From Bigelowiella natans CCMP2755 (taxonomy: Eukaryota > Protista > Cercozoa), in contig ADNK01001313.1 of assembly GCA_000320545.1 (NCBI GenBank), forward strand, positions 1 through 64,000: a stretch of 64,000 bases of DNA. Reading direction: 5' to 3'. A program made the translations under genes and the position numbers. The notes below the pieces were generated by a model. The model had not been told where the DNA came from. It saw only the letters and a list, made by a program, of their open reading frames with translations, and did not search any database. This document shows, one piece after another, positions 1 to 64,000 of this stretch; within the stretch, counting starts at the first letter, position 1, and the number at the start of each line of letters is the position of its first letter.

Positions 1-245
1 AAGTCGTAGAATATACATCCTATATTTCTCTTTCTCTTTCTCGGTATATGCTGTGATAGCGATGAGAGGAGAGGCCGCATTTTTACTCGAGAAATAAGAC
101 TGACGTCCTCCATTGAAAATGCACCGCCCCCCCCCCCCCCAAATAATAAGGGTGGTAGGGAAGACATGAACCGGGAGTGCGTGTGCTGACGGGTCTTCAT
201 TGCTACCCCCCCCCTCCCCCTTTCCCTCCCTCTCCCCACTACAGG

Positions 246-2383
246 TGGCACAGTCGTTGAAAGAAGCTGAAGAGAGCCTGACCGAATGGGATCTTAAGGT
301 GATGATGGTGGCAGTGCTGCTGCTGCTGCTGCTGTTGTTGTTGTTGTTGTTGTTGATGATGATGATGATTGATGCCCCCCTACTGAATCGAATTGCTAAT
401 ATACAGGTCGGTGATGGTGATTGTGGAGCTACGTTTAAGAGGGGGGCCGAGGCAGCTCTTGCTGATATGGATGGGTCCGTGCATCGTGTAGTAGTAGCAG
501 TAGTAGTAGTAGTAATAGTAGTAGCTGAAAACACGCTGCTACTCGTATATATCACTACACACTCTCTCTCACTCACACACTCACTCACTCACATGACTAT
601 ACACGCACGATATAGAAGCATAACTTAAAAAACTGCTGCTCCGAATTCGTGGTTCATTCCCAGCTTAGCAGCCCGTGAATGTGTGGTGTTTTTGTTTGTA
701 AGACACGACCGCACTGCTACTTCATATCACTTAGAAGTGAGGATGCTCTTTCTTATCGTCCCGCCGCTCACGCAATGCCCTTGTGCTATCACTGCTACTT
801 CGACTGCTGCTGCTGCTGCTGCTGCGGCCTTTTGAGTGACTGAATCTTCGTTGTTCTGTTGTTTGCTGCTTCGGCTTCATCGATCATGTGGTTTTCGACG
901 AGAAGGTATCCACTCAACTCTATTCCAGACACGTTGGAGTCTATTGCCAAGTCCGTTGCAAGGGTGAGTCATGATGAGAGAGATCGAGAGGAGGAGGAGG
1001 AGGAGGAGGATGCGATGATGATGCGATGATGATGCGATGATTGCGGCAGCAGCTTTTGAATGCACATGTACAGTCTCATATGTCACACGCATGTAAAATA
1101 ATTTATATATACGTGTGTGTATGTGATGGTTCCGTTGGATCTCTGAGAATATTAGCGTTGACTTCTTCGCACCCCCCCCCCCTCGTTCCTCTCCCCCCCC
1201 ACACACACTAGAGCATGGGTGGTACAAGCGGAGCACTCTACCAAATATTTCTGCTATCCCTGTGCGCTACAACGCGCCAGCAAGAGAAGAAGGAGGGGGC
1301 AGACTCCTCATCTTCCCTGTCACATCTCGCATTTGCGTTTGATGAAGCTATCAGCAAGATCGCTTCCAGCGGTGGGGCTACGGAGGGTAAGAGAATGGAG
1401 CAAACGGGATAGAGGGGGGGGGGGGCTGGGAGAAGGGTTAGAGTGATCATCGTAGATATAAATGCCGTACGTACTTCTATTACCAAGAGGCCACGATGTG
1501 GTTCTGCTGGCCGCCTACCCATGCTTCTGCAACTTGCTTGATCGCCATCCTGCAGCTGTCATGGTGGTGATAGAATGATGGCTATTTGGCGCTAGTTGAT
1601 GATGGCGTTCACGATGAGGGAAAGGGGGGGGGTGTTGATGATAGTGGTGGTTTGTGGCAGGTGACCGGACGATGCTCGATGCTTTGATTCCGGCAAGTAG
1701 GAGCCTCCAGCAATCATCACAGCTGGAGAGGGAACTTCTCCCTGCATTAGAGTTGGCCGTTCTAGCAGCGGAGGTACTGAATCAATTATCATCTTCGTCC
1801 TCCCCCCCATTTTGGTCTTTCACCCGCCTCGTACACAAGCTAATACACATCTCCACTCTTCTCGTGTTTGCACGTGTATATGGGAGTTCTGCTAGGGCTT
1901 TCGAGCTTAGAATCGAGTTGATTTCTCTCTTTCTCTCTCTCTCTCTCTTTCACTCTCCTACGTGTGTGATTGCGTGTGTGTATTTGCGTGTTTGTGTGTG
2001 GTATGCGGAATGCCATAGTGCGGGGCAGAGGCAACAAAGGAGATGGACGCACGGGCAGGAAGGTGATGATGATACTTTGAGACTCCTCGCACTCTCTCAT
2101 GATCAGTAGCTGGCTGCATAAGTGACAGCTTCATCATTCCTAGTTACTTCTGCAACTACCTGTCCCTGTATACAGTACCTGCCTTCCAGTCGTCTCATAT
2201 TACGCTTTCTACCCCTTCCCCCACCGACCGCCCTCTCCCCCTCATTCCAGGTCGAATTATGTGCCTGAAGCTGTTCTGCGGCAAACGCCTGATCCTGGAG
2301 CAAAGGTAACAGTAGCTGTGGCGAGGGGTATGCATCTTGGCGCGAACAATGCTACTGAAACCGTCGAGGAAGGGAAGTTCTAG
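246..2383 (+). CDS. Dihydroxyacetone kinase/triokinase, C-terminal DhaL (DAK2) part; multi-exon, 5' end outside window
   Basis: Exons encode LTEWDLKV|GDGDCGATFKRGAEA, GGTSGALYQIF, ISKIASSGGATEG|DRTMLDALIPA, and a last exon from ~2251 SNYVPEAVLRQTPDPGAK with TAG at 2381-2383. These are DhaL motifs (GDGDCG, GGTSG, DRTMLDAL, PDPGA). Confidence 0.9.
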
Positions 2384-2734
2384 ATGACTGTATGATCCAT
2401 GATGCTGGTAGTGGTGATGAGGAGGTGGGGTGATGGGAAGAAAAGGGTGAAATCATAAGATGGTCGTGATGATGATGGACCACTTCCATTATAGAGACGC
2501 ATAGTTGCATCGTGATATTTATAGAGCTTTCACATTTTCCTGCTTTATGTACCATACTTTAGGCCGCCGCAATTTGGATGCGTGCCGCTTTGGAGGCATA
2601 CAAAAAGAGCAGCTCTTAAAACAGCGCATTAGAAGGTGACATCGTAGTATCAGTTTTTCCATCATCAGTCGCCATTCAACAGGAAGGCTAGAAGGCCTGA
2701 TGAGAATCTTACGCACCATAGGCATACAAATACA

Positions 2735-3270
2735 CGAGCTAGCGAGGCTAGCTTGCTAGCTTGGAGGTTCAACATGTCTAGACATGCCGATCTGCAATCT
2801 AGTAATAATGCGAAAGATTCGCACATCAACGTGAACTAGTAAATTCTAGAACTGCGCGTGATGCGATCCAGCGATGCTGTCTAATTGCGTAGTACTTGAC
2901 ATCCTCATGCGATTCTAGATCATGTAAGGTTGAAATAACATCACTGTGCAGTGAAATGCCAGCAGCTAGCGCGCTTCTAGGCTTGCTAGCTTGCTTACGT
3001 TGCTACTCAAAGTAGATAGACTTAGGACATAGCTAGATAGTAGCATACATGCATAGCTAGATAGACTTGTACACACTAGCACAAGCGATTTTAACATGCT
3101 TGCTGTCGCTGGTTATCTAGCTAGAGCATGCGCCATGCTATTATGTCTAGATGTACACGTACATGTGTGCTAAATGAAAACACGGCATCAGCGCGCAAAT
3201 CTGCACCTTGCTTAAAGGTAATCTCTTTGTTAATTAATGAACGCATGTAGCGCGCGTGTGCTTAGACACA
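2735..3270. other. CTAG/CATG/TGCA-rich intergenic block between convergent DAK and FAAL genes (type example of a recurring spacer class)
   Basis: About 17 CTAG in ~420 bp by hand count, plus a perfect palindrome CATGTCTAGACATG at ~2773-2786. Confidence 0.8.
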
Positions 3271-3294
3271 TGATTACCTTGATGCTTCATTTGC

Positions 3295-6200
3295 TATGAA
3301 GTTGCTGAGACGCTTCCTGGTTGCTGAAAACAACTACCTCCGCGTCCCCACGGGGAACTTGGCCTTGATTTTTTCCTTGACTGCTTGCTTATTATTTGCA
3401 TTTTTGGAGTACTATCTTCGCACTCCTGGTGCTAGCGTATTAAACACATATCAAAGCCTATTGAGTTAGGCAAAAATGGATAACTACATTATGTGCCCAA
3501 GCTGTACGTGTTTTCCAAGCTGGTATTCCGTTCCAGATCTGTGTTAAATAGCATGTAAACAAAGCAGGCAGCAAAGCATTTTACCTATCATTTTAGCATA
3601 CCTCGTCTCGTTTAATACTTCCCGAAAGCATCTTGCTAAGTGGTGATAAGATTCCTGATTTCTCTATGTGATCACCACAATGTGCATATGCTTGTGCCCC
3701 CAGCTGAAATATACGAGAAACAATTTGATACTCGTCTTTTAATTTACATGTGGTGCAAGATACCACGGAATTAGATTCGAGTCTTAAGGGTCCGAAAGTA
3801 ATTGTGACACCATCAGCAAAATGCCCGCTTATCACACTTCCTTCATCCACTATTACACGTCGGCCGATCTGTTTGGAAAAATCCACATAAAACTACAATT
3901 GAATATTTTGTAAAAATAATATTATGTTCACCCGAAGGTATCTGTAATCATATTTTGGAATGCTGAGTAACAAAGCACTCAACGAAACCTGTGTGAACGT
4001 AATTAGTTCAACAAAGATTCAGCACCCACCCCTATGATTTTTATATACCTTTGCACCCATCATCAAGCTGAAAATGTTTACGAACACCGTCCCAGCCTTT
4101 TGTGGGATGCATTAGGATACGCTTTACCATTATGAAACAATAGTATACCATAGGAATCAGAAAAAATTGAGCTGTAGAGCTGGTATATCCAGATGCCTGA
4201 CTCCACCTTATTAACAAACGAGATGATACTAATATTTCGGATCAGTTTTACACAACACCGCAAGGACCTAAGGAGAAAGCTGGTGTTTTCCGTTATTGAT
4301 AACTCTTTTGTTGACTGTTGAGGGCATGCTCCAACCTACATGGATGCATTTTATATCTATATCTTGGGAAGTTGAATCTGTAATGAATTACCAGAATAGC
4401 ATTTATGAGTATTGAGTGCAGAACAATAGTCCAAACCCTGACAAACAAAACCAACAAATTATAGAACTGTTCTAAGTGATGCTACAAAGTCGTCTATTCT
4501 GAATTACCATAGAAGTGAATACAAAGTAAAAGCCATAACTCTGATATTATCATCTTTTATGTAGCTGTCTATTTCGTATGAAACTTCGTACACGGCCCAT
4601 ATTCCAACGTAACGTACACAATGCTGTATCAAACTTGCAAATAAATCTGCAATCTTGCTGCCCATGTTGCATCCTGCCCTTGCCGATTTTTGTTTTTCAA
4701 TTTGCTTTAAAGCCTCAGTGCGACGACGAAGCCTTTTATCACCTAGCACAACAGTCTCTTTTTCGATCGTCAAGGGGGTTTCGATGTCTCCTTTTACATG
4801 AGTATACCATCCGACTGCCGCACCCTCCTCCATGATCACATTTCCACTGATTACACTATTCAAACCAATGGAACACCCATCGCCTACAATTATCTTTCCA
4901 CGGATGCACCCTCTAGGGTTGCATGGGTCGTTTGCTTTTGGTTGCAAAGAGCAGATTGATATGAAACAGTAATCACCGATTTCAACTAGATGTGAATCCT
5001 ACATAAGTTAACCCACACTCTAAATTCGCAAAATTGACTATTGTCAAAAGGATTCGTTCTACCTCTGGATGAACATCTTTAAAATATATAGGCATAGAGC
5101 TCCACCCAATTTTCATTCCCAACATTCTAGTAAGTTGAATTTAGTCAAATATAAAATATAACTGGTGTATATCCATACCTCTGGTAGAAGTTAAAGACTG
5201 GCCACCAGTAGGCAAGCATTACGAAGAAGACGTAATAAACAGTGATGATATGAAGCCTCTGTAACCACCATCGTCGCCATTTTGTAAAGGCATTCACCGA
5301 ATGTGAGCCTGCTTTTATGTGACCCGCTAATATCCTAATAGTTCGGGCGGAATTTCTGACTTCAACGCGAAATGTAAGAACATTTTATGTTGACATTACC
5401 ACTTTGATATGATAGTAAAAATTGGAATCAAAGATAGCATCGAGAGCACGCGGAAAGTATTGAAAACAAGGTTGAAGTATCTGAGAGAAGTCGTTCAACA
5501 CAAAGAAGGGAATAATCAGTAACATTATGGATTTCGATAGTCATTTCTATACCGAAGATTGACAATCAAAGCATCAGCTCGCTGGTTCTCTGCGAATGGT
5601 TGCAGGTCTCTCAGAGCAAATGGATCAATCCACCAGAAAAGCCAAACTCCAGGGACACTCAAAAGGTTGAGAATCTGTACATCAGCGATTCAAAACTAAG
5701 ACATATTACAGAAGAATCATCATCAAGTTATTGTCCAACACCTGCGGGAGTACAAAGGCTGACAAAACCTGTAGAAATGGAAATATTAGAAATATGTTCA
5801 GTATCGGTACATAATACCTAATATGGTCGAAACCTTCATAATTTGAAGCAATGAGCTCTCGTAACAGCAACTAGGATTACTTTCAAGTTGCTTCGAGTAC
5901 GAATCTATGGATACTATCTTGTTCCGACGCAAGTTCAAAGCTTTGAAATCAGTTCCATTAAGGGACGATTTTTCATCGCCGTTGTTGCCTCGGCTTCCTT
6001 TCCAATTCCCAACCTGACGAAGGGGATTACCAACCCTGGACAAAATTATTATTTGTTAATCCCCCAATTTGTCCTTTTGGTGCTGATTTTCATCAAATAT
6101 TTGTATTTTTACCATGTAGACGATGGAGGGAGAACCACATGAGGGGGCACATGGCCAAATGCATGAATTCTCACATTATCTTCAAGGACGGAACCATGTT

Positions 6201-9200
6201 CTATCAATGTTTTGTCTCCTATGGTACAGCGGCTTCCGATGCGAATATGCTCTAGAATCTGGTAAAAACCACAGCATTCACATATCTTTAAATACAGACA
6301 AAGATATTAGAGTTTGATGCCGTCACACACCAATTCCCGTGGGGTTATGGATCTATTTAGAAGGCGCCCCTCAACAGTGCATCCCTTGCCAATAGTCACG
6401 AGATCTGGTTCCCGGAGAAAGGTACTTAGCTGAACGCATGCAATTATATTAAACAGGATAGAAGAAGTCGACAATTTGGTAAATCAGAGCAACAGCTTAC
6501 CGTTATTCCAGACAGGGGCACATGAGCTCCAAGGAGCCGATAAAAAAAGTTGAGAAACAAAGTATCGATTACAGCTACTCCAATCAAAGCCTGAAATATA
6601 CTCTTTAAATGCCCTAGTTTGCTTATATCATCAACATGAAAGTTTGATCCACCTCCCATGTCGCAAGCAATCGATCAACGTACCACCAGCGCAGCCAGAA
6701 CCATCCATATCTAAAATATCTTAGCTAAGTAGATGAAATACAACATCTTCATTCTAGAGTGCTTGTAAGATACTGACAATGGGTGCCGTCCGGGAGAGTA
6801 TCGGCCAATAACAATCCATTTTACAAGGATCGTCAGTAACGTGAAGCTTATTCCCCAGACTGGAATGGAAAAAACTGCCATGAATCCATTTACAGCAGCT
6901 TCATCATATATTCCTACTGATAATCTCGAAAAAGGTTCTGGGAGATCCGAAACGCGTCGAGTGAAGTGAAACCTTTAGCCCCAAAAAAAAATTACAACTC
7001 AATTTCTGAGAATCAATGAACAGCACTTTTCATGAATATGTTGTTTTAATCATACGCTGGAATGGCTGCTGCGGCACCAAGGAAAAATAATGAAAGCACT
7101 CCGATGGCTTGGAAGATGTGACGAAGAAGGGGTTGCAGTCCATGTTCTTTCTGGTTAACCATAACAGACACATGTGTTGAAAAAGACATGTTTCTGCTTC
7201 GAGCTGCAGAGAGAGAAGGAGATGCGCCTGGTTGCAGCCCTCGACTTATATTAGATGTACGAAAATTTGGGGAAGCAATATGAGACACTCCACCACGAGC
7301 CCCTGCTGTAGGCGTTGTCATGGAACTTATAAATTTAAACATCTTTTCGCCGCCATGGTTGCTATGATGACTTCCACAATTTAAAGCTACAGGAGAGAAC
7401 AGGCTTGGTTCGTTCACCTATATTTTAGGTAAGAAATCATTTGATATTTATTTAAGAAATTGTATATAAACTTCACCTCCTGTTGTGTTTTTCGACGAAA
7501 GCTTGAAGATCTCTTAAATCCATTCCGTTTATTCTCTAAACATTTTTGAATCAGGTACGAAACATCAAGATCTGCTAGAAATGTTGACCTGAACGAATGC
7601 TCTGCCGTGCCATATCAACATTTCCATCCTCTAACAACAATTTGTGGACCATTTCTTCGGAGAGAACGCATGCTCCGGGTATCTGCGGATCTCTTGGAAT
7701 ATCAACCGTTGCTTCTATCCAATCATTCGTTTCGGTTACACTACAGAAACTTTTACAAAGACTTGAGACTACAGATTTTAAACAGTTTGGAGACAACTGA
7801 AGAAGAATTAGATCAGACTCAAACTGAATTCCAAATGTATGCCGTAGTCCTCCCGATATCTCGACCAGCTTTATTGAGTCAATAATGCTCCCAAATTCAT
7901 TATTCCTATGCAGGAGCCAAGTTATTTTAAATAAAAATTTGTGAAATGTGAAACAAGTTGGAATAGTCTGTGATATATGCAAGCTATTTCTATAATCATT
8001 TATCTCATTTTAACCAATAAGATACTCATGATACCTACCCCATCTCTTTCCATTTGAATTCAGGGCCGATTGCCTTAGCGAGAGCCTTTTCGAAAGTGGT
8101 AGGACCCTTTACCTTTCCAAAATAGTCTTCCTGACCATCATCAAGTAATCTCACTTCTGAATCAAAATCTTGGTCTTCCGTTCTCGAGCCAGAAGTTCCT
8201 TTTGAGAGCCAAAATTTGTATTTAAGAGTTTTTGACGAGTATAAACGTTTGGTTTCGGATCTGCGTAGCTTGCCACTGGAGGTTTTGGGGATTGATTTTG
8301 ATTTTATCAGTACTACATCGGATATGTTTACCCCCGATGCAAGGGTAATTGCTAATTTGATATTCGAAGCGATTTCTTGAAAACCAAGATCTAGTTTTTT
8401 AAGTTCACTTTTGGAGCGAATTTCTGATACAACTACAGCGTGCTCAGATCCGTTCTTGGACACAGAGAAAACGACTGTACAACCTGGGCGCACACCAGGT
8501 ACAGTGTCAACTGATGATTCTAGATCTCGTGGAGAGTAATTTCGCCCGCGAATTATTATTAGATCCTTCTTTCGAGAGACGAAATATAACCTATCTGCTT
8601 CCATATATCCTATATCCCCAGTGCGGAGCCAACATCCCCCATTTTCTTTTTCTTTCGAGTCAAAAATCCCAGGAGAGCTTGCAATAATACCTTTAAAGAC
8701 TTTTCGGGTTTTATCTTGGTTTCCCCAGTATCCTAGGGCCACGGAACGTGACTGCAGCCATATTTCGCCTTCTTGACCATCTCCAACGACTTGACAAGTA
8801 TCAGGGTCTACAATTCGGCATCTCACTTGAGCGCGAGTTTCAGAATCGAAAACACCGCAACAAACCCGTCGTGGATCTCTCTTTGAGTAACACCTTTCTG
8901 GATGGCAATGATCTGCATTTATGGTTAGAGTATGCTCTGCCATACCATAGAAACTCATAATTATATTCTTGCGCAATCCATATTTTGCAAAATATTTTTC
9001 AAACTTCTCGAAAGTTTCGCGCTGATTCTCTTCGCCGCCTGAGCCTATGAGATCTAACTCTTTCAGAGAAAATCCATCAGGAACTGGTCGGTTATGCCAT
9101 TTTCTCACAACCAAATCGAAGGCAAAATTAGGAGCTGATGAGGAGTTGCAGTTGTATCTCCATGCACTATGCAGCCAGACGGATGGAGAACGTAAAAATG

Positions 9201-10453
9201 AAAACGGGCTCATGAAATGCCCTCTACCTCCCATGTACAGTATTTGCAGGTAGGCTGCAATCAATCCCATATCGTGATACTGTGGGACCCAATTCAGTGC
9301 TCGTATGTCATAGAAGGAGATTTCGGTATTCTTTTGCAGAGCTCGATACCGTCTTTGTCCGCACAAGTTGTTGTATTTTATATTATGGATCAGATTTGTA
9401 TGAGAAACCATTACACCCTTTATCACGTACAGATAAATAATGAATAAGTGGTGTTATAAATCACATGGTTGAAATCTTACTTTCGGATCGCCTGTGGACC
9501 CACTAGTGTATTGGAGAAATGCTAAATCCGGGTGAGGCTCAGGACCAACGTTGCTAGGAGGAAGTGTCGCCGATGCATTTGGATGACCTATATTTGAATT
9601 AGTTAACAAAGTAGGACTAGTAGAGATTCAAAGGTACCAAGTTTGATTTTGTCCGTATTTACAAATCTGATACTTGGCCAGTCATCCCCCAGTTTAATTT
9701 TCATCTTCCACACATGACGCGTAAAATCCCTGATAAATATTTAGTTTAAGTGGTTTCTTATTATCTATCACCGAAAGGGTACCTATGGGAGAGCACTAGT
9801 CGGGCTTGAGAGTTATCTATAATGTGGGTCATCTTTTTTACGCTACATAATAATATTCATGAGATATAAGTAGATGCGGGATAAATTCGAAGTGAAACTG
9901 TAAACCTATACGAAAGTCTTGCAGGGTTGGGAGGGTATATCGGTACGGGAACAATTCCAGCCACGAGGCATCCCAGAAACGCCTTTTTTGTAAATTAATA
10001 TGGAATCTTATTTCAAGATTCGGTACATAACATTGCACAGCGTACCTGAATAAAGTCTAGGCTAAACGTATAACATAGTACGACTCGTTCTCCAGGTTTG
10101 ATTTTGAAGTCATCTTGGAGATGTGTAGCGACCATGTTGGCCTGATTCCATACTTGTAAATAGCTATATTCTTTGACTAGTTTTCCGTCATCGTCCAGCC
10201 AAGCATACAGTAGACTATCACCTTTCTTTTCTACATTGCTCTTAAATTTTTCAATAAATTCTGTCCTCTTGCAATGTTTGCGCGGGCCAAGTGAAGAAAG
10301 ATTTATTGTCGACTTGTGCTCCACTGTAGCACTGTTATGTGTATTTGTTTTTGTGAGCAAATTTAATACTGTTCCTGGTCGATCCTCCGTCTCCTTCTCA
10401 TCAGCTCCTTTAACGAAATCATTGTAGTTGCTGCTTGCGCTGGTAACCACCAT
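3295..10453 (-). CDS. Single-module NRPS-like synthetase: fatty acyl-AMP ligase (FAAL) + ACP + Pls/PosA-type C-terminal region (TM segments alternating with three hexapeptide/acyltransferase-like domains); multi-exon
   Basis: FAAL motifs: FLQYTSGSTGDPK|GVMVSH, WVPQYHDMGLI, SAPNFAF, FYGMAEHTL, GEIWLQSRSVALGYW, LRTGDIG, KKDLIIIRGRN, IPKTSSGKLRR. ACP: IDSIKLVEISGGLRHTFGIQF (~7800-7900). Then three repeats of TM + KWIVIGRYSPGRHP / ILAGHIKAGSH-type segments, FYRLLGAHV / MLGMKIG, and hexapeptide runs (LVTIGKGCTVE, IRIGSRCTIGDKTLIEHGSVLEDN...W|VGNP, IIVGDGCSIGLNSVISGNVIMEEGAAVG, QIGRRVIVDEGSVISGH...WNGIPA). Ends are approximate. Confidence 0.85.
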
Positions 10454-11949
10454 CTTACTTGGGGAAGGGCCCGTTTTAGCAAGCAACGATGGAGGAGATG
10501 ACTCTGCATGGATGCAGTACCATCGTGAGATTGAGAAAACGATGTGCCGTCGTCGCACTAATTTGCGCTACCACATAGTAATCGATAGTCACTGCGATTT
10601 CTTTGATGCGACAACATCGAATGCCGTTAAGCGGCAAACACAACCAACAAGAGTGCGAGAGAAACCTGCCATTTAGTTACCCGCGACAATAACTTCGATG
10701 CGTCGCGTTGGGAATGTGATCGGCGCTTTGAGAGCAAGTGGGAAGAAACTACCGCCGTCACAAAAATTGTTCGAAAGTGTTCTTTAATCCAAATCTGCTT
10801 GACAATTTCAATGGCATTTACTCCTTGTATATACTTGCGACAAGTGATGAATCCAGCACAATCGTGCTTGTGCCAATCGGACTGATTCATTCGATGGGGC
10901 CATCGCCTTGTGAACAAACTGCACCATTTGTGCACATTGGAAACGCTTCATTCATTCATTCATTCATGCGCAGCAGGACAAAAAAGATGTCGATGAATTT
11001 TTGATCGAGGTGTGGCTACCTCTCTGAGCTCTGCTGGACAAGCGAGGAGCGACGCACTTCGTCGGGAGTTTGCTGCACACACGAACCTTCAACGATGAGA
11101 CGCGGTGCCGGATTCAGCTCTCGACAGAAGCTCATCCCGGATTCCAAGCGCTCACAAGAGGGCCACATTGGTCACCCTCTGAGTTCCATGCTAGCATGGT
11201 GATGAGGTTGCAAACTGGTGCTGCTGCAAAGGTGAGAATCAGGACAAGAAGCCAGTCTAGCAGTGTGTTGGGCGAAACTGCAAGAAGCTGGATCGCACTC
11301 GCGTCTCACAGCCAGCCAGGTCAATCAGACGCAGGCACAAGGGCATCATCGTCACCCATGGCAACAATTTCACCATCCACCTTGTTGACGATGCTAGGAT
11401 GGCTGCTTTATGATCTTTGCCACCAACCTTGTGCATCGCGAGATCAATTACAGAACGTCAAGAAGTTTCTCGCAACGCGCTGTCTGGCTTTGGGGCTAGC
11501 TAGGTATTGCAACAGTCATTTGCAGTGAGAGTTCGGGCCACGTCTAGACGTGTGCTTGCGAACTAGCTCCAATCATGTTGTCAGAAAGAAATGCTAGATC
11601 GACTGAAGTCAATTGCATGGTGGCTTTCATGCGTTGGTTCTAGCCAGCAAGCATGCTACGTGCTCCAGTCTAGCAGTGTTGTTGACCTCTGTCTCTCCAG
11701 CTAGCCAGGTTTACTGCTATTTCGTCACATGCTAGTGCGTGTGCGCACACACATGCGCAGAATGCGACACTTGCGTCGGAAGACACTCAAGCTAGCAAGA
11801 GTGCGTGATATCTAGATATGTGTATGCTGCAACACAACAGCAAAGTTTTTCATGGATTATTTAGAGGATAATAGGCTGGAAAAAGTGTATTTTGCTGGAC
11901 ATATTATCAAGGTCCTCCTGCTGATAATTATTCTGCAGTCTTCCACATC

Positions 11950-12610
11950 TCAAACCGGCTCTATTTTCCTAAGTTCCTTCACAGCGCGATCAGAATCTTT
12001 TAAATTTCCCGTGTTAAGTGTACTCTTTGGCTCAAGTAAGATGATCTCACATTCATCCTTATACAACATTAAGTGTTCGAATAGTGAGACAGCGTACTAT
12101 GGGTTATTCATCTGTTATCGTTAGCTGAAAGTAGATTAGTTGTGTGTGTTGTTATACCTCGCACGTGGGGCAGTGCTCTACTTTGGCTGGTATTACAATG
12201 AATTCACCTTCTCTCACTACCTCTACCCGCTCCTTTCCTTCCTGTGCAGGATCTCTAATCTTCATCCTAAGAGTGCCCTTGGTGACTAGGAAAAGCTCGT
12301 CCTCCGTTTCGTGATGATGCCAGATGAAATCTCCCTGGATCTTCGCCAGCTTGATGTGCATGTCGTTCACCTCGCCCGCGACGCGAGGCGACCAGTGGTC
12401 TGAAAACTGTGCAAACGCTGAGGACAGCGTGACCTTCCGAATTACTTGTGGAGAGGCGATCTTGCCGCCGTGCTCTACACAAAGAGTCCGACGTAGAAGA
12501 GGGCCTGCTGCCTGAGAAGGAGGAGCCCTGCAACTTGATCGAGCATTCCTGCTGGGGCAGAGCAAAGATCGACGCGCAGCATGGAGAAGTCTAGGCACTC
12601 TCGACAGCAT
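11950..12610 (-). CDS. Cupin-domain protein (bacterial cupin_2/ManC-like type) with predicted mitochondrial targeting peptide; 2 exons
   Basis: Exon 1 (12610-12158): Arg/Ser/Leu-rich leader MLSRVPRLLHAARRSLL, then FSDHWSPRVAGEVND...GDFIWHHHETEDELFLV...GEFIVIPAKVEHCP. Exon 2: DECEIILLEPKSTLNTG...*. Both cupin metal-binding motifs are present. Confidence 0.88.
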
Positions 12611-13074
12611 CCTCCTCGGAGACAAAAGATGTGATTCCGTTAGAGGGGGACAGCGAGTATCTGTCTCGGAATAGAAAGTGGAGTTAGCTGCCGACGACTT
12701 AGTTCCGGAATGCCACGTGCAGATTGAAGCAAAAATATGATGCGATTTAAAGGAAACGACAACGTTTTCCCGCACTTAGAGCGTATTCGGCACAAAGGTA
12801 GCTATTCTTTTCATCACAATTGGGCGGCTTTTCACTGCTGCGACAAATAAATCCCGTTGTTTTCACGAGCCCATTCATCGCTCCCCATCACCGACTAGTA
12901 TTGGGTTGATTTGGATTTCACACCCAGATCCTCGCTCACTGATACGGCAGAAGTGGGGCATCCATCACACTGGGTTGTTGGACTGTAATTTGTTTTTCCT
13001 AAAGAGTTTCAACTTCATGCAATGTCGAAAATCAAGTTGATCTATTTGCTGCTACTGCTGCTGCTGCTTCTCAG

Positions 13075-14138
13075 ATTCACAAGCAGGCCTGCCGCGGCGT
13101 TTGTTGTGATGTTGTCGCCAGCAAGAATAGTAGCCCGAGCAACTCAACACAGAGGTGGATAGAGCCATTTCCCATTGCATTCTTAAATCTTAAGTCTTAC
13201 TTTGGCCGCACTGCTAAGATGATGCGGCATTACATGTGACATTATATTTGGGTTGGGGTTGGGTTGGATGCAGGTTCTCGAAGAACCTCGCTGCTCCTCT
13301 CCCTTTGCAGCTCCGAAAATTATCATGTGAGGGCGCACAGGTTCAGTCGGGCAACTCTCAACGCGATTAAGCCCCGTAGTAAGAGCAGCAGAAACGTCAA
13401 GCAGCAGCAGCACTCTCGCACGTTTTGCGAAGGCCGCTTTGCTTTGTACCGCGATCATGAGACGCGGACAGGATACATTGACCGGGGCATTGAGAGATTC
13501 AAACGACAGCTTGAGAACCCTGATCATGTTATCATCACAGCCACGAGGGCACGGTAAGGGTGCTGCTGGGAAAGGGTTTGGGGGCTGACAGAGGAGGAGT
13601 AGTTGGTGGCCGTCAACCTTAACGAAGCAAAAGTGAGGTTGTTTTCCGATGATGACTATAGACGGCTATTCTCTGTCAGGAATGAGTATGGTCTGACTCG
13701 AAAGCACCTGAGCAAAATCTCGCCAGTTCGAACACATGTAATCGCTATGCCCTTTTCTTTTATTCCCCCAGAGGCGACGGTACCATCGCGTTGTCGCCTC
13801 CGCATCGTCGTCATCATCATCATCATCATCATCATAATACGGATCTCTTCTTCCTCCTTATCTGGTCGTGTTTTTCTTCTTTTTCCTCTTCTTCGTCTTC
13901 TTCTTCTTTTTCTTCTACAGAAAGGGAGCGGGTTCGTGGAGGATCACTATTGGCTACCAGATGTGGTGGCCATGGCTCGAGTGATTTCCACAGAAGATAT
14001 GATCGTAGACAGATACCGGTAAACGGGTGGATGGATGGATGGGTGGATGAGATCTATATATCGCGATGACTGACGTGTATTTGTGTTCAGCGATGTGACA
14101 TAAACTAAATCAACGCGTGAATATGATTCGGCCGTTTG

Positions 14139-14176
<38 letters not shown>

Positions 14177-17073
14177 CGTCGTGTTAAATGCACCCAACGA
14201 AGGCATTATCTTGAGTCTGGAAGACAGGAAAGATATCGTCGCTCCAAGATATATGGGTAGTAGTTTATATATTCGGTTTCAGCAGCAAATGATGCGTTAG
14301 ATTGGCCTGTAGCTAGTTTCGATCACATTCGATGCTAAACAAAACCGAAGCAGCACTAACGAAGAAGATTTGTGGGTCCCCGGGACGGCAGCGATGTAAA
14401 TGATATTCTCTACCCTTTTTGAGCCGCGAAGCTGTGCGACAGCGCACTACTAAAAGTCACGCGCTGAATTCCGACCTTCCTCTTCCTCGATGTTTGGGGC
14501 CACGCTCTGCTTGCTTTTGCTCTCCAGGATGAATCAAATGGAGAAAGGCGAGGTCTCGTCGTGGGTCACGCACTTGTGGTACAGTCGAAAGGACGCGGAG
14601 ATCCAGGGTACTACGATTCCTGATGCCATTCAAAGATTGTGAATATATACATACCTGTTTGCTTGCCACGATATGCCTGCTCATGGGATTCACCTGCATT
14701 GAAATCATTCCTCTATTTCGCCGAAGCCATCGTATGAGTATGCAAATGCAGCGGAGGCCTTAAGATCTTGCTGTTTTGAATGTGCACAGCAATTTGAATG
14801 AGACAACAAACTACTGATGATGACGACGCATTCTCTGCGTGTAGTTGATGTAGGATTTGTTGAAGAATGCGTTCTTTCCTTGCCGTTGTCTTATTCGGTG
14901 GCGACGTGTGTGTGTGTGTGTGTGTGTGTTCTCCCCCCCCCCCCCCCCCTAGGTGCCGATGTCGTGGGAATTGCAATCAAACGTAATAACAACAACACTA
15001 ATGATAATCAGAATAGCACAAAAATATACGCGTAATAATCACAATATAGGTGAGTAAATGAGATTGAATGTCCTCTTTTTCTACTACTACTACTACTGCT
15101 GCTGCTGCTGTTTCCTGCACCCCCAATGGATGATGGTTTGTTATCCCAGAGAACGTGGCGATAGGTGTTACTAAGCTGGGCGTGGCAATCTACACGGGAA
15201 GTTCAGCGGTGTTCGCTGACGCAATGCATAGGTAGTAAGCGCTCATTGGTTGTTGCTGTTGTAGTAGTAGTAGTAGGGTGCTGCGTTATCTTAAACCAAA
15301 AAATAGCCCGTTTTCGGTGCTTTTGTGTGTGCGTGGTTGGCTCTCTTCCTCATCATTATCATCATCTTCTTCTTCCTCACTATTATCGTGACCATTAGTG
15401 TGGCGGACGTAATCAACGCAATATACCGTTATTTGGGTATCAACCTTGCCACGAGGGATCCTGATTACAGGTTGCTATCTACTACTGCTGCGACTAGTAG
15501 TAGTAGTAGTAGTAGGAGGAGGAGGAGGAGGAGGAGGAGGAGTGAATATTACTCTAGTAGCAGAAGTAGTAGCTGTTCTTGTTGTTGGTGCTGCTGCTGC
15601 TGCTGCTGCTACAAAAGAGATGACGTTTATGTATGGTATGTTTATTGAAACAAGGCACCCTTATGGCTATGAGAGACTAAGATACATATTCACTGATCGG
15701 TCCTCACTCATTCTGCTCGGCGTTGGCGGTACTACCATACGCATTTATACATATTCAAACTACATATAATACAGATATTATATATATATATATATATATA
15801 TATACAATATACCATTTACTATATGAGTTTCATGCGGTTCTGCTTTTGTGGGGGGGGAACGAGAGAAAGGCAGCAGGAGAGTGCTTGCACAATCGAATCT
15901 TGAAGCAAGTGCTGTGAGTGATAGATCATTCTCTCCTCCCCCCCCCCCCTCTCTCTATGTGTGTGTGTGTGTGTAGGCATCTTGCCGCTAATCCACGGTA
16001 TACAAACGCTTGTGTCCCACGATGAACCGAATCTTTCTTCGGCCTGGGTAGCAGTAGTAGTAGTAGTAGTAGTAGTAGTTGTAGTAGTAATAATAATAGT
16101 ACGTGCGAACAGAATATAGTGGGAGGGGAGGAGAGGGAGGGCGCTCTTAACCCATTCGTAGCATCCCCTCCCTTACTTGTATGTGTTGCGTCGAGGATGG
16201 TGGTGATGATGGCGGTCTTGCAAATCCCTTAAAGGACTACGAGGTTGACCGTCTAGCTGCGCATGAATCATCATCGTATTGTATCAGGTCATGGGCGGCC
16301 TCTTCCTGGTGGTTGGGGTGCTCGAATCCCCTGCGCTTCTCCGATCGTAAGGAGGAGAGTGAGAAGAAGAAGAAAAAGATTTAGAACAATACTCTCTGGA
16401 TGATAGCATACTCGACTGCTGCTACTACTGCTACTGCTACTGCTACTGCTACTGCTACTACTATCGCTACTACAAGTACTAAATGCTAAAATGCTTCGAT
16501 GGTGCTGCACGCAGATATCACGCTCTGAGGACAAAGTCGAAGAGAGCTCGGATGTCTTTCATGGTGGACGATTAACGATGATGACGATGATGACAGTGAT
16601 AGTGATGATGGTGGTGATGATGATGAGTTCGGTCTACAAAACCGCTTAAAATGTGGCAACGAAATGTCTCCTATCCTAGCTTCTCCCCCCCCCCCCCCCT
16701 CTCCCCCCTCCTCCTCTACCTCGTTCACATAATCCCCTCTCCTCTATTACTCTCTGTCTTGTACTGCTAACGACATGGCAGAAATACCTGAGCAATGGCA
16801 ACGATATCATCAACATCACGACGTTCGTGGAATGCGCCCTTGGAGTTCTGGCAGCTGGGGTACATCGTTGTGCCTACGATAGATACGTGCATGTAAAGAG
16901 AGAGAGCCATGACGCGCACAGCAACATGTCATAGTAACGAGAATTGTAGTAGTAATCACAGCAAACAGCGATGGCGATGATGATGAGGATCATGGTGATG
17001 ATGATCATGGTGATAATAATGATGATGGTAGCTTATGAGTTGCAATGATTCTTGAGTCTCGTCGCCACCATTC

Positions 17074-17112
<39 letters not shown>

Positions 17113-17333
17113 TTTTTTTCCAGGCCGGAGTGGCGTCAAGCTTCCAGTATTGGGTCACAGGTAGTTCTCAACACACAAGAGAGATGGAGGGGGGGGAGGG
17201 GGCAGGTGGTCATCTTGTGCTGCTAACATCATCGTGATGTTGCATATCATACTTCCCTCATGTAAGCAGCCTGATCTGATCTGCGACGATGATTTCTGCC
17301 TAAATGCCAATGAATACATCCGAGGAGGAACTC

Positions 17334-17368
<35 letters not shown>

Positions 17369-17967
17369 TCCCTCTCTCTCGCTAATGTTGGCCTGTCTCT
17401 CAATCATCATAACAATTCCACTGAATATCAACCATGTGATGATGAAACGGCAGGCGATCCAATCTACGACTCCATTGCAAGCGTGATCATGGCCACAAGC
17501 GTCGTAGCGGGATCCTCGCTCCTTCTCACGAAGAATACCCGCGCTCTTGTGGGGGAGACACTTCCTGGTAATTATTGGCGGTGAGTGAGCAGCTCTTTAA
17601 AGGAGGACGAGATGATGCCTGTTGGGAGGCGCTGCTTTCGCTCCTAGGAATGATGTTGCACGATTTCGAGACGATTGCGTGCGCGCGCGTGTGTGTGGTG
17701 TTGTTGTTGTTGTTCTTGTTGTTGTTGTTTTTGTTGTTATCGTTGTCGTTGTTGGCCGGTTTCTGACAGAGCAGCTCGCATCGATTTGGAGCTGTGCTGC
17801 TGCTGATAACTATCTATGTTCTCGTGTACACTCTTCGTTGTTACGAAACATACCATCTTTCAACGACAACACCACCACCACTGCTTTCAGTCGAATTTGT
17901 GGAGTATCTGATCTTCACGCTGGAGGAGGATGACATCGTGAATTCAGTGCACGATGTTAAGACCGAG

Positions 17968-17998
<31 letters not shown>

Positions 17999-18582
17999 CA
18001 ATAGTAGCAATAGTAGCAGTACTACCGCCTGAGAAGAAGAAGAAGAAGAAGAAGAAGAAGAAGAAGAAGAAATGCTAGTGTATTCGTATGCCCATCATCG
18101 TCATCATCATCAGTAAACACGTACCACTTGCAAGAGGTTAATGCTTGTCGTGAGGCTATCCTTTTAACATCTCTTCGCCTTGTTGTCCTCCTCCTCCTCC
18201 TGATTTGGTTTTGTTGTCCCTCCTCACTTCAGGTCCTGGGGCTAGACACCGTACGATTCAAAGCAGAGATCGAATTCAACGCGGAGGCTATCACCCGGAA
18301 GTAATACAGGGAAGAGAAGAAGAAGGGGGGGGGGAGGATGGGTGGGGGCGGGATCATATATTCTTTCTTCACTTCTGTCTCATACTTTACTTCGTCTCCT
18401 CATCGTATTCGCATATCATCATCATCATCATCATCACCGGTTACTATCATCATCAGGATAAAGAATCTATACAACATTCCTAGCCCTGAGTCGGCAAAGC
18501 TTTTGGAACAGATGAGAGGGTTAGCCTCTGAGGAAGGAGCCGAGGACTGGGTCATGCGGAATAACGCAATGTAAGTAGCTAG

Positions 18583-18616
<34 letters not shown>

Positions 18617-18879
18617 GCTCCACAGCAATAGACAATCAAGAGAAGAAGAATGAAAAACAAAAGAGAAGAGGAAGAAATTCGAATTGTATTGTGAGTCATG
18701 TATACGTGCACGTGTCTCTATGTGCGGGTGCTGCAGCTTTTCATCTTCTTCTCCCTGTCCTCATCTCCAGGTATCAAACGGCCCTTTCTAGCGAGCTTCA
18801 ACGCATCGAAGATATACTTAAGCGCCACCTCGCGGAAGCTCATTTTAAAACTTTCTACATAGACCTGGAGCTGTGGTGA
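13075..18879 (+). CDS. SLC30A9: ZnT9/SLC30A9-like cation diffusion facilitator with N-terminal XPA-C-like domain; multi-exon, start uncertain
   Basis: N-terminal IITATRAR|NEYGLTRKHL...HYWLPDVVA resembles the ZnT9 N-domain. CDF core: NVAIGVTKLGVAIYTGSSAVFADAMHS|VADVIN...DPDY|RHPYGYERLRY, TGDPIYDSIASV. C-terminus: VLGLDTVRFKAEIEFNA and ELQRIEDIL...YIDLELW*. Confidence 0.85.
13790..18620. repeat. Dense intronic microsatellites ((GT)n, (CT)n, (TA)n, (GTA)n, (CAT)n, (GGA)n, (CAG)n, polyC/G); similar tracts occur in the DAK, UCH, GT34, sugar porter, LamG and IPK1 introns
   Basis: Directly visible. They produce most of the poly-L/S/H/V ORFs in the six-frame track. Confidence 0.9.
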
Positions 18880-19549
18880 CATAAGTAAGTCTGGTAGTAC
18901 AAGCAGCGGTGGATGAGCAAAAGAGTCGGTCGAAATATCACCCCCCTTTTCAGCGCATGGCTATGCTATGTAGTAGGCTAATAAATTCGTCGTGCTGAGA
19001 CAACTACGATGCAGTCATCAGTGTTTGTGCGGCAGGGTTATGACCATGGTATCATCACACATGCATGCTGCTACACACAAGTACGTGTGATTTAGCTAGT
19101 GTTTGCGGGCCTGAGACTAGCTGCTGCTGGCAGCACGCGTTCTCAATAAGCAGGATTATCAGGAAACAAAAGAATCGGCGTTCGCTACATGTGTTATTGA
19201 CATGGGCTAGCTAGCTAGGAGCTGCCGCAACACTGTTGCATGTTATTCGTTCAGCAATACAGGGAACTGATGCTATGATGGCTCTAACGTGCACTATTAC
19301 AGCCAGGTACGACGCGCACACGGCAACATGATAATTCGTCGTTCATCACGCCGCTGTGCAATGGCAGTGATCGATCAATCACATAACGAGCCACATGCTT
19401 AATGATAAAAAAATAGATAAATTAAGCCGATCATAGCATGATGACCAAGAACAAAACATCGTGATCTACATTCTCAGCTGAGCACCAAAAAATCATCGGC
19501 GCTGGTCATCCTCACAACTCGACCTTCAATCTATCTCATTGGCGAAGTC

Positions 19550-20266
19550 TTAAGGCTTCACGAGAGCCATCATGTTGAAGTTCCCTGATGTTTCATTAAC
19601 GATCAGGACGATGCTCGGATACGGATAATACTGTTTTTTGGGTTGTTGTTGTTGTTGTTGTTTCTGATTATGATATATGCTGATAATCTCACCGTTCTTG
19701 CTGACTTCGAAGAAGTTTTTCTTGATGACCGCCGCAGCGTCCTCGAGGAATGTCTGAAAATACAACAAGGCAAAACGGGGCGTTAGATAGATGAACGGAA
19801 GGATGCTCAGGATAGTAGCCAACCTACTCACTTATATTATTGCTTTCTCATTGCTTTTCCTACGATGGCGTGGACACTACCTTTGAGCTGCTCTTTCCGT
19901 GATTTATTGGGAATGCCTGCACGATGATAATATGGCAAAATAGCAGTTAAACAACAGAAAACATCCCTCATTGTTGTCCGACGAAAGTATAATAAGCAGC
20001 ATGTATAGCGCTGCTACTGCTCAAAACGCGGAACAGCGTCGAATCACTACCTTCCTGCCGTCCATTTCATACAGGACGCCATCCACGTGCACGAATGCGA
20101 TGAAATCTGATAAGAAATGTAGCAACAGCGGTAAGGGGCGGGGCGCTGTTGATGACATCATAGCATGTTTTCAGACAAAACATCGATTCTCCACGGTATC
20201 GTCATGGTTTAAGGAGCAACCCGCTAGCGTGTGCATATGTACGTGTGTTGCGTGTGCTATGTGTGC

Positions 20267-20309
<43 letters not shown>

Positions 20310-20368
20310 ATTTACGTGCGGCCACATTATCCATGCGATCTGGAGTAGCAGTCTGAGCCTCCTGTGTA

Positions 20369-20403
<35 letters not shown>

Positions 20404-21859
20404 CGATGTGACCATGGGTGTATGTGCATGGGCATTGCAGCAGAACAGGGAGAAGGGGGAGGAAGAGAAAAATAGATAGAGAGAAGGAGAAAAAGAGATA
20501 GATAAAGAAGAGAGGATTCCAATACTGAATGATTTTAGTACAATGCGTACTACGCACAGGCAAATATAGCTCAGCGACCTTGCTCTCAGCTGCGTCTTCA
20601 CTTACTTCCTGGATATCTTTCGCCTAATATACAATCATAGCAGGGAGACAGGATCCTAGATGAAGATGGTGTTGGAACGGCAAACATATACAAAAATTGA
20701 TGATATCACACATCATCATTTGATGATCTTGAGGATGCATGTAAGTTTCACTATATAAGGTGGTATTCGGAGGAAATGCTCGAGAAGGTAAGAGAACCCA
20801 GTAATCAAGAGAGCACGGTATTTTTACCCCCATTACCATCGATATTATGGTGCGAAAGTAATTGAAACAGCATTTATAGCAAGTACACAACGGCAAGCGC
20901 AATTCTTGACAGCTAACCTTCAAGAGTCCGTAGCCGATGTCTCCGGGAGATTTATCTTTCCACTCATCCATGAATTTCTTCACGATACCCTGATAATAAT
21001 ACCACGGACAACCGTTGGCAATTCGGCTTAAGTGTTTGCATTTTCGGGTTTGGTTTTTTCCTTTTCCATTCCATTTATCTCCACAAAGACGGGGGGGGGG
21101 TTGCTTTCTCTAATGTTTGGGGAGTTATTTTGGGGGCAAACACTGCATTGAATTTCTTCTCTATTATACTAGGTGAAACCACCTCTGGTTCGAATTGGTC
21201 GAGACTGTTGGTCATTGCGTGGAGGGTGGCGATTGTTCCTGAGAGCACAGGTATCATCGAGCAGATTAGAAACGGACCGTGCTCTTTGTCTTTTGTTTTT
21301 CTAACCGCAAGCGTTGCCGATTCCATCGTGTTGAGTAACATAGAAGAGCTTCTTGCTGAGCTCTTGGCCTTTCTCCTGAGGGGGTTATCGAAGTGTGTGA
21401 TTTGGGACTGGTGATACCTTAGTAAACTATCGTGCCTCTTACCTCTATCTCCTTGCGCTGCTCCGCCTTGAAGGTTTTCAGTTCTTTGGATGACTGAGAG
21501 GTGAATGTAGTGCTTAATAAAACTATGACAATACTAATAAGAACCGATCTTTTACATGATGACTTACCGTGAAGAGGAGGACAACGGCAGCACATGGCTG
21601 TGGGACCATGCCCAGAAGTTCTTTGTCTATGCGTAGTTCATGAGAGGAGGAGATAAATCAGATGATATCATTGGGAAATCGTTATTGGATATTATTCATG
21701 AATACCTGTCCCGTAGATATCACAGAATTCCCATCCCTTTGGCAAACCGACACGCTTTGCGAACTTGGTGAGAACGACAGGGTTGCTCTCCAAAGGAAGC
21801 CAGTTTCCCTCCGTAAGCTCCCTCTTCGCCTCCTTTTTCTGTTCCTCTTGCTTGGACAT
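19550..21859 (-). CDS. UCHL3: Ubiquitin C-terminal hydrolase UCH-L3-like (peptidase C12); multi-exon
   Basis: WLPLESNPVVL, QHDGIGNAC|GTIATLH (catalytic Cys), HFIAFVHVDGVLYEMDGRK (catalytic His/Asp), TFLEDAA, FNMMAL near the C-terminus. Confidence 0.92.
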
Positions 21860-22310
21860 AGTCTCTGCCAAATTGCAACACAATCCAATGATCAGGGGGT
21901 TTACGACGAGAAAGCTCGACGAACAGAGAGGGGGGGGCTACCCTGCGAACGCTCGTAGATATTTCTTTTTGGCTGTTTCCGTAATGTAAAACACAGGAGA
22001 ATTTTTAAGTGCGACATGAATCTGTTGCTCTTTAAGCTACGTGTGGATTTAGACCAAAATTTACCCTCACAATATCCCAGTCCCGAAAGAGAAGATGGAA
22101 ATCAAAATAACTATTTCGAGTCGGAAAGTATTCGAACAAAAAATGGCATGGGATTACCTGACTTAAATGATCTTAATGTTGTCGCTTTAATAAAACCGTA
22201 GAAAACTCAGCAATGTTGAAGATTTTATATGCAAATATATAATTTAAAAGCATTTCGTAGAGTGACCAGTGCACGTGTCTGGACGAGCAGCCCCATTTCG
22301 ATCGATCCTG

Positions 22311-23455
22311 ATGGCGGCCGTGCGCTTCCTCAAGTGAGATTTCGTTCGGTTGAGCGATTATATGATGGAATCTGATGCAATAACTCCCGATCTGTGACGA
22401 TCAAACACCGAATCCATAAATTCTGTTCGCGGATGAAGCGTGTTTCATTTGTCCGTTCTCAGACTTCACCGATATGGGATATTCCGCCAGCTACAGCTCG
22501 AAGAAGCTCTTTTTCGCAACTCCTCCGAAAACTGGTGTATCATAAGGTTCGTCAAAGTTTTATCCTGGTTGGTGCTCAGCCATTGTGTCAGAAATGCAAT
22601 CAGAAGGGCTTAATATAACCCTCTTCTGTCTTCCCTCTGTCTACAGCCGTGGTACCGAACCAGCTTCCATCGTGATGGGAATATCAGGCAAGCCAGAGAA
22701 GCTCGTGGATGTTCCCCGTGCTGCTAAAGATGCAGTGCCGGTGTCATATTCTAATGTTGCTAATTCCACACCGAAGTAGTCCCCACCTCAAGCACATTAT
22801 TGTTTGCTATATGGAAGGTCATCAAAAGGTTCACTGGGGGTGGAACCGTCATTGTCGACTCTAGCAGCATCTTTGTCACGTTCATTGGTGAGTAGTGTTG
22901 ATTGGGCCTTTAAAGCCTTCTTCCGAAAGAAGTAGGCTTATCTGCTCATTTATATATCTGCTGCTCTATCATCCCATGCAGGCGACGTCGACTGGATCAG
23001 GGTGAAGCCATGGCCGCGAGAGATCATGGAATGGTCAGGAAAGTTTTATAACCAGGTTCAACACCAATGCCTTCCCTCTTTCCGTAAAACATAGCTCCTT
23101 CGCACACCCTCCCCGACAGCTATCTCTCTGTTTTCGCTAAGAGTAATAAGAGAAAACATAAAACAAGTGAACCCCCCCCCCCCCCCCTTCTCTCTCTCGC
23201 TCTCTAGAAGCACTTATTCAATTACTGTACAGCATGCCCACAATATACGCTATTTATGTTCCTGTACATTGATTTCTAGCTATTTGAGAGCGACCTAGGC
23301 TTCAACCTGCAGGAGAATGACTACTGCTTCGGTGCCAAGAAGTTTGGTGGAAACGCACAGGTCGAAGATGACTATGATGATTGATGAATTGAAGTTGGTG
23401 GAAACGCACAAGTCGAAGATAACTATGATGATTGATGATTATGATGATGATGATT

Positions 23456-23491
<36 letters not shown>

Positions 23492-24437
23492 GTGCTGCTG
23501 CTGGTGGTGATCGATTACTGGAGGGAGGAGGAGAAGGCAACCTCGATCATTCTGTACAGTTTTGGAAAAATCAGCCCCAGCCGCGGGAACTGACAAACCC
23601 CCCAAAAATAGAAACGATTGACGAGCTGAACTTAATTCCTAGTTACTACCTGATATTCGAGATCTACGCACAAACACCACACCGTAGAATAAGTGTGCAT
23701 ATGTAGGTGTGATCACGTAGCATCGCTGTTCCTTGCCCCCCCCCCCTCTTTTAGATTCAGAATTGTGGTTATCGTATGGATTCAGGCCGTGTCTAGGAAT
23801 CGGTTTGTGCATCATACATCGTTTCTGTGGGAGTACGACCGTGCCAACATGGGATACCTCTTGCTCCCAGAGAAAAGGCCTGACTACAGGGGGACTCGTT
23901 CACATGATGACTTTCTCGTCACAATGAGAAGCATCTTCGATGGCAATTCCCTTGGTGGTAGGAGCGGGGAGAGCAACATCGCTCCGTTGCCGATAGCTTC
24001 GGTAACGAGACAATTTATGCCATCCGTGGAAGGGGCAAGGAGACAAAGGCGGGGGATTGGGGAGAAGGGGGCTAAGAAAGTATTGTAGTTGAAGATTTCG
24101 GAAATGAAACATGGAAGTTGGAGAATTGTAAACGTTCTGCTCCTCATTGACTCAAGTGAGTGGTGCATTCACGTCTGATCAGGCTGAGGACTTCGAAGCT
24201 ACGGTCGAGCGACTGATACGTGCAGAATATGATGTGGCGGATTCGGCCTTGGACGAGGTCGTTCATAACGGGCTGCGTATATACGCTGTTTTTATTGGCT
24301 CCTTCCTCCTCAGTAAAATGATTAAACTTTTTGATATATTTACACAGGCGCAGGCTTATTTAGAAATAGAACACCGCTCCTCGACTCGCTATGTCCCGCT
24401 AGAAATAGACAGTGAAGTAGCCGTGGAAGGAAGATAA
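22311..24437 (+). CDS. Lipoate-protein ligase A-like (BPL/LPL catalytic domain); multi-exon
   Basis: SIVMGISGKPEKLVD, VIKRFTGGGTVIVD, PWPREIMEWS, ENDYCFGAKKFGGNAQ|AVSRNRFVHHTSFLWEY, LLLPEKRPDYRGTRSHDDFL. Confidence 0.88.
23340..23438 (+). repeat. ~50 bp tandem duplication spanning an exon end and splice donor of the lipoate ligase gene
   Basis: gaagtttggtggaaacgcacaggtcgaagatgactatgatgattgatga is followed by gaagttggtggaaacgcacaagtcgaagataactatgatgattgatga. Confidence 0.85.
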
Positions 24438-24860
24438 CACAGCTGCCTGCTGTAGCAATTATGACAGCTAGCGAACAGACTAGACAGACGAGGACGCGCG
24501 CGGCTTGAATAATTAACCCATGGTCGTGTATTGTTAAGCTTCATCGTACATGTGAAGTACACACACGCTGCTGTGCTTTCATGATTGACAGCAGTTCGCC
24601 TAGCAGTGGCGCATACAAGAGCTATGATGCATTAAAAAACATAGCGGCGCATGTGCAAGTAATGTAAGCAGCTATACAAGCTTAATTTAAGACGCTATGA
24701 TTTCTTGTGTCACTAGCTAGCTAAATTTAGACAATAACGGACACGACGCTGGACGGTGCAGCTGTCCACCCGCAGATGTCTCCTGCTAAGAACGTTCGTA
24801 TTTAAACAATGTGTCTATAGTTTTACACTCTGTGCATGTGTGCTGGATACGGGCTTGCGT

Positions 24861-25065
24861 TCACTGTCCTATTGTGTAGTAGAAAAACTCCCTGGCTCGT
24901 TGCATCATTGGCTGCTTCGCAAAGTCCAGCGAGGCACACGCCGCCTTCTTGGCAGCATCTACTACGTCGGATGTCGGTTTCGCAGCGCACATGATGCTAG
25001 CTTCCCAGTGAAACCTTCGATTCTGAGCAAAAACAAAGAATCCACTCATCGTATAAAGATAAATT

Positions 25066-25109
<44 letters not shown>

Positions 25110-25322
25110 CAGACTTTCCTCTTCTCCGCATTCTCTTACACATCTATTGCTGGCTCTAAAGTGCACGGTGTATCCGAGGCTTATGGATCTAATCGTAGCA
25201 GTGCGGGAATGAGCAATTACCATGCCTAGAAAGTGCATGATCCAAGGGAGATTTATTGCTTCAGAAGAGGATGATCCTGAAGCATCATATACGGTAATAA
25301 TAATTACCAAAAATTAAGTGTT

Positions 25323-25360
<38 letters not shown>

Positions 25361-25539
25361 AGAGAGAGGGGAAATGGGGGGGGGGAAGAAGAAGTGGCGA
25401 TGGTAATTTGCGTCCCTCTCTTCTACTTCTTAAGTTCTGTCACCAGCTGCGGATGGTGGTTGGGGGTAAAAGAGGCCCCCCCGTTCATGTCCTGCAAGAC
25501 TGAACAAAACGGGCTCGGAGACTGTGATTGTCGCACACA

Positions 25540-25592
<53 letters not shown>

Positions 25593-26596
25593 GCAGAGAG
25601 AAGCAAGACCACATTAGCCGAGGAGCCATACTGTGATGGACTATATGGAGGAGGAAGGGAGAAGGCAATCATACCTGTAACATCACGGAAGAATACCGGG
25701 AGCCGGCCTCCCTGCGCAGCTTTCTGAGTTTGTTGGATATTGTTATTTAGAGTGTTGTTGTGAGTGTTTTGGAGAGTCGCTGTTTGAAAGAGCCAGTTCT
25801 CTAACGCCTTTCTCTTCCTTCCTCTTCCCGCTGTAGCACTAGCTTCTTCTTATTTTTGCTGCCCACGGAGAAGAACAGTTGTTTACCTTGACCTCACTGA
25901 TCACGACGCCACCCAACTCCTCAAGAACACCTGAAGGCCAGTCAAATGTGATAGAAAAGATTTCGGTGCGTGCGCTCATCTCCCCCCCCTCTTTTTAACG
26001 TAAGAATATCCCTGAAAAGATTTTCGGGCCCCTCCATCTTCTTTCTCTATCATCAGCAACATCAGCATCCTCCTCCTCCTCCTCCTCCTCATCATCATCA
26101 TCATCGCCAACAGGCCGACGTGGCGTTTGTAGCGCTCACAACCACAAGTCGCTGCCACCGAGTTAGTCAGTAGCACATGGCCTTGGCAAATGAACTATCC
26201 CAAAACGTAAAAGCATGACAGCAATAAGCATGTGGCTCTGCGACGCGGCCTTCACCATCTGACCATTTCGTAGCAGGGCGAAATGCGATGATGATGATTC
26301 ATTGTGTTTGTGTTCTTGTGATTGCTTCATCGTACCGTACCACACCAACGTATCTTTGAATCCATATCTGCGAAGATGATTACGACGATGCAGTCAAATA
26401 CATCCCTAGTACTCCTCCACCACCTCCTCCTCCTTCTCCTCTTCCTACTACTTTTACTACTACTGCTACTATCACTACCTAGGGTCTCGAAACATGTTTC
26501 GTTTGCTCAAAAGCGTTTCAAAGACATTGCGCGTAAATGCGCACTTTCTGGAAGGGTGAGGGGAGGGGTGAAGGTACTTAGGTGATATAGAAGTGG

Positions 26597-26636
<40 letters not shown>

Positions 26637-26844
26637 GCTACTTCTCACCACAATAGAAATACTGCTTAAAGATCAATATCACCTTGCCAGAAAGACCCCA
26701 CAGTTGAATGCATGTGGTTCATCTGGCCTAGTGGGTGGTGGTGGTAGCGGTGAGAATGTGCCATTATTCGCTCCGGTACACAAAAGACAAAACTTGCACT
26801 CATCATCACCAAAATGAGGTTGGACCACAAGCTACTATTTATAG

Positions 26845-26921
<77 letters not shown>

Positions 26922-28357
26922 GAAATCTGAGAGTTTGGAGGTAACAAGATATTGTTGACCTAGCTGCGAGATCTTCGGCTGAGAATACGAGCGACGTTTT
27001 CTCAGCGGTAAGTTGCTTTATGATAGACTATAGTGCAATGCGGAGTCGAGATGGAAATATTGTGAGGGAGGGGGGGGAGCATGATTAGGGTTTTATCATT
27101 CTGGTAAGCTGTGTGAGGATGTTACGCGTCCACCTTTGGAGAGCGGGAGGTGTCGAAGAACATCGCGTCGTTGTCCATGTAAAGATACCTGGAAGAGAGG
27201 AGGATCATGAATGACAAGATCAAGAAAAAGAACAAGAACAAGAACAGGAAAATTAAAAGAGGCTGCGATCTGTTAGGAACGAAGAATAAGTCGCGACTGC
27301 GGAGGCACATAGAAAATAGTGCGGTGAGATATTACGACAACTCTAACGACTACTACAATCACTTCTACTACTGCTTATATTGTTAGTCTTATACACTATA
27401 TAGCATGATTTTTAATGTACCAACCATTCTGAGTCCCCCCCCGTTGTGCTGTTAAACAGCGTCAGCAGACACATATACACCTTGATATCGGATGACGAGA
27501 AGAACGACGATAAACGCATAAAATTGTCAAAATTAATTACAGCTACAGTAGAAGAGTAATCTTTGAGAAAATCCTCTAATTCATCCTCCCGTCCCCTTCT
27601 CCTTCTCGTTGCCACCTGCCACTTTCCGGTGTTCATTGGCGGGCAAATCCGTTGTTCTCTGAAGAAAATATAAATATAATCTGCGTGTGTGGTGATGGTC
27701 ATTCTCTGCTCGTTTACTATGCACAATTCTCTTGTGACAAACTAGCACCACAAGTAATGTTGTTGTGACGGCCCCTTCTGAATCTTTGCTAAGTTGCAGT
27801 GAATTCGATGGATGGATACCTGTGGTAGATATCTCTGCTGTCGCCCCCCGCCCCCCCCCCTTCCTCCTCCTCCTTCTTCGTCTGTTCGCAGTTGCAGTGA
27901 ACATATCTTAAACCGTGCTTGATGGCGTACTCCTTCCGGTTATCAACCAGGACCTTTTCCATGATATTCAGCAGAAGATAGAACGGGGGGGAGGGGATAT
28001 CACAGTGAAGTAAAAGGCTCGTCGCTTGATCGAAGCAATTTATTTTCTTACCGATTCTTCGTCTCCTACACTGACGATTGTGAGTAAATGGTCCTTACGC
28101 GCGTCATCAAGCTCGTGACTATCCAGACTATTGTCCTTGCTGATCGAATCTGTCGCCACCTCGCTTGTGCCGGCCGCTACAAGTTCGTGCACACGAACCC
28201 GCCCCCATGCCAACGCATCTAAGCTTTGTTCTCCCTGCTCCTCATCCGTGACTACCACTCCGCGGGTGGACGAGGCCGTGGCAATAGTAATTGTCAAATA
28301 CGCCAATGCAGCGATCGTAAGGCCAACGAGCAACCGCCGAAGGGTTGGAGCGGCCAT
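24861..28357 (-). CDS. Type II membrane glycosyltransferase, GT34 (GMA12/MNN10)-like; multi-exon
   Basis: N-terminal signal anchor (RRLLVGLTIAALAYLTITIATA). Exons encode DNRKEYAIKHG, YLYMDNDAMF (DxD), AFNCGVFLAR and PWIMHFLG, in GT34 order. Confidence 0.7.
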
Positions 28358-29506
28358 GGCCCCGATCAGGGCGACGAAGTTAACAAAATAACCTCTATTT
28401 TTATATAACGACAACGTAAAATGCCCGCTTATTATTAGAATTATGCCCACCCGTCGCGCCGCACGCCGTTCAGCGATCCAAAAAGGCGACAATTTTGCAG
28501 GACCCACGATGCGCACACCTTGACCAGCTTCCACTTGTTCGTTTGGCAAGCGAAACATTGCGTGGTTTGCCACCATGGAATTCAAAGCAGGAAAATTGAC
28601 AAAGTGAACAAAGCAGATCGAAGCGGCAATGCTGTGAAGTGCGTGTTTGTGCGCGCGCGCGTCTAGGCGTGTGTGTGTGTGTGTGTGTGTGTGTTGCGCG
28701 TAAGGTGTTCACAGGCCGAGGCGCTACGTGCACAAGTAGGCAGGGGGGGGGAAAGGCACGTTTGCTTCCTTTTGAAGAGTTGTGTTTATTTTTATTAAAG
28801 ATTATATTTTTATTAAATCGTGCACTGCGTAATCATTCGCGAAGCTTTCGCGAATGCCGCCGCACGTGGGGCAGCACACTTCCGGTGTGCTGCCATGAGT
28901 CCCGCCGGAACCCACGTGCCTATGCTGTATTAATATCTACGTTATCTATATTCTATATCCGCGACAACCCCTTTGTTGTCGCACGTGACTTGTGCCCGCG
29001 TAGTGGTACGCGCTACATGTGCACGTGTGGCCGTGCTTCGCCGCGTTGCTCCATCGTCTAGTCATTGTTGCCATTCGAGTTCATGCAGTCACTCATCATC
29101 GCCAGATTGGATGTGGAACACTTCGCCTCGCAATTCTTGCCGGAACTGCTGGAAAACACCCACACTTTGCCACTGTTGGGTCAGGAACACTGCTAGACTG
29201 GAACAACACAACGCTTCGACGTGTTGCATGTTATGCCAAGCGTTGTGTGCCACCAGTGTGGTGATTGATCGCACGAGCTAAATCGCGCGGGAGCATGATG
29301 GAAGCATCAGTCACATCTAGACATCTACATTTGCCTCCTACATTCTTGCTTTGTGCGTGCTTTCCATTGCATCTAGCGGGAGCATCGACACGCGAGCACT
29401 AATAAAGACCGATGAAATTGAAGCAAATAGCACAAATCTTGTTCACAATGTTTTTTGGGAAAGGTCACAACATCAGAAAATGGATATTTCATCTCAGCTG
29501 CTTTCA

Positions 29507-31642
29507 CTATCTTCGTCGCCGATCTCTGCTGTCTCGTCGTCGATCCCGCTCTCTATCTCTGCTGTCCCTCTTCCGGCGATGATCGCGTCTACTATCACCG
29601 TCGTCGTCCCTGCGCCGTCCACCGCCCCCGCTTCTCCTCGTCATGCTCCGGAGCCACTCCGGAACTCGCTTATTGGCTTTTCTCAAATAGGATGCTATTT
29701 TTGACGCCAGGTGGCCACCGTTTCCTCTCGGGTGAAAATATGTTGTTGCAGTTCCCTTCTTCCCAGCGCGCCCCGTGCGTCCGATCTTATGTGTGTACTC
29801 GTCCATGTCACGGGCCATGTCATACTGCACGACGTGGGTTATCCCATTGATGTCGAGCCCTCTTGCAGCTACTCCCGTCGCCACTAGTACCCTGACCTTT
29901 TTCTTCTTGAACATCCGCATCGCCTCCTCGCGCTCATACTGCTCGTGGTGCCCATGAAGAGAAACGGCCGTCTCACCGCTGGCGATCAAAAAGTCGCGAA
30001 TCTTATCCGCGGATTGCCGACGCTGCACGAACACAATGGTCATCCCGTCGATTGTCTTCAAGTCTTTGAGCAGCTCCGCCTCCTTCTGATGCTCTTCGAG
30101 CAGTTTCACTACCTGGTCTATGTTTTCCACGGTGGAACCGACATGGCCTACAACAAGTCGGTTGAACCGCCGCAGGTAGTCGTCTGCCATCCTCCGAATC
30201 TGTGGGGGGCGGGGGGACGATGAGGGAGGTATTTGATTCGGATTGTTCTCTTGATCACCAACTCTAATGCCGAGACTTACTACCTTTACTGCTACTGCTA
30301 CTGCTACTATTACAACAACAGTAATAATGATAATAATTATGATGATAATCAATTATAATAGCACCTAATATGAAAAGTAGAAATAGTACCTTTGCAGGGT
30401 AGGTGGCGCTGAACATGGAGGTCTGCCGTGATGTTTTGTCAGGAAGGTCCAGTTGAGTCACGATCTGTTTCACCGCCTTCTCAAATCCCATATCCATCAT
30501 CTTATCTGCCTCGTCGAAGACGAAGAAGCGAACGAACTCGAGGGTCACAACGCCATCCTTAAAAAGGTCCAGGAGACGGCCTGGGGTGGATGCGAGAATG
30601 TCAGTCTGCCTATCTTGCAAGGCGCCCTTCTGCTCGGAGTAGTTATTCCCACCGAACGCCGCGAAAGAATTCAACTCGGTATTGGGGAGAAGCTTCCCGC
30701 ACTCCTTCTCGATTTGGATTACAAGTTCTCTGGTGGGGCCAAGGATGAGGGCAAGCGGGCCGGCTTTCGCAAACTTGCCTTTGAAGAAAGGGCGGTAGAA
30801 GCTACCATCTTTCACTAGCCGTCCAACAATAGGGATGAGAAACGCCAACGTTTTTCCGGAGCCAGTTTGTGCGGATGCCATGATGTCCTCTCCTCCAAAT
30901 ACTATAGGTATCGCGTAGGATTGCACTGGAGTGGGGCGGGAGAGATTGTTCTTTTTCAAATTCTCGATAACTTTGGCCGGGATTTTACCGCCCTCCCAGT
31001 CCTTCACGGGAGCAAGCTTCCTATTCGGTCCAGAGACCCTAACAGGCATTTTTTCATATTCTTCAAAGTTGAATCCTTGGTTACCTCCTTCTTCTTCTTC
31101 CCCGCTGCTTTCTCTGGCTTTCTGTGCATCGCCTTCATTGCCTGGACCCTGGGAACTGCTGGTGGCTTCCGAATTCTTTTTCTTCTTTTCGTCTCCTTCT
31201 TCGTCCGAGCTAACAATTCCTCCTAATAGTTGTGCGTGTATTCTCCTAGCCTCTGCGCTGTCAGGTGAGCCACTAGGTGACCTCCTCCTTCTTTTAAAAG
31301 ACCGAGATCGGCTCCTGCTGCGGCTTCTACTTCCGCTTCTACTTCGAGCAAAGGATGACTTGAAGCCTCTATTCTTGCTATCTTGTCTGTTCGAGTTCCT
31401 ACTTTGTCCCCCCGCCCATCTTTCAGGAGCTGCAGTTGGTTGTCTGCCCGAGTTTCTACTACTTTGGCCACCCGCCCATCTTTCAGGCGGTGCAATTTGT
31501 TGTCTGTAACTTTGTCTCCCCGACCATCTTTCAGGAGCTGCAGTTGGTTGCTGGGACTGCTGAACAAATCACAACAGCCCGGACAACCGACGATCAGCAC
31601 GCACACGTACCACACGCACTCACACGTACCACACGCACACAT

Positions 31643-31684
<42 letters not shown>

Positions 31685-31978
31685 GCACTCAAATTGAATT
31701 GTGCTAGACCAGAATTAAAGGGAAGACAGTAGCTATTTATTCGAAATATGCTCTTAATTACGCACGAAGGCAGCTGCTTCCATTACACCACCACCAACAA
31801 CACTCACCCTGTTCCATCCCCGCTGCCGGCCTCTTCCATACGTTGGAGGTCCATTTCTGTCATACATTGATGGTCCACCTTGTCCGTGTAATGGTGGCCC
31901 ATTTCTCCCTCCCCTTTCGTGGTTGTGATTATAAGGGGGGCGATGATGTTGAGAGGGGCGGGGAGCTCCACGACGCAT
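29507..31978 (-). CDS. DEAD-box RNA helicase (Ded1/DDX3/Vasa-like) with RG/RS-rich termini; at least 3 exons
   Basis: Q motif PTPVQ, AQTGSGKT, PTREL, TPGRLLD, DEAD, SAT, ARGLDI, YTHKIGRTGRAG. The C-tail is Arg/Asp/Ser-rich. Confidence 0.92.
31400..31550 (-). repeat. Three imperfect ~50-60 bp coding tandem repeats in the helicase N-terminal region
   Basis: The unit actttg..cccgcccatctttcaggagctgcagttggttg recurs at ~31401, ~31461 and ~31510. It encodes Q(P)TAAPERWAGGQS-like peptides. Confidence 0.8.
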
Positions 31979-33147
31979 TGTCGACCAGTTGGGCGGAATG
32001 AATCTTGATGCATATGTGATTGTCGTCTACCGAAATCTCTATTGGTTTTAACTCTTTGTAAACACCTTTGAAAATGATAGCTTTTGCGATGTCGCTCTAT
32101 CAGATTCGATGCAAAACATTGCTGAACAAGTTTGAGGCGAAGATGAACTGTGAAGAATTTCCCTGTTGCGCATTTCATCTAAATTCCTAAGATTTCAATG
32201 GATTTCCAAATGTTTCGTTCCTTCTTGACTACATGTACCTTTAAAAAAAGCTTGTTCATAAAATCTTTTGATCTTTGCTCGTGTTAACACGCTTAAGGGG
32301 CACCTTTAATCGGAGTTGGAGCTTTTCTCTTTTGGGGTAACGGTCGAGATGTGTCACCCTGTTTGGGTACTAAATTGTGATTGTTTCATTGCTAAAATTA
32401 CCTAAATTCAAGGCAAGCGAACAAGAAGTACCGGGTCTAAAATTCTTCTCGTATACCAACTCTGTAGAGTACCCATCGCAGACCGAATGCCGACGTGGAA
32501 AAATGGAAGACGTACATGCATGTTTTTGTGAAAAATCAGAACATTTGGACGTATTCAGGGAATTTTCGGTGCTGAAGATGATGAGGATTTGAAAAAGGAA
32601 TACACCTATGTGACTGTTGGTAGCCAAATTGGCGCGAAAATAGCCATCTTTTTGAAGTGTTTCCATGAGATTTTAAGGTCTAGACATCGTTCCAAAGATG
32701 GTCCGGAGCTTCGATGCAACTGCGCAGATCCAGAGATTTTGACAAAATGAAGCACAATTGAGGGTAAATTTCACTCAAGAATATGTCGTAATTTGATAAT
32801 GACTACGTTTGCAACGAGCACAAATCCGAATGATTCTGAAATTCTTGGAAACTCTTGTAATTATCTCTGCACATCCTGAACCGCCTACCTGCTTTTACTT
32901 CAAACAAACCTGACCTGGACTTGCCCATTGACTTTTGAGAGATAAATTGAATCTATCCCTTTGTAGATTAATCTGTCAATGACCTTGCTCGGTAATCCAG
33001 TTAGTATTTGAGAGTGGGCAGTTGAGAGGGGGGGCATAGCTCCATCCTTGGGCACGATCTTAAACCTAGCTTGATCTGTGAGGATCTGTAATCTGTGTAA
33101 ATTCCACATTGGTTATGATAATTGGATGTACGATTGACATAGGCACA

Positions 33148-35051
33148 ATGGCCACGTCGGAAAATGGGCCAAGTTTGTTCATGAATCAACCCAAATTCTC
33201 GGGGGCTATTGAATGCATTGTGAAAGCGGCGCACCACGAGTAAGCAACTAGAATTTACATTTCCGAATGATTTTCAGTCTTTTTCAGTCAATTTTTAGTC
33301 ATTTTTTAATTTCTTACAGATGCTTAATGGCGAAGTTGGGGTTTTCCACCGCACGCATAGATTATAAAATGGATCCAAAGGCCTCAATCGTCGGCCATGT
33401 CTGCATGGCGATTGTCGATCCGCATCATTCCGGATGTCGGGACAGCCTTGCGGTCCTAGCTTTCTTCGGAAACAACACTTCAGGCGAAATTATGATGGCT
33501 GATGGATCTGAATTTCCATATTCGTGTCTTGGCAAAGCGGATCTGACTGTAGTCAGGATTTTGCGGAAGGCTCTTCCAAAACTGGGTGAGAATCTACGAA
33601 TTATGCGCATGCGGGTTGTGGAGGATATTCAAGCAGCTAGTGGACGACGATCGTCGAAATCAAGTTCTCGGAGTACATCTACAAACAATTCCCCAATTAG
33701 GGACTCCAAAGATTCGGAGAAAAAAAGCTTCGCCAACACCTCGAAATCTTTGTTTCACAATTCCATGTCTATCGCGCATGCGACTCCCGCTCCGTCCAAC
33801 TCTTTCCCGCCTCCATCAAAGGATGTTCAATTTAGAATAAGTCGAACCCGACCTATAATCAGCCCTATTGTCATCAACACGGGTGACTCGACTTTGCCCA
33901 GCTCAACTTTACCCGGGTGTGCTGGGCTACAGCCCGAAATGCCGCGTTCCGGAAGGGAGAAACAGCTGAGACGCACCAGCCCGCAACCCAAATCGAAAGC
34001 CGCCCCCTTCCCCTCGACAATTGCAAATGGAAAGTCCGTTAATGCATCCCATCGGAGACAACCGCCGCCTAATCAGTTTAAGTGCTCAGTGTTTGTCAGC
34101 CACATCGCCTCCGGTGCATCCTGGCACGATATCCAGTCAGCCTTCTCCGCGCAGGTTGCCCCTACTCTGCGAGTGTACATGAAGCCCGGCTGCAGTTGGG
34201 CCCATGTTTATTTCTATGATCTGGATGGAGTCGAGAAGGCCATCGAGGCCGCTGCAGCAGGTATGATCAAGATTTGCGGTCGCCCTGCACGCGTTCGCCG
34301 CCGCACCCGGAAGAAGAAAGTGAAACGCAATCAAGGGGAGCACCCAATGCGTGAAGAATCTCCCCCTACTCTCTCTCGCAGCACAGGAATCCCTGGGACA
34401 AATAGTAGGGGCGGTTATCAATTAAACAGTCAAGAGTGTGCACCAAATGACAACTTCTACTCTCGTGGCGGGCTGTCGAAACCCCATATTTCTTCTCCTC
34501 CCAGCAGCTTCCAGCGTGGCCAATCAACTTCCCCTCCATGCCGTGAAAGAAGGCTCAAGCAAGACCGAATACGCCAACCTCTATCTTGCCACGGTAATAA
34601 TACTAGTGAGTACCGAAGCGACGGAAGACGGCAGCATTATTGTACTAACGAGTCCCGTATTGGATCCTCATCTTTGTTCATGAGGAATCCAGCCGCATTA
34701 CAATCACCACCGCTGTTCTCAACATCTGGATATTTTCCAAACGATCAGCAGCAGCAGCTGCTGCTGCATAGAAACAAGAAGAACGACAACCATACCCACC
34801 CGCTGCTGCAGCAGAAACCGCAGCGGCAAACGCAGCATATTGAGCTCTTACCCGCTTCGTCCAGAAGGAATTATTCGTCAATGGACCGTCTGACTTCTGG
34901 ACTCGAGAGCATCCGACTCATGCAACCAGGAGTTGAAAACTCCTCTTCCATGACAAGCAGCCTTCGCTGTAATATTGCAGATTTTCTCCCTCCCAACGAC
35001 CTACATCATAAATCAGACATGTTGAATACAAACCGAGATGGGAGAAGGTAG
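33148..35051 (+). CDS. RRM-domain protein with unidentified N-terminal domain and long low-complexity regions; further 5' exons possible (32600-33090)
   Basis: Long ORF 33267-35051 containing SVFVSHI (RNP2-like)...CSWAHVYFYDLDGVEKAI (RNP1-like)...IKICGRPARV, flanked by S/P/Q-rich sequence. Confidence 0.75.
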
Positions 35052-37049
35052 ATGCTTGGAGAGAACCTCATATTTCTCTTCTATCTTTTCAACGCACAGC
35101 AGTTGACAAGACGGTTCATGGACCGCCCCTATGATACATTAAAACACCAAAAAACTAAGCCAACTTGTCTTTATTTAAACGCTGATAATCCTATCCGTTT
35201 GGTTATGGTTTTCTCTTCTATCTAATCTAATGGCGATTGCTAAAGAACATTATCGCTCCCTCTTTGCATTTCTATCCCGAGGAGTTATCGCAATCACTTT
35301 ATTATTAATAAAAATACACAGCTTCCCTTACTCTTCCACCCCCCCCTTCGTTCTGTCGTCGTGGAATGTCAACCAGGAACTCGAAAACCATTCCGATTAA
35401 CTGAGATTATGAACCGGGGATTTTTCCGTTTCGATTTATCTTTCAGATGTTCGTGACTACCGCATCCCAGTTATTTCAACAAATCATTAATCCATTTAAA
35501 ATACGTCTATGGGCACCAGTAGATAGAGAAGAAGCCTTCTGGTGGCGATATTCTAAATACACACCACTTCAAAATTCGTCACAGCTCCAAGCAAAGTAAG
35601 AAAATTGTTGAGAGTTTTCCACCTCAAGAGTTCTCAAATTTTATACTTGTAAATATTTATCGATTTCAATTTCTTTATCTGTTTCATTTGGAGGTGACAT
35701 GTTGCAGCAAGTTGCAGTCTATCGTAGTGATTCCGTAATACTTTACGATTACCCTTAGTATTATCATCAGCTGTTAATCATATTTCTACGCCCGTATGCG
35801 TGTATGTGGCGATTGTCAAATAAATCATCTTAAAATAGTGTAATGCATGTTCTAGATTAATGTTAAATTTTGCATTAGTTGTATGTTCAACTATGTGTGT
35901 TCTTTAATGGAACGTAAAATTTCAAGAATAAGTCTTTCTCTATATGTCTTGAAGAATGTTAGCCTTCACTGTGTAAAATGTAGCAATGCAGTATTTGCCA
36001 TATGTCACTCTTCATTATGCACATATCTAGATGATTATCGTGTGTGTGCAACAGCACTCCGATGCGTTCTAGGGTTGCTACATCTGCGCCTGACAACGTG
36101 TGTGTAGCGCTAGCCGCCAGCAGACAACGGTGTGAAATGCATCGCATCGATCGCGATGTGCACATACATGACTAGATCTTGTAGAGATGAATGTGCATGT
36201 TGCGATCTGCATCGCATGCCATACGATGTAGTACGATGGCTATCTACACATGCTACCTATGTGTACGCATGACAGTGCGTACTGCGATCGATTAAATCGA
36301 CATCGATGTATGCTGCCGACCGGTCTGCTGCTATAGCGGTGCATTGCCATCGATCCTCACGCCACAATGCGACATGTGTGCATGTGTTGTGCGATGCAAC
36401 AATAGTTGCATGATGAATTAACAAAACTCATGTGATTGATCCTTGTTCATTGTGGTCTGTCGTCACACGACTGCTAGACTGTGCATCGTAGTCACATGAA
36501 CTTTGCTGTGTAGTTTGTTGTTTGTGTGGCATCCATACTAGCATAGCAAGTAGTAGCTATTCGATTCTGCGTACGTGCTATGCATGTGTGTAGACCTAGC
36601 TAGCTAGTTAGCAGCAGCATGCGCGCAATTGTAATTTTCTAGGTTAGCACGTTACGCACATGCGTGTGTTGCTGCACGCATGTGTATGAATAGCGTGCGT
36701 CCAGACGCAACGACACCGCCATCTAGCCATGTCTAGCTATAAAGCTATTTAGAAGATCGACGGCGGAGGTGGCACATGAGTGTTATGAACAATTATTCTC
36801 ATTCCCATGTATGTTCCCTTGTACCACCACCGACGTGCAGAGCAGTAGATTGCACAAGTGTACGAGGGCACACAGCACAACCATGAATGTGCAACCTGCA
36901 TGCTGACCGTAGCTAGGTAACGACACTGATCATCATGTGTGTATGTACGCATCAGTGGTACAAGAAAACAACCTGCGTACATCATGCGTGGTCATTGTCA
37001 CAGTCTAGGCTGAGAGCATGTGCTTTACGTGGCTTGCCATTGTATTGCC

Positions 37050-37865
37050 AACTAGGTAGATGGAAAAGCGAGTATCTCGAGTTCCCTGCTATCTTTTGTT
37101 CGCAGAGGCCTTACCTATCCAATCCCCAGCCTGATAGTACTTCACCTACAAATTTGACGATTTGTGATCCTAGAGACGCAAAGAGATATGATTGTTAAAA
37201 TACCTTCGAGAGCTTGAACACGGTGAAAAAAGTTATCAAGTAGAACAAAATGCAACCTAATTCCAGGATAATACTGATGCGTGTCTAATGATAAAACGTC
37301 ACACTAAGTTTTACCAAGATAATCAAAGTAAAATAGAGTCTGGAATCCTCCATAATCCCAAAGGCTGGCTTGTTTGTATCCTTCCGAGAGCAATGACTGG
37401 TAATTGTAACCGTGTAAAACATATGTAAATACTCAAGATTTATTTATTTATGAGTTACCCCTCTGGCTAGTGCCATGGCAAAGGAGAGTAAGGTTGACAC
37501 AGGAAAGGTGAATGCTAGAGGAGTCATCTTTTTACAAAGAATCCCCACGAGTCCAAATCGGAAGGGAACGGTATCCCAAACCAGGACAAAGATTGATATC
37601 AGTATTAATATTCGAATGATTGCCAATACCCTAACGACGTAATAAATAGATGAAATTATAATTAAGAACAATTTGGAGCATACTACACAGAAATCATATC
37701 ACAGTTGAATTAAGGCATACAGTGCACTGCTTTTAATATCGATAAGTACCCAAGGTATGTGTAAGCTTCAGCTGAAGTCTTCGCGTGGTTTAGCATAGCA
37801 TGGAACGCGACGTCGAGAAAAATTAGACCCAATATTGCAGTCGTTTTTTTGCCATACTCAATCAT
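37050..37865 (-). CDS. TMEM138: TMEM138-like ciliary membrane protein; multi-exon, 3' end approximate
   Basis: MIEYGKKTTAILGLIFLDVAFHAML..., IFVLVWDTVPFRFGLVGILCKKM (compare TMEM138 [22 protein letters not shown], from memory), SLWDYGGFQTLFYFDYL, CILFYLITFFTVFKL. Confidence 0.65.
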
Positions 37866-38682
37866 AGACTACGATTGAGTTGCACCTTGAGTCAGGAATG
37901 GAACCTTGACTCCGCAACTAATATCCTCTTCAAAAGAGCGTTTGTTTCACCGACGTGGGGTCTTTCTGCAAAGAGTGAAGTACTTTCCTGGCAGTTTCGG
38001 TCCAATTATAGACAGATAGACAGATAATTTGGAATAAAGGAGGAGTGGGTCAAGTAGGGGAGAGGAACCCGATCTAAGGATCCATTCGGCAAGCAAATGA
38101 TGGAGGGCGAAACCGAATCATCCACTCCTGTGAAAACGCAGAAGTAATCAGTATCAAGATAGCTGGGTCAAGATATCTGCGGGCGGAGGATCGAATGGAA
38201 TAAGCTGTTAGTTGTATGTGAGTCGCATTGACGATAGAATTTCTATAGAAAGAGCGTATCCTTGGGGGGACGGAACCTCTTTGAGAGAGTTGCTTGGCTT
38301 TCTTCTTCCAATAACTATTCAGCCACACACGAAATCGGGAAAAACCAGCGTATAGGAGGAACACAGGGGATTATTATTGTTTTTTGGATGTATTCTTGTC
38401 GCAACATTGTAATTGCGATAGGGAGATTTTTTTTACGGGTAAACAGATCAGCGAAAGACGATCATCGCGATAGAGGTGAGGCAAGGCTGCCCGACGCACA
38501 AACTAATTCTCCGACCCGCATTCCTTTTTAGGAACGCCCATTTCAAAATTTTCCTTCCTTTGCCTCTCGCACTGGAAGAACCTAACCACTTTCTGATAGA
38601 AGGAAACTGCTTGGAGAAGTATTTGCTTCCTTTCTATTTTCCGGGTAACTCAAAGTTTCATTGACCCCCCCCTTCACCAGCC

Positions 38683-41122
38683 ATGTCCGAAAGTAAATCG
38701 CCCGGATACAAGCATGTGGCGTACTCGGAGATAGCAGCGGAGGATGGACGAGTGGAACTCGAGAAGGTTTGCAAGAGTGAAGTAGAAGTAAATCGATACT
38801 CCTGTTTTGGTGTATCCGTCGTGTATGTTAAAATTCTGAAGTAAGTATCTTCCCTGGCTGACCGTGTCTGTGTTTGGTTTTACAGCGAAATATTCTAAAC
38901 CTTCTCTGCGTTCCAAATTTTACAGGAAAATATAGTGAGACCGGCCCTCTACTCGATATTAGCCGGATTAGGGGCATTTATGTTTGGGTATACGCTTGGA
39001 TTTACAAGCCCTGCTCTCCCTGCGATGTACGGTAATAATGCGGATTGAGGAGGAATTGGAGAATAAATGAACGGCCAGATTTTTTTGCCAAATGCCGCGT
39101 GAAAGAACGGGAAAAAATGGAATTCGGAATAAAAAGTTCCGCGTTTATTCCTCCCTCCCTAATTGCCTATTCATCGATTATCTATGCTGTAATTGAAATA
39201 GCATGCATATTATCATCAGGCCAAAACTCTGCACAAGTATTCACTGTGACAGACTGCAACGATAGCAATATCAGCTCCCAAACGGGCTCTCTTTTCAGGT
39301 AGCAGCAAGTAGTGAGTGGGGAGGTAGCATCACAACCAAGCACTTTCAGCCTCTTAGACCCATCTCATCTCTGGCGGATCCGATCGTGATGATGCTCACA
39401 AACTTTACCAATTCTTCTTTCTCTATTATTGACTTTGCCTATTGATTTGTACGCTTATTAGTTCCATTGTCAACATCGGGGCTGTTTTTGGAGCCATGGT
39501 AATATGAGCGTCGGTCGGTCAGTTAAACCGCCGCCCCTATCAAACATCCTTCACTGTACATAGTATCATCAGCTTGAAGTCGCATGCCATGGAAAAATAC
39601 ATCTATTTAGATCTTCTTCCTTCGTGTCTTCCTTCCTGAAACCAATACAATATACACAGGTTGCAGGTCGGCTTGCTGATTATATTGGGAGAAAATTTGC
39701 GTTGGCTTCAGCTGCAATACCGCTAGTCGCAGGGTATCCCAACAACAACAACAGCAACAACCAACTTTCCCAAGTTGTCGAATATTTGCAAATACAATGC
39801 ATCATTCACACGAACAGTATATTTTCCTACCACTTTTATCGTCGTCGTTGTCATCATTGCCATCCATCTTAAGGTGGGTGTGGCTTGCGATGGTACGGGA
39901 TCCAACACAGGCGATCTTATCGAGAGCCATGGCAGGTTAGCGTACATTCACGACCGTGCATATCAGTATCACCCCAAATCATTGGCTACAACATAAATGT
40001 AGGCGTTGGCGTTGGCATGTGCAGCTCCTTGACCCCGATGTACATTTCGGAGGTAGTAGCAATACGGAATCATCGTCGTCGTCGCCGTCACTATTTTCAT
40101 TGCTATCATCTATCCTGTGCGGACAAAAGGGGGGGGGGGGGGGGATAAATAATCGATGACGTAGTCGTTCATATGGAAGAAAAAGGATTGTTTAGCTCAG
40201 CACCTCCCTCCATCCCCCCCCCCCCGTATTCTTCATTTTCCCATCATTTTGTGTATCGGTGAGTAGATCGCGCCCACAGCTTACAGAGGCGCGTTGGGAG
40301 CTCTCAATCAGCTACTAATTACGGTTGGTGATTGTTGTCCGGAAGAGAAGAAAGAGGGAGGGGGGGGGATGGATAAAAAATCGAAAATAAAGGAACTTCA
40401 AGAAGCAAAGAGTCAGATAAGAGAGCAGAATGGTGGAGTGGAAGGGGAGGAATTCTGTTCATGCAAGATATATATAACACATAAACCTGCGTTTGATGAG
40501 ACGAGAATTCATCGTCATCACTGAATGAGCATGCTTACTCGTAGATCGGAATCTTTGGCGTGTATTTTATCGGCTACTTACTGCCACACGAAGATACGAC
40601 ATACAACAGCTGCCCAAATGCAACCACCAGCACGATCAGGTACTATTCTTCTCCTTCTCCGCCTCCGCCCCCTTCATAGCTTTGTTTTCTTATTCATAAG
40701 ATCAAGTTCTACCATCTATAATTCTCGATGAATCCTCTCCGTCCACACCCTCTTTCTCACCTCCATATGTGTTTGTGTGTTTTGTTTCTTTTCTTCCCTC
40801 TCCTATCTGTCATTCAATAGCACACATTGGCCAACTTTGGCTTGGATCGGAGCAGCGCTGTCGTCCCTTCTCTTCTTTGTACGTAATCAACAGGAGATTA
40901 ATGATGATGGCGATGATGATGATAATCTCTGTGCGTCGGTGCCTTCTCCCACAGCTTCCTTCCCATTATAACGTCCTTATCTATTCATTGATTTATTATT
41001 ATTTTTATTTTTATCATCATCATTATTCTCTATCTGTCCGTCAGGTGGCTAACCTCCTTCCTGAGACACCGGTGTATCTCCTCAAGATCGGCCAAACCCA
41101 GCGTGCTTGCACAGTCATGAAG

Positions 41123-41164
<42 letters not shown>

Positions 41165-42603
41165 ATGGAATAGACTGCAGAGCGCGTGTGGGTGTGTGCG
41201 TGCGTGTGTGTGTGTGTGTGCGTGTGTGTGTGTTGCGTGGGTGCCTGTTGGTTGGTAAATAGGTAATATTGACAAAATTATTACTGCTTTGTTTGGTTAT
41301 GATGGTGGGTAATGCTCGGCTGGCGTGAGCAGACTTTGGGGACGGGATTTCGACACTGACGACTACATCAGGTAGAAAACAACGACAAGATGATGAAGAA
41401 GATGATGAAGAAGAAGAAGAAGAAGAAGAAGAAGAGCCACACATAACAGTAGAACAACAAAATATGTTTTCCCCCTTCTCAGCGCCCCTTCTCCTCCTCC
41501 TCCTCCTCCTCCTCCTCCTCCTCCTCCTCCTCCCCTCGTCTCCGTTTCTGTCTGAATAGAATGTCCATTGCTGGGCGGCATCCAGACAGTAATCGCCTCT
41601 CCGTGAACGACGATATTGGTGGTGCAAATGGTAGTTTAAGATGGAGATGACGATGGTGATAATGGCGATGATGTTGATGATGACAAACAACAACGATTAT
41701 GTGGTGAGGAGCTCCCGCATCAGCAATAAGCAGCCCGCATCCGCGTATAGCGTAGTTTTTCATTCATTGCTCCCTCCGTGAGAGAGAGAGAGGGGGGAGG
41801 GGCGAGGGTACTTTCTTTCCAAAACATCGTTATCCCTGCTCTATATATCTATGTTTCTGTGTGCAAATTGCTTCGATGATTCTTGATAACATATCTTGTG
41901 TTATTGTCGTCGGGGATGGATCGATGGCATAAGCAGATGGAGGGGAGCCAGTTGGCCGATTTGTTAGTTCTGGCAGTGGAGCGGGAGGACTCGAACACGG
42001 TGACAATCATGCCTACGACGACGACGACGATCAAGACGGATCTAGCTCTGTCTCCTTCGGCGAGCTGTGCTCTGAGGAATCCAGAATGCCGATGGTGAGA
42101 GCTGCCCTATATACACACATATACATAGAGTATCCTAACTACTGTGTGGTAATGTGACGACTGAGAAAGACGTGAAGGATGCAATGCGACAGCTAATTGC
42201 TGACTTGTTGTTCTTATTATCTACCTATAAATGCTGCTGCTCTACAGATCATAGGTTGCGGGTTGATGCTCCTGCAGCAGTGGAGCGGCAACAATGCGGT
42301 ACTACTACTGCTGCTGCTGCTGCTACTACTGCTACCACTTCTATTACTAATACCGCTGCCGCCGCTGCTGTTAGCAAAGTACAAGAATTAATATTTTGGT
42401 ATTGGCAGTTGGAACTATTAGGGAAAGTCTGCTACTGTTTGATTTCCAATGAGCTCGTAAAGAGACTGACACATCATCATTATCGTCATTGTCATCATCC
42501 CCATCATCATCATCATCATCATCATCCTCTGTGATCGTGGGGGGGTGGGGGGGTTGGATCCATAATAATCTTTGTTTCGTCCTTATGCGTTTTCCTCTTC
42601 CTC

Positions 42604-42635
<32 letters not shown>

Positions 42636-43161
42636 CTTCTTCTCTCCAGGTGATATTCTTCTGCAGCTCGATCTTCAAGACGGCAGGATTGGATAATACC
42701 GACCAAGCGTCTCTGTACGTAATGGCTACTCAGGTAGCAGCAACAGTTGTATCAGTAGTAGGAGCGGTAGTAGGAGGAGGCTTCATACAGCAGAGAGCTG
42801 CTGTCGTTTGATCACTTGCACGTTCCTCCTGAGAGTGTTACCGGACAGAGCAGCGTGAGTGACATGTCTTGTTTCCTCCTCGCCCATCCTTCCTCCTCTT
42901 TACCGTCCCCCTCCCCCCCTTCTCTCCTGTACTGCTCAAGGTCATCGCCACTGGACTGTCAGTTTATCTTATGGATAAGGTAGGCGTAGTAGTATGTTAG
43001 GGGTAGGTGAGAAGGAAGCGATTGGCAAGGGAGATGCTGGTAATTCTGACTGGTCTGCTGTCGTATTTGATCGCTTCGCTGCTTTCTGCTTTTGATTAGG
43101 CGGGGAGGCGCCTGCTCATGCTCATGGCTTCCGTAGGTCGTCATTTCGTAGAATTATCAGT

Positions 43162-43199
<38 letters not shown>

Positions 43200-43366
43200 G
43201 GCAAAGCAGCTAACACAGCACATCTTGCATGACATGGCATCATGCACAGGAATGGCTGCCGCGTCGGGGACTCTTGGCTTCCTGTTCCTGTTGCAGCACG
43301 GTAGTAGTAGTAGTAGTAGTTTTTGGTTGGGAACAAGGAGATAGCTGCATGTGTGTGTGCGTGTGT

Positions 43367-43428
<62 letters not shown>

Positions 43429-43907
43429 AGATGGATGGGCAGGGATAGAGCTTGTGATGGGGGTTAGGGAGTAGAATAGGACATGCTGTTCACACACGCA
43501 CACACACACACACACACACAACACATGATGGATAGTTTCATTTGAAAAGCATAATTCTCCTGCTGCTTTATCCTCACGTGCATCACGTAGTGTGTTCTAT
43601 TCTTTTCCTTCAATAATCGCATACAATGTGCTGCCTCATAACTCACACACTCACTCATTACTCGCTCTTCCTCGTCTACTCTCCGCTACAAACAAGCAAC
43701 TGATATGGCTGTTGGTTTCGAATTCAGGATCCCAAAAACCGCCTGGATGGATCACCATCATCGCCCTTATCACGTACGATGCGACAACGTCGAATAATGG
43801 ATGATCCTTGCTGCTGTACCTTATCGTCGTCCCCCCTCCCCTCCCTCCCCCGTTCGCCGTTGACCATTATAAAATCATAAAAAAAAAACAATAATGCTTG
43901 TCTCTGT

Positions 43908-43951
<44 letters not shown>

Positions 43952-44547
43952 CTCTCTCTCTCTCTCTATTCCTCTGCGGTGTATGATGTTTGGGCATTCA
44001 CATCATAATTTTAGATACATCATATTCTTCTCTATTGGCATGGGTCCAATTCCATGGTTGATCACCGGCGAGGTACATGTAGTTGCGTCAATCAATGCAG
44101 CACGCATATATCATCACTGCTAGTATGCGAGGTAGTAGCTAGCAGCGCTAATCAACGCTGCACACATCATCGCTACAATGCCAAGCGAGGAGAAGCCTCA
44201 AGTTCTTTCGAGATTAATGTTCTGAATATCTTACGCCTTATCTCTTCTTCTCCTTCTCAACCCCCTTTCTCTTACCGCGCCATCTAGATCTTCCCTAACC
44301 GCACACGTGCTCTTGGATCGTATGTCAATTAATACATATTATTTTCATAACCAACAAACCACACACCTCTACCCCTCCTCCTCCTGATGTCGCAGTCGTT
44401 GTTCTCAATCCATATTGCAACAAGCGCATCTCCCTTTCTCATCCTTCAATAGCAGCCTAAACACGTTACGACACTGCATCATCATCGTGCAGTGTGTTTC
44501 CTTGATGCCTCCTAATATACGTGCATGATATCAACAGGATCTGTTCC

Positions 44548-44583
<36 letters not shown>

Positions 44584-45655
44584 TGACGCCTTCCAGGTCG
44601 GTCGCGACAATGGTGAACTGGTTCTCAGCTTTCGGGGTGACGTTCCTCTTCGCTGATATGGAGGTAGGTGGGTGGGTAGGTAGGTAGGTAGGTAGGTAGA
44701 TAGGCAGGTATTTAGGCGGGTAGGCAGTAACGGTATTAGGAATGGAGATTGTGGCGGTGATGGAGATTAGTTTTGACGATTACTGCGACGCAATTGGTGT
44801 TGATGGTGCTCCTTCGTCCTTGTTCATGTTAATATATTCTCCGAACTGCTGCCCCTCCTCCTCCATTCGGTTTCGTGCGAGGGGGAGGCTGCGTGTCTGC
44901 AAGTCGTAGCACTATGTAAACTGTTTTGTTCTTGCCTGGTACTGCCTTCCATCTCTACCATTCCAACCACACGTGACGACATTAGCGTTGACTGTGCAAT
45001 CGATATTATCAGGAGTCGCTTCAAGACTACGGCACCTTTTGGTCACTCATAGTAGCTCAGAACGTTCAAAAATATAATGATTCGAAACCAACAGTAAAAA
45101 ATGTATTCCAGCATCTCGTTCTGAATTTCATTGTTAAACTGTCCAAAAATACCGTTTTTTTGGGTAATGTACATAAAGGCGTTTTATAACTACTTTCATA
45201 CAATATGGACGTCCATCAATCCTACATTGCAGATATCGTCATTATATAGCCAAAGTGTGTGGGGGGGGAGGGAACAGGGAGATTTGTGTTGCGTCGTTTC
45301 AAGTGGTATCATGCTATAACTGCAACTTCTGGCACCGCTTCAGGTTTTACACTAGCATCCTCGGGTTTGCCTTTATATTCGTATTCATTCTGGTGCCAGA
45401 AACCAAAGGTTATTAGGGTGTATATGAATGAATGAATGAATGAATGAAACAATAAAATACCGATGATGTGCGCTGCTCTAATGACGTGGAGCATGTATGG
45501 CCGAGTGCACCTTTTAAGAGTCCTCTTGGTGAAGTACCCTCTGTGATCATCATTCTCCTCCTCCTCCTGCTTCTCCTGCTGATGTTAATGCTACAGGATT
45601 GTCTAATTGGGAAATTCAGTTGGCGCTAAAGAGGAAAAATCCTTTCGGTTGTTAA
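38683..45655 (+). CDS. MFS sugar porter (GLUT6/8, ERD6-like); many exons
   Basis: GAFMFGYTLGFTSP, GRLADYIGRK, PMYISE|IAPTAYRGALGALNQLLIT, PETPVYL, LQQWSGNNAV, DK|AGRRLL, FSIGMGPIPWLITGE|IFP, VNWFSAF, VPETKG. Confidence 0.92.
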
Positions 45656-46744
45656 AGGCGAGGAGAGAGAGGGGGGAGGGAGGGGGGGGGAGGGATCAGC
45701 AGGCATGAAAGGTGGAGCTACCACATCTAGATGAAACTTGCGAGATTTTTGAGAGAGAAACTCAGTCGGATTGATTTTTTTTCATTTTCCATTATGATCC
45801 GATACATCAACTGCGCATCATAGGCGAACGAGAGACGAGCGAGTTTAAAAGCAACGGGAATTTCAAATGATAAATAAGAAGTTGAAAGTCTCAAGAGTTC
45901 TGACTTGATCCAAGATCCTTCTCTTGTAAGGAGAGACTTATATAAAGTTCCGCGCAAGCGTGTCATAACTACTCCTTTCTGTGATCAATAGTATTACATG
46001 CAATGCTTGATGCATATTTTAAGCCTAAACCAATCCACGTTGAGTTTAGACGTGTGTTCATCACTCGCTGTGTGGTTACTACCGCTCACATGAATACTAA
46101 GTGGTCGTGGACAATACTGAATACGTCACGATTGCTGGAGTGGAGTTTCACCCTTTTCAAAATTACTGCACTCAATTATGCTGACAACAATGCACATCAT
46201 TGTCAACATGAGTTTTCATGTGATGATTTTCATGTCCGGCATTTTGCTCTAGAGCTAGTAGAATGTGCATGCTAGCATGAGATGCAAGATCAAGTGCAAG
46301 CCAAGTTCTCTGCTGCTTGCGCATCTAGACATGCATGCACGCATCCGCAAATGTCGCCTGCGTCATGCAGCAGTTATTGCGTTGTGGTAGCAGCAGACTA
46401 GCGCAGTTTAGTAGTACGTTGCGTGTGATGCCTATCGCGGATCGAATGATCAAATGCGACATCCCTAGATCTAGATAGCTAGTACATGGTCTTTTCTCCA
46501 AGAAAATTTTCGCATCGCTTTGTTAGCCTGTCTAGCTGTGCTATGCACTGATTCATGATGATGAAGCACACATGCTAGCATGCTAGCACGTCTAGACGTA
46601 CGTGTGGCACTAATAATCGTTTCAGAAATGCTAATCATTTTGACAAGTAGCGCCGTTACAAAACTTGGCTTCGTGATCTTCCTCATGCACCACACACGAC
46701 ATCGACACAATTTAGCCACCGTACAAGAACCTTCTGAAATTTTG

Positions 46745-49700
46745 TCAAGACAGCATCAAGATTTCCGTGATGGTACGATGGTGATCCTCAGCAAATCGTC
46801 TGAAAGAATCCTGTTCCATAATTTGAAAGATTTTTTGTTTCGCGCTCTTATATACGAGTTTACTCTCCTGCAGATACCTTATAGCAGTTAACCTCGTTGA
46901 TTCAAAATCATCAGACGCGCTATCACAAAATCTAGCACTATTGCGGTTTGATTTGTCAGCCTCGGCTGTCACGCTTTGAAACTCTCTAATGTCGTGATTG
47001 CTCGAAGCAGTGGGCCCGCTTGAAGGACGAAGATAATCCGATTGTGCTCTTACCATTAATATTGATGATTTTCTTTCAAGAATTTCTTTGTGATCCGCCT
47101 TCTCATTTTGTGGCTTCTCTTGCGCAATGATCTAGAGTATAAATTTCTTAATTAGAATGCATGGAACCAAAGGCATGAATAAACAAAAATAACCTCGCAA
47201 AATGTCCGAGAGGCGGACATACTCCTCTCTGTGGGTGTGTTGGAGCGATCATTCGTCGGTAAGATGGCCAATGGAGAAACTGATTGCATAGGGTTTGGTT
47301 TAAGTAGTGGAGAAACTGCTTGCGAGCTTTGCCCTGTTAATATTTGAAACACATAGATGTGAAAAGAATTATCATGTTGTTTGACAAAAGCTTTGAGCGC
47401 ATTTAATCCAATTTCGAACACGAAATACTTCGGTCAAGTCTCAACATTTCTCTTACTAATACAATTGTGAGGTGCTGACCACTGGCAGACACTTTTGTGG
47501 GACTATTCGGTATATTCCTCTTTTGAGAAAGATTTCGTGGCGACCCCCCACGACTTAATGCTAATGAGAAAGGGTTTATCATCATGACAAAATGAAACCA
47601 TTTAAATCAGGAACCTATAGGTGAGATGCCGGATCGCTGGCCAATTGTTGCTGACTTCGAGTTGAGAGGACTCGCTGGTTTTAAGTTACCAATTCCCACC
47701 GTTGCAGTACTCATAATACCAAATTTCGTATCATCGCAAATATTTGAGTCATGGCGATCAAAAGAGGGACTGTTAAAGATAAAATTAAGATAAGAAACCA
47801 AGCAGGCGTTATTCACTGGGTTTATTTACCTGATACCCCGAGGATTATGGATGTCAACTGCTTCATATCTGTTTGCCATCCTACAAAATAAGGATCCATG
47901 TGTTAGATCACCAATACTGCAGTATTACAGTAACACTGCTCAGCGATACTACGTGATACAGTAATGCTGCATACACTGAGTATTATGAAAAAGTATTCGC
48001 GCAGTATCGCCAACAGTATTGCTGAGTATCGCGCTATACTCATGATTTTGGAACACGGCGGGTAATACTGTAACACTGTGGACAGTATTGGCGATCTAAG
48101 ATCCATGTGTTCTGTCGTTCTATATTTGATGAAACATATGTAAGGGGCACCGTTTTGAATAAGTATTCATTATTGATAGGGAGCTTTTCCCTAAGCCTGC
48201 ACCGGTGAAGTTGTCGAAATATTTGGAGATAAAGTCGTGTACAGCTGTTTCGATTCTATGCCCAATATTGATCTGGGACAGACATTCATACTCAGATGAT
48301 CTTAGGAAAACAAACACCGAATTGAAATTATTTTTCAGGAACGGATACCTGACTTTCAGCCCTGCTTCCAATAAACTTCTTGTAAATAACAAAAATTGAT
48401 TGATTTGTGGAATTTAGGATACTATGAATGTAGTCCTTTGTTTTGCTCGTAGATATAAATCGTGGAGAAAACTTTCTACTGTTTCTTTTTATGTTTGCTA
48501 GAAGATCAATGTTGCTCTGGGTTTCTTTTTCAAAATGTATGATGGCTTTATAGAAACGTAGATTCTCTGGCGCCTGTAACAAATAAGGTTTACACTTACA
48601 ATTGACTATCAACGTACCTTCATCCTATTACCCATTCTTTAACAAGATGGCTTTCAAATAGCCTCAGTAGCTTCGGGTTTGCCAATATATGGACAAAGCT
48701 ATAGCCCATCTCTGAACAAAAACACATATCATAATTTCGTGCGACTGTGATAAGTGATAACATTCACGCAACCTTTTTGGAAATTTATATCAAAAGATTT
48801 TCGGGATCTTATGGATTCCTTTGTTAGTTTATATGGTAGCCTGTATGTGACGGAATAATTCAATTGAAGTAGTCTCTGATTGAAGATGCTAGAACCATGA
48901 TTCTGTCGCCCATACGGTCATCATTGCAAAAAACCAGTAGATATGGTATTCAATGAACCGAGTATGTACAGATTCGATACTCTGTATTAATGAACATTGT
49001 TCATCAATATCTCCGGCGACATAATAGGATTAATACCGTTGCGAAAAGGTTGATGATGAAGAATACCACTATTCCTGCATGAAAATTGTAATGGCAATTG
49101 ATGATTTCATACTTCCAGTTGTCATCATATTTACCAGATGAAAACAATGCCATTTGAGTTTTTATTTTTAGCTTGATTTTGAAGGGATCTGTCTCTGCAG
49201 AGCTCGTGAAAATGTACCCGAAAAAGATAACCCTGCATCCAAAAAATTAAGTGCAATAGAGTTTCGCTTTTAATTCTTTAAATCTCGCATTCAATAATTT
49301 TAAGTGTAATAGAGTTTCGCCTTCAAATCTTTAAATCTCAGGTATCAATAATTACCATAGTGCCCATAGGACAAAGATAATTTCCAATAAACCAGTGTCA
49401 CACGTAGCTTCATTGCCTTCAAATTCGTCATTATATCATGTTCATATTCGTTAGCAAAATCGTTGTGTAGATGGGAAGATGTTATCTCACGTTGGAAATC
49501 AGCTGATATGCGAATTTCTATGAGTACCGACAATGATGCTAGTACAAAAGTTCCTTGGATAATTATTGAATAACTTTGTATTGGATTACAAACTAATGAT
49601 TATTTCGTGTTGAAATATTACCTACAGAAAGTGCAATAACTCTATTTCCCTTCAGCGACACTAAACATTTCTTTAAGAGCCAATCACTTTTCTATGATAA

Positions 49701-50489
49701 TGCAGATTGGATGTCATCAGCTGCCCCAACTATAATTAGTTACATTTTTTTAAAGGAAACCTTTCTAATGTGGCTTCTTACAGGATCAGGATGCATAAAT
49801 TCTTGTGCTTGCTTTGGAAAGTTACACCATTCGTGAGCGCAAGTGTGCGGGAAGGAGGAGAAAAGTACCTTTATTTGTGCAAGCCGATATAGGTGTCGGA
49901 GATCGCGGAAAACATGTAACCCTAGAATTTCGAAAGACAATTAATCTACATTCACAAGGTGAGTGAAAGACTACCCAACGCAGCTGCTCCAATGGTTTGT
50001 TGAAGAAGCAGAAAACTATATGTGATATTAAATATAGCGTATCATATGAGAAAACATTGAATTATTTAGTTTACGAACATGAAACATGGCATCCGGATTC
50101 CAAGAATCCAATGTAGAAATCCAGGGACTTGCCACAGGAACATAACCATAAGCTTCAGTGAGACCTAAAGTGAATAAAAATTTTCATAGTTCATTCGTAG
50201 AATTTGAATTGCAATACATGAAGTGGGCGGTCCACAATACGCAATGTTGTCCTGTTTATAGCAACAAGAGCAGCTTATTAACCATTATGTTTGATACACG
50301 ATGTATCAGCGAGATTTATAACTCCCCCAAAAGAAAACAATCAACAAGTACGTACCCCTTTGCCTCCAACCTGTGAAGTTCATACTGTGTCCATATCGAT
50401 AGAGAGATGTAAACAATATTCTCGACAGCAAAATGAGCAAATTGTAGAATTAGGACAGGATCCTTCGAGACGGCCGTGCTGTCCACCAT
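46745..50489 (-). CDS. 7TM-RGS protein (membrane domain fused to a regulator-of-G-protein-signalling domain); many short introns
   Basis: Hydrophobic exons: VLILQFAHFAVENIVYISLSIW, LMVMFLWQVPGFLHWILGIRMPCFMF, YSFLLLQQTIGAAAL|GLHVFRDLRHLY, GYLFGYIFTSSAETDPFKIK, IVVFFIINLFAT. RGS motifs: ILANPKLLRLFESHLVKEW|APENLRFY, IYKKFIGSRAESQ|INIG, AKQKIFQIMEQDSFRRF. Confidence 0.85.
47903..48099. mobile_element. MITE (197 bp) with ~17-bp TIRs and 10-bp TSD, Mutator-like, in an intron of the 7TM-RGS gene
   Basis: The left end is TTAGATCACCAATACTG and the right-end reverse complement is TTAGATCGCCAATACTG (16/17). The flanking direct repeat GATCCATGTG lies at 47893-47902 and 48100-48109. Internal CAGTAT/ATACTG subrepeats are present. 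Confidence 0.85.
49249..49352. repeat. Two-copy ~53 bp imperfect tandem duplication forming most of an RGS-gene intron
   Basis: aagtg(c/t)aatagagtttcgc..t.aa.tctttaaatctc...tcaataat occurs twice in succession. Confidence 0.75.
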
Positions 50490-51101
50490 GCTCTGGCTGC
50501 TGAGTTCAACTCTGAATTAATCTCCACGACAACAGCACACCGATTGTCGAAGGAATGAAAACAACTGTATTTCGGAAATCCACCCTGATTTCGCAGCGCA
50601 GCAAAAAAGAAAATAGCGTGGATTAACTTCATGGCTGAATCCGGAGCGCTTCTTTCCGTCCCACCCCAAATGTCATTGGTTGGGCTATAAATGCCATTGT
50701 AATTGTCTAAGCGACATCATAGCAAAGATGTCGCAGGTGTTAGTCATATCCAAACCGCCGACAGTGAACAACCGACTTGAGCGCAATTGGCCGCCATTTT
50801 TTTTTCTCTCGAAAGTGAATTATTCGCCTCCCTTCGAGCGAACAATTCAAGGAAAGTTGCCAAGTTAGTGCTACGAGGACATGTTTCGTAATCCTGATGT
50901 AGTTCCCGCTGTGCAAATTAAAGAGTACGTTACGCTCTGTGTCCTCAGCGTGCGACAGGGTATATAGCAGCACCAATGGAGATTTCCATAGACTTTTTTT
51001 TCCATCCAATTGAGAAAGAGAACAAAGTAGACACAAAGATCTGGCTTTCCAGCGCACACACACACAAGCCCAAACATTCCAGCGAGGCACGAAGTGGAAC
51101 T
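50490..51101. promoter_or_regulatory. Putative bidirectional promoter region between 7TM-RGS and G-alpha
   Basis: About 610 bp separate two divergent start codons. Inferred from geometry only. Confidence 0.5.
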
Positions 51102-52181
51102 ATGGGGTTATGTGCTTCCGTGACAGATGAAGATATTCACAACAAAAAGATTCAGAAACTGTTGAAGGCTGAGAAGAAGTCATTCATGGATGTACAAAAG
51201 CTGCTGCTGTTAGGAGCTGGTGAATCTGGTAAATCTACTGTGTTTAAACAAATGATTAGCATATATGGACAGGGCTTCAGCGAAGCAGAACGTAAATCAT
51301 ATAGGAGCATTATTTTTGGAAATGTCGTGCAATCAATGCAAATGCTCATTTCTCAAGCCAAGTATCGAGTTGAACTACGAAAACAAGAATTTACGATTAG
51401 CCCTAGTCTTGATGAGGACGTCAATACTGTCATGATGGCCAAACCACAACGCGGAGATATGGATGAAAAGCTAGCTGAGTGCATAGCATCACTGTGGAAA
51501 GATGCTGGAATACAAGCTACCTATAGAGTTCGATCGCAGTTCCAGTTAAACGACTCTGCTAGTTATTATTTTGAACGGGTCAACGCTTTGGGAGCAAAGG
51601 GTTATATTCCTTCTGAACCTGACGTCATGAGATCCCGAGCACGTACCACTGGTGTCATTGAGCAGGAATTCCTCGTTAACAATCACAGATTTCGAATGTT
51701 TGATGTAGGAGGACAACGAAGCGAAAGAAAAAAATGGATTCATTGCTTTGAGGGTGTCAATGGGGTTTTGTTCGTTGCGGCTATTAGTACGTACGACCAA
51801 GTTTTATTCGAGGATGGTGAGACTAATCGTATGGTTGAAGCTGTTCACCTATTTAAGGATGTCTGCAACAGTAATTGGTTTGAGAACACTTCGATGATTC
51901 TTTTTCTTAACAAAGAAGACTTGTTCCGACAGAAAATTGAAGAAACTCCGATTACGGTATCACCTGTTTTCCAAGATTACGATGGGGATGGAAGCTATGA
52001 GGATACTTCAGCATACATTGGACGAATTTTTGAGGATCAGAACGAGAAGCCCCATAAACGAATATATACCCATCTTACACACGCCACTGATAAAACAAAT
52101 GTGCTGCGGGTTTTCGAAAGCGTGAAGGACACAGTGCTTCACAACGGACTAGTTGCAGCCGGAATCGTGACAACAGCATAG
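51102..52181 (+). CDS. Heterotrimeric G protein alpha subunit, intronless
   Basis: MGLCAS (myristoylation/palmitoylation motif), GAGESGKST, RARTTG, DVGGQR, FLNKED, THATD. A single uninterrupted ORF of 359 aa. Confidence 0.96.
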   Translation: MGLCASVTDEDIHNKKIQKLLKAEKKSFMDVQKLLLLGAGESGKSTVFKQMISIYGQGFSEAERKSYRSIIFGNVVQSMQMLISQAKYRVELRKQEFTISPSLDEDVNTVMMAKPQRGDMDEKLAECIASLWKDAGIQATYRVRSQFQLNDSASYYFERVNALGAKGYIPSEPDVMRSRARTTGVIEQEFLVNNHRFRMFDVGGQRSERKKWIHCFEGVNGVLFVAAISTYDQVLFEDGETNRMVEAVHLFKDVCNSNWFENTSMILFLNKEDLFRQKIEETPITVSPVFQDYDGDGSYEDTSAYIGRIFEDQNEKPHKRIYTHLTHATDKTNVLRVFESVKDTVLHNGLVAAGIVTTA

Positions 52182-53477
52182 AATATGTGATGTGCGATGA
52201 ATTAACTTAATTTCTCAACGCCCGACATTGCAAGTTGCATTTTAATCACTACGATGACCAGCATTTTGAAATGAGGAGATCAAAGTTGGGAGGACACAAC
52301 ATTTTGTTCCCGTGATTTAAGTGGGACAACAACTTGAACGTTCTTTGTTCTTTCGTGAGTTGAAAAAGGATCAACTTGCGAGTTTCCCAAGCATGCTCCA
52401 GTACATGTGTGTTTCCTGTTTCCGGTTGAAATCCTGCTCCCTTTCCTCTCTCACATCTCTTCAGTGTTTTCTGTATGACAACATCAATGCACATTTTGCG
52501 AAATTGTGTGTGATTTTGAATGCACATTTTGTGCAATGTCACGCTGTGTTTGTTTTTGCGCTTTCGTGTCATTCATAATATTCATGTTGTCATTCTGAAA
52601 CGCAATGCACGGCACATGCTAGCACACGTTGTTAGCAAATGACTTACGGCATTTTAATCTCTAGATGCGTCCAGACGAAAGATTTAGCGCGCACGTACGA
52701 TGGCGAATTTGAAGCAGCCACATGCTAGCATGGCCATTGCAGGGCTAGCTAGCTAGAGGGTGCCAAGCAAGCGCAAGCATGCATTTGCACCCGTGATTTT
52801 TGCTACGTCATTCTAGCAATCCATTTCTAGAGTTCAGCAGTAGGTCCGCAGTAGGTGACATTTTGAGGTGTGAATTTTTTGCATTTTTCCTTCCAAGAGC
52901 AGTAGGGAAATTTTTTTGGGGTGTGGTGTACGGTCTGCTGCGGGCTATCGGGGGACTTGCCGTTTCGTCGCTAGTTCGCTCGCCCACATCCACCAGTGTC
53001 TACCAGCAGTTCGTTGCCCGCAGGCTAGTAGGTTGCAACTCAAATGTCCGTTAGCCATGGCAAAGCTGCTGAGGATGCGATATGTAGCGCGTACGCCTCC
53101 CGCATTTCATTCCTAGCAGACCATCATGTTGAGTATCATCAACGTAAGCGCACACGTAAAGTTGTTGGGAGTTGCAACAATGCAGATCGCCAAGATGCAT
53201 CCATGCCATGACGGCAGCATCCGTCATGATTTTCACTATGCCCTTTCCTGCTTCAAATGACACGCGCATAGCCCTATTCCCCCCAGCTAGCGAGCTTGAC
53301 GCCGTAATGTGGTAATTGTTTTTAATTGTAAATACATGTCAGGTGAGTGACCGGAAGTATTTCATTCGACACTTTTCTCTTTATGTTTTAAGAATCTCCA
53401 TTTGTATCTGAGAATGCTTGAAATTGGGCTCTGCAACATCTACCAATTTATCAAGACATTATTTTCCTTCGAAACTC

Positions 53478-55448
53478 TTATTGTGCCACCACCATCCCCT
53501 TGCAGCATAGCGCGACACCCCTTAGCTCGTTGGTCTTGATCTCGTAGTTAGAGGGCGGGAGGAGCGAAACACCGTTGGCGTCCTCCTACAATAATGTGTA
53601 AGTCAAATCAATAAAAAGTAACATTCAACAGAAACATAAAGGGTTCTATGTTCTACATGCTGCTGATACCCATTTCCATATCTTTGTGTCCATATCAATC
53701 CAGCCTAAGTTAAACGCTGCTGCTAGCCTACAGAGAGGAGGATAAACAGAGAGCACAGGGAGGAAATACAATAATCAGCTATTATGCCTGACTCAATACA
53801 CTTTGGGGGCAATATTCAGAATTCCGAGTCAATATAAAAAGTAATGAGGCTGTTCTTTTCGCCAGGATATCTCTTTCTCCCCGGCGAGGGACTCGATGAT
53901 GAGTTTTTGAAAGTTTCTCATTGAAAGACAAAGTAAGCGTGTAAAAAGAAGCGGAACAGAGAGAGAAATGGCCATGATGAGACAGGGTGAAAATAAAAAT
54001 CTCTCTCTTAATGAATCCCTCTTCCTCCTCCTCTGAAAACGAATGCAACACATAGTACACACGAACGACAACGAGGACAATACCCGCCCGCGAAGAGCTC
54101 CGCTTGCTTACAGACATGATAGTGAGTGGGGCCGACGATGTTGGTGCAGCTCTTGTTCGCATCAGTTACAAGACACTTCGCCTCTAGAGGACATCCCAGT
54201 CGCACGTATGATGGCGCCACCTGTTCCACAGCAATCATCCTTCACATATTGAACACCGCCGCATTGTATACTTGACACGGCATGATATCGTCTACTAGCA
54301 GAATGCACCACACGCAGAAAAATATCATCTCCTTTCTCATTTAGTTAATATTGGCCGCATCCCATCATCTCTCCTTCAGTACAATCATTTGTGTGGATAA
54401 TATCTAGGCCAATTGCCATACCGGCCCGAGGGAAGGGAAGCTATCAGCTTCGATCTCGTGAGTAGGTAGAGAACGCCCATAAAGCGTAACGTCATCTAAG
54501 AAACAGCAGCACCAACCCAACACTCAATGAAAAAGGATTTTTGAGATATAAGGGGGGATTGGATAGACAGAAAGAGGGAGAAAGAAGAGAGAAAGAGAGA
54601 GGGAGAGAGATCAGGATGGTGCGGAAAGCGATGCAGGTGGATTATAGGTGGATGATAGAGTAGATAGGGGAGGAAAAGCAAGACCTATCAGCAGAGAAAG
54701 CGGGTGTGGAACAGTAACGTTGGGAGCCCCTCCAATATATAAGGGACTGCCTTCTCCCAGTGCTCCGGCCAGGGATACCTTAGCCTATGTTGCGATGGCG
54801 CATTATGATCATTATAGATGAACAACGACCCAGCAGCCAAGCAGAACGACAAAGGAATGGGGATCTGTACTGTAGTCAAACGGTGGGGGATAGAGGGGGG
54901 GGGGGGGGGGGAGTACCTACGAGCCTACTTTGTACATGCACGCTCACATTTCTGCTCTGGTTTGCTTACTACCTCGAGTCGGGTGTCGAGGACTCCATTC
55001 ACGTACAGCAACATGGCGGTGGGGCCTACCACACCTGCGACATGGTACCATTGCCTCCCTCGTAACACTGCGTGCGACCTTACCTGAGAGATCAACAACA
55101 ACAACAACAACAACAACAACAAGGACAGGCCGCCATCGGTGAACCAGTACCGACATTACCAACGATGAGGAAGAGCGATTAGCACTTTTTCGGTGATGGG
55201 TGCTGTTGAACCTCTTGGTCTACGGCATTGAAGACCACCTTCCCAGATGCCCCATCAATGCTGAGAGCGAAGTACCTATGATGATGATGATCGTGATCAT
55301 TGGGGCAATTCATAGCAACAGTGGGGAGTCATCTTGATGATGATCAAGACCAACATGATGATGATGATGATGATGATAATGAACATAACAGGCCTGCGAT
55401 TCGCATTTTCCCGTTGCCTCATCCTCTCTCTTACCCCCCCCCCCCCCT

Positions 55449-55491
<43 letters not shown>

Positions 55492-56036
55492 ATATCTTGA
55501 ATGTATTCATTTGCGAACGATGCTAAAATATTTACAGGTTCCTTCTGTCAGCGGGAGTGCCCTTTGAAACGAGGGGGTGCAACACCGCAGTAGTAGTGGT
55601 AGCGGTGCCCCTGCTGTCCACATCTTCGCGCCGTGGTCTCGATTGAGAGATATCATCGCGGATATAGACCCACATCGACACAGATAACTCGCTCCTTGGC
55701 TGCCAACATCCATAGTGGTGAGAGCATTGGCAAAAAAAAAAACATCAACGTCTAACTCACAGGCTGAGACGATATCGGAGAGAGGAGGAGGAGGAGGAGG
55801 AGGGGAGGGTCAACGAATGGCAGGCGAACGGTATATCACGCATGGTACCAAGAGTGTCGGAGAGTGGGGAACGAGCAAGTAATCCGTGGATTCCTGTTAT
55901 ATGTGTGGTGTGACTATTTGTGTTAAACGACAGTAACTCATCGTGATTTCTGGTCTATCTTCCTTGGAAAACGGCGAAAGTGAGACTTCTCTTCAACAAG
56001 CCCAGAATGATTGCCAATGCTGCTAGCTACTCCTGC

Positions 56037-56068
<32 letters not shown>

Positions 56069-57501
56069 GCTACTGCTACAATCACCTACCAAAGAGATCT
56101 GCTTTTACTACAAATGCCCCTCTTCCTCCTACAACTACTACTGCTACTACTACTGCTGCTACTGTTACAACTACTCCTACTCCTACTTGAAAAGCAGCTG
56201 AAGATCCTGTCCCCATTCTTCCCGGTCCAGACGTAGCAATGGGGTGTGGACCGTGGTTATTATTCCCTGACACGTCGATGAGAAATTTCGCATCAAATGT
56301 GTATCGAGCCATCACTCCAGGAGGCATAGCGTCCGGGGCGATTACTTTTCGGCCGTCTGAGATCACATAAACGGTTTTCCATTAGACGGGACAGAGAACG
56401 ATGATTTTGGTCATCACTGTTGTCGTAAAAGCCCTTCTTCGGGATAATTATATCGTCATCGAGAGATTCAAATTACATCTACGCTACCATACGCATTCTC
56501 TCGCTCTCTTACATGTCTGCTACCAAAGAGGCAGATCCCTTTCTCAAGCGATATGTCGCACATTGCATCTTCAATGCGCGTTTGCTGCCCTTCCTCCCTC
56601 CTTTCTCTGGCGACGGATTCTCGCATTGACGGCATCATTGACGAATATCTGTTTTTCTCTTGTCGCTCTTCCTTGATAGTAGATCTGTGTCCGTTGTTGT
56701 TATCGTTCTGGGCATGGTGAGAGGGTAGTCTAGGCGATGATGAAGATGTTGTCTTCAATGGAGAAGAAGAAGAAGATGACGATGACGACGACGACGATGA
56801 TGATGATGATGATGATGATGGCAAAGGAGCCGGCCACGTGGAGGATGGCGATGATGGAAACGAGGAAGAGGAATATGGTGTGGTGGTGTTGTTGAGCACA
56901 TGGCGTGTGCTCCGTCCATGATTTGAATAGCTATGAACATGAGGGTGGGAATTTTTTGAAGGAGGATGATTTATTTCGTGATAATGGTGATGATGACGTT
57001 GACTGTGTCGTTGCTCTGGATGCTGTTCGTGGTTCTTTCGATCGGTAAATAAAACAATAGCAGTAGCTCCTATCAGATCGTCGTATTCCATCTGCCACCC
57101 CAACCCACCTCAACGTTTCCCTCCTCTCTCTCCTTGTGTAGCGTATATAATCTACACATTCCCAAACTCGTCACAACCAACCTTATCATCTTACTCCCCT
57201 CATATCCCCCCCCCCCCCCCCCCCTCATCCCGTTCACTCTCTTTATCCAAATAAGGGTGTGATTTTGTTTTGTTGAACTATTCTTCGTTCGAGACGAAGC
57301 ATCACCCACCTGTAGGATGACAAGCTTGGAATTGACCTTTGCTCCATGGGCAAGGGGCTGGTTGCTCATCATTCCAATAGCCATCGCCAGAGCAAGTACC
57401 ATGCCTGCTCTACCTTTTCGACACAAGATCCACGGCTTGTTCGCGCGATGCCGCCTCTCTTGCTGGAGCTCCTGCCGCAAGGGAAGGGGGGGCAGCCCCA
57501 T
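53478..57501 (-). CDS. Secreted/membrane LamG (concanavalin A-like) domain protein with Cys-rich C-terminal domain; multi-exon
   Basis: Hydrophobic leader; ARYTFD...DVSGNNNHG, LSVSMWVY, WYHVAGVV...LLYVNGVLD, PLYIGG, DDVTLYGRSL..EI; then VRLGC...C...C...YHVCKQAELFAG|...LGW...VALCCK*. Confidence 0.78.
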
Positions 57502-57711
57502 CGTTATTTGAAAAGTTTTTGAATTTTTGTATTTGACCTGATGAGGCTTTGAGGGCTACGAAGTTCCATTCACAGACGCTGTTATTGGAGATAATTTGGG
57601 TGCGACAACGATCACATTACGAAATGTATGAAATTAGGTCCATTTTTCGCGCGATCTTCAGACCATTTTCCAAATGTTATGCTTACAGGATTGGGTGTGC
57701 TCCTGACAACG

Positions 57712-59525
57712 ATGGCTTCCGTCCCTGATGCCTTTACTCCGAATCGGGCAGGTCATAACAAGCACCAGGGCTCCTCCATTGACATGGTACCCATTTTATT
57801 TTTTGGTGTTGAGAACACCTGTGATAATATTTGCACGGAATATTTACATCTCCCCCCCCCTTCCCCCCCCCCAAACAAGCAGAGAGCCGAATCGTGGAGC
57901 TACGTCAACGACGGGAACGCCAATATAGTATTCTCGAACAGCCGTCGCCCTTCGCAGGTTTTACGAATACGAAAGTCGCTCCTACATGCCGCTGCTGAGA
58001 AGGACATTGAAAGGCTGAGGAAGGAATATATCGCATCTTATGGCTACGCATCTTCGATTCTTCGCCCAATCATCGGCAATGAGTACGGCTGTGTAATGGC
58101 TAGCTGTAGGACCGTGCAACTCCTGCCTAAAGGCAGTAATTTTTTAAACAGCTTTTCTGAACTTCATCCTCTCCTCCTTCTGGTCCTCTTCCGTGCTAAA
58201 TAAGAAGCCACTCAACGAGGAAAGCAACGTGACTGTGTGGCGATATGTACATCAGGTTTGTACCCAAATCACAGCTCGTATCCATTCCGCGCTCATTCGG
58301 CCTTGCGCTTGCTCGTAATGCTCGTCCGCTCCGTCCAAAAAATCGTATTGGAGAGGAAGGTCTCCCCCCCCCTGAGTCGTCGTCTCCCGAGAGCAACTGG
58401 ATGCTCCCGGCAACGCTCGGTACACGCTGTAACGTGGGTACTGTCTCGTATATTTTACCTTGATGAGGAACAATCTCCTCAAGAACCTTCTCAATAGTTG
58501 CTGTGTGTTGTTTTGCTTTGGTTGTTTATCTTATCTTTGGATATGGCGAATGGCGGGATGAATCAATGCGGCGTCTCACTGCCTTCTCCCCTCTCCATTC
58601 TGGATAATCTGTTACGCTGCTGTTCAAATAACGGATGATGATGCTGCTGCCGCTGCTGGGAACATCCATTATAACCGAATTTATATAATGCCTGTGACAC
58701 TAGCCACAAATGTGCTGCACTCGACGTTTAACGGCGCTTCCTCGCCATCCCCATCCTCCTCTTCTCCCCCCCCTTCCCACGCTCTATGCATCGAACTAAA
58801 GCCGAAATGGGGGTACGTTCCATCCGTGCGATGCTTCCCGACGCCCAGTAGCAATGGTGCCAGTGATGATGGTGCGAAGGGTATAGACAAAGACGCTCAA
58901 GAAAGATCGTACTCACAATCGGTGGAACAGAAGAACTTGAAGACAAGCATGTGCCGAAAAACCGCGATTGGAGATGGGGGGAGGGGGAGACGAAGCACAG
59001 CCATGGTGGCCAGGAAGCTTGTAAGGGGCACTTGTCAGTTCTGCCTTCTGCAACCCGAAAAACTTCGTGTGAAAAAGGTGAAGCAGCTGAGCTCCTTCTG
59101 CCCTCTCAGCATATACTCGGAAGACGAGGAAAGGGTAGGTGCATTTATGATTAGGCATTTAGTTTAAATACTGTATTATACTATGCTAAACATACATGGA
59201 TAAAATCCAATCCTAACAAGAAAATACCGTGTATACCAAACGATAGATGCTTTGTCGCTAATTCGGGTGTTTTTGTTCTTCTTGTTCTTCTTCTTGTTGT
59301 TGTCCTTCTTGGTCGTTGTGGTTTGTGCGGATGGTATATGCCTCTGCCCCCACTCCTCGTCCTCCTCCTCCTCCTCCTCCTCATGTTTGTTGTAGATACA
59401 ACACGCAATCGACTCACTGCTGGATACTCCACAGGTTTCTTTCTTCTTCTTCAACCTATTTTGTGGTCGTAAACGTTCGGAACTTACTTGTTACCACTCT
59501 ACAACCACAGACGCTAACACCAATG

Positions 59526-59561
<36 letters not shown>

Positions 59562-60489
59562 CAGATATACACACACACACACACATTCACGTACATTTAA
59601 CGCATACTAAGCACAATCTCGCTACCATATACAGAACAACCTGCAGCTCTTCGCTATTCATTCCCACCCCGGTCATCTCCTCCCCTCCTCCTCATCGTCG
59701 GCCTCCTCTCCGCCCTCCGCATTTTCACGAATCGACATCAAAGAGGAGCCGTTGTTGCGGCAGTGCGTGGCCCGTGTTGCTAGAGGAGCAAAGAGGGAGC
59801 GAGCGGGGGAAAGGGGGGCGGATAGCAAAGGGAATAACGGTCAGGATGATAGGAATAGTGATGCTTGTGGTGGAAGATGGGGTGATGATGATGATGATGC
59901 TTCTACTACCATCATCACGACGAAGAAAAATACAATGTCGTGGTCCCGGCGGTGGCTAAAAAGAGCGTTAAACGAAGTGCTAGGTAAAGACGACTGACCC
60001 CTCTAGATGGAAAATAGCTCTTTATTATAGGTGTAAGTAGTAACGTAGTAGTTGTAGTAGTAGTAGTAGAAGAAGAAGAAGAAGAAGAAGAAGTGGTAGT
60101 GACATTACTCCTTTCTCTCCATGCTTTCTCTGACTCCCCCCTTCCGTCCCTTCGTTAGCATCATCATCATCATCGTTGTTATTTGTTGCTGGCGATATTG
60201 TCCTTATTATCGAAACTGCCAACACCCCATTCTTATCTCGGAATAATAGCACCATCTCCTCTTTCTAGGGAGCGCCTCTGCCTCCCTCACCGCCCTTCCT
60301 TCGCGCCTTACTTGCACTGATTTTTCCTGCAATCGTTTCATTACTAACGGAGTAGTCTCCCCGGCAATGAGGCGGCTGCTTCAACGGTTGCGTGTCGCGC
60401 AGCAAATCTTTGATCACAGGCATGGGGCCAAAGGCATTAGAAGGTGAAAACCAGTAGTCATTAGAACAGTAGTAGTAGTAGTAGTAGCT

Positions 60490-60520
<31 letters not shown>

Positions 60521-60685
60521 CAGCAGTAGATCACAGTCTTTGATTGGCCCTCCTCTTTTCCTTCTCATTCTGCTCACAGAGTCTTCGAGGCGGTGCTGCA
60601 CAAAGACATGAAGGTGCATGTGGCATTTACAAACACAGAAAGCTATCCATAGATGCGCTTGTAATAAATGCATAAATTAACACTT

Positions 60686-60729
<44 letters not shown>

Positions 60730-61263
60730 CACGAGCGCGTGCATTTGTGTTGTGCGTATTTAAATGATACTATTTGACGAATTGAGTATTCTTGTGTGTG
60801 GCATCCTTTCATCAGGGCAGCATAAGTACCCTAGAAGCTCGCATACGTGATCGCATTCAAAGCACGAAGCTAAGGTTAATGCTGCTGCTGCTGCTGATAC
60901 TGATGTAAAGCAAGAGCACAAGCCTAAAATATACATTGAGCGCGCATATCATTTATTTACTTATGGATGTGGATAAATAATGCGGCGCAAGTGCTTAACC
61001 TCTTCAGATAATCCGAGTAATTGACTGGGCTCTGTGCCCCCCCTCTCCCTCTCTCTGGTGTTTCTCTCCTATCCATCAGGGAGGGCATACTAGGCCACTT
61101 TGCTGTAGCGCTCAAGGAAGATCGGTCGGTCAGCATAAGTCCCGTATCCAAATCGAAGGACACACTTATCATTTCTGACCTGCGGCGATGCCAAGTGTAA
61201 CATAAACTGCCATAAGTCTCCCTCAGAGATAGTTCTTTGTAGACTAAAAGTAACCCTCCCCCT

Positions 61264-61305
<42 letters not shown>

Positions 61306-61360
61306 ACGCAACTGCAAGGGGCTTCAATATAACCGAGTCGTTCGTGCACTGAATCACATG

Positions 61361-61402
<42 letters not shown>

Positions 61403-62330
61403 TTAAATATACATATGTGTGTGTTTGTGTGTTTGTGTGTGTGTGTGTGTGTTGTGGGCGCGCGTGCGTGTGTGAACACCGGTAACAACTTAGGAAAGAA
61501 GTCCCAGTATGTGCAAGAATAACAGAGGATTGGTGGAGAAGAAGTATCAAGGGAGAGGAAGAAGAAGAAGAAGAGGGACAGCGTGAGGATGAGGAGGAGG
61601 AAGAGAAGGGAGAGGGGGGGGAGGAGGGAAATGATGTGGCTACCAAGGACAGCAGCAGCTATGACACGGCACGTCGGTTGGATATTTTGTGCAAATATCT
61701 CCTCTCCCGCACGCTCAGGGTATCTGTTCCTTCCGGTAGCAGTACAATATCTTAGCTTTCCACACTCCTCCTCTCCCCCCTATCTCCTTTTGTTTTCCCT
61801 TGATTTCCCTTAAGAGACAGCTGATTACTTCCAAAATGCCCCCCCCCCTTCCCCCCCCTCTTTCAATAGGATGTGTCCATTATGCTCACTGTACTACCGG
61901 GAGCAGGGCAACGTGATAACATGTCGACTGAAAAGAACGATGATGAGAAAATAGCGACTACACCAAGGCAGCATGGAAACTCCCTCCCCCCTCCTACATC
62001 CCCTTCATGTCCCGACGACAGTCTGCGTGGAGTGAATATAACGGTGGAGGGAAAGTGCTATGTCGTCCAGGTACATTATTATTGTGACTCATTGAACGAT
62101 AGGAATACGCCATCATCATCATCATCATCATCAAGCATCATCCCCACTTCATTACTCCGACATATTCTCTTTTTTACCCTTTCCTCCTCCTCCCCTCCTC
62201 TTCCTCCTCCTTTTCAGATAGCTGTGGTGGATCTGGACAGGAAGGCTGTAGCAAAGGCAAGTTGGAATTAGCAGCACCGAAGTTATAACATGAATGGGAG
62301 TCAATTGTGATCAGAAAATACCTTTTTTTG

Positions 62331-62385
<55 letters not shown>

Positions 62386-62494
62386 AAAGTCCTTAACACG
62401 TCCTCCTCCTTTTCAGATCCCAAAATATTGTGTTATTGAAGAAACTGCGATCAAGTCCTTGCGGTCGTATCTCACCGGCAGTCGCAGCACGTAA
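57712..62494 (+). CDS. IPK1: Inositol-pentakisphosphate 2-kinase (IPK1/IPPK); multi-exon
   Basis: WSYVNDGNANIVF, VLRIRK, LCIELKPKWG, CQFCLLQ...FCPLSIYS, PQ|NNLQLF, YLLSRTLR|DVSIML, IAVVDLDRK..K|IPKY. Confidence 0.88.
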
Positions 62495-63474
62495 GAGCAG
62501 CTCATATTTGTGATGTAATGAAAATGACAACAGATTCATATTTATGACGACCGATGATTCACCTTTAGGTAACAATATAAGATTAGATAATCTAGTGCAT
62601 ATGTAAATACATTGTCAAGTCGGCCTAGCGTCGAACATCATGTGCGTAAATCAGGGCAATATGACACCGAGAATCTGCTGTACAGCACACACGTATAGCG
62701 CTGCGCCCCATGTCTATTACTCTACAGCTATACACAGCCGGAAGGAACTGGATACAGCCGCTGTGTTGATGATGATATACGTTGACACATCGTATCATGC
62801 GCATGCTAGCATGACGCTATACCGCCATGTGTCAAGTACATGTGACATTTTCTTGCATTGGTGTCCATGTAATATATTTTCACAGCGCATGTGACCGATT
62901 GACGCACGTCTATATGCCCTGGATTGTAGCGACAATATTATGCGCCTGAGTGCCTTCAGTCACAATATTTTGGCCGTATTATCCGTTCGGCACAATAGAC
63001 ACTAGTAATACGGGATATATATTAGTATCATAATATATTAGTATAATAATATATATACCGGATTACGAGTCTATTGTCGCGGCATGCGACGCGGCACCAG
63101 ATCGACGCACCAATCTAGCAATGAGCTATGTAGTCAGTACCTTAGAAGCAAACGCCGCGGCGAGGCTTGCTGACTTGATGCGAGCTAGGCACGCAGAGGT
63201 GTGCAGTTATACAACTGGCTATAGCTGGGCATGCTCTAGACACTACATAATACGACAAAGACACGTAACTCTGACTTTGAGGAAGCGCAGTAAACACGAC
63301 AGCAAGATTAAATGTAAGCACAAACAAGCAACATGATCGCCATAGCCGCCACGCATGAATTGTGAAGCCACATGGATCTAGGCTAAGAAACTACTTGAAG
63401 AATGTAGAGTACTCTTAATAATGACCGTCTCAGGTATGGTCAAGCTATGCGTGCCGCATGCGCACATGTATATC

Positions 63475-64000
63475 TCACTCACATCCTTCGACGTTTGCAT
63501 CGACCACCCCTCTCCACTCATCGGTGATCTGGGTGACGTTAGCACTAATGAATGATTCGCACCGACAGTACGAATTGCCAACGATGACGTTGTAAACAGG
63601 ATAGCCCAATCGTCCATCCACCCCAATATTGGCTAGTTCTGGGTACCTCACCGCCCAAGGGTTTGTGGTGACAAATGATCCAGGATGCAGCAGGTCATCG
63701 TCCGAGCCACCGACCGAATGCCACAGCGTCGGCGCCATCTTCCCAGTCCAGATTGGGCAGTTCGGATAGCAGTCCTTGTCGAAAGAGCTCACCCCGCGGC
63801 TGTCGAAGTGAATTGCGAGGTCGCAGTCCGAGAACGAGTTGAACTTGACGTGGTTGTGGCGCCCCCCTCCCATGACGATGCCTGTTTGGCAGTCGTGAAA
63901 GCTGTTGTTGTAGACTTGGAATCCCGACATCTCGTCATCAAGGTACACCCCTTGCACACTAGGGACCCCGAGGAAGACAGGCACGCGCGTTCGGATAGAC
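63475..64000 (-). CDS. Right-handed parallel beta-helix (pectin-lyase-like) repeat protein, C-terminal part; 5' end outside window
   Basis: GVYLDDEMSGFQVYNNSF...GIVMGGGRHNHVKFNSF..C..AIHFDSRG...PWAVRYPEL. Confidence 0.75.
   Translation of the reverse strand, partial: SIRTRVPVFLGVPSVQGVYLDDEMSGFQVYNNSFHDCQTGIVMGGGRHNHVKFNSFSDCDLAIHFDSRGVSSFDKDCYPNCPIWTGKMAPTLWHSVGGSDDDLLHPGSFVTTNPWAVRYPELANIGVDGRLGYPVYNVIVGNSYCRCESFISANVTQITDEWRGVVDANVEGCE

What the first reader, a model, noticed from the sequence alone, without database searches (positions are those of the whole stretch)
3295..10453. FAAL-ACP fused to a Pls/PosA-type membrane polymerase module: candidate eukaryotic lipid-polymer/acyl-transfer synthetase
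Seen: one spliced gene encodes an adenylation domain with FAAL signatures (WVPQYHDMGLI, APNFAF, YGMAEHTL, IPKTSSGKLRR), an ACP with the DS phosphopantetheine site, and three TM-plus-hexapeptide units each preceded by KW..G..-type motifs. Known: epsilon-poly-L-lysine synthetase (Pls) and PosA use A-T plus TM segments and three tandem acyltransferase-like domains to polymerise amino acids at the membrane, while FAALs load fatty acids onto ACPs. Inference: this enzyme would feed a fatty (possibly hydroxy- or amino-) acyl unit into a Pls-like condensing/export module. The product could be a polyester/polyamide or an acylated surface polymer. No KS, canonical C, TE or reductase domain is visible, so the membrane module is probably the release or polymerising step.
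Basis: partly seen in the sequence, partly recalled or inferred. Interest (0 to 1): 0.85.

Follow-up and report, generated by a model that had tools for sequence, protein, structure and literature searches.

The report
FAAL-ACP enzyme with Pls-like membrane module
This is a real, expressed 30-exon gene of the alga Bigelowiella natans for a membrane enzyme that activates a fatty acid, holds it on its own carrier domain and probably passes it on through a membrane module distantly related to the one bacteria use to make polylysine; similar uncharacterised genes exist in diatoms and land plants.

Summary
On the minus strand, 10453 to 3294, lies one 30-exon gene. All 29 introns are GT-AG, the ORF of 1743 aa has no internal stop, and it is transcribed and spliced. 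It encodes a FAAL-type adenylation domain, a carrier domain with the DS serine, and three repeats of two membrane helices plus a left-handed beta-helix (LbH).

The C-terminal module is a distant homologue of the Pls/PosA terminal domain. Paralogues score E 1e-43 on TIGR02353 but only about 150 bits against a cut-off of 423. The adenylation domain is of the fatty-acid type, not the amino-acid type. I therefore read it as a variant that works like Pls/PosA, not a member.

It is not unique. B. natans has at least three more FAAL copies. The same architecture occurs in Amorphochlora, the diatom Seminavis and many land plants, all uncharacterised. The three bacterial relatives I fetched carry amino-acid A domains.

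The most likely function is CoA-independent loading of a fatty acid, then transfer from the ACP to an acceptor nucleophile by the LbH module. This is inferred, not shown.

Two caveats apply. One intron (7055-6973) was not seen bridged in the RNA tables shown. The joined protein was not searched; all searches ran exon by exon.

The parts
3294..10453 (-). Whole coding sequence: 30 exons, 29 GT-AG introns of 52-133 nt, 1743 aa, no internal stop. There is an in-frame stop at 10568-10570 upstream of the ATG.
   Evidence: Fifteen introns were seen as RNA joints. Fourteen were inferred from GT-AG ends, reading frame, RNA contig lengths and the public partial model P0001.
8209..10210 (-). FAAL-type adenylation domain (model aa about 82-640; exons 1-6). 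It carries the motifs SGSTGDPK, WVPQYHDMGLI, APNFAF, YGMAEHTL and IPKTSSGKLRR.
   Evidence: On exon 6, NCBIfam PRK05850 fatty-acid--AMP ligase gives E 8e-79 (265 bits), against FadD at 60 bits and AA-adenyl-dom at 62 bits. The top PDB hits are FAALs: 7r7e, FadD23, 3kxw, FadD32. Pfam AMP-binding and AMP-dom_DIP2-like also hit.
7716..8115 (-). Acyl carrier domain spanning the exon 6/7 junction. The phosphopantetheine serine is Ser707, codon at 7875-7877, in GSIIDSIKLVEI.
   Evidence: The serine is invariant in alignment A4. The A4 profile hits ACPs in the PDB at E 1.8e-06. The single-exon Pfam PP-binding score is only 16.3 bits against a cut-off of 20.8.
7056..7535 (-). Low-complexity linker (exon 8, 7535-7477, and the first part of exon 9), followed by the first membrane helix (TM1).
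   Evidence: The 59-nt exon 8 fits the 64 unplaced letters in RNA contigs between the pieces 7589-7904 and 7054-7412.
5972..7141 (-). Repeat unit 1: TM1 (6960-7120, across intron 7055-6973), TM2 (6819-6887), KWIVIGRY (6798-6821), core helices, and LbH 1 (6035-6429).
   Evidence: Hydropathy and motifs and the repeat alignment. Hexapep E 5e-6 and LpxD/NeuD hits on 6112-6306, and TIGR02353 E 0.0055 on 6714-6974. The bacterial Pls/PosA profile gives 4e-6 and 7e-6 on exons 10 and 14.
4717..5860 (-). Repeat unit 2: TM3 (5633-5842, including an inferred 27-nt microexon at 5768-5742), TM4 (5334-5470), KWILAGHI (5316-5404), and LbH 2 (4747-4998).
   Evidence: The total exon length matches RNA contig X5 record 7 exactly, at 447 letters. 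Hexapep and GlmU/LpxD-type hits lie on 4507-4998. Exon 19 scores E 4e-5 on the bacterial profile.
3297..4560 (-). Repeat unit 3: TM5 (4318-4545), TM6 (3956-4172), a degenerate KW motif, LbH 3 (3426-3868) and a basic 45-aa tail. It holds His1628 (3821-3823, SGHFADG), the counterpart of the near-invariant family His in the bacterial consensus QTHLFEDR, and the WxGxP motif (IWNGIPAWK).
   Evidence: All eight introns of this part were seen as RNA joints.
6973..7055 (-). Intron 9, the only junction between the FAAL-ACP half and the module half that was not seen bridged. All three transcriptome assemblies break their contig here.
   Evidence: One search gives the contig ends at 7054 and about 6972. 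One search shows GTATGA...AAAG ends and an open frame across the junction. Paralogue sequence is contiguous across it.

Best explanation
The gene encodes a single 1743-aa membrane protein with the layout FAAL - ACP - three repeats of (2 TM helices + LbH).

Shown:
- The gene is intact, spliced and transcribed.
- The N-terminal domain is of the fatty acyl-AMP ligase type.
- A carrier domain with the conserved serine follows it.
- The C-terminal 830 residues are three tandem repeats homologous to the terminal membrane domain of Pls/PosA-type synthetases.

Inferred mechanism:
1. The FAAL adenylates a fatty or similar aliphatic acid and loads it, without CoA, on the phosphopantetheine of its own ACP on the cytosolic side. 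The protein has no signal peptide.
2. The ACP delivers the thioester to the membrane-anchored pseudo-trimeric LbH module.
3. That module transfers the acyl group to an amine or hydroxyl of a free or membrane-bound acceptor and so releases the product. This parallels Pls/PosA, which transfers carrier-bound lysine or ornithine to a free amine, and LpxA/LpxD, which use acyl-ACP.
4. A near-invariant His in unit 3 (His1628 here) is my candidate for the catalytic base.

A plain fatty acid has no nucleophile, so one transfer per loading is more likely than polymerisation. The acceptor and the product are unknown.
For: Gene and transcript:
- The ORF stays open through 30 exons and all introns are GT-AG.
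- Spliced RNA contigs from three studies join 8038-9349+, 7589-7904 and 7054-7412 in one contig, and about 6972 down to about 3190 in another.
- Depths of the two contigs are similar within each run: 429 and 576, 57 and 64, 746 and 861.

FAAL.

ACP.

Module:
- Three repeats are present.
- The window is colinear with paralogue P0002 from 10381 to 3503.
- On TIGR02353, P0002 scores 1e-43, P0003 1e-42 and P0050 2e-45.
- P0002 and P0050 hit bacterial Pls/PosA proteins at 4e-34 and 1.5e-36.
- A bacterial-only Pls/PosA profile hits exons 10, 14 and 19 of the window at 4e-6 to 4e-5.
- The AF2 model of P0002:901-1833 has pTM 0.73 and shows three repeats of helix pair, two helices and beta-helix.
- Its Foldseek hits are serine, maltose and galactoside acetyltransferases, AntD N-acyltransferase and LpxA.
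- His865 of that model's numbering is invariant in 16 and near-invariant in 24 family members. It is present in the window as SGHFADG.

Use as an off-loading domain: relatives carry the same module after PKS modules (P0214; B. natans C2875) and after FAAL plus FAD-oxidase (plants, P0009).

Background: PMC10522769 describes the PosA and Pls terminal domain as six TM helices in three pairs plus three LbH packed like sugar-nucleotide acyltransferases.
Against: - No biochemical datum exists for any FAAL-type member.
- The joined protein of this gene was never scored. Per-exon matches to TIGR02353 are weak (best E 0.0055).
- Stand-in paralogues reach only about 150 bits against a cut-off of 423.
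- The unit 3 KW motif is degenerate in this copy.
- The stretch after YGMAE, where FAALs carry their specific insertion, is 15 residues shorter than in the FAAL 7r7e.
- The exon 9/10 junction was not seen bridged in the rows shown.
- The role of the His as catalytic base is a guess from conservation alone.
Confidence: 0.6

Rival explanations
1. True Pls-like polymerase. The adenylation domain takes a bifunctional acid (omega-hydroxy, omega-amino or beta-amino fatty acid). The module condenses it iteratively into a polyester or polyamide that leaves through the membrane.
For: The module is homologous to the only characterised members, which are iterative polymerases (PMC10522769). It has the same six-TM layout. 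Nothing tested here excludes a hydroxy- or amino-acyl substrate.
Against: The module is very divergent from the polymerases, at about 150 bits against 772 for a bacterial member. It forms a separate clade from them. The same module ends PKS-type proteins (P0214, C2875), where a release role fits better. FAALs as a class load plain fatty acids (PMC8460268).
Confidence: 0.15
2. The module is a non-catalytic membrane anchor, scaffold or exporter. The FAAL-ACP hands its acyl chain to a separate PKS, NRPS or acyltransferase in trans.
For: The unit 3 KW motif is lost in this copy. Scores sit below the family cut-off. B. natans has NRPS and PKS genes (locus L013). FAAL-ACP didomains commonly start lipopeptide and polyketide lines (PMC8460268).
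Against: The family-wide invariant residues, including the unit 3 His and the WxGxP motifs, are kept in this gene. The fusion is conserved from chlorarachniophytes to land plants. All three LbH repeats are retained.
Confidence: 0.17
3. Two separate genes: a FAAL-ACP gene ending after the first TM helix, and a TM/LbH gene starting at exon 10.
For: Contigs of all three transcriptome assemblies end at 7054 and start at about 6972. Reading through intron 9 gives a stop after two codons.
Against: The intron has canonical GT...AG ends and an open frame across it. TM1 and TM2 of one repeat unit would be split between two genes. Paralogues C3248 and C230 carry the same stretch uninterrupted in one exon. 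Depths of the two contigs are similar. Run X5 gave four contigs: the two long ones cover both halves of the gene, and the other two were not displayed and could be a short bubble at the break. Nine joints and 71 pieces were not displayed at all.
Confidence: 0.04

Closest known systems
Epsilon-poly-L-lysine synthetase Pls (Streptomyces albulus) and delta-poly-L-ornithine synthetase PosA (Acinetobacter baumannii); NCBIfam TIGR02353 'Pls/PosA family'
   Same: The order is adenylation domain, carrier domain, then a terminal membrane module made of three pairs of TM helices and three tandem LbH repeats. There is no C, TE or R domain. Sequence homology of the module is significant: 1e-43 on paralogues, and colinear exon matches in the window.
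   Different: The adenylation domain is FAAL-type, not amino-acid-type. The module scores about 150 bits against a cut-off of 423 and against 772 for a bacterial member. It falls outside the bacterial clade. Linkers are longer, and the protein has 1743 aa against about 1300. A plain fatty acyl substrate cannot be polymerised.
Uncharacterised FAAL-like multidomain proteins of land plants (e.g. Medicago truncatula 'AMP-binding enzyme' P0212; Acacia P0202), noted by Patil et al. 2021 (PMC8460268)
   Same: FAAL plus carrier domain plus a TIGR02353-like TM/LbH module, which scores 199-214 bits.
   Different: Most plant proteins add an N-terminal FAD amine-oxidase/HemY-like domain. Their modules form a separate clade. 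The paper describes them as flanked by HemY and catalase or amino-acid-oxidase domains and does not mention a Pls-like module.
B. natans paralogue jgi/Bigna1/91948 (P0002), Amorphochlora amoebiformis GAB5353253.1 (P0003), and Seminavis robusta 'FadD21' proteins (P0193-P0195)
   Same: The same FAAL-ACP-module architecture. Identity with exon 6 is 51% and 42% for the first two. The modules group in the same clade.
   Different: These are paralogues or orthologues, not the same gene. P0003 has an extra N-terminal WW domain. In the diatom proteins the matches to my module profile and to TIGR02353 cover only about 340-490 residues.
Acyl-ACP-dependent LbH acyltransferases LpxA and LpxD, and acyl-CoA LbH acetyltransferases (serine, maltose and galactoside acetyltransferases, AntD)
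   Same: The left-handed beta-helix fold that works as a three-fold assembly, with an acyl thioester donor and an OH or NH2 acceptor.
   Different: Here the three beta-helices lie in one chain, are anchored by six TM helices, and are fused to their own loading enzyme and carrier.
FAAL-ACP loading didomains of lipopeptide and polyketide lines (e.g. mycosubtilin MycA, mycobacterial FadD32-Pks13)
   Same: CoA-independent activation of a fatty acid and loading on a fused or partner carrier (PMC8460268).
   Different: No KS or C domain follows. The chain ends in the Pls-like membrane module.

Membership tests
Fatty acyl-AMP ligase (FAAL; NCBIfam NF004509/PRK05850, CDD cd05931) | ANL core motifs (SGSTGxPK, YGxxE, TGD, PKTxSGK) are intact. 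| tested here: met
   SGSTGDPK, YGMAEHTL, LRTGDIGY and IPKTSSGKLRR are present in exons 5-6.
Fatty acyl-AMP ligase (FAAL; NCBIfam NF004509/PRK05850, CDD cd05931) | Scores best against FAAL models and structures rather than acyl-CoA ligases or amino-acid A domains. | tested here: met
   Exon 6 scores 265 bits on PRK05850 and 236 on FadD21, against 60 on FadD (PRK08974) and 62 on TIGR01733. The top 12 PDB hits are FAALs.
Fatty acyl-AMP ligase (FAAL; NCBIfam NF004509/PRK05850, CDD cd05931) | Reaches the curated whole-protein cut-off (775 bits). | tested here: inconclusive
   Only single exons were searched, and exon 6 alone cannot reach it. Full-length paralogue P0002 scores 268 bits and P0050 341 bits, both below the cut-off.
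Fatty acyl-AMP ligase (FAAL; NCBIfam NF004509/PRK05850, CDD cd05931) | FAAL-specific insertion in the N-terminal domain. | tested here: inconclusive
   Exon 6 spends 232 residues on 207 positions of Pfam AMP-binding, an excess of 25. The stretch after YGMAE is 15 residues shorter than in FAAL 7r7e.
Fatty acyl-AMP ligase (FAAL; NCBIfam NF004509/PRK05850, CDD cd05931) | Makes acyl-AMP and loads holo-ACP but not CoA. | not testable with these tools
   This needs an enzyme assay.
Carrier protein (PP-binding, PF00550) | Serine in a (G)x(I/L/V)DS(I/L/M) motif at the start of helix II. | tested here: met
   GSIIDSIKLVEI is present, and the Ser is invariant in 8 relatives.
Carrier protein (PP-binding, PF00550) | Profile similarity to carrier proteins. 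| tested here: met
   The profile of A4, with the window exon as first row, hits ACPs in the PDB at E 1.8e-06. The exon alone scores only 16.3 bits against a cut-off of 20.8 and finds nothing by phmmer.
Pls/PosA family synthetase (NCBIfam TIGR02353 NRPS_term_dom) | Terminal module with six TM helices in three pairs and three tandem LbH repeats after an A-T pair. | tested here: met
   Hydropathy, repeat alignment and the AF2 model of paralogue P0002. The layout is as described in PMC10522769.
Pls/PosA family synthetase (NCBIfam TIGR02353 NRPS_term_dom) | Significant sequence similarity to the family profile. | tested here: met
   The window piece 6714-6974 gives E 0.0055. Exons 10, 14 and 19 give 4e-6 to 4e-5 on a bacterial-only profile. 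Colinear paralogue P0002 gives 1e-43.
Pls/PosA family synthetase (NCBIfam TIGR02353 NRPS_term_dom) | Score above the curated cut-off (423.1 bits). | tested here: not met
   Tested on the nearest full-length stand-ins: P0002 150, P0003 146 and P0050 156 bits, against 772 for bacterial P0153. The joined protein of this gene itself was not searched.
Pls/PosA family synthetase (NCBIfam TIGR02353 NRPS_term_dom) | Amino-acid-activating NRPS adenylation domain. | tested here: not met
   The A domain is FAAL-type. All three bacterial loci fetched have NRPS-type A domains and no FAAL match.
Pls/PosA family synthetase (NCBIfam TIGR02353 NRPS_term_dom) | Makes an isopeptide homopolymer. | not testable with these tools
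   This needs product analysis.
LbH (hexapeptide-repeat) acyltransferases | Hexapeptide repeats and a left-handed beta-helix fold. | tested here: met
   Pfam Hexapep gives E 5e-6 on 6112-6306 and 0.005 on 4507-4998, with NeuD and LpxD hits. Foldseek on the paralogue model finds LbH acyltransferases.
LbH (hexapeptide-repeat) acyltransferases | Catalytic histidine at a subunit interface. | tested here: inconclusive
   A near-invariant His in unit 3 is present. Its position in an active site was not examined.

The most novel reading that the evidence does not exclude
The FAAL-ACP-Pls-like proteins may be membrane polymerases for bifunctional fatty acids (omega-hydroxy or amino acids). They would build and export an aliphatic polyester or polyamide directly at the membrane. 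That would be a CoA-independent route to cutin-, suberin- or algaenan-like surface polymers, shared by algae and land plants.
Probability: 0.12. Interest if true: 0.9.

Novelty: new variant of a known kind. Interest (0 to 1): 0.6.

Why it matters
The terminal membrane domain of Pls/PosA is one of the least understood catalytic domains of non-ribosomal synthesis. The PDB copy I searched holds no structure of it.

This gene belongs to a eukaryotic branch in which the same module is fed by a fatty-acid loader, or in relatives by a PKS, instead of an amino-acid loader. Such a protein would be a self-contained, CoA-independent machine that puts a lipid chain on some acceptor at a membrane.

The branch reaches crop plants such as Medicago, Daucus and a wild wheat (Triticum urartu). 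Their 'FAAL-like' proteins were flagged as being of unknown function (PMC8460268). That turns 'what do plant and algal FAALs do?' into a testable hypothesis: load the ACP, then look for an N- or O-acylated product that depends on the module.

A variant that performs one transfer per loading would also be a simpler system than the polymerases for working out how the module catalyses.

For the genome itself, the public model of this gene is a 516-aa FAAL fragment. The full gene is 1743 aa.

Tried and rejected
- **TIGR02353 in six frames on the whole genome.** It found five other loci but not this one, because the exons here are too short.
- **Minimal-intron path search.** It gave open frames with wrong junctions: a 5-nt exon and a wrong frame in exon 2. 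I replaced it with junctions fixed by RNA contig lengths and the P0001 model.
- **Word-based protein search with the P0002 module.** It found only three proteins.
- **Exon 7 alone against the PDB.** It found nothing. A profile was needed.
- **Structure job with alignment A2.** I left out all plant rows and P0189, P0214 and P0252, and ran the rest as A3.
- **The search for related loci with A5.** It failed because no stretch was conserved enough. A6 worked and gave only three bacterial loci, all with NRPS-type A domains.
- **Paper searches.** Searches for TIGR02353, for FAAL with Bigelowiella, for polylysine synthetase with FAAL, and for Pls/PosA wording found no description of a FAAL-Pls fusion. 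This covers the held library only.
- **Neighbouring genes.** A cupin-domain gene at 12152-12775 and Dak2-like pieces at 200-2109 give no hint of a cluster.
- **Bacterial contamination.** Rejected: there are 29 spliceosomal introns, and the closest kin are eukaryotic.
- **Pseudogene.** Rejected: the ORF is intact and the gene is expressed.
- **Not done.** I ran no search, family scan or fold of the joined 1743-aa model. It was built only inside scripts, to check frame continuity, hydropathy and internal repeats.


Full report
**Organism and locus.** The window is contig C2424 of a 91.4-Mb assembly. Earlier notes of this scan name the organism as Bigelowiella natans. I checked this two ways. The best database hit of the largest exon is a 100% identical 516-aa UniParc entry. 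The second hit is jgi/Bigna1/91948, labelled B. natans. Residues 984-1833 of that protein map at 99.6% identity to contig C230 of the same assembly.

**Gene structure.**
- The coding strand is minus.
- Stop-to-stop pieces, tblastn with paralogues and the public partial model P0001 located the exons.
- I laid three transcriptome-type runs and one raw RNA-seq run on 3350-9349, 6000 letters. The contigs skip stretches whose ends read CT..AC on the plus strand, which is GT..AG on the minus strand. They therefore derive from spliced RNA.
- Fifteen joints were listed. Nine more joints and 71 more pieces were not displayed.
- I fixed the 14 remaining introns by three criteria: GT-AG ends, reading frame, and the exact number of letters the RNA contigs hold between listed pieces. 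One case is 447 letters between 5830 and 4997. Another is 64 letters between 7589 and 7412, which gives a 59-nt exon 8 whose donor GTGAA explains the 5-nt ambiguity.
- The result is 30 exons, 29 GT-AG introns of 52-133 nt and a 1743-aa ORF from the ATG at 10453 to a stop ending at 3294.
- An in-frame stop lies at 10568-10570. The contigs extend about 100-130 nt beyond the ATG, as computed from record lengths and the exon lengths.

**One gene or two.**
- One RNA contig per run holds the FAAL exon, the ACP exon, exon 8 and the first TM exon (8038-9349+, 7589-7904, 7054-7412).
- In run X5 another contig holds everything from about 6972 to about 3190. In X1 and X3 that stretch lies in two or more contigs.
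- All three runs break at intron 9 (7055-6973). I did not see that junction bridged.
- Against a two-gene reading: the intron has canonical ends and the frame is open across it. It separates TM1 from TM2 of one repeat unit. The paralogues carry the same stretch without interruption: C3248 in a 1131-aa open frame, and C230 in one exon. Contig depths on the two sides are similar.
- Run X5 gave only four contigs. The two long ones cover both halves of the gene. The other two were not displayed, and they could be a short bubble at the break.
- I put the two-gene reading at about 4%.

**N-terminal half.**
- Exon 6 (9417-8039) scores E 8e-79 on NCBIfam PRK05850 (fatty-acid--AMP ligase) and 1e-69 on FadD21. 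FadD and the amino-acid adenylation model reach only about 60 bits.
- Its PDB matches are FAALs throughout: 7r7e, FadD23, 3kxw, FadD32, FadD28.
- The FAAL-specific insertion is unresolved. There is a 25-residue excess over the Pfam profile, but the stretch is 15 residues shorter than in 7r7e.
- The carrier domain spans the exon 6/7 junction. Ser707 sits in GSIIDSIKLVEI and is invariant in relatives. The profile of that alignment finds acyl carrier proteins.
- A 4'-phosphopantetheinyl transferase match exists in the genome.
- There is no hydrophobic N-terminus, so the loading half should face the cytosol. This is inference.

**C-terminal half.**
- Hydropathy gives three pairs of membrane helices.
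- The three units align to each other in the same order of elements: TM pair, KW.(I/L).G, RWW, helix, N.F.R.LGA, pDLV.IG, hexapeptide coils, then W.G.P.
- Unit 3 has lost the KW motif.
- Exon-wise, Pfam Hexapep and LpxD/NeuD/GlmU-type models hit the beta-helix exons. TIGR02353 hits the KW exon at E 0.0055.
- A profile I built from 27 bacterial Pls/PosA proteins alone hits exons 10, 14 and 19 at 4e-6 to 4e-5.
- The stronger link is transitive. The window is colinear with paralogue P0002 from 10381 to 3503. P0002, Amorphochlora P0003 and P0050 score 1e-42 to 2e-45 on TIGR02353 and hit bacterial Pls/PosA proteins at 1e-34 to 1e-36.
- These scores (146-156 bits) are far below the curated cut-off of 423. 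A bacterial member scores 772.
- An AlphaFold2 model of P0002:901-1833 has pTM 0.73, a well-predicted core and disordered linkers. It shows three repeats of a long helix pair, two shorter helices and a beta-helix. This is the layout published for PosA (PMC10522769).
- Foldseek finds only LbH acyltransferases.
- The PDB copy holds no structure of the module.
- A His in unit 3 (bacterial consensus QTHLFEDR) is invariant in 16 and near-invariant in 24 family members. It is kept here as His1628.

**Distribution.**
- B. natans has further loci with the module. C3248, C1602 and C230 have FAAL. The N-terminal part at C2848 was not resolved. C2875 appears to be preceded by PKS-like KR and ACP motifs.
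- A profile of three FAAL-type proteins found the same architecture elsewhere. It occurs in Seminavis robusta ('FadD21'). It also occurs in many land plants (Acacia, Medicago, Daucus, Triticum, Cryptomeria and others), usually with an added N-terminal FAD amine-oxidase domain, and in several unnamed eukaryote-like contigs.
- Patil et al. 2021 (PMC8460268) noted plant FAAL-like proteins with unusual fusions but did not name a Pls-like module.
- I found no paper in the held library that describes the fusion.
- In a quick tree, the bacterial Pls/PosA modules, the chlorarachniophyte plus diatom-like modules, and the plant modules form three supported groups. The search was not finished, branches are long and the sample has 49 rows.
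- The three bacterial loci retrieved with the eukaryotic module all have NRPS-type A domains and no FAAL.
- The FAAL-type fusion therefore looks eukaryotic in my small sample.

**Mechanism.**
- Shown: the domain order, the motifs and the fold class.
- Inferred: the FAAL loads its own ACP without CoA. The ACP then presents the thioester to the pseudo-trimeric LbH module. The module passes the acyl group to an amine or hydroxyl acceptor and thereby releases it.
- This borrows from two known systems. Pls and PosA transfer a carrier-bound aminoacyl group to a free amine. LpxA and LpxD are LbH enzymes that take acyl-ACP.
- The module also ends PKS-type proteins, which fits a general off-loading role.
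- Polymerisation would need a bifunctional substrate, and I rate it lower.
- A purely structural or export role for the module is the other live rival.

**Limits.**
- The joined 1743-aa model was used only inside scripts, for frame check, hydropathy and repeat alignment. It was never sent to a search, family or fold tool. All searches of this gene were made exon by exon, by reference. Whole-protein scores for this gene are therefore missing, and paralogues stand in for them.
- No stretch was reported as human-like.

**Verdict.** The function is inferred. The gene is one member of an uncharacterised, mainly eukaryotic FAAL-loaded branch of the Pls/PosA-like enzymes, which makes it a new variant of a known kind and of moderate to high interest.

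Noticed in passing
G000 contigs C3248 (L009), C1602 (L010), C230 (L011), C2848 (L012): At least three further FAAL-ACP-module genes lie in the same genome. C3248 is 61% and C1602 49% identical in the FAAL exon, and C230 equals public protein jgi 91948. They have far fewer introns than this copy. C3248 carries ACP plus most of the module in one 1131-aa open frame.
   Followed up: partly
G000:C2875:138000-147999 (L013), plus strand: A Pls-like TM/LbH module here appears to be preceded by polyketide-synthase-like sequence: a KR-type motif and an ACP reading LGIDSLDFVE. The module may also end a PKS in this alga. P0214, from an unnamed eukaryote-like contig, has FAAL-KS-AT-KR-ACP followed by the module.
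   Followed up: partly
window 8260-10132: The only public protein model of this gene (UniParc UPI00043F564A, 516 aa) is a FAAL-only fragment. The ACP and the whole membrane module are missing from it.
   Followed up: yes
window 4438-4507: The contig of run X5 reads straight through this intron (piece 4390-4997), while X1 and X3 splice it out. This looks like intron retention in one data set. Retention would put a stop at 4504-4506.
   Followed up: partly
window 5742-5768: I infer a 27-nt microexon that encodes part of TM3.
   Followed up: partly
window 3350-3750: The raw-read RNA run X23 covers almost only the last 400 nt of the gene, with depth 38 falling to below 1. All first mates lie on the minus strand, as in a 3'-tag library. 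It says nothing about the 5' part.
   Followed up: no
P0202 residues 1546-1616 (Acacia) and many plant homologues: Pfam 'Catalase' hits of modest score (33 bits in P0202) lie inside the region I assign to the Pls-like module. The 'catalase domains' reported for plant FAAL-like proteins may be part of, or inserted in, this module.
   Followed up: no
window 12152-12775 (-) and 200-2109 (+): The flanking genes are a cupin-domain gene upstream and Dak2-like (dihydroxyacetone kinase) exons downstream. There is no sign of a functional cluster.
   Followed up: partly
P0003 residues 30-60 (Amorphochlora amoebiformis): The Amorphochlora homologue carries an N-terminal WW domain that the B. natans copies lack.
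   Followed up: no
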